Notes under the pieces: generated by a model | Told to the model about the DNA's origin: nothing | The model's database searches: none | The model's input: the letters and a program-made list of their open reading frames with translations, nothing else | Shown here: piece by piece, positions 1 through 17,864 of the stretch | Position numbering within the stretch: position 1 is the first letter of the stretch | Layout of the letters: every line of letters begins with the position of its first letter | Assembly: GCA_031409335.1 (NCBI GenBank) | Contig: JANNWY010000171.1 | Span: forward strand, 1-17,864 | Direction: 5' to 3' | DNA from: Chthoniobacteraceae bacterium | Lineage (GTDB): Bacteria > Verrucomicrobiota > Verrucomicrobiia > Chthoniobacterales > Chthoniobacteraceae | Length of the DNA stretch: 17,864 nucleotides | Translations under genes and position numbers: made by a program

Positions 1-346
1 GCGAAACACCGCGCGCGAATCGGTTGTTCTGGCGATGGCAACCGGAGCAGCGAGGCCGTCTCCAAAAAACGGCCGGCTCTAGCTGCGGAGGTTGTGAGTA
101 ACTGCCGCGGAAGATGGGGGCAGTTATTCAAATCGCCGGAAGCAACCGATTTGATTTCGCGCCTGCCGAGAATCCTGAACTCAAGTTTAGCGAAACCGAA
201 AGCATGGCCGCCCAAGTCGAGCGCAACGCGGCAAGCGCCGTGGGCGAATTCCGAAGTAACCGATGCCGCCGTGCGGCTGATGCTGGAGGCGTTTGCGGAC
301 TGATCCCTCGCGGCTCCGTTCGTTTCGCGCGGGCGGTGAGTAGCGA

Positions 347-376
347 TTGACAGCACGCCCATTCCGCGTCGATAAA
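347..376 (+). promoter_or_regulatory. Putative sigma70-type promoter for block 1 (-35 TTGACA 347-352; weak -10 GATAAA 371-376)
   Basis: Perfect TTGACA, 18-nt spacer, 4/6 match to TATAAT. The predicted +1 falls near the GTG at 383, which would give a leaderless mRNA. The ORF track's TTG start at 347 is probably this -35 box. Confidence 0.4.
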
Positions 377-382
377 ACGCCC

Positions 383-799
383 GTGCGCTTCTCGCTCCGC
401 ATCTTTTCATTGCTGACTTTTCTCGGCTGGCTCTTTGCCACCGGGCATGTCGCGGCGGAGCATCACGGGATGTCGGTGGCGGGCGGTGTTCATCACGAGA
501 TGGAGGGCGGGGCCGATCACCACGACGATGCGCCGGGGCACGACGGCGATCATCACGGGCACGATCTCATGGCATTTGCGCCGGGACATTTTGCGAAGAC
601 TGCGGAGCTAAAGGCGCTCGCGCCGGTGTGGGTGCCGCTTTCAGGCGCGGTCGTCGAGCGTTTGCTCGCGATGGTGCGCGAGACGGAGGATGCGAGTTGG
701 TCGGCGGATGGCGGCCCGCCGCTGGCAGATGAAAGACTCTCGGGCTGGCTCCTGGTGGTTCAGACCGCGCTTCCGGTGCGCGGTCCTTCGTTGATCTAA
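383..799 (+). CDS. Small exported His-rich protein / putative metal-sensing leader (CzcI-position, DUF2946-like architecture), ~138 aa from GTG 383
   Basis: N-terminal hydrophobic signal-like segment (RIFSLLTFLGWLFATGHVAA), 12 His and no Cys, C-terminus ALPVRGPSLI. Lies directly upstream of the czcC-like gene. Start could be 347 (TTG) or 383 (GTG). Confidence 0.75.
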   Translation: MRFSLRIFSLLTFLGWLFATGHVAAEHHGMSVAGGVHHEMEGGADHHDDAPGHDGDHHGHDLMAFAPGHFAKTAELKALAPVWVPLSGAVVERLLAMVRETEDASWSADGGPPLADERLSGWLLVVQTALPVRGPSLI

Positions 800-827
800 A
801 GTCAGTCCCGTTCGGGTCTGACTTTTT
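798..827 (+). terminator. Terminator/attenuator-like hairpin overlapping the leader stop codon
   Basis: AAAGTCAG (798-805) pairs with CTGACTTT (818-825); T.T mismatch; CCC/GGG inner stem; GTTC loop; T-run 823-827. Confidence 0.6.
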
Positions 828-915
828 CGCACGTTCACGCGGCGCACTTTCGCGCCTGCGTTTCGGGCACGCCGCTGCGCGCCGCCATCTCCTTTCACCT
901 TCCAATCAAACACCC

Positions 916-2193
916 ATGAAAACCTTTCCATCCATCTTTCTCATCTGCCTCACGAGCCGCCTGCTGGCGGCAGAAGGAGGCACCCTCACGCTGCCCGAGG
1001 CGCTCGCTCTGGCGACTTCCAAAAGCCCGGAACTCGCGGCTTTTTCCTACGACCAGCGAGCCGCGGATGCGCGGCTGCTGCAAGCGGGTCTAAAGCCCAA
1101 TCCGGTCGTTTCGCTGGAGGGAGAGGACTTCCTCGGCGGCGGTGACTACAGCGGCTTGCAGCAAAGTCAGACGACGCTTTCGCTCGGGCAATTGCTCGAA
1201 CTCGGCGGCAAACGTGGCGCGCGGATCGAGGTGGCGCGGGCCGGGCAGATTGCTGTGCAATTCGACTATGAGGCAAAGCGTCGGGACGTGTTGCGCCGGA
1301 CGACGGAGGCATTCGTCGAGGTGCTCGGAGCGCAGCGGCGCGTCGATCTCGCGGAGGAAACTGCGAAGCTCGCGGGCGAGTTCATCCCGCTGATGCAGAA
1401 GCGGGCCGCGGCGGGGGTGGCCTCGACTGTGGAGACGGCGCGCGGCGATGTGGCGCTGGCCACGGCGCAGATCGGCGTGGAGCAGGCGCGGCGCGATCTT
1501 GCCGCTGCACGTCGGACGCTCGCGACGCAATGGGGCGCGAAGGAGGCGAGCTTTGCGGAAGTGTCTGGCGACTTGGGCCGGCGTCCGCCGCTGCCGAGTT
1601 TTGCAACGCTTCAATCGAAGCTCGCGCGGCATCCGCTCGTCGCCCGCTGGGATGCGGAGCGGGATGTGCGGACGGCCATCGTGGCGCGGGAAAAAGCGAA
1701 CGCGAAACCGGACATCACGTTCTCCGGCGGAGCGCGCTGGCTGGCGAACGACGGGCATGGCGAACCGGCGCTGGTTGCGGGTGTTTCAATTCCGTGGCCG
1801 CTCGCGAATCGCAACCAGGGGAACATCGCCGAAGCCCAGGCGCTCGCAGGGAAGACTGAGGCGGAGAAGCGTGCAACTCAGGCGGCGCTCACCGCCCAAC
1901 TCGGCGAAGCATGGGAGGCGCTCGCCAAGGCGCTCAAACAACTCGAAATCCTCGACGGCAAACTCCTCCCTGCGGCGAACAGCGCCATCGAGGCGGCCAG
2001 CACCGCGTATGAAGCCGGGCGCTTGAGCCAGCTCGAAATCCTCGATGCTCGCCGGACGCTTACCGACGCGCGCACCCAGGCGCTCCAAGCCCGCATCGCC
2101 GCGCACAAGGCCGCGGCCACTCTCGATGCGCTCACCGCCTCCTCACCCGACTTCACGGACAAAAACGTCCAGCCCCCCGCGCGCAAACGCTAA
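916..2193 (+). CDS. czcC: TolC-family outer membrane factor, CzcC-like (425 aa)
   Basis: Signal peptide; OEP-type motifs (LTLPEALALA..SPEL, QAGLKPNP, QLLELGGKRGAR, SIPWPLANRNQGNI, YEAGRLSQLEILDARR); first gene of a C-B-A triplet. Confidence 0.9.
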   Translation: MKTFPSIFLICLTSRLLAAEGGTLTLPEALALATSKSPELAAFSYDQRAADARLLQAGLKPNPVVSLEGEDFLGGGDYSGLQQSQTTLSLGQLLELGGKRGARIEVARAGQIAVQFDYEAKRRDVLRRTTEAFVEVLGAQRRVDLAEETAKLAGEFIPLMQKRAAAGVASTVETARGDVALATAQIGVEQARRDLAAARRTLATQWGAKEASFAEVSGDLGRRPPLPSFATLQSKLARHPLVARWDAERDVRTAIVAREKANAKPDITFSGGARWLANDGHGEPALVAGVSIPWPLANRNQGNIAEAQALAGKTEAEKRATQAALTAQLGEAWEALAKALKQLEILDGKLLPAANSAIEAASTAYEAGRLSQLEILDARRTLTDARTQALQARIAAHKAAATLDALTASSPDFTDKNVQPPARKR

Positions 2194-2217
2194 CCGAACC
2201 CACCTTTTCCACACTTC

Positions 2218-6706
<4,489 letters not shown>

Positions 6707-6709
6707 TCC

Positions 6710-7825
6710 ATGCCAGACTTCGTTCAAGCACTGCAAAGCGGCAGCACGAGCCTCTGGCTTTTCATCCCCACCGCCATCCTGCTCGGAGCCTTGCACGGGC
6801 TGGAGCCGGGGCACTCGAAGACGATGATGGCTGCGTTCATTATTGCCATCCGGGGCAGCATCGCGCAGGCCGTCCTGCTCGGCGTTTCCGCGGCGATTTC
6901 GCACTCCTTCATCATCGCGGTGCTCGCGTTCGCGGCGCTGCATTTAGGCAGTCAGTGGAACGCGGAGAACATCGAGCCTTATCTGCAAATCGGTTCCGCT
7001 GTCTTCATCCTCGCGCTCGCCGTCTGGATGTTCCTGCGCACGCGGAGGGACTTGCGCGACGCGCATCATCATCACGACCACGGACACCATCACCAAGGCC
7101 ATGACCACGAGCACGACGAAACATTCCTGCTCGATACGGACCACGGCAGAATCGAACTGAGCGTCTTCGAGGATGGCGTGCCGCCGGTCTTCCGCCTGCG
7201 CGCGCCGCTGGGTGAGACGCTGCCAGACGCGGCCAGCGTAGCCGTCGAAACCGTGCGCCCCGACGGCGCGCGGCAGACGTTCGCCTTTACCGCCAAAGGC
7301 GACGTTCTCGAATCACGCGGTTCGATTCCCGAGCCACACGAGTTCGATGTGGTGATGACCGTGACTGCGGGCGGCGAGCGCCACACCGCGCGCGCAGAAT
7401 TCCGCGAAGATGCCCACGCCCACGGCGAGGGCACGGACTTCCAGGATGCGCACGAACTCGAACACGCCGAGGACATCCGCCAGCGCTTCGCCGGGCGGGC
7501 CGTCACCACACCGCAGATCGTGCTCTTCGGCATCACCGGCGGCCTCATGCCGTGCCCTGCCGCATTCAGCGTCCTGCTCATCTGTTTGCAGCTCAAACGC
7601 ATCGCCCTTGGCTTCACGATGGTCGCGTCGTTCAGCTTTGGCCTCGCGCTCACGATGGTCACGACTGGCGTGCTCGCTGCCTGGAGCGTGCAGCACGCCT
7701 CGCGGAAGTTCCGCGGCTTCGGCGAAGCGATGCGGCGCGCGCCTTACATCTCATGCGCAGTGCTCGTGATCATCGCGCTCTACATGGCCGTCCACGGCTG
7801 GCGCGGCCTCGCCGCCCATACCTGA
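6710..7825 (+). CDS. rcnA: RcnA-family Ni/Co efflux transporter with His-rich loop and inserted soluble domain (371 aa)
   Basis: LGALHGLEPGHSKTMMAAFIIAIRG; His loop at 7064-7114; QDAHELEHAEDIRQRF; FGITGGLMPCPAA; RRAPYIS. Confidence 0.9.
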   Translation: MPDFVQALQSGSTSLWLFIPTAILLGALHGLEPGHSKTMMAAFIIAIRGSIAQAVLLGVSAAISHSFIIAVLAFAALHLGSQWNAENIEPYLQIGSAVFILALAVWMFLRTRRDLRDAHHHHDHGHHHQGHDHEHDETFLLDTDHGRIELSVFEDGVPPVFRLRAPLGETLPDAASVAVETVRPDGARQTFAFTAKGDVLESRGSIPEPHEFDVVMTVTAGGERHTARAEFREDAHAHGEGTDFQDAHELEHAEDIRQRFAGRAVTTPQIVLFGITGGLMPCPAAFSVLLICLQLKRIALGFTMVASFSFGLALTMVTTGVLAAWSVQHASRKFRGFGEAMRRAPYISCAVLVIIALYMAVHGWRGLAAHT

Positions 7826-9172
7826 TTGATTGTGAACGCTTCCACCACCGATTCACCGCTCTGGCGGCACGGCGTTTTTCAAAAGCTGTTCTGGGCGCAT
7901 GTCATCAGTCTCGTCGGCAGCGGGCTGAGTTCCGTCGCGCTCGCGCTGCTGGCGCATCAGTTGGTCGGGGCTTCCGCGTCGGCAGTGCTCGGCATCACGC
8001 TCGCGATCCGCATCGTCGTCATCGTCTTCTTCTCGCCGTGGGCGGGGCAAATCGCGGAACGCTGCGGCGCGCGGGTGCTGATGATCGGGAGCGACCTCCT
8101 GCGCGCCGGTATCGTCGTCGGCTTTTTCTTCGCGGAGAGCGTGTGGCAGATCTACGTCCTCGCCTTTTTTCTCAATCTCGGCGCGGCGATCTTCACGCCC
8201 GTCTATAAGGCGGTGATCCCCGGCGTGGTCTCGGAGAAGCAGTATCCGCAAGCACTGGCGCTCGGGGCCATCGCCTACGACACGGCGAACATCCTCGGCC
8301 CATCGCTCGCCGGTTTATTCATCGCGACGTTTGGTTTTCGCGGCAATTTCCTCGCCGATGCCGTCACGTTTCTGGTTAGCGCCGCGCTGCTCTTCGCCGT
8401 GCGCCGCCCGGATGTGGACGGTCTTCGCGCGAACAAGAAACCGACCGCGCTCGGGCACGGCCTCACCGCCATGTTTCAGCGCGCTCCGTTGCGCGAGACG
8501 TTGTTCCTCGCGTTGCAGGTCAGCGTCTCGGGCGCGTTTGTGCTCGTGGCGACGGTGGACTTCGTGAAAGGCCAGCTCGGCTTGCCCGACAGCGCCTACG
8601 CTTGGGCGATGGCCGCCTATGGCATCGGCTCGGTCTGCGGCGCTGCCCTCTACGCCCGCGTCTCGCCGCGCACGCGCGATCACTTCGTCGCGGCTTGCGC
8701 GCCGGCCATGCTGCTCGCCTTTGCCTTGGCCGGCGGACTCCAGCAATACATCCCGCTGCTCGTCGGCTGGGCCTTCGCCGGCGCGGCACAAAGCATTCTT
8801 GGAATCCGCGCCAATGAACTGCTCGCCGCGAACAGCGTCGGCGACGAACGCGCTCATATTTACGCCGCGCACTTTTCCCTCAGCCACGCCGGTTGGGGCC
8901 TCACCTACCCGCTGGCGGGACTGCTCACCACCGCCATCGGCTTCGCTCCCACCGCAGGCATCTTCGCCGGCCTGCTCGTGCTCGTGACGGCCCCGATGTG
9001 GTTTCAACGCGGCCGTCTCGCCGCGACCCACGCCCACGCCCCGGATCGCCAGCACGCCCACGCCCACAGCGCCCTCGAACCGCCGGGCGACTATCACACG
9101 CACGAGCACCGCCACGGCGACATCGTGCATTCCCATCCCCACCGCCACGACGTTCCGCATTCGCACGAATAA
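7826..9172 (+). CDS. nreB: MFS exporter, NreB/NrsD-like nickel resistance protein with His-rich C-terminal tail
   Basis: LFWAHVISLVGSGLSSVALALLA..VLGITLAIR; YAAHFSLSHAGWGLTYPLAG; tail HAHAPDRQHAHAH..HTHEHRHGDIVHSHPHRHDVPHSHE. Start is TTG 7826 or GTG 7832, abutting the rcnA stop. Confidence 0.8.
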   Translation: MIVNASTTDSPLWRHGVFQKLFWAHVISLVGSGLSSVALALLAHQLVGASASAVLGITLAIRIVVIVFFSPWAGQIAERCGARVLMIGSDLLRAGIVVGFFFAESVWQIYVLAFFLNLGAAIFTPVYKAVIPGVVSEKQYPQALALGAIAYDTANILGPSLAGLFIATFGFRGNFLADAVTFLVSAALLFAVRRPDVDGLRANKKPTALGHGLTAMFQRAPLRETLFLALQVSVSGAFVLVATVDFVKGQLGLPDSAYAWAMAAYGIGSVCGAALYARVSPRTRDHFVAACAPAMLLAFALAGGLQQYIPLLVGWAFAGAAQSILGIRANELLAANSVGDERAHIYAAHFSLSHAGWGLTYPLAGLLTTAIGFAPTAGIFAGLLVLVTAPMWFQRGRLAATHAHAPDRQHAHAHSALEPPGDYHTHEHRHGDIVHSHPHRHDVPHSHE

Positions 9173-9231
9173 AGTCCGCTGGACCAAACACTGCTTGAAC
9201 GACAACGATAACTGCTGCATCTAAGCGCCGA

Positions 9232-9672
9232 TTGAAACCGCGTCCTAAATCCCATATCGTCTCCATCGTGCTGTGCGTGCTCGCACTGTTCGTGGCGCAG
9301 ACGTTTGGCAGCAAGGTCGCCTACTACTGCCTGTGCGGAGGCAAGCCGGTGCCGACGCTGACTGCGTATTGCTATGGACCGCATGGAGAAGAATGTGCGG
9401 AAGAGGAAGCGAAGGCCGGCGATGCGCCCTGCGAAGACAACGAGGGTGGGGACCGCAAGGATCATCAGGTAGTGTCGCAGGAAGTGCCGATGCGGGCGAT
9501 GGACGCGAAGGCGCAGGTGTTCGCGCCGCAGGTGTTGCTGGCGGTGTTGCGCGTGGTGGATTTTGTTTATGCCGATCGGGAAGTGAAGGCTCCGACCGGT
9601 TATCTCACGAGGTTTGGGGAGTCGCCGCCGTTTGGAGTCACGGTGGCCCGCACGATCGTTCTGCGGATCTGA
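9232..9672 (+). CDS. Small exported Cys-rich protein / putative metal-sensing leader (resembles HYC_CC_PP-type architecture), 146 aa
   Basis: Signal-like N-terminus (IVSIVLCVLALFVAQTFG); YYCLCGG, YCYGPHGEEC, PCED; C-terminal SPP..RTIVLRI. Directly upstream of the second OMF. TTG start is uncertain. Confidence 0.75.
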   Translation: MKPRPKSHIVSIVLCVLALFVAQTFGSKVAYYCLCGGKPVPTLTAYCYGPHGEECAEEEAKAGDAPCEDNEGGDRKDHQVVSQEVPMRAMDAKAQVFAPQVLLAVLRVVDFVYADREVKAPTGYLTRFGESPPFGVTVARTIVLRI

Positions 9673-9676
9673 GTCA

Positions 9677-9789
9677 GGGTTTGGTGACGGCACTCGCCGT
9701 TGCCGTTTGTCGTCCGCGCCGAGCGCACCGTCGCACTCTTGCGACCCTTTAAGCGCCTGCGCGGGTCTGTCCGTCACGTCACCCAACCC
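9677..9789 (+). promoter_or_regulatory. Structured intergenic RNA between leader 2 and OMF2
   Basis: GGGTTTGGTGAC (9677-9688) pairs 11/12 with GTCACCCAACCC (9778-9789). Alternative pairing GTGACGG (9684-9690) with CCGTCAC (9771-9777). Local hairpins ACGGCA/TGCCGT (9687-9706) and GTCGCA-ctct-TGCGAC (9730-9745). Confidence 0.5.
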
Positions 9790-9797
9790 ATGCACTC

Positions 9798-11039
9798 ATG
9801 TCTTTTCCCAAATCCATTTTTCTATTCTTCGCCTGCGCGGCCTCCGCGTGGGCCGGCACCGTGTCCCTCAGTGTCGAGGGCGCAGCCGATTACGCGCTAA
9901 AGCGCAACCCAACCCTTGCTGCCGCCCGGCTCCGCATTGAGGAAGCGCGCGGGCGGCTCCAGCAAAGCGGCCGGCTCAGCAATCCTGAGCTGGAGCTGGG
10001 TTTCACGCGCAACACCGTCGGGCCGGAAGGTTCTGCGGGCATTTCGCTCATGCAGAGGTTTCCGCTCACGGCGCGGCTTCGCTTTGAAAAGGCAGTCTCC
10101 AAAGCCGAACTCGCCGCCGCCGAAGCGGAAGTGCGGGATGCCGAGCGCAAGCTCGCTGCCGAAGTCCGCACCGCTGCGGTGAAGCTGCTTGCCCTTGCTG
10201 GTCAGCGCGATCTTCGCACCAAGCAACTCGGCAACAGCCGCGAGCTTTTTAGCTTTCTCAGCAAACGCGTCGCGGCGGGCGAGGCATCCGCCGTCGATGC
10301 TTCACAGGTGGAACTCGAATCGCGCCAAATCGAAGTCGAGAACCTCATGCTCGCGGCGGATGAAGCGGTGCTGCTCGGCGAACTCCGCCCGCTGCTCGGC
10401 GTCGCGGGCGAGAACCGCGTCGCGATCACCGGTGAATTGCCCGTGCCCAAGGGCATCCCCGCCGCGCGTGAGGTTAGCGGACGGGCGGACATCCTCGCGG
10501 CCGAATCCCGCGCGGAAGCGGCGCGCTGGGTCGTGTTGGAGCAGCGCGCGCGGAAGTGGGAGGATTTCGGCATCGGCGCTTCCTACTCGCGCGACCGCAC
10601 GCTCGATGAACCCGAGCCGGTCGAAACGGAGCACATCTTCGGCATCCGGTTCAGCTTTCCGCTGCCGCTCTGGAACAACAATTCCGGGCGCATCCGCGAA
10701 GCGCAAGCCGCTGCGAAGCGGACGGAACTGGAAGTCGATGCGACTAGGCTCGGCGCGAACGCGGAAGTCTTCGCCGCGCTGAGCGCGATGCGCGCCTACG
10801 CCAAGCTCATCGGCGAACTCGACGACCAGGTGCTGCCTGCTGCTACGCGGATCGAAGAGCAGCTTCGCACCAGCTACTCGACCGGCCTCACGCCGCTCAC
10901 CGACGTGCTGCGCGCCCGCACGCGCCGGCTCGAACTCCAACGCCAGCGCCTCGATGCGCTCCGCGAATATCAACTCGCCCGCATCCGGCATTCCGCCGCG
11001 ACGAGCCAATCCAACTTAACTTCCAAGACTTACAAATAA
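9798..11039 (+). CDS. Second TolC-family outer membrane factor (413 aa)
   Basis: Signal peptide (ASAWA); ALKRNPTLAAAR..GRLSNPELE; FSFPLPLWNNNSGRI; YSTGLTPLTDVLRAR. Stop overlaps the next start (TAATG). Confidence 0.88.
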   Translation: MSFPKSIFLFFACAASAWAGTVSLSVEGAADYALKRNPTLAAARLRIEEARGRLQQSGRLSNPELELGFTRNTVGPEGSAGISLMQRFPLTARLRFEKAVSKAELAAAEAEVRDAERKLAAEVRTAAVKLLALAGQRDLRTKQLGNSRELFSFLSKRVAAGEASAVDASQVELESRQIEVENLMLAADEAVLLGELRPLLGVAGENRVAITGELPVPKGIPAAREVSGRADILAAESRAEAARWVVLEQRARKWEDFGIGASYSRDRTLDEPEPVETEHIFGIRFSFPLPLWNNNSGRIREAQAAAKRTELEVDATRLGANAEVFAALSAMRAYAKLIGELDDQVLPAATRIEEQLRTSYSTGLTPLTDVLRARTRRLELQRQRLDALREYQLARIRHSAATSQSNLTSKTYK

Positions 11040-12214
11040 TGAAACGCATCCTTCCCATTCTGGCCCTCTGCGCCGCCGCCAGCCTCGGCTTTGCCCAGGA
11101 AAAAAAGGCGGACAACAAACGCATGGCCAATACGGTCGTGCTCGACGAAACCGGGGTGAAAAATCTCCGCATCGAAACGGTGGAGGTCGATGAAACGGAC
11201 TTCGAGGAAATCATCTTCTCGCTCGGGCGCATTGAGGCGATTCCCAGCAAGACGGCGGCGGTGAGCAGCCGCGTGCCGGGACGCATCATGGAGCTGAAAG
11301 CGAACCCCGGCGATCAAGTGACTGCGGGGCAGGACGTGGCCCGCCTCGAAAGCCGCCAAGCGGGCGATCCACCGCCGAGCATCCTGCTGAAAGCACCCAT
11401 CGCGGGCCTCGTCACGAAAGTCGATGCGCGGCTCGGCGATCCGTTGGAACCGGACAAGGCGCTGCTCGAAATCACCGATCTCAGCGAAGTCTATGCGGTG
11501 GCGCGCGTGCCCGAGCATCAAGCTGGCAGCATGAAGCCGGGCACCGTCGCGCACATCAAAGTGGCCGCGTTACCAGAGGAGAACTTCGACGGCGAACTGC
11601 TGCGCTTTGGCACTTCGGCGGACAAGCAGAGCGGCACCATCGACGCGATTTTTCGCCTGCCGAACAAAGGAGGGCTGCTGCGCGCCGATATGCGCGCGGA
11701 GTTTTCCATCGTGCTTAGCAAACGCTCCGGCGTGGTCAGCGTGCCGCGGGCGGCGCTGCAAGGCGAGGCGTCGAACCGCTTCGTCTATGTGGAGGACTTC
11801 GATTTGAAAAATGCCTTCGTTAAAACGCAGGTGCAGGTCGGGCAGATGAATGATCGCTTCGTGGAAATCACGAGCGGTCTGCTGCCCGGCGACAAGGTGG
11901 TGAAGCAGGGCGCATATTCGCTGGCCTTCGCGGGCGGGGGGAGCGTGTCGCTGAAGGACGCGCTTGATGCGGCGCACGGTCACGAGCACGCGGCGGACGG
12001 CTCCGAATTGAAACCTGAAGACCAGGCCAAGAAAGCGACTGGCGACGATGGCCACGGCCACGGCGAGGGCGCGCACTCCAGCCCGCTGTGGAAGATCGTG
12101 AGCGGCGTTCTCTTTGTGCTGCTGCTCGTTTCCACGCTCACGAAGCGTGGCGGGGCCGCGCCGACGAAAATTGCCGCGAACCAACCCGCATCCAAAGCGG
12201 AGGAGGCACGGTAA
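11039..12214 (+). CDS. Second RND periplasmic adaptor (MFP) with His-rich segment and C-terminal hydrophobic helix (391 aa)
   Basis: Signal peptide MKRILPILALCAAASLGFA; VSSRVPGRI..PGDQVTAGQ; LKAPIAGLV; LRADMRAEF; VPRAAL; VEITSGLLPGDKVV; AAHGHEH..GHGHGEGAH; LWKIVSGVLFVLLLVSTL. Confidence 0.88.
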   Translation: MKRILPILALCAAASLGFAQEKKADNKRMANTVVLDETGVKNLRIETVEVDETDFEEIIFSLGRIEAIPSKTAAVSSRVPGRIMELKANPGDQVTAGQDVARLESRQAGDPPPSILLKAPIAGLVTKVDARLGDPLEPDKALLEITDLSEVYAVARVPEHQAGSMKPGTVAHIKVAALPEENFDGELLRFGTSADKQSGTIDAIFRLPNKGGLLRADMRAEFSIVLSKRSGVVSVPRAALQGEASNRFVYVEDFDLKNAFVKTQVQVGQMNDRFVEITSGLLPGDKVVKQGAYSLAFAGGGSVSLKDALDAAHGHEHAADGSELKPEDQAKKATGDDGHGHGEGAHSSPLWKIVSGVLFVLLLVSTLTKRGGAAPTKIAANQPASKAEEAR

Positions 12215-15200
12215 TGCTCAACAAGATGATTCATTGGTCGCTCGCGAATCGGGCGATCATCATCGGCATCTCGCTGATCCTGATGGTCACGGGCTTGCGG
12301 ACGGCCACGCAGTTGCCCGTCGAGGTGCTGCCGGACTTGACCAAGCCGACCGTCATCATCCTCACCGAAGCGCCGGGCCTCGCGCCGGAGGAGGTGGAAA
12401 CGCGCGTGACGCAGCCCATCGAAAGCGCGCTCATGGGCGTCGCCGGGTTGACGCGGCTGCGGTCGAACTCCGACGTGTCGCTCTCGCTCGTCTATGCCGA
12501 GTTCGGCTGGGACACCGACATCTACAAGGCGCGGATGCTCGTGCAGGAGCGAATGCAGGGCGTGCGCGAACAACTGCCCGAAGGCGTGCAGCCGTTCATG
12601 ACGCCGGTCGCCTCGCTCATGGGCGAAATCCTGCTTGTCGGCGTGCGCTCGACGATCAAGGAAGGCGAGCCCGGTTACATCCCACCGCGCGATGTGCGCG
12701 CCCTGGCGGATTGGACGATCAAGCGCCGTCTGCAAAGCGTCTCCGGCATCGCTGAAATCCTGAACATGGGCGGCGGCGTGAAGCAGATCGAGATTCAGCC
12801 CGACCCGTTTCGGATGCAGGCCAATAGCGTGAGCTTTGAAGAGCTGGAGAAGGCCGCAGGAGACGCGGCGAACACGACCACCGGCGGTTTCATCAACACC
12901 GGCCCAACGGAAATCATGGTGCGGAATCTCGCCATGACGGTGCAGCTCGAAGACATCGCGCGCACCGTCATCAAGAAGATCAACGACCGGCCCATCCTCA
13001 TCTCCGACGTGGCGAAAGTGGTGTGGGGCATCGAGCCAATGCGCGGCGACGCGACGGTGAGCCAGAACCCGGAGAAGTCACCGACTTACGGCGTCATCAT
13101 GTCGATCACCAAAGCGCCGGGTTTCGACACTCGCGCGCTGACCGAGCAAATCAAAGCCGCGCTCGATGAGCTGGGGACGACCTTTCCGAAAGGCGTCGAG
13201 ACGACGCTGCTCTTTCAGCAAAAGGATTTCATCGACCACGCCATCGGCAACCTCGCAGAAGCCATCCGCGACGGCGCGATCATGGTGACCATTGTCATCT
13301 TTTTGTTCCTGCTGAATTTCCGCACGACGTTCATCACGCTCATGGCGATGCCGCTTTCCTTCGGCATCACCATGCTGACCTTCAAGTGGTTCGACATCTC
13401 GGTGAATTCGATGACCCTCGGCGGCCTCGCCGTCGCCATCGGCATGGTCGTGGATGACGCCATCGTTGATGTGGAAAATGTCTTTCGTCGTCTGCGCGAA
13501 AACGCCGCATCGCCGCATCCGCGCCCGAAGCTGCACGTCATCGCCTCAGCCTCCGGCGAAGTGCGGAACTCGATCCTCTACGCGACGATTCTCATCATCC
13601 TCGTCTTCCTGCCGCTGCTCGGTCTGAGCGGCGTCGAGGGCAAGCTCTTCGCCCCCATCGCCATCGCCACGATCATTTCGATGATGGCGTCCTTCGTCGT
13701 TTCGCTGACCGCGATCCCGGTGCTGTGCTCCTTCCTGCTGAATCCCAAACACGGCGGCGAACACAAGGATGGGTTCCTCGTGCGCGGGATGAAATGGCTG
13801 CTCGAAAACACGCTGCTCCGCTTCGGCCTGAGCCAGCCGTATCTGCTCCTCGCCATCGTGCTGATGATCGTGATCGGCGCGTTCTCGCTCTATCCGCAGA
13901 TGAGTAAGGACTTCCTGCCCGCCTTCAAGGAAGAGACGCTGCTCATCGCCGCGACTTCCGCGCCCGGCACTTCGCTGGAGGAAATGAACAAGATTTCCGA
14001 CGTGCTCGAACAACAAATCCTCTCCGTGCCGGACGTGCGCAAAGTCGGGCGTCGGCTCGGTCGCGCGGAACGCGGCGATCATGTCGTGCCGGTTTCGACG
14101 GCGGAGTTCGACGTGGATTTCCGCGAGGCCGAAGGGCATCTCAGCGGCAAGGGACGGACGCGGAAAGAGATCATCGAAGATGTCACGAAACGCGTGCGCT
14201 CGGTGCCCGGCGTTTTTGCCGCAGTCGGCGGGCCGCTCGCGGATCGCATCGGCCACATGCTCTCCGGCGTGTCCGCGCCCGTGGCCCTGAAAATCTTCGG
14301 CCCGGACCTCGATAAGCTGCGCCAACTCGGCATCGAGGTGCAGGCCGTGGCGAAGACCATCCCAGGTTTTCAGGACGCGAAACTCGACCAGCAATCGAGC
14401 ATCCCGCAACTCCGCATCGAGGCCGACCGCGACCGCGCCGCCGCGTATGGCATCGCGCCCGGCCACTTGAACGAACAGCTCTCCGCGCTCATCGGCGGGA
14501 AGGAAGTCGCCGAACTGCGCGAAGGCCAGCGCGCGGTGAATCTCGTCCTGCGGCTCCCTGTCGAGTGGCGCGATTCGCCGGATCGCATTGCGCGGCTCCC
14601 TGTGGAAACCACCACCGGCCAGCACATCCCGCTCTCGCTCGTGGCCGACGTGCGTGAGGCGAAAGGTCCGAACGTCATCTTCCGCGAAAACAGCCAGCGG
14701 CGTTTCACCATCGCGATCAAACCGACGGTGCGCGATGTCGGCGTGCTCGTGCAGCGGCTGCAAAAAGAAGTGAGCGATAAAGTGGCGCTGCCCGAAGGTT
14801 ACTTCATCACTTACGAGGGCGAGTTCCAGGCGCAGAAGGAAGCCACGCAGCGCATTGTCATCTTCTCCGCGCTCGTCCTCGTGGTCATCGCCTTCCTGCT
14901 CTACGGCTATTTCAGGACGCCGTTTTTCGCCGCGCAGGTGCTCCTCGACATCCCGCTCGCGCTCGTCGGCGGGCTGGTCTTCACCTACCTGAAGTTAGGA
15001 AATATCAGCATCGCCACGCTGGTCGGCTTCATCGCCGTGGCCGGTGTCGCCGCGCGGAATTCGATCATGCTCATCTCGCACTTCCTGCATCTCATGGCGG
15101 TGGAAGGTGAAACCTTCACCAAGGAAATGATCATCCGCGGAACGAAGGAGCGGCTCGTGCCCGTGCTGATGACCGCGCTCGCCGCGGGCATCGGCCTCAT

Positions 15201-15384
15201 CCCGCTCGTCCTCGCTGCCGATCAGCCGGGCAAGGAAATCCTGCATCCCGTGGCCGTCGTCATCGTAGGCGGACTCATCACCAGCACGCTCCTCGGCCTC
15301 GGGGTCACGCCCACCGTCTTCTACACGTTCGGACGCAAAGCCGCCGCGACCGCCGTCGAAAACGAAGCCGGAGCCGCGCACTGA
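12214..15384 (+). CDS. Second HME-RND efflux pump (CusA/CzcA superfamily, subgroup distinct from the first), 1056 aa
   Basis: True start is ATG 12214 (TAATG coupling; GGAGGAGG SD at 12199-12206), not 12088. Motifs: PVEVLPDLTKPTV..TEAPGLAPEEVE, TM4 MTLGGLAVAIGMVVDDAIVDVEN, GRAERGDH, ERLVPVLMTAL, GKEILHPVAVVIVGG. Confidence 0.93.
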   Translation: MLNKMIHWSLANRAIIIGISLILMVTGLRTATQLPVEVLPDLTKPTVIILTEAPGLAPEEVETRVTQPIESALMGVAGLTRLRSNSDVSLSLVYAEFGWDTDIYKARMLVQERMQGVREQLPEGVQPFMTPVASLMGEILLVGVRSTIKEGEPGYIPPRDVRALADWTIKRRLQSVSGIAEILNMGGGVKQIEIQPDPFRMQANSVSFEELEKAAGDAANTTTGGFINTGPTEIMVRNLAMTVQLEDIARTVIKKINDRPILISDVAKVVWGIEPMRGDATVSQNPEKSPTYGVIMSITKAPGFDTRALTEQIKAALDELGTTFPKGVETTLLFQQKDFIDHAIGNLAEAIRDGAIMVTIVIFLFLLNFRTTFITLMAMPLSFGITMLTFKWFDISVNSMTLGGLAVAIGMVVDDAIVDVENVFRRLRENAASPHPRPKLHVIASASGEVRNSILYATILIILVFLPLLGLSGVEGKLFAPIAIATIISMMASFVVSLTAIPVLCSFLLNPKHGGEHKDGFLVRGMKWLLENTLLRFGLSQPYLLLAIVLMIVIGAFSLYPQMSKDFLPAFKEETLLIAATSAPGTSLEEMNKISDVLEQQILSVPDVRKVGRRLGRAERGDHVVPVSTAEFDVDFREAEGHLSGKGRTRKEIIEDVTKRVRSVPGVFAAVGGPLADRIGHMLSGVSAPVALKIFGPDLDKLRQLGIEVQAVAKTIPGFQDAKLDQQSSIPQLRIEADRDRAAAYGIAPGHLNEQLSALIGGKEVAELREGQRAVNLVLRLPVEWRDSPDRIARLPVETTTGQHIPLSLVADVREAKGPNVIFRENSQRRFTIAIKPTVRDVGVLVQRLQKEVSDKVALPEGYFITYEGEFQAQKEATQRIVIFSALVLVVIAFLLYGYFRTPFFAAQVLLDIPLALVGGLVFTYLKLGNISIATLVGFIAVAGVAARNSIMLISHFLHLMAVEGETFTKEMIIRGTKERLVPVLMTALAAGIGLIPLVLAADQPGKEILHPVAVVIVGGLITSTLLGLGVTPTVFYTFGRKAAATAVENEAGAAH

Positions 15385-15393
15385 AACCACTCT

Positions 15394-15425
15394 CCGCCGC
15401 GGTGCCGGTTTGGACACCGCAGCGG
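15394..15425 (+). other. Intergenic stem-loop without U-tract
   Basis: CCGC-c-GCGGTG (15394-15404) pairs with CACCGC-a-GCGG (15415-15425). Confidence 0.45.
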
Positions 15426-15476
15426 TCCACCACTTCCAAACCACCAAAAAAGCAAAACCTGAAAAACAAACAGCAC

Positions 15477-15953
15477 ATGAAATCCATCGCACTGAAACTC
15501 CTCACCGCCCTCGCGCTCACCCTCCCCGCTTTCGCCGCCGACAAGCACGAACACGGGAAGAAAGAAGAAGGCCCGAATGGCGGTCGCGTAATCACCGCCG
15601 TCGAACCGCACCTTGAATTCCTCGTGACCAAGGACCGCAAAGTCGAAATCACCGCGCTCACCGAAGCCCTCAAGCCCGGCAAGCTCAGCGGCCAGGTCAT
15701 CGCCGTCACCGCTGGTGATCGCAGCAATCCGACGAAGCTCGAATTCAAGGAAGACGGCGGCAAACTCGTCTCCACGAACGCACTCCCAGCGGGCAATGAC
15801 TTCCCCGTCTCCGTGAGCATCAAAGCGAACGCGAGCGGCAAAGCCGTTTATGAGAAGTTCAACCTGAACCTCGAAAAGTGCCCGACCTGCAAGCATCAGG
15901 AATACGCCTGCGTCTGCGCCCACGCGCACGAGGATGACAAGAAGAAGAAGTAA
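15477..15953 (+). CDS. Secreted putative metal-binding protein (GPNGGR domain plus C-terminal CxxC/CxC/His cluster), 158 aa
   Basis: ATG 15477 after an A/C-rich tract; signal peptide ending AFA; KHEH, GPNGGRVI; C-terminal CPTCKHQEYACVCAHAHE. Confidence 0.85.
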   Translation: MKSIALKLLTALALTLPAFAADKHEHGKKEEGPNGGRVITAVEPHLEFLVTKDRKVEITALTEALKPGKLSGQVIAVTAGDRSNPTKLEFKEDGGKLVSTNALPAGNDFPVSVSIKANASGKAVYEKFNLNLEKCPTCKHQEYACVCAHAHEDDKKKK

Positions 15954-15967
15954 CCGCCGCCACGAAT

Positions 15968-15997
15968 CGGGGAGCGGGCCATCGCGCCCGCTCCCCG
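15968..15997 (+). other. Perfect 12-bp GC stem-loop (possible terminator or mRNA-stabilising hairpin)
   Basis: CGGGGAGCGGGC-catcgc-GCCCGCTCCCCG, 14 nt after the stop; no poly-T tail. Confidence 0.55.
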
Positions 15998-16014
15998 GCT
16001 CTGCGGCACCACCC

Positions 16015-16566
16015 ATGAAACCTTCTTTTTTCCAACTGACCGCATTCACATTCCTTGCAGCCTGCGGGTGCGCGTCCGGTCAAATCGTCACGGGAAACGA
16101 GTTGGTCCGCATCGAAGTGCGGGTCGCCTCCGATCAGGACCGCAAAGACATCAAGAGCAGTTCGGCGGACAGCGTGACGCAGCACAAAACGCTCACCATC
16201 GCGCTCTCCGGGAAACCGAAGTCGCCCGAAACCCGCACCGGCAAATGGACGGCTTACGGGCACTCCGCCAAGGGGCATGACTACCCCGTGCTCGAATCCG
16301 GTGAGTTCAAAGTCGAGTTTTCACCGCAAGGCCGGCAGACGATTGAATCGAAGAAGATCACGACGACCTACACCCCCGAACATTCCGTGGTATCACGCGG
16401 ACGCTCTGGCGGTGGCGGCGGCACTGGACGGAGCACGACCAAGGCGAAGAAGGTGGAGGCGACCGGAACGAGATTCGCGGGATACGGCGTCGTGGTCAAA
16501 GACGGCGGGAAAGTCGTCGGAGAAACCTTCGATCCGGCGGGCCTGAAACAGGAGGCGGCAAAATGA
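16015..16566 (+). CDS. Hypothetical exported protein, possible lipoprotein (183 aa)
   Basis: ATG 16015 after CACCACCC; lipobox-like FLAAC (Cys17); beta-rich pattern with a Gly/Arg/Ser linker. Confidence 0.7.
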   Translation: MKPSFFQLTAFTFLAACGCASGQIVTGNELVRIEVRVASDQDRKDIKSSSADSVTQHKTLTIALSGKPKSPETRTGKWTAYGHSAKGHDYPVLESGEFKVEFSPQGRQTIESKKITTTYTPEHSVVSRGRSGGGGGTGRSTTKAKKVEATGTRFAGYGVVVKDGGKVVGETFDPAGLKQEAAK

Positions 16567-16898
16567 AGGCGCTCAGCATCGCTGTGCTCCTTGGCATCGG
16601 CTTCGTCGCCGATGCGGCGGCGATGCCTCCAACCGGGCGACGACACACCGGGACGATTGAGCACGTCGATTTGCAAACGCACCGCCTCACCTTCCGCGCG
16701 GATCGGGAGGCGACGGCCAAGACTTTCGTTTGGAACAAACGCACGCGCTTTGTTCGCGAGATCAGCTTTGTCGAAGCCTCGGCGCTGGGCAAAGGCGCGC
16801 GCGCCGATGTGACCGTTCACTCACCATTCTTCGGCGAGCCCTTCGTCTCGCGCGTCATCCTTCTGCAACCCGCGCCCACCGCGCGCTCGCGCCAGTAA
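16563..16898 (+). CDS. Hypothetical small secreted protein, possible OB-fold (111 aa)
   Basis: ATGA overlap with the upstream gene; signal peptide; HTGTIEHVDLQTHRLTF..TFVWNKRTRF..LGKGARADVTV pattern. Confidence 0.65.
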   Translation: MKALSIAVLLGIGFVADAAAMPPTGRRHTGTIEHVDLQTHRLTFRADREATAKTFVWNKRTRFVREISFVEASALGKGARADVTVHSPFFGEPFVSRVILLQPAPTARSRQ

Positions 16899-16945
16899 TT
16901 TCATGCGAACCAAACGCATCGACCTGGTGCGAGTGCTCGTCCTGG

Positions 16946-17224
16946 TCAGCGACCGAAGAGCAGCGACAGCACCACGTCGCGACCGCTGCGGTGATCGTGG
17001 CGGCGGCTGTCGTAACGCCGCCCGGAGTCGTGATGACGATGCTCGCGCGACGAGCGATAACGGTCGTCGGAGCGGTGATGATCGCGGTCAGAATGACGGC
17101 GGTCGTAATGCTCGTGACGGTCGCACCGGTCGTCATCATGGCGGTCGCGCGCCTGGGCCTGCGGCGCAAAGGCGGCGAGTGAAAGGAGCGCGGAGGCGGC
17201 GATGGCAATGGGTTTGGTGTGCAT
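16946..17224 (-). CDS. Secreted low-complexity His/Asp/Arg-rich peptide (92 aa)
   Basis: ATG 17224; signal peptide MHTKPIAIAASALLSLAAFAPQAQA; mature part RDRHDDDRCDRHEH.. with 11 His; hydrophobic tail VVLSLLFGR. Confidence 0.6.
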   Translation of the reverse strand: MHTKPIAIAASALLSLAAFAPQAQARDRHDDDRCDRHEHYDRRHSDRDHHRSDDRYRSSREHRHHDSGRRYDSRRHDHRSGRDVVLSLLFGR

Positions 17225-17306
17225 GGTGTTGTGCGTTCTTCGACGCGGCACGCTCCAAAACAATTCACGCGCTTCCTCGCTTGCGCGCGTGGAGGTCACT
17301 TTTTTT

Positions 17307-17864
17307 ATGAGCGGCCACGATCACGACGGTCACAATCACAAGCCGAGCGACGAAGCGAAGAACATCGCGCTGAATTCCGAATCGAAGGGCAATATCGAAA
17401 CGACCCTGCGCGTCGCCGGGATGGATTGCGCGGATGAGGTCGAGGCGCTGGAGCAGGTGTTTCGCCCGCTCAAAGGTGTGCGCGAAGTGCGGGTGAATTT
17501 GATGGGCGGAAAGGTGACGCTTTTCCACGACGAGAGCGTGACGCCGGAGCAACTCATCGGCGCGGTCGCGAGCACCGGCATGAAGGCCGCGCGCGATGGC
17601 GACGATGCCGCGGACGTGGAGGCCGCGAAACGAATGCGGCAGATTTCCGTCGCCGTTTCGGGTGTCTTCACCGGCCTCGGCTTGCTCGCGCAGTGGATAA
17701 AATTTGGCCCGGCGCTCGCGGCGAACATCGCCTTTGGCATCGCGATCGTTGCGGGCGGCTGGTTCATCGCGCCGAAGGCGTGGCGTGCGGTGCGGCGATT
17801 CGCGCTCGATATGAATGTGCTGATGACCGTCGCCGTCGCGGGTGCGATGGCGATTGGCGAATTC
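17307..17864 (+). CDS. Heavy-metal P1B-type ATPase, CadA/ZntA-like, 5' part (runs off the window)
   Basis: Hand translation, open to the window end (186 codons): MSGHDHDGHNHK..LRVAGMDCADEVEAL (HMA domain)..TM helices..LDMNVLMTVAVAGAMAIGEF. GGAGG at 17291-17295. Confidence 0.88.
   Translation, partial: MSGHDHDGHNHKPSDEAKNIALNSESKGNIETTLRVAGMDCADEVEALEQVFRPLKGVREVRVNLMGGKVTLFHDESVTPEQLIGAVASTGMKAARDGDDAADVEAAKRMRQISVAVSGVFTGLGLLAQWIKFGPALAANIAFGIAIVAGGWFIAPKAWRAVRRFALDMNVLMTVAVAGAMAIGEF

Follow-up and report, generated by a model that had tools for sequence, protein, structure and literature searches.

The window analysed here, a stretch of 17,864 nucleotides from a Chthoniobacteraceae bacterium (Verrucomicrobiota), encodes an RcnA-type exporter whose central loop holds a stretch of protein resembling the N-terminal part of the CzcB adaptor encoded upstream. 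This raises the questions of whether two unrelated transporters share a domain, on which side of the membrane each copy lies, and what the domain may do there.

The operon and its RcnA-type exporter

The genes form a czcCBA-rcnA-MFS operon (Table 1), in which the start of rcnA lies 3 nt past the stop of czcA according to the ORF boundaries; no CDF gene is present in the window itself. CzcB was assigned to the RND adaptors based on its matches to HlyD_D23 and HlyD_3 and its ACR_tran and OEP neighbours. NCBIfam IhpB reached 296.9 bits over residues 134-422, under its 450-bit cut-off, and close homologues of CzcB carry the precomputed families PF25973, PF25971, PF25975 and PF25954. Based on the known build of RND adaptors, the hydrophobic stretch near the N-terminus of CzcB probably is the membrane anchor.

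Table 1. Positions of the genes, domains and histidine-rich tracts in the window
Feature	Position	Strand	Remarks
czcC-like outer membrane factor gene	916..2193	+	first in operon; Pfam OEP E 2.3e-44
czcB-like RND periplasmic adaptor gene, 423 aa	2218..3489	+	HlyD_D23 E 6.2e-23
Putative N-terminal membrane anchor of CzcB, ~residues 5-23	2230..2286	+	hydrophobic stretch in translation
CzcB_N domain of CzcB, residues 56-150	2383..2667	+	AF2 model and profile match; predicted periplasmic
czcA-like RND pump gene	3503..6706	+	Pfam ACR_tran 1094 bits
rcnA / NicO-family Ni/Co exporter gene, 371 aa	6710..7825	+	NicO and NF007454 matches
RcnA His-rich tract 1, residues 118-137	7061..7120	+	11 His in 20
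CzcB_N domain in central loop of RcnA, residues 137-231	7118..7402	+	predicted cytoplasmic
RcnA His/acid-rich tract 2, residues 234-252	7409..7465	+	4 His in 19
MFS transporter gene	7826..9172	+	MFS_1 E 2.5e-31; start abuts rcnA stop

RcnA matched Pfam NicO (PF03824; E 3.2e-32, 112.5 bits, cut-off 27.7) and NCBIfam NF007454 (357.2 bits, cut-off 195), which places it in the NicO/RcnA nickel-cobalt efflux family with Ni/Co efflux as its predicted activity. In the AF2 helix layout, the His-rich central loop separates two three-helix halves. The NF007454 model, 283 positions long, matches RcnA in two stretches that skip residues 138-231, the best listed stretch aligning residues 232-367 with model positions 146-281; at the DNA level Pfam NicO also falls into two pieces, 6752-7111 and 7421-7804, which flank the domain. 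Judged by these profile matches, the domain is inserted into a core that follows the family model of the E. coli type, as the preliminary description of this DNA had held. E. coli RcnA (YohM) has the same NicO/RcnA membrane core, and its central His-rich loop, as described in an excerpt of PMC11247825, is predicted to be cytoplasmic and is 67 aa long with 17 His; both its shortness and its predicted location agree with what was first noted, and a loop of 67 aa is too short to hold the domain. AF2 pLDDT falls below 50 at residues 124-134 within tract 1 and 235-245 within tract 2, and the pTM of the full-length RcnA model, 0.54, is too low to show how the domain packs against the membrane-embedded portion. 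A match of ZrgA to whole RcnA (residues 116-188, E 0.0015, 19 bits against a cut-off of 27.4) was gone once the domain was scanned without the His tract, and it was therefore taken as His-tract noise.

Homology of the RcnA and CzcB domains

Residues 137-231 of RcnA and 56-150 of CzcB are homologous. BLASTP of the whole proteins aligned RcnA 139-224 with CzcB 57-143 (38.1 bits, E 2e-7, 26/91 identities), and the Smith-Waterman score of 86 was reached by 0 of 2000 shuffles (24.8 ± 4.2, z 14.6). The preliminary description had proposed this homology from a hand alignment of positions 7151-7351 (RcnA 148-214) with 2410-2616 (CzcB 65-133), and had made it depend on a significant profile-profile score. 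Such a score was obtained with hhalign for 27 RcnA-type against 30 CzcB-type homologues (probability 97.35%, E 1.6e-11), and also when the comparison was confined to 89 domain-only columns (97.6%, E 3e-12). The quoted coordinates are correct, and the 22 identities counted by hand in 69 columns recur in a global BLOSUM62 alignment, in 72 columns under other gap settings. A chance or compositional resemblance, in favour of which stands nothing but the low pairwise identity of 26-29%, is refuted by BLASTP, the shuffles, hhalign and the common Pfam family, and can practically be dismissed. The whole-protein hhalign alignment reaches weakly into the preceding membrane helix; a shared unit of anchor plus domain was nevertheless rejected because the control with the preceding TM/linker segments alone was weak (probability 47.9%, E 1.9e-4).

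According to precomputed annotations, as distinct from direct scoring of the model against the window proteins, Pfam PF25971.1, named CzcB_N, is assigned to the window RcnA itself, to 120/120 listed RcnA-type matches and to 120/120 listed CzcB-type matches, including the representative of the cluster of the window CzcB. Scans of Pfam and NCBIfam, with a Pfam version older than PF25971, gave 0 families for the isolated RcnA domain and only CIF (E 0.04) for the isolated CzcB domain. In profile searches of their own genome, the RcnA domain was matched with E 3.9e-42 and the CzcB domain with E 4.4e-34. The domain and its insertion into RcnA are thus already catalogued, in Pfam as CzcB_N and in exporters of the MrdH and NcrC type, and are not new; literature searches on CzcB and RcnA domains found no paper on the CzcB_N domain itself.

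Predicted fold and structural relatives

AF2 predicted both domains, with high confidence, as one nine-strand beta-sandwich. The block in RcnA has a pLDDT of 80-95 and strands at residues 137-142, 147-153, 160-164, 177-182, 188-191, 193-196, 199-202, 212-220 and 223-231; the CzcB domain, modelled separately (pLDDT 92.1, pTM 0.83), has strands at model residues 11-15, 18-25, 32-39, 49-57, 62-65, 67-70, 73-79, 86-94 and 97-105. Matches to solved structures, obtained via the domain-only CzcB model and VIA-align, were led for both domains by CrdA, with Z 10.2, rmsd 2.7 and 96 aligned residues for RcnA (residues 136-233), and Z 10.9, rmsd 2.6 and 97 aligned residues for CzcB. The beta-domain first suggested for both segments is therefore borne out by the models: both are all-beta with the same strand order, and superposition leads to the same best match. 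FetP, HftA, Tp34 and P19 followed (Z 7.8-9.7), interspersed with DUF4426, a family of unknown function that scored level with CrdA (Z 10.7 and 9.0); CopC (5icu) matched with Z 6.7, and Foldseek with the whole RcnA model returned no match at E <= 0.001. In its predicted fold the domain is akin to the periplasmic metal-binding sandwiches of the CopC/CrdA/P19 class, which have a Greek-key beta-sandwich, and CrdA, CopC/PcoC, FetP/P19, Tp34 and HftA are the best structural matches of both window models.

A common fold with metal-binding sandwiches is no demonstration of a common function. No CopC/P19-type family occurred among the 25 listed of the 35 Pfam families matched by 118 diverse domains at E <= 1, profile searching against PDB sequences yielded nothing beyond His-rich matches with E >= 0.11, and in these searches no sequence relation of CrdA to the window domains was detected. 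In an excerpt of PMC9182242, CrdA of Helicobacter pylori is described as a copper chaperone of the periplasm that is linked to an RND export system, with a Met-rich loop as its metal site. Neither window domain has such a loop, the RcnA domain containing 1 Met and the CzcB domain 2, and the Met-rich Cu(I) loop and two-His Cu(II) site of CopC/CrdA are both missing.

Distribution and domain tree

The CzcB_N domain was matched by 907 clusters (50% identity) at E <= 0.001. Among 49 long representatives that were scanned, there were 13 NicO proteins, 17 CDF proteins, 7 RND adaptors, and one each of LarC, an EutA-like protein, a TPR protein and a giant Ig-repeat protein, with 8 having no family; the domain is thus found almost only in metal-handling proteins. 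His tracts flank it in RcnA, in two CDF members with the domain in the TM4-TM5 loop and one with it at the N-terminus, in LarC, and in the EutA-like and TPR proteins, so the domain is set within His-rich tracts in the non-adaptor members examined. Beyond RcnA, this cassette of His tract, domain and His tract recurs in LarC, an unnamed permease family and the CDF exporters, where it occupies the N-terminus or the TM4-TM5 loop. The CDF exporters (DmeF/CzcD type), which make up 17/49 of the long representatives, share with RcnA the insertion at the His-rich TM4-TM5 loop or N-terminus, whereas their membrane fold is unrelated. The view that the domain is mobile is well supported by this range of hosts, which together with the RND adaptors amounts to at least four metal exporter classes and the nickel-inserting enzyme LarC for one well-conserved domain of ~95 residues.

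A quick tree search of the domains united the adaptor copies in a single long-branched clade (SH-aLRT 100, branch length 1.76), which has lost both the flanking His tracts and a His hairpin present elsewhere; whatever the adaptor and non-adaptor contexts share consequently does not need them. The RcnA-type domains cluster with the CDF/LarC-type copies, apart from the adaptor clade. As the two copies of the window fall in the two deepest clades of the tree, they are not the product of a recent swap from one adjacent gene to the other. Both copies occur together in this genome alone among the 80 fetched loci and the 5 genomes that carry the domain, out of 301 sampled in the phylum.

Conserved residues and histidine clusters

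Among the diverse domains, conservation is concentrated in E154 (112/118), P158 (114/118), P159 (116/118), R162 (110/118), R183 (116/118), L200 (107/118), E208 (114/118), P209 (118/118), H210 (114/117) and F212 (116/117), P209 being the sole fully invariant residue. The core E..PP..R ... R..G ... L ... EPH.F is present with every residue in both window copies; E154, E208, H210 and E233 of RcnA correspond to E71, E127, H129 and E152 of CzcB. Of the elements reported by the preliminary description as shared, E..PP..R, L and EPH.F belong to this family core and E-P-H is its most conserved motif, but the 'GD' ahead of L shows no more than moderate conservation, with G in 60/118 at its first position and G in 52 and D in 32 of the 118 at its second.

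Deduced from strand order alone rather than from model coordinates, the chain ends and His tracts would lie together with E154, P158-P159, R162, R183, G186, E208-P209-H210 and E233 at one end of the sandwich. A second His cluster found in most non-adaptor members (TGHG plus HxxHxH) would lie at the opposite end; 71/114, 71/112 and 75/99 of the sequences have His at the hairpin columns, and 65/111 have it in the TGHG loop. Of this second cluster the window RcnA has a degenerate form (H145, E223, H225), and the window CzcB lacks it. If the window copies bind metal via the fold itself, they would do so at the E/E/H/E end, judging by these residues, or in RcnA by the flanking tracts.

Side of the membrane

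On the AF2 helices of RcnA, 13 Lys and Arg residues are inside and 3 outside, which makes a cytoplasmic position of its domain likely on this model. The adaptor copy, which follows the membrane anchor of CzcB and precedes its periplasmic adaptor core, would be periplasmic. The N-terminus and TM4-TM5 loop of CDF exporters, as known from solved CDF structures, and LarC, which carry the same cassette, are cytoplasmic. RcnA loops are also predicted to be cytoplasmic in PMC11247825. Taken together, the charge bias, the cassette in cytoplasmic proteins and the adaptor copy past its anchor make the arrangement on opposite sides of the membrane, raised as a possibility in the first description, a likely one.

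It is conceivable that in this subfamily the RcnA loop is periplasmic, and that its domain, beside the CzcB copy, hands the metal exported by RcnA to CzcCBA. The spacing of rcnA and czcA within one operon, a CzcA-like gene in the fetched flank at 19/65 RcnA-type loci, and the weak extension of the hhalign alignment into the preceding helix would fit such an arrangement. Nonetheless, 46/65 RcnA-type loci show no CzcA-like gene nearby, and the charge bias, the weak TM-only control, the cassette in cytoplasmic CDF parts and LarC, and the grouping of RcnA-type domains with CDF/LarC copies instead of the adaptor clade all oppose it, making a periplasmic loop very improbable.

Possible roles of the domain

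Our preferred reading, to which we give a probability of about 0.55, is that the loop of RcnA carries a CzcB_N sandwich of ~95 residues between His stretches, homologous to that of the upstream CzcB and likely cytoplasmic, with a predicted part in capturing or sensing metal ions that are to be exported. The cassette would form a local metal-collecting or sensing module by the entrance of the transport path. We infer metal binding by the domain, and any role of E-P-H in it, and several observations weigh against a metal-collecting module: the literature yielded no structure, binding study or metal-binding experiment on this domain, the sequence searches gave no link to CopC or other metal-binding families, and the CzcB clade manages without His tracts and hairpin. 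R162 and R183, which appear at the same end as E-P-H, fit salt bridges or a docking face beside the carboxylates and His at least equally well, which keeps a structural or docking function of this end in contention.

Such an alternative would be a structural module that binds no metal, acting as a spacer, docking face or oligomerisation piece; its E/R/E-P-H/E end would provide a network of salt bridges or a surface that touches the transporter body, and the metal chemistry would be left to the His tracts and the transport site. The two near-invariant arginines amid conserved acidic residues, the invariant P209 that suggests a fixed turn, the adaptor clade that retains the conserved end without His tracts, and the missing sequence link to metal-binding families (Pfam scan of 118 domains; PDB profile search) are consistent with it. 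The extra His cluster within the fold of most non-adaptor members, the predominance of metal-binding sandwiches among the best structural matches, and a conservation higher than expected of a plain spacer argue in the other direction, and we consider this reading possible, if rather unlikely.

The domain might also bind metal as a sensor or gate instead of a collector, its occupancy altering the contact with the membrane part and switching transport on, in parallel to proposals for the cytoplasmic domains and His loops of CDF exporters. The insertion matches the position of the regulatory His-rich TM4-TM5 loop of CDF exporters, as well as their N-terminus, and flexible tracts tether the domain on both sides; however, no gate that the periplasmic copy in the adaptor might operate is evident, and the present data do not separate sensing from collecting. 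We regard a sensor or gate as unlikely.

CzcB_N seems able to operate in the cytoplasm as well as in the periplasm. A more speculative extension, which we hold to be decidedly doubtful, is that it is a compartment-independent built-in metallochaperone with a carboxylate/His site (E154, E208, H210, E233) that guards each stage of a two-step relay in this operon. RcnA, moving metal from the cytoplasm into the periplasm, would be supplied by the cytoplasmic copy, and CzcCBA, moving it on to the outside, by the periplasmic one; if so, the two pumps would share metal selectivity.

Related exporters in known systems

A 2010 review citing Haritha et al. (2009, J Bacteriol 191:5976) refers, in an excerpt of PMC3056050, to MrdH of Pseudomonas putida KT2440 (PP_2968) as 'chimeric ... 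from RcnA and CzcB' and states that it confers Ni/Cd/Zn resistance, a widened metal range. The window RcnA likewise has an RcnA core interrupted by a CzcB-like domain, but mrdH lies in a genomic island beside mreA, in contrast to the czcCBA-rcnA-MFS operon in Verrucomicrobiota. That MrdH carries CzcB_N rests on the wording of this excerpt and on its Pseudomonas homologues, of which 16 rows among the fetched loci are RcnA-type genes with CzcB_N, in one clade.

The tblastn search with the RcnA domain matched 876 plasmid records (Enterobacter 311, Klebsiella 227, Ralstonia 112), 611 of them conjugative, and the features under the match are named 'Ni(II)/Co(II) efflux transporter permease subunit NcrC' or 'nickel/cobalt efflux protein RcnA'. 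NcrC is characterized in an excerpt of PMC3046157 as a membrane protein of the PF03824 family with a part in nickel resistance. The NcrC and plasmid RcnA proteins of Enterobacterales carry the domain with 40-42% identity to that of the window RcnA; unlike the latter, they occur in ncr or rcn contexts with no czcCBA pump ahead.

As a discovery the architecture counts for little: Pfam lists it, it was published in 2009, and conjugative plasmids of Enterobacterales commonly carry it. Added here are the cassette in CDF exporters, LarC and the permease family, the single long-branched adaptor clade and the cytoplasmic placement by charge bias. The role of His-rich loops is an old question for both the RcnA and CDF families, and the presence of one domain in such loops of these two unrelated exporter families makes it a handy probe for loop function. 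Of 11 candidates in a search for small stand-alone proteins with CzcB_N, 10 (55-175 aa) reached E <= 0.001; most of them look like fragments of longer genes, and one of 123 aa may be a true small protein.

The RcnA insert and its CzcB counterpart

The window has the appearance of a metal-resistance island, and its gene order is given in the table. The RcnA scored 357.2 bits against NCBIfam NF007454, whose cut-off is 195 bits, and matched Pfam NicO at E 3.2e-32. NF007454 aligns to RcnA in two stretches that leave the domain segment out, and Pfam NicO aligns to the DNA at 6752-7111 and 7421-7804, skipping it as well; because E. coli-type family models pass over this segment, it represents an insertion into RcnA's central loop.

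Genes and other features of the window
Feature	Position	Strand	Remark
czcC-like outer membrane factor	916-2193	+	first gene of metal-export operon
czcB-like adaptor, 423 aa	2218-3489	+	metal-export operon
czcA-like RND pump	3503-6706	+	metal-export operon
RcnA/NicO-family exporter, 371 aa	6710-7825	+	start 3 nt past czcA stop
MFS transporter	from 7826	+	metal-export operon
ORFs between MFS gene and second pump set	9232-9795		no Pfam match
Second OEP/adaptor/RND set	9798-15384		downstream
Adaptor of second set	11039-12214		without CzcB_N, since the genome has only two domain matches
Four consecutive ORFs (183, 210, 111, 135 aa)	15402-17310	+	no Pfam match
Start of HMA heavy-metal-associated domain protein	17202-17864		E 9.8e-9; cut by window end

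The preliminary description had proposed that the insert is homologous to the N-terminal domain of the neighboring CzcB; its coordinates and residues were exact, and its 22 identities were recovered on realignment. Homology of the two segments was well above chance in pairwise, shuffle and profile tests. BLASTP of whole RcnA against whole CzcB gave E 2e-7 with 26/91 identities (RcnA 139-224, CzcB 57-143), and the local alignment score of 86 was reached by none of 2000 shuffles (24.8 +/- 4.2). Comparison of profiles from 27 RcnA-type and 30 CzcB-type homologs gave a probability of 97.35% (E 1.6e-11), and 97.6% (E 3e-12, 89 columns) for the domain columns only. The preceding helix/linker segments, used alone as a control, scored weakly (47.9%, E 1.9e-4), so the homology is confined to the domain and a shared unit of anchor plus domain is rejected.

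The observation is thus confirmed and its reading supported, yet it is not new, and the rcnA gene belongs to an already known kind of exporter. Scans against local Pfam and NCBIfam library releases returned no family naming the domain; PF25971.1, named CzcB_N in the Atlas (Pfam 38.1), is precomputed on the window's RcnA itself and on every match listed for either type: 120 of RcnA type, where 1445 of 1647 candidates matched at E <= 0.001, and 120 of CzcB type, where 405 of 436 did. A literature search found no publication on CzcB_N structure or metal binding. Our analysis contributes an assigned fold, a survey of the proteins that host the domain, the single origin of the periplasmic branch, and the recognition that two copies sharing one operon are unusual.

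Predicted fold

AlphaFold2 modeled full RcnA (27-sequence alignment) with a mean pLDDT of 74.5; residues 137-231 form nine predicted strands (block pLDDT 80-95) between disordered His tracts (124-134 and 235-245). The CzcB domain model (118-sequence alignment; pLDDT 92.1, pTM 0.83) has the same nine strands in identical order. The best solved match of both models was the Helicobacter pylori copper-resistance protein CrdA, with Z 10.9, rmsd 2.6 and 97 aligned residues for CzcB (Foldseek E 8.3e-4), and Z 10.2, rmsd 2.7 and 96 aligned for RcnA residues 136-233. The periplasmic metal-binding sandwiches FetP, HftA, Tp34 and P19 came next, mixed with DUF4426, whose function is unknown; CopC gave Z 6.7. 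PMC9182242 describes CrdA as a periplasmic copper chaperone of the CopC/PcoC kind that has a Met-rich loop; the window's two domains lack such a loop. A profile search of PDB sequences and the 25 families listed out of 35 that the 118 domains matched in Pfam at E <= 1 showed no sequence-level link of CzcB_N to these families, and we therefore describe it as built on the same fold, not as a CopC member.

Host proteins and distribution

With a profile from 12 domains, 907 clusters formed at 50% identity matched at E <= 0.001, of which 553 also passed E <= 1e-10. Based on a Pfam scan, 49 long representatives comprised 17 CDF exporters, 13 NicO proteins, 7 CzcB-type adaptors, 8 proteins with no family, and one each of LarC (identity confirmed by NCBIfam), an EutA-like protein, a TPR protein and a giant Ig-repeat protein. 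The domain of CDF proteins is either N-terminal or lies past profile position ~131, between TM4-type and 'HVxAD' TM5-type helices. It is inserted in a His-rich region of the LarC nickel-insertion protein (P0318, 560 aa), N-terminal in the EutA-like protein (P0280, 488 aa), and ahead of the repeats in the TPR protein (P0366, 393 aa). His-rich tracts surround it in the non-adaptor proteins whose sequences were inspected. The cassette of domain and His tracts is doubled in tandem in the RcnA-type proteins P0004 (514 aa) and P0006 (533 aa), and apparently in the CDF-type P0254 (568 aa) and P0255 (605 aa), judged solely from two matched stretches in each. P0248 (123 aa), with a His tract, the domain and an HQH end, may be a stand-alone form; other short matches are fragmentary. 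The giant protein (P0253, 4676 aa) combines a Por secretion tail with 45 Ig repeats of the Big_7 family, and its 33 weak domain-profile stretches (242.8 bits in total) hint at a distant relationship between CzcB_N and bacterial Ig-like domains.

Relatives with the PEPHEF motif occur in at least 593 coding stretches (one genome per species). The 80 kept loci comprise 65 of RcnA type, 2 CDF N-termini and 13 with an unnamed permease of ~330 aa that bears the domain within its central His-rich loop (L033:5587-6624 from Bosea vaviloviae, L032, L034, L037, L039, L043, L045, L051, L054, L058, L060, L068 and L077). This permease, with motifs HAAIPTHWLPF ... TFSPCEGFLPVY, has no Pfam or NCBIfam match and is nearest in the Atlas to NicO/DsbD_2 clusters (score 0.90). 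The RcnA-type domain, annotated RcnA or NcrC, is found on 876 plasmid records, 611 of them conjugative, and the adaptor type on 86.

The domain is rare within the window's phylum, being encoded by five of 301 sampled genomes; NicO occurs in 11 of the 301 and is split by the domain in 4. In this sample no genome other than the window's carries two copies. At each of the 80 loci the domain is confined to a single ORF, and no domain was seen in the CzcB-like adaptors flanking five of them (L026, L042, L060, L068, L074). A CzcA-like gene lies within the flank at 19 of the 65 RcnA-type loci and is absent from the flank at 46, many flanks being short. Both copies in one operon is an unusual arrangement.

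Evolution of the domain

We built a quick maximum-likelihood tree, rooted at the midpoint only, from 154 rows of the domain, each a match covering >70 profile positions (12/27 RcnA-type and 12/30 CzcB-type aligned proteins, all 80 loci and 48/49 scanned representatives, the giant Ig-repeat protein being left out). All adaptor copies group in a single clade with SH-aLRT 100, and the branch leading to it is long (1.76). Copies from NicO, CDF, LarC, EutA-like and unnamed-permease proteins are interspersed: the tree shows 20 label changes where 8 would be the minimum. The window's RcnA and CzcB copies, 26-29% identical, fall in the two deepest groups of this midpoint-rooted tree; they are old paralogs joined in one operon, and a recent swap between neighboring genes is rejected.

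Membrane side

CDF-exporter parts and the enzyme (LarC) that bear the cassette are cytoplasmic. The modeled RcnA helices lie at 15-48 (broken), 51-80 and 85-109, and at 267-295 (broken), 298-328 and 337-364. An N-out six-helix model places 13 K+R inside (R48, four past helix 3, three ahead of helix 4, five in loop 329-343) versus 3 outside, which would make the domain-bearing loop cytoplasmic; RcnA loops are also predicted to be cytoplasmic in PMC11247825. The CzcB domain follows the N-terminal anchor and precedes the adaptor core, and we place it on the periplasmic side because the core must reach the periplasmic part of the pump. Considering the K+R bias, the cytoplasmic hosts and the CzcB layout, the two copies likely lie on opposite membrane sides, as had been suggested.

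Conserved residues and possible function

Conservation was counted over 118 domains (RcnA numbering): E154 112/118, P158 114/118, P159 116/118, R162 110/118, R183 116/118, G186 111/118, F191 113/118, L200 107/118, E208 114/118, P209 118/118, H210 114/117, F212 116/117 and E233 96/107. Strands 188-191 and 193-196 of the RcnA domain are one residue apart, which leaves eight effective passes in the sandwich. As deduced from strand order, one end would gather the two chain termini along with the two His tracts and the loops with E154/PP, R183/G186 and E208-P-H210, and the opposite end would hold the TGHG loop and the HxxHxH hairpin. We consider it somewhat better than an even chance (about 0.55) that the domain is a metal-collecting or sensing accessory module beside the transport entrance. 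The two arginines at the conserved end are the chief reason to doubt this, and they favor the main rival, a structural or docking role for that end, which we regard as rather unlikely.

In the second His cluster, formed by the TGHG loop and the hairpin, His occurs in 65/111 domains for the loop and in 71/114, 71/112 and 75/99 for the hairpin. It is missing from the whole adaptor clade and degenerate in the window's RcnA (H145, E223, H225). Among the 27 aligned RcnA-type homologs, a minority that includes the window's own replace the HGGHxH hairpin (RcnA residues 220-225) by GGERH or a comparable sequence poor in His, and a subclade has thus lost most of the cluster.

Follow-up and report, generated by a model that had tools for sequence, protein, structure and literature searches.

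The locus and the leader 2 gene

The window, that is, the whole stretch of 17,864 nt analysed here, contains a metal-resistance cluster, as judged from its open reading frame list and from Pfam and NCBIfam scans. Among named sequences, its nearest relatives are MAGs of the Chthoniobacteraceae. The gene order is leader 1, OMF1, MFP1 and a CzcA-type RND gene, an RcnA-like gene, an MFS gene, leader 2 (9232–9672), OMF2, MFP2 and a CusA/CzcA-family RND gene (CusA2), with a gene for a ZntA-type ATPase farther downstream of the latter, and no transcription regulator is annotated within the window. OMF2, MFP2 and CusA2 overlap each other, and a gap of 125 nt separates leader 2 from OMF2. The features of leader 2, its mRNA and its pump operon are the following:

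9232–9672 (+), leader 2 open reading frame, 146 aa, TTG start, TGA stop at 9670–9672 (open reading frame list, homologues, conserved start)
9232–9300 (+), signal-like segment with basic n-region, hydrophobic core, conserved Ala22 and invariant Gln23 (alignment; helix 7–25 in the structure model)
9328–9465 (+), Cys/His domain, residues 33–78 (residue conservation among 85 members)
9520–9570 (+), hydrophobic spacer, about 35–50 residues before the C-terminus (hydropathy profile)
9622–9630 (+), SPP (proline 12–16 residues from the end in 103/106 loci, PP at the exact place in 50/106)
9637–9672 (+), conserved hydrophobic tail and UGA, a putative termination-arrest signal (tail and stop conservation)
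9665–9688 (+), 5' arm of a stop-anchored helix (OFF state), including the stop codon and 9677–9688 (folding, duplexes, covariation)
9683–9704 (+), hairpin P1, predicted ON-state fold with a ribosome at the stop codon (covariation, RNAalifold, folding)
9714–9764 (+), hairpin P2, which brings both helix arms together, variable in length and sequence (weak support in consensus folds)
9778–9803 (+), 3' arm, the G-poor OMF2 initiation region including the AUG at 9798–9800 (folding, duplex tests)
9798–11039 (+), OMF2, outer-membrane efflux protein (PF02321)
11039–12214 (+), MFP2, periplasmic adaptor (PF16576, TIGR01730)
12214–15384 (+), CusA2, CusA/CzcA-family heavy-metal RND (TIGR00914 over cut-off)

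In an alignment with E. coli CusA, the three CusA methionines that we take to be its Cu(I) site are replaced by A, T and H in the window RND, and ZneA scores slightly above CusA against this protein. Both points make a divalent-metal pump likelier, and the substrate of the leader 2 pump is thus likely to be a divalent metal and not Cu(I)/Ag(I). The source genome has a second leader-2-type copy, located before a paralogous pump, and a third OMF2 copy (contig C240:1-1765) that is 88% identical over residues 237–413 and cut by the contig end. In both paralogous operons, the CusA-type gene is followed on its 3' side by a gene for a secreted-looking protein (window 15477–15953; paralogue C281:7024-7479(-)); this protein has a GPNGGR motif and a C-terminal CxxC..CxC, is without a family match, and is a candidate periplasmic metal chaperone. 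The MFS gene ends 59 nt before leader 2, and the MFS and RcnA-like proteins contain long His-rich segments (9030–9172 and 7070–7460, respectively).

The initial annotation had described leader 2 as an open reading frame with a signal-like segment, Cys and His residues, a hydrophobic spacer and a terminal SPP..RTIVLRI-stop, and all these elements are present at 9232–9672. The TTG start is backed by the relatives, as ATG, GTG or TTG occurs 20–23 codons before the invariant Gln23 in 99/99 parsable loci (2 of 101 loci were not parsed). A leaderless GTG start at 9268, served by a sigma-70-like site at 9232–9260, was ruled out, since the relatives keep a start codon at the position of 9232. The basic n-region is found in 94/99 loci, together with the hydrophobic core, and the signal would probably be cleaved at A22/Q23, judging from the alignment. 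The mature part contains C33xC35, C47, H51, C55, C67 and H78, and a hydrophobic stretch at about residues 97–113. Among 85 members with a mean identity of 26%, Q23, C33 and C47 are invariant, and C35, C55, H78 and P133 are nearly so (C33 85/85, C35 80/85, C47 85/85, H51 69/85, C55 76/85, H78 84/85). Despite this low identity, the distance from H78 to the C-terminus is 70 residues with an sd of 2.8, and few Cys or His occur among the last 60 residues. The AlphaFold model of leader 2 has a pLDDT of 71.7 and a pTM of 0.42, with a pLDDT of about 88–90 in a small Cys/His region at residues 31–50, and no PDB entry matched it at E≤0.001.

The open reading frame at 9232–9672 is a real conserved gene. 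It has 40 close homologues and 286 representatives at E≤0.001, with relatives in 37/151 genomes of the window's family and in 121/145 of family f41 (Prosthecobacter records included), both of them families of the Verrucomicrobiae; in a sample of the phylum Verrucomicrobia, 5/401 genomes matched, all of them within these two families. In the literature searched, from which subscription papers were absent, no description of the leader-2 family was found. Removal of 15 duplicates from 122 loci left 107, and in 104/107 the leader precedes the same OMF/MFP–CusA-type pump. The gene directly 3' of the leader is OMF-like in 97 loci; in 7 it is MFP-like, with a frameshifted OMF behind at least one of these cases, and three loci have none (two contig ends, one rearranged). 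In L005, L027, L030 and L061 the leader adjoins the MFP gene without an OMF gene in between and the hairpin is kept, and in L029, from position 1490 onward, unrelated sequence breaks the spacer after P1 and no pump gene lies within the locus. Protein counts refer to 106 loci, as the doubtful partial match L072 was left out, and RNA tests to 101, as five more loci (truncated, rearranged or near-duplicate) were left out; nine start codons were set by hand. As the loci are related, all such counts overstate independence.

A predicted two-state mRNA controlled by a ribosome at the leader stop

The terminal LRI highlighted in the initial annotation is not itself a conserved motif, since it ends just 28/106 loci; what is conserved is a hydrophobic tail that keeps a constant spacing to the UGA. 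The last residue is I, V, L or M in 106/106 loci, of which 88 have Leu at the third position from the end. In a set clustered at 50% (n = 150), the corresponding numbers are 146 for the final I/V/L/M and 112 for the third-last Leu, with LRI in 26 and PP at −15/−14 in 75. The stop is UGA in 102/107 loci and UAA in 5/107, compared with UGA in 2858/5388 genes (53%) of the source genome as called by our own script, and T is the third base of the last codon in 73/101 loci, compared with 85/367 (23%) of upstream Ile/Val codons. Pairing between stop and start requires a T-ending last codon, with which this bias agrees. Because RNA pairing alone can thus explain both the UGA and the T-ending last codon, neither proves an RF2-specific arrest; three of nine distant, diverged leaders stop at UAA.

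The region 9660–9810 folds at z = −3.03, and 2/200 shuffles fold equally well. As had been noted, 9677–9688 pairs 11/12 with 9778–9789, the mismatch being U9682–C9784, and the helix proved to be longer: it extends over 9665–9688 and 9778–9803, with UGAG opposite a CUCA whose final base is the A of the AUG. Taken alone, the post-stop segment failed as a conserved element, as its duplexes were no better than controls (cognate −9.97 vs non-cognate −9.02; 15/101 loci in the best tenth). The stop-spanning duplex reached −17.4 for cognate and −13.9 for non-cognate partners, with 42/101 loci in the best tenth, and a control window upstream gave −13.46 and −13.51. Low-G control genes had a smaller cognate advantage (−1.15 vs −3.52 for the leader loci; 21/150). 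Pairing partners of the OMF initiation region are most frequent between −7 and +9 relative to the stop. The 9677–9688 stem is therefore the clade-specific inner half of a conserved stop-centred helix. In a subgroup with weak duplexes (e.g., L012, L049, L050, L061), values are just −4 to −5.

Covariation of the helix was found for part of the family. In f41 the helix consists of RUUUGAG with CUCAAAY; in all 56 unselected loci it is 78.3% paired with 51 two-sided changes, which 0/500 shuffles matched, and in a hand-chosen subset of 32 loci it is 85.6% paired and recovered by RNAalifold unaided. In the 20 closer relatives of the window, the long helix is 71.6% paired, but the number of two-sided pairs is not above shuffles (96/500), and RNAalifold returned P1 and not the long helix.

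Mutually exclusive stems had also been postulated. The complementarities exist, with 9684–9690 being the exact complement of 9771–9777, and 9687–9692 that of 9701–9706, but the conserved alternative is another one, namely the covarying hairpin P1 at 9683–9704, which excludes the inner long-range stem in the window's clade. In 41 loci of the window-family type, two-sided changes are seen at eight of nine P1 pairs (0/500 shuffles, for cells as well as covariation score). In 97% of loci, but in 67% of 799 control gene pairs, there is a post-stop hairpin of −8 kcal/mol or below. The P1 loop centre lies 16.5–29.5 nt past the stop, and the core stem starts at a median of 11 nt after the UGA. The loops are conserved by lineage (ACUC/AUUC/GCUC vs CACGAU variants) though the stems vary (L001–L122), hinting at a protein or tertiary contact. 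A hairpin that blocks the A site must sit 11–12 nt from the P-site codon, i.e., 5–6 nt after the stop, according to the accessible part of PMC7282821; this function is not favoured for P1, whose core stem starts at that distance in 7/99 loci. A search of 9100–9900 against Rfam at E≤1 gave 0 matches.

The prediction that a ribosome at the leader end frees the OMF2 start was borne out by folding calculations. The window's own OMF2 start, which costs 18.4 kcal/mol to open, costs 2.1 with the ribosome in place, and when the RNA is masked to 9678, the fold flips to P1 and the unpaired fraction of 9778–9809 rises from 0.34 to 0.65. Across the loci, a ribosome mask at the stop lowers the opening cost of the OMF start by a median of 4.33 kcal/mol, and by >2 in 71/101 loci (48/69 in a thinned set), compared with a median gain of 0.34 in controls and gains >2 kcal/mol in 55/200 controls and 32/150 low-G controls. 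A mask through the stop alone already gives 3.0, so the result is independent of footprint length. The gain is 6.3 in f41-like loci vs 2.1 in the window's group (median 2.09; >2 in 23/44). These computations show a conserved two-state mRNA that is gated by ribosome occupancy of the stop codon. The lack of a Shine–Dalgarno sequence at the OMF2 start, which had been noted, is genome-wide and no special trait: SD-like sequences are found in 7.6% of starts genome-wide vs 9.3% in the control. An out-of-frame ATG lies 8 nt upstream of the OMF start in just 16/101 loci.

Leader 1 and diverged leaders

The leaders before OMF1 orthologues, to which leader 1 belongs (window 347–915; L148–L171), form a separate set with tails of the types TALPVRGPS.. 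and (D/E)(H/Y)PPQ(L/I)A. Their stops are TAG in 13, TAA in 9 and TGA in one of 23 cases, and leader 1 matches DUF2946 weakly, at 15.2 bits and under the cut-off. The contrast drawn in the initial annotation between the two leaders was upheld: the leader-1-type loci are without a stop-to-start helix (duplex −8.77 for cognate vs −8.71; median opening change −1.2) and often have U-tailed hairpins, which supports two different logics within the window. Many of these hairpins start at the stop and end in a U run, which is consistent with transcription attenuation.

OMF2-like matches in 13 other genomes gave 14 loci, two of them from one genome, with nine diverged leaders, three PP-terminal leaders, one family member and one locus without a leader. 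The nine diverged leaders, in families f24/f69, share a TVLR(V/I)-like tail with leader 2, and seven of them have R(G/A)PP 19–20 residues from the end. A comparison with the leader-2 family by hhalign gave 50.8% over 33 columns, and owing to this weak homology we treat them as look-alikes. In 7/9, despite unrelated sequences, the opening cost decreases from 11–15 to 2–5 kcal/mol with a ribosome at the stop site and is 9–16 with a ribosome at the PP site; for the other 2/9, the folding calculation gave no switch. At L134:916-1350, a leader-2-like tail (GPP..LQRSVL) is joined to a terminal HAPP motif, and this leader may connect the stop-arrest type with the RAPP type.

Interpretation and comparison with known systems

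We consider it somewhat more probable than its negation that leader 2 is a CutF-like periplasmic metal-sensing leader that presumably arrests at termination in a metal-dependent manner. The ribosome tunnel and the Sec channel together hold about 60–65 extended residues, and as H78 lies 70 residues before the C-terminus, the Cys/His domain would in its entirety just have reached the periplasm at the stop. In the OFF state, the ribosome would terminate and leave, and the helix 9665–9688/9778–9803 would re-form over the OMF2 initiation region. In the ON state, the Cys/His domain, located just outside the Sec channel when the UGA enters the A site, would bind metal, the hydrophobic tail in the exit tunnel would delay release, the helix would stay melted, P1 would form, and OMF2–MFP2–CusA2 would be translated. 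In this model, we infer export, metal binding, arrest, metal as the ON signal, and the identity of the metal.

The main rival is plain translational coupling, by which leader 2 would be a secreted metal-binding chaperone or buffer whose translation melts the helix without sensing, and whose tail would be the end bound by a protease or a partner. We regard this as rather unlikely, although helix and opening need no arrest, ordinary termination would likewise melt the helix briefly, which is a point against the arrest model, the modelled Cys/His region is small and folded (residues 31–50 at pLDDT ~88–90), and hydrophobic C-termini are ligands of PDZ proteases. However, the fixed distance between H78 and the end, together with a last part of 60 residues that is poor in Cys/His, suits a nascent chain and not a free protein; a structured 125-nt spacer would be costly, since the pump's own genes overlap, and a separate secreted-looking Cys/His protein is encoded 3' of CusA2 in both paralogues. 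Transcription attenuation would make P1 a pause site or terminator, or the C-rich spacer a Rho site, with the ribosome at the stop controlling termination as in CruR, which uses Rho according to the text available to us (PMC9426467). A terminator scanner scored 9682–9705 as terminator-like, P1 is the most conserved element, and P1 and the G-poor spacer persist where the long helix is weak. Nevertheless, attenuation appears improbable, as a U tract (at least five U in the next 8 nt) follows P1 in just 8/101 loci, the window's own copy having one; moreover, transcription reaches the distal arm only once P1 has been made, so that this arm cannot antiterminate it, and stop-to-start covariation would have no role.

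An EF-P-sensitive arrest at the PP motif, as reported for CutF, would agree with the proline 12–16 residues from the end in 103/106 loci and with the R(G/A)PP of seven of the nine distant leaders. However, a ribosome at this place, 13 codons upstream of the stop, leaves the start closed (median change 0.0 in 101 loci; 9–16 kcal/mol in seven distant loci), and with PP at −15/−14 in just 50/106, we think that this explanation has little chance of being correct. Marginally less probable still is a secretion monitor, in which the tail arrests by default and Sec pulling releases it, with Cys/His serving disulfides or folding, and envelope or export stress as the signal. Stop-codon arrest in secreted uORFs upstream of secA/secDF is known, as far as the portions seen of PMC10987492 describe it, but the genes downstream of the leaders are always heavy-metal RND systems, and the His residues are conserved as strongly as the Cys residues. 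Recoding of the UGA by selenocysteine or readthrough, stimulated by P1, would fit the hairpin that follows the UGA (median distance 11 nt) and is nevertheless extremely unlikely, given that no tRNA-Sec is listed for the source genome (one tRNA is undetermined), the frames of the next ATG are mixed (26/43/32), the readthrough length is not conserved, and UAA is used in 5/107 loci. The mixed frames also rule out a leader–OMF fusion by readthrough.

If leader 2 arrests at its stop, as we prefer to think, the family would be a testable case of termination arrest coupled to a periplasmic ligand, and pairing of a leader stop with the next start would be a way to gate initiation without Shine–Dalgarno sites. 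It would also explain the regulation of the pump without an annotated transcription regulator in the window. As the layout recurs in diverged leaders, an unannotated class might be sought by the combination of signal, Cys/His, hydrophobic tail–stop and stop/start helix. A generalization, which we hold to be somewhat less likely than not, is that such leaders are class-wide periplasmic sensors that block their own termination across the membrane, with the domain 70 residues from the tail and the stop as an anti-initiation element for an SD-less start; they would probably sense divalent metals, and Cys/His leaders of Bacteroidota might possibly be included.

Leader 2, the 85 members and the nine distant leaders gave no match at cut-off in Pfam/NCBIfam scans. 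The layout had reminded the first annotators of HYC_CC_PP, a family that, like DUF6769 and DUF8199, has a small Cys/His layout similar to that of leader 2. By language-model features, the nearest named clusters are indeed HYC_CC_PP (NF047658), DUF6769 (PF20558) and DUF8199 (PF26622), all of Bacteroidota (0.94; 116–132 shared features), but HMM comparison gave no match to any of them. The suggested membership in HYC_CC_PP was not confirmed, with NF047658 (cut-off 28 bits) matching 0/85 members, nothing in the source genome and 0/9 distant leaders; it also had 0 matches in 201 phylum genomes, a search without a positive control, as no control genome passed the cut-off. DUF2946 (PF11162), also proposed as a model to search with, matched 0/85 members at E≤1, and in the source genome just leader 1 and one other site score, both under the cut-off. 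A plasmid search for named leader annotations yielded weak TolC matches alone.

Leader 2 is similar to CutF of Rhodobacter capsulatus, as described in the parts available to us (PMC9973294; bioRxiv 10.1101/2025.02.05.636593), in its probable Sec-type signal, Cys/His motif, C-terminal prolines, the cis stem-loop over the initiation region of the next gene and, presumably, metal-induced ON logic. In the same sources, OEP genes are the commonest neighbours in the CutF-like survey. By the survey's rules and not its protein list, leader 2 compares as follows: it is shorter than 150 aa (146), the next gene is on the same strand within 1000 nt (125-nt gap), and PP lies within 15 residues of the C-terminus (−15/−14 in the window; 50/106 relatives). 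From the same partial accounts, CutF differs by CxxxC in place of CxC/HC-H-C and by prolines three residues from the end rather than 12–20, and leader 2 differs by the predicted arrest at the stop, by a helix that includes the stop codon and lies over an SD-less start, and by the missing DUF2946 match. With CruR/DUF2946, as far as PMC9426467 was accessible, leader 2 shares a length of ~145 aa, a presumable export, a Cys motif, the position at the head of a metal-transport operon and a spacer of >100 nt. CruR has CXXC and a RAPP-like motif, at which arrest has been shown according to the portion seen of PMC12992588, whereas CXXC occurs in 3/106 leader-2 loci, CxC in 97/106, and R(A/G)PP is present among the final 40 residues of 1/106; in CruR, an importer is switched off via Rho, whereas our results favour an exporter that is opened at the level of translation.

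Termination-arrest peptides of the TnaC/PepNL/NSP-stop type are characterized by constant spacing between conserved residues and a conserved stop, a feature that leader 2 shares. TnaC is reportedly an arrest peptide of the stop-codon type. PepNL blocks RF2 at UGA through hydrophobic residues, as stated in the available part of PMC11890864. In the material accessible on these peptides, none contains a metal-binding domain in the periplasm or precedes a metal pump, and their tail sequences are unrelated to that of leader 2. In the literature searched, as far as its texts were available, two metal-sensing leaders have experimental support, both copper-specific, proline-arrest and proteobacterial; if our reading is correct, leader 2 would represent a third logic, beside those of CutF (PPP arrest) and CruR (RAPP/Rho).
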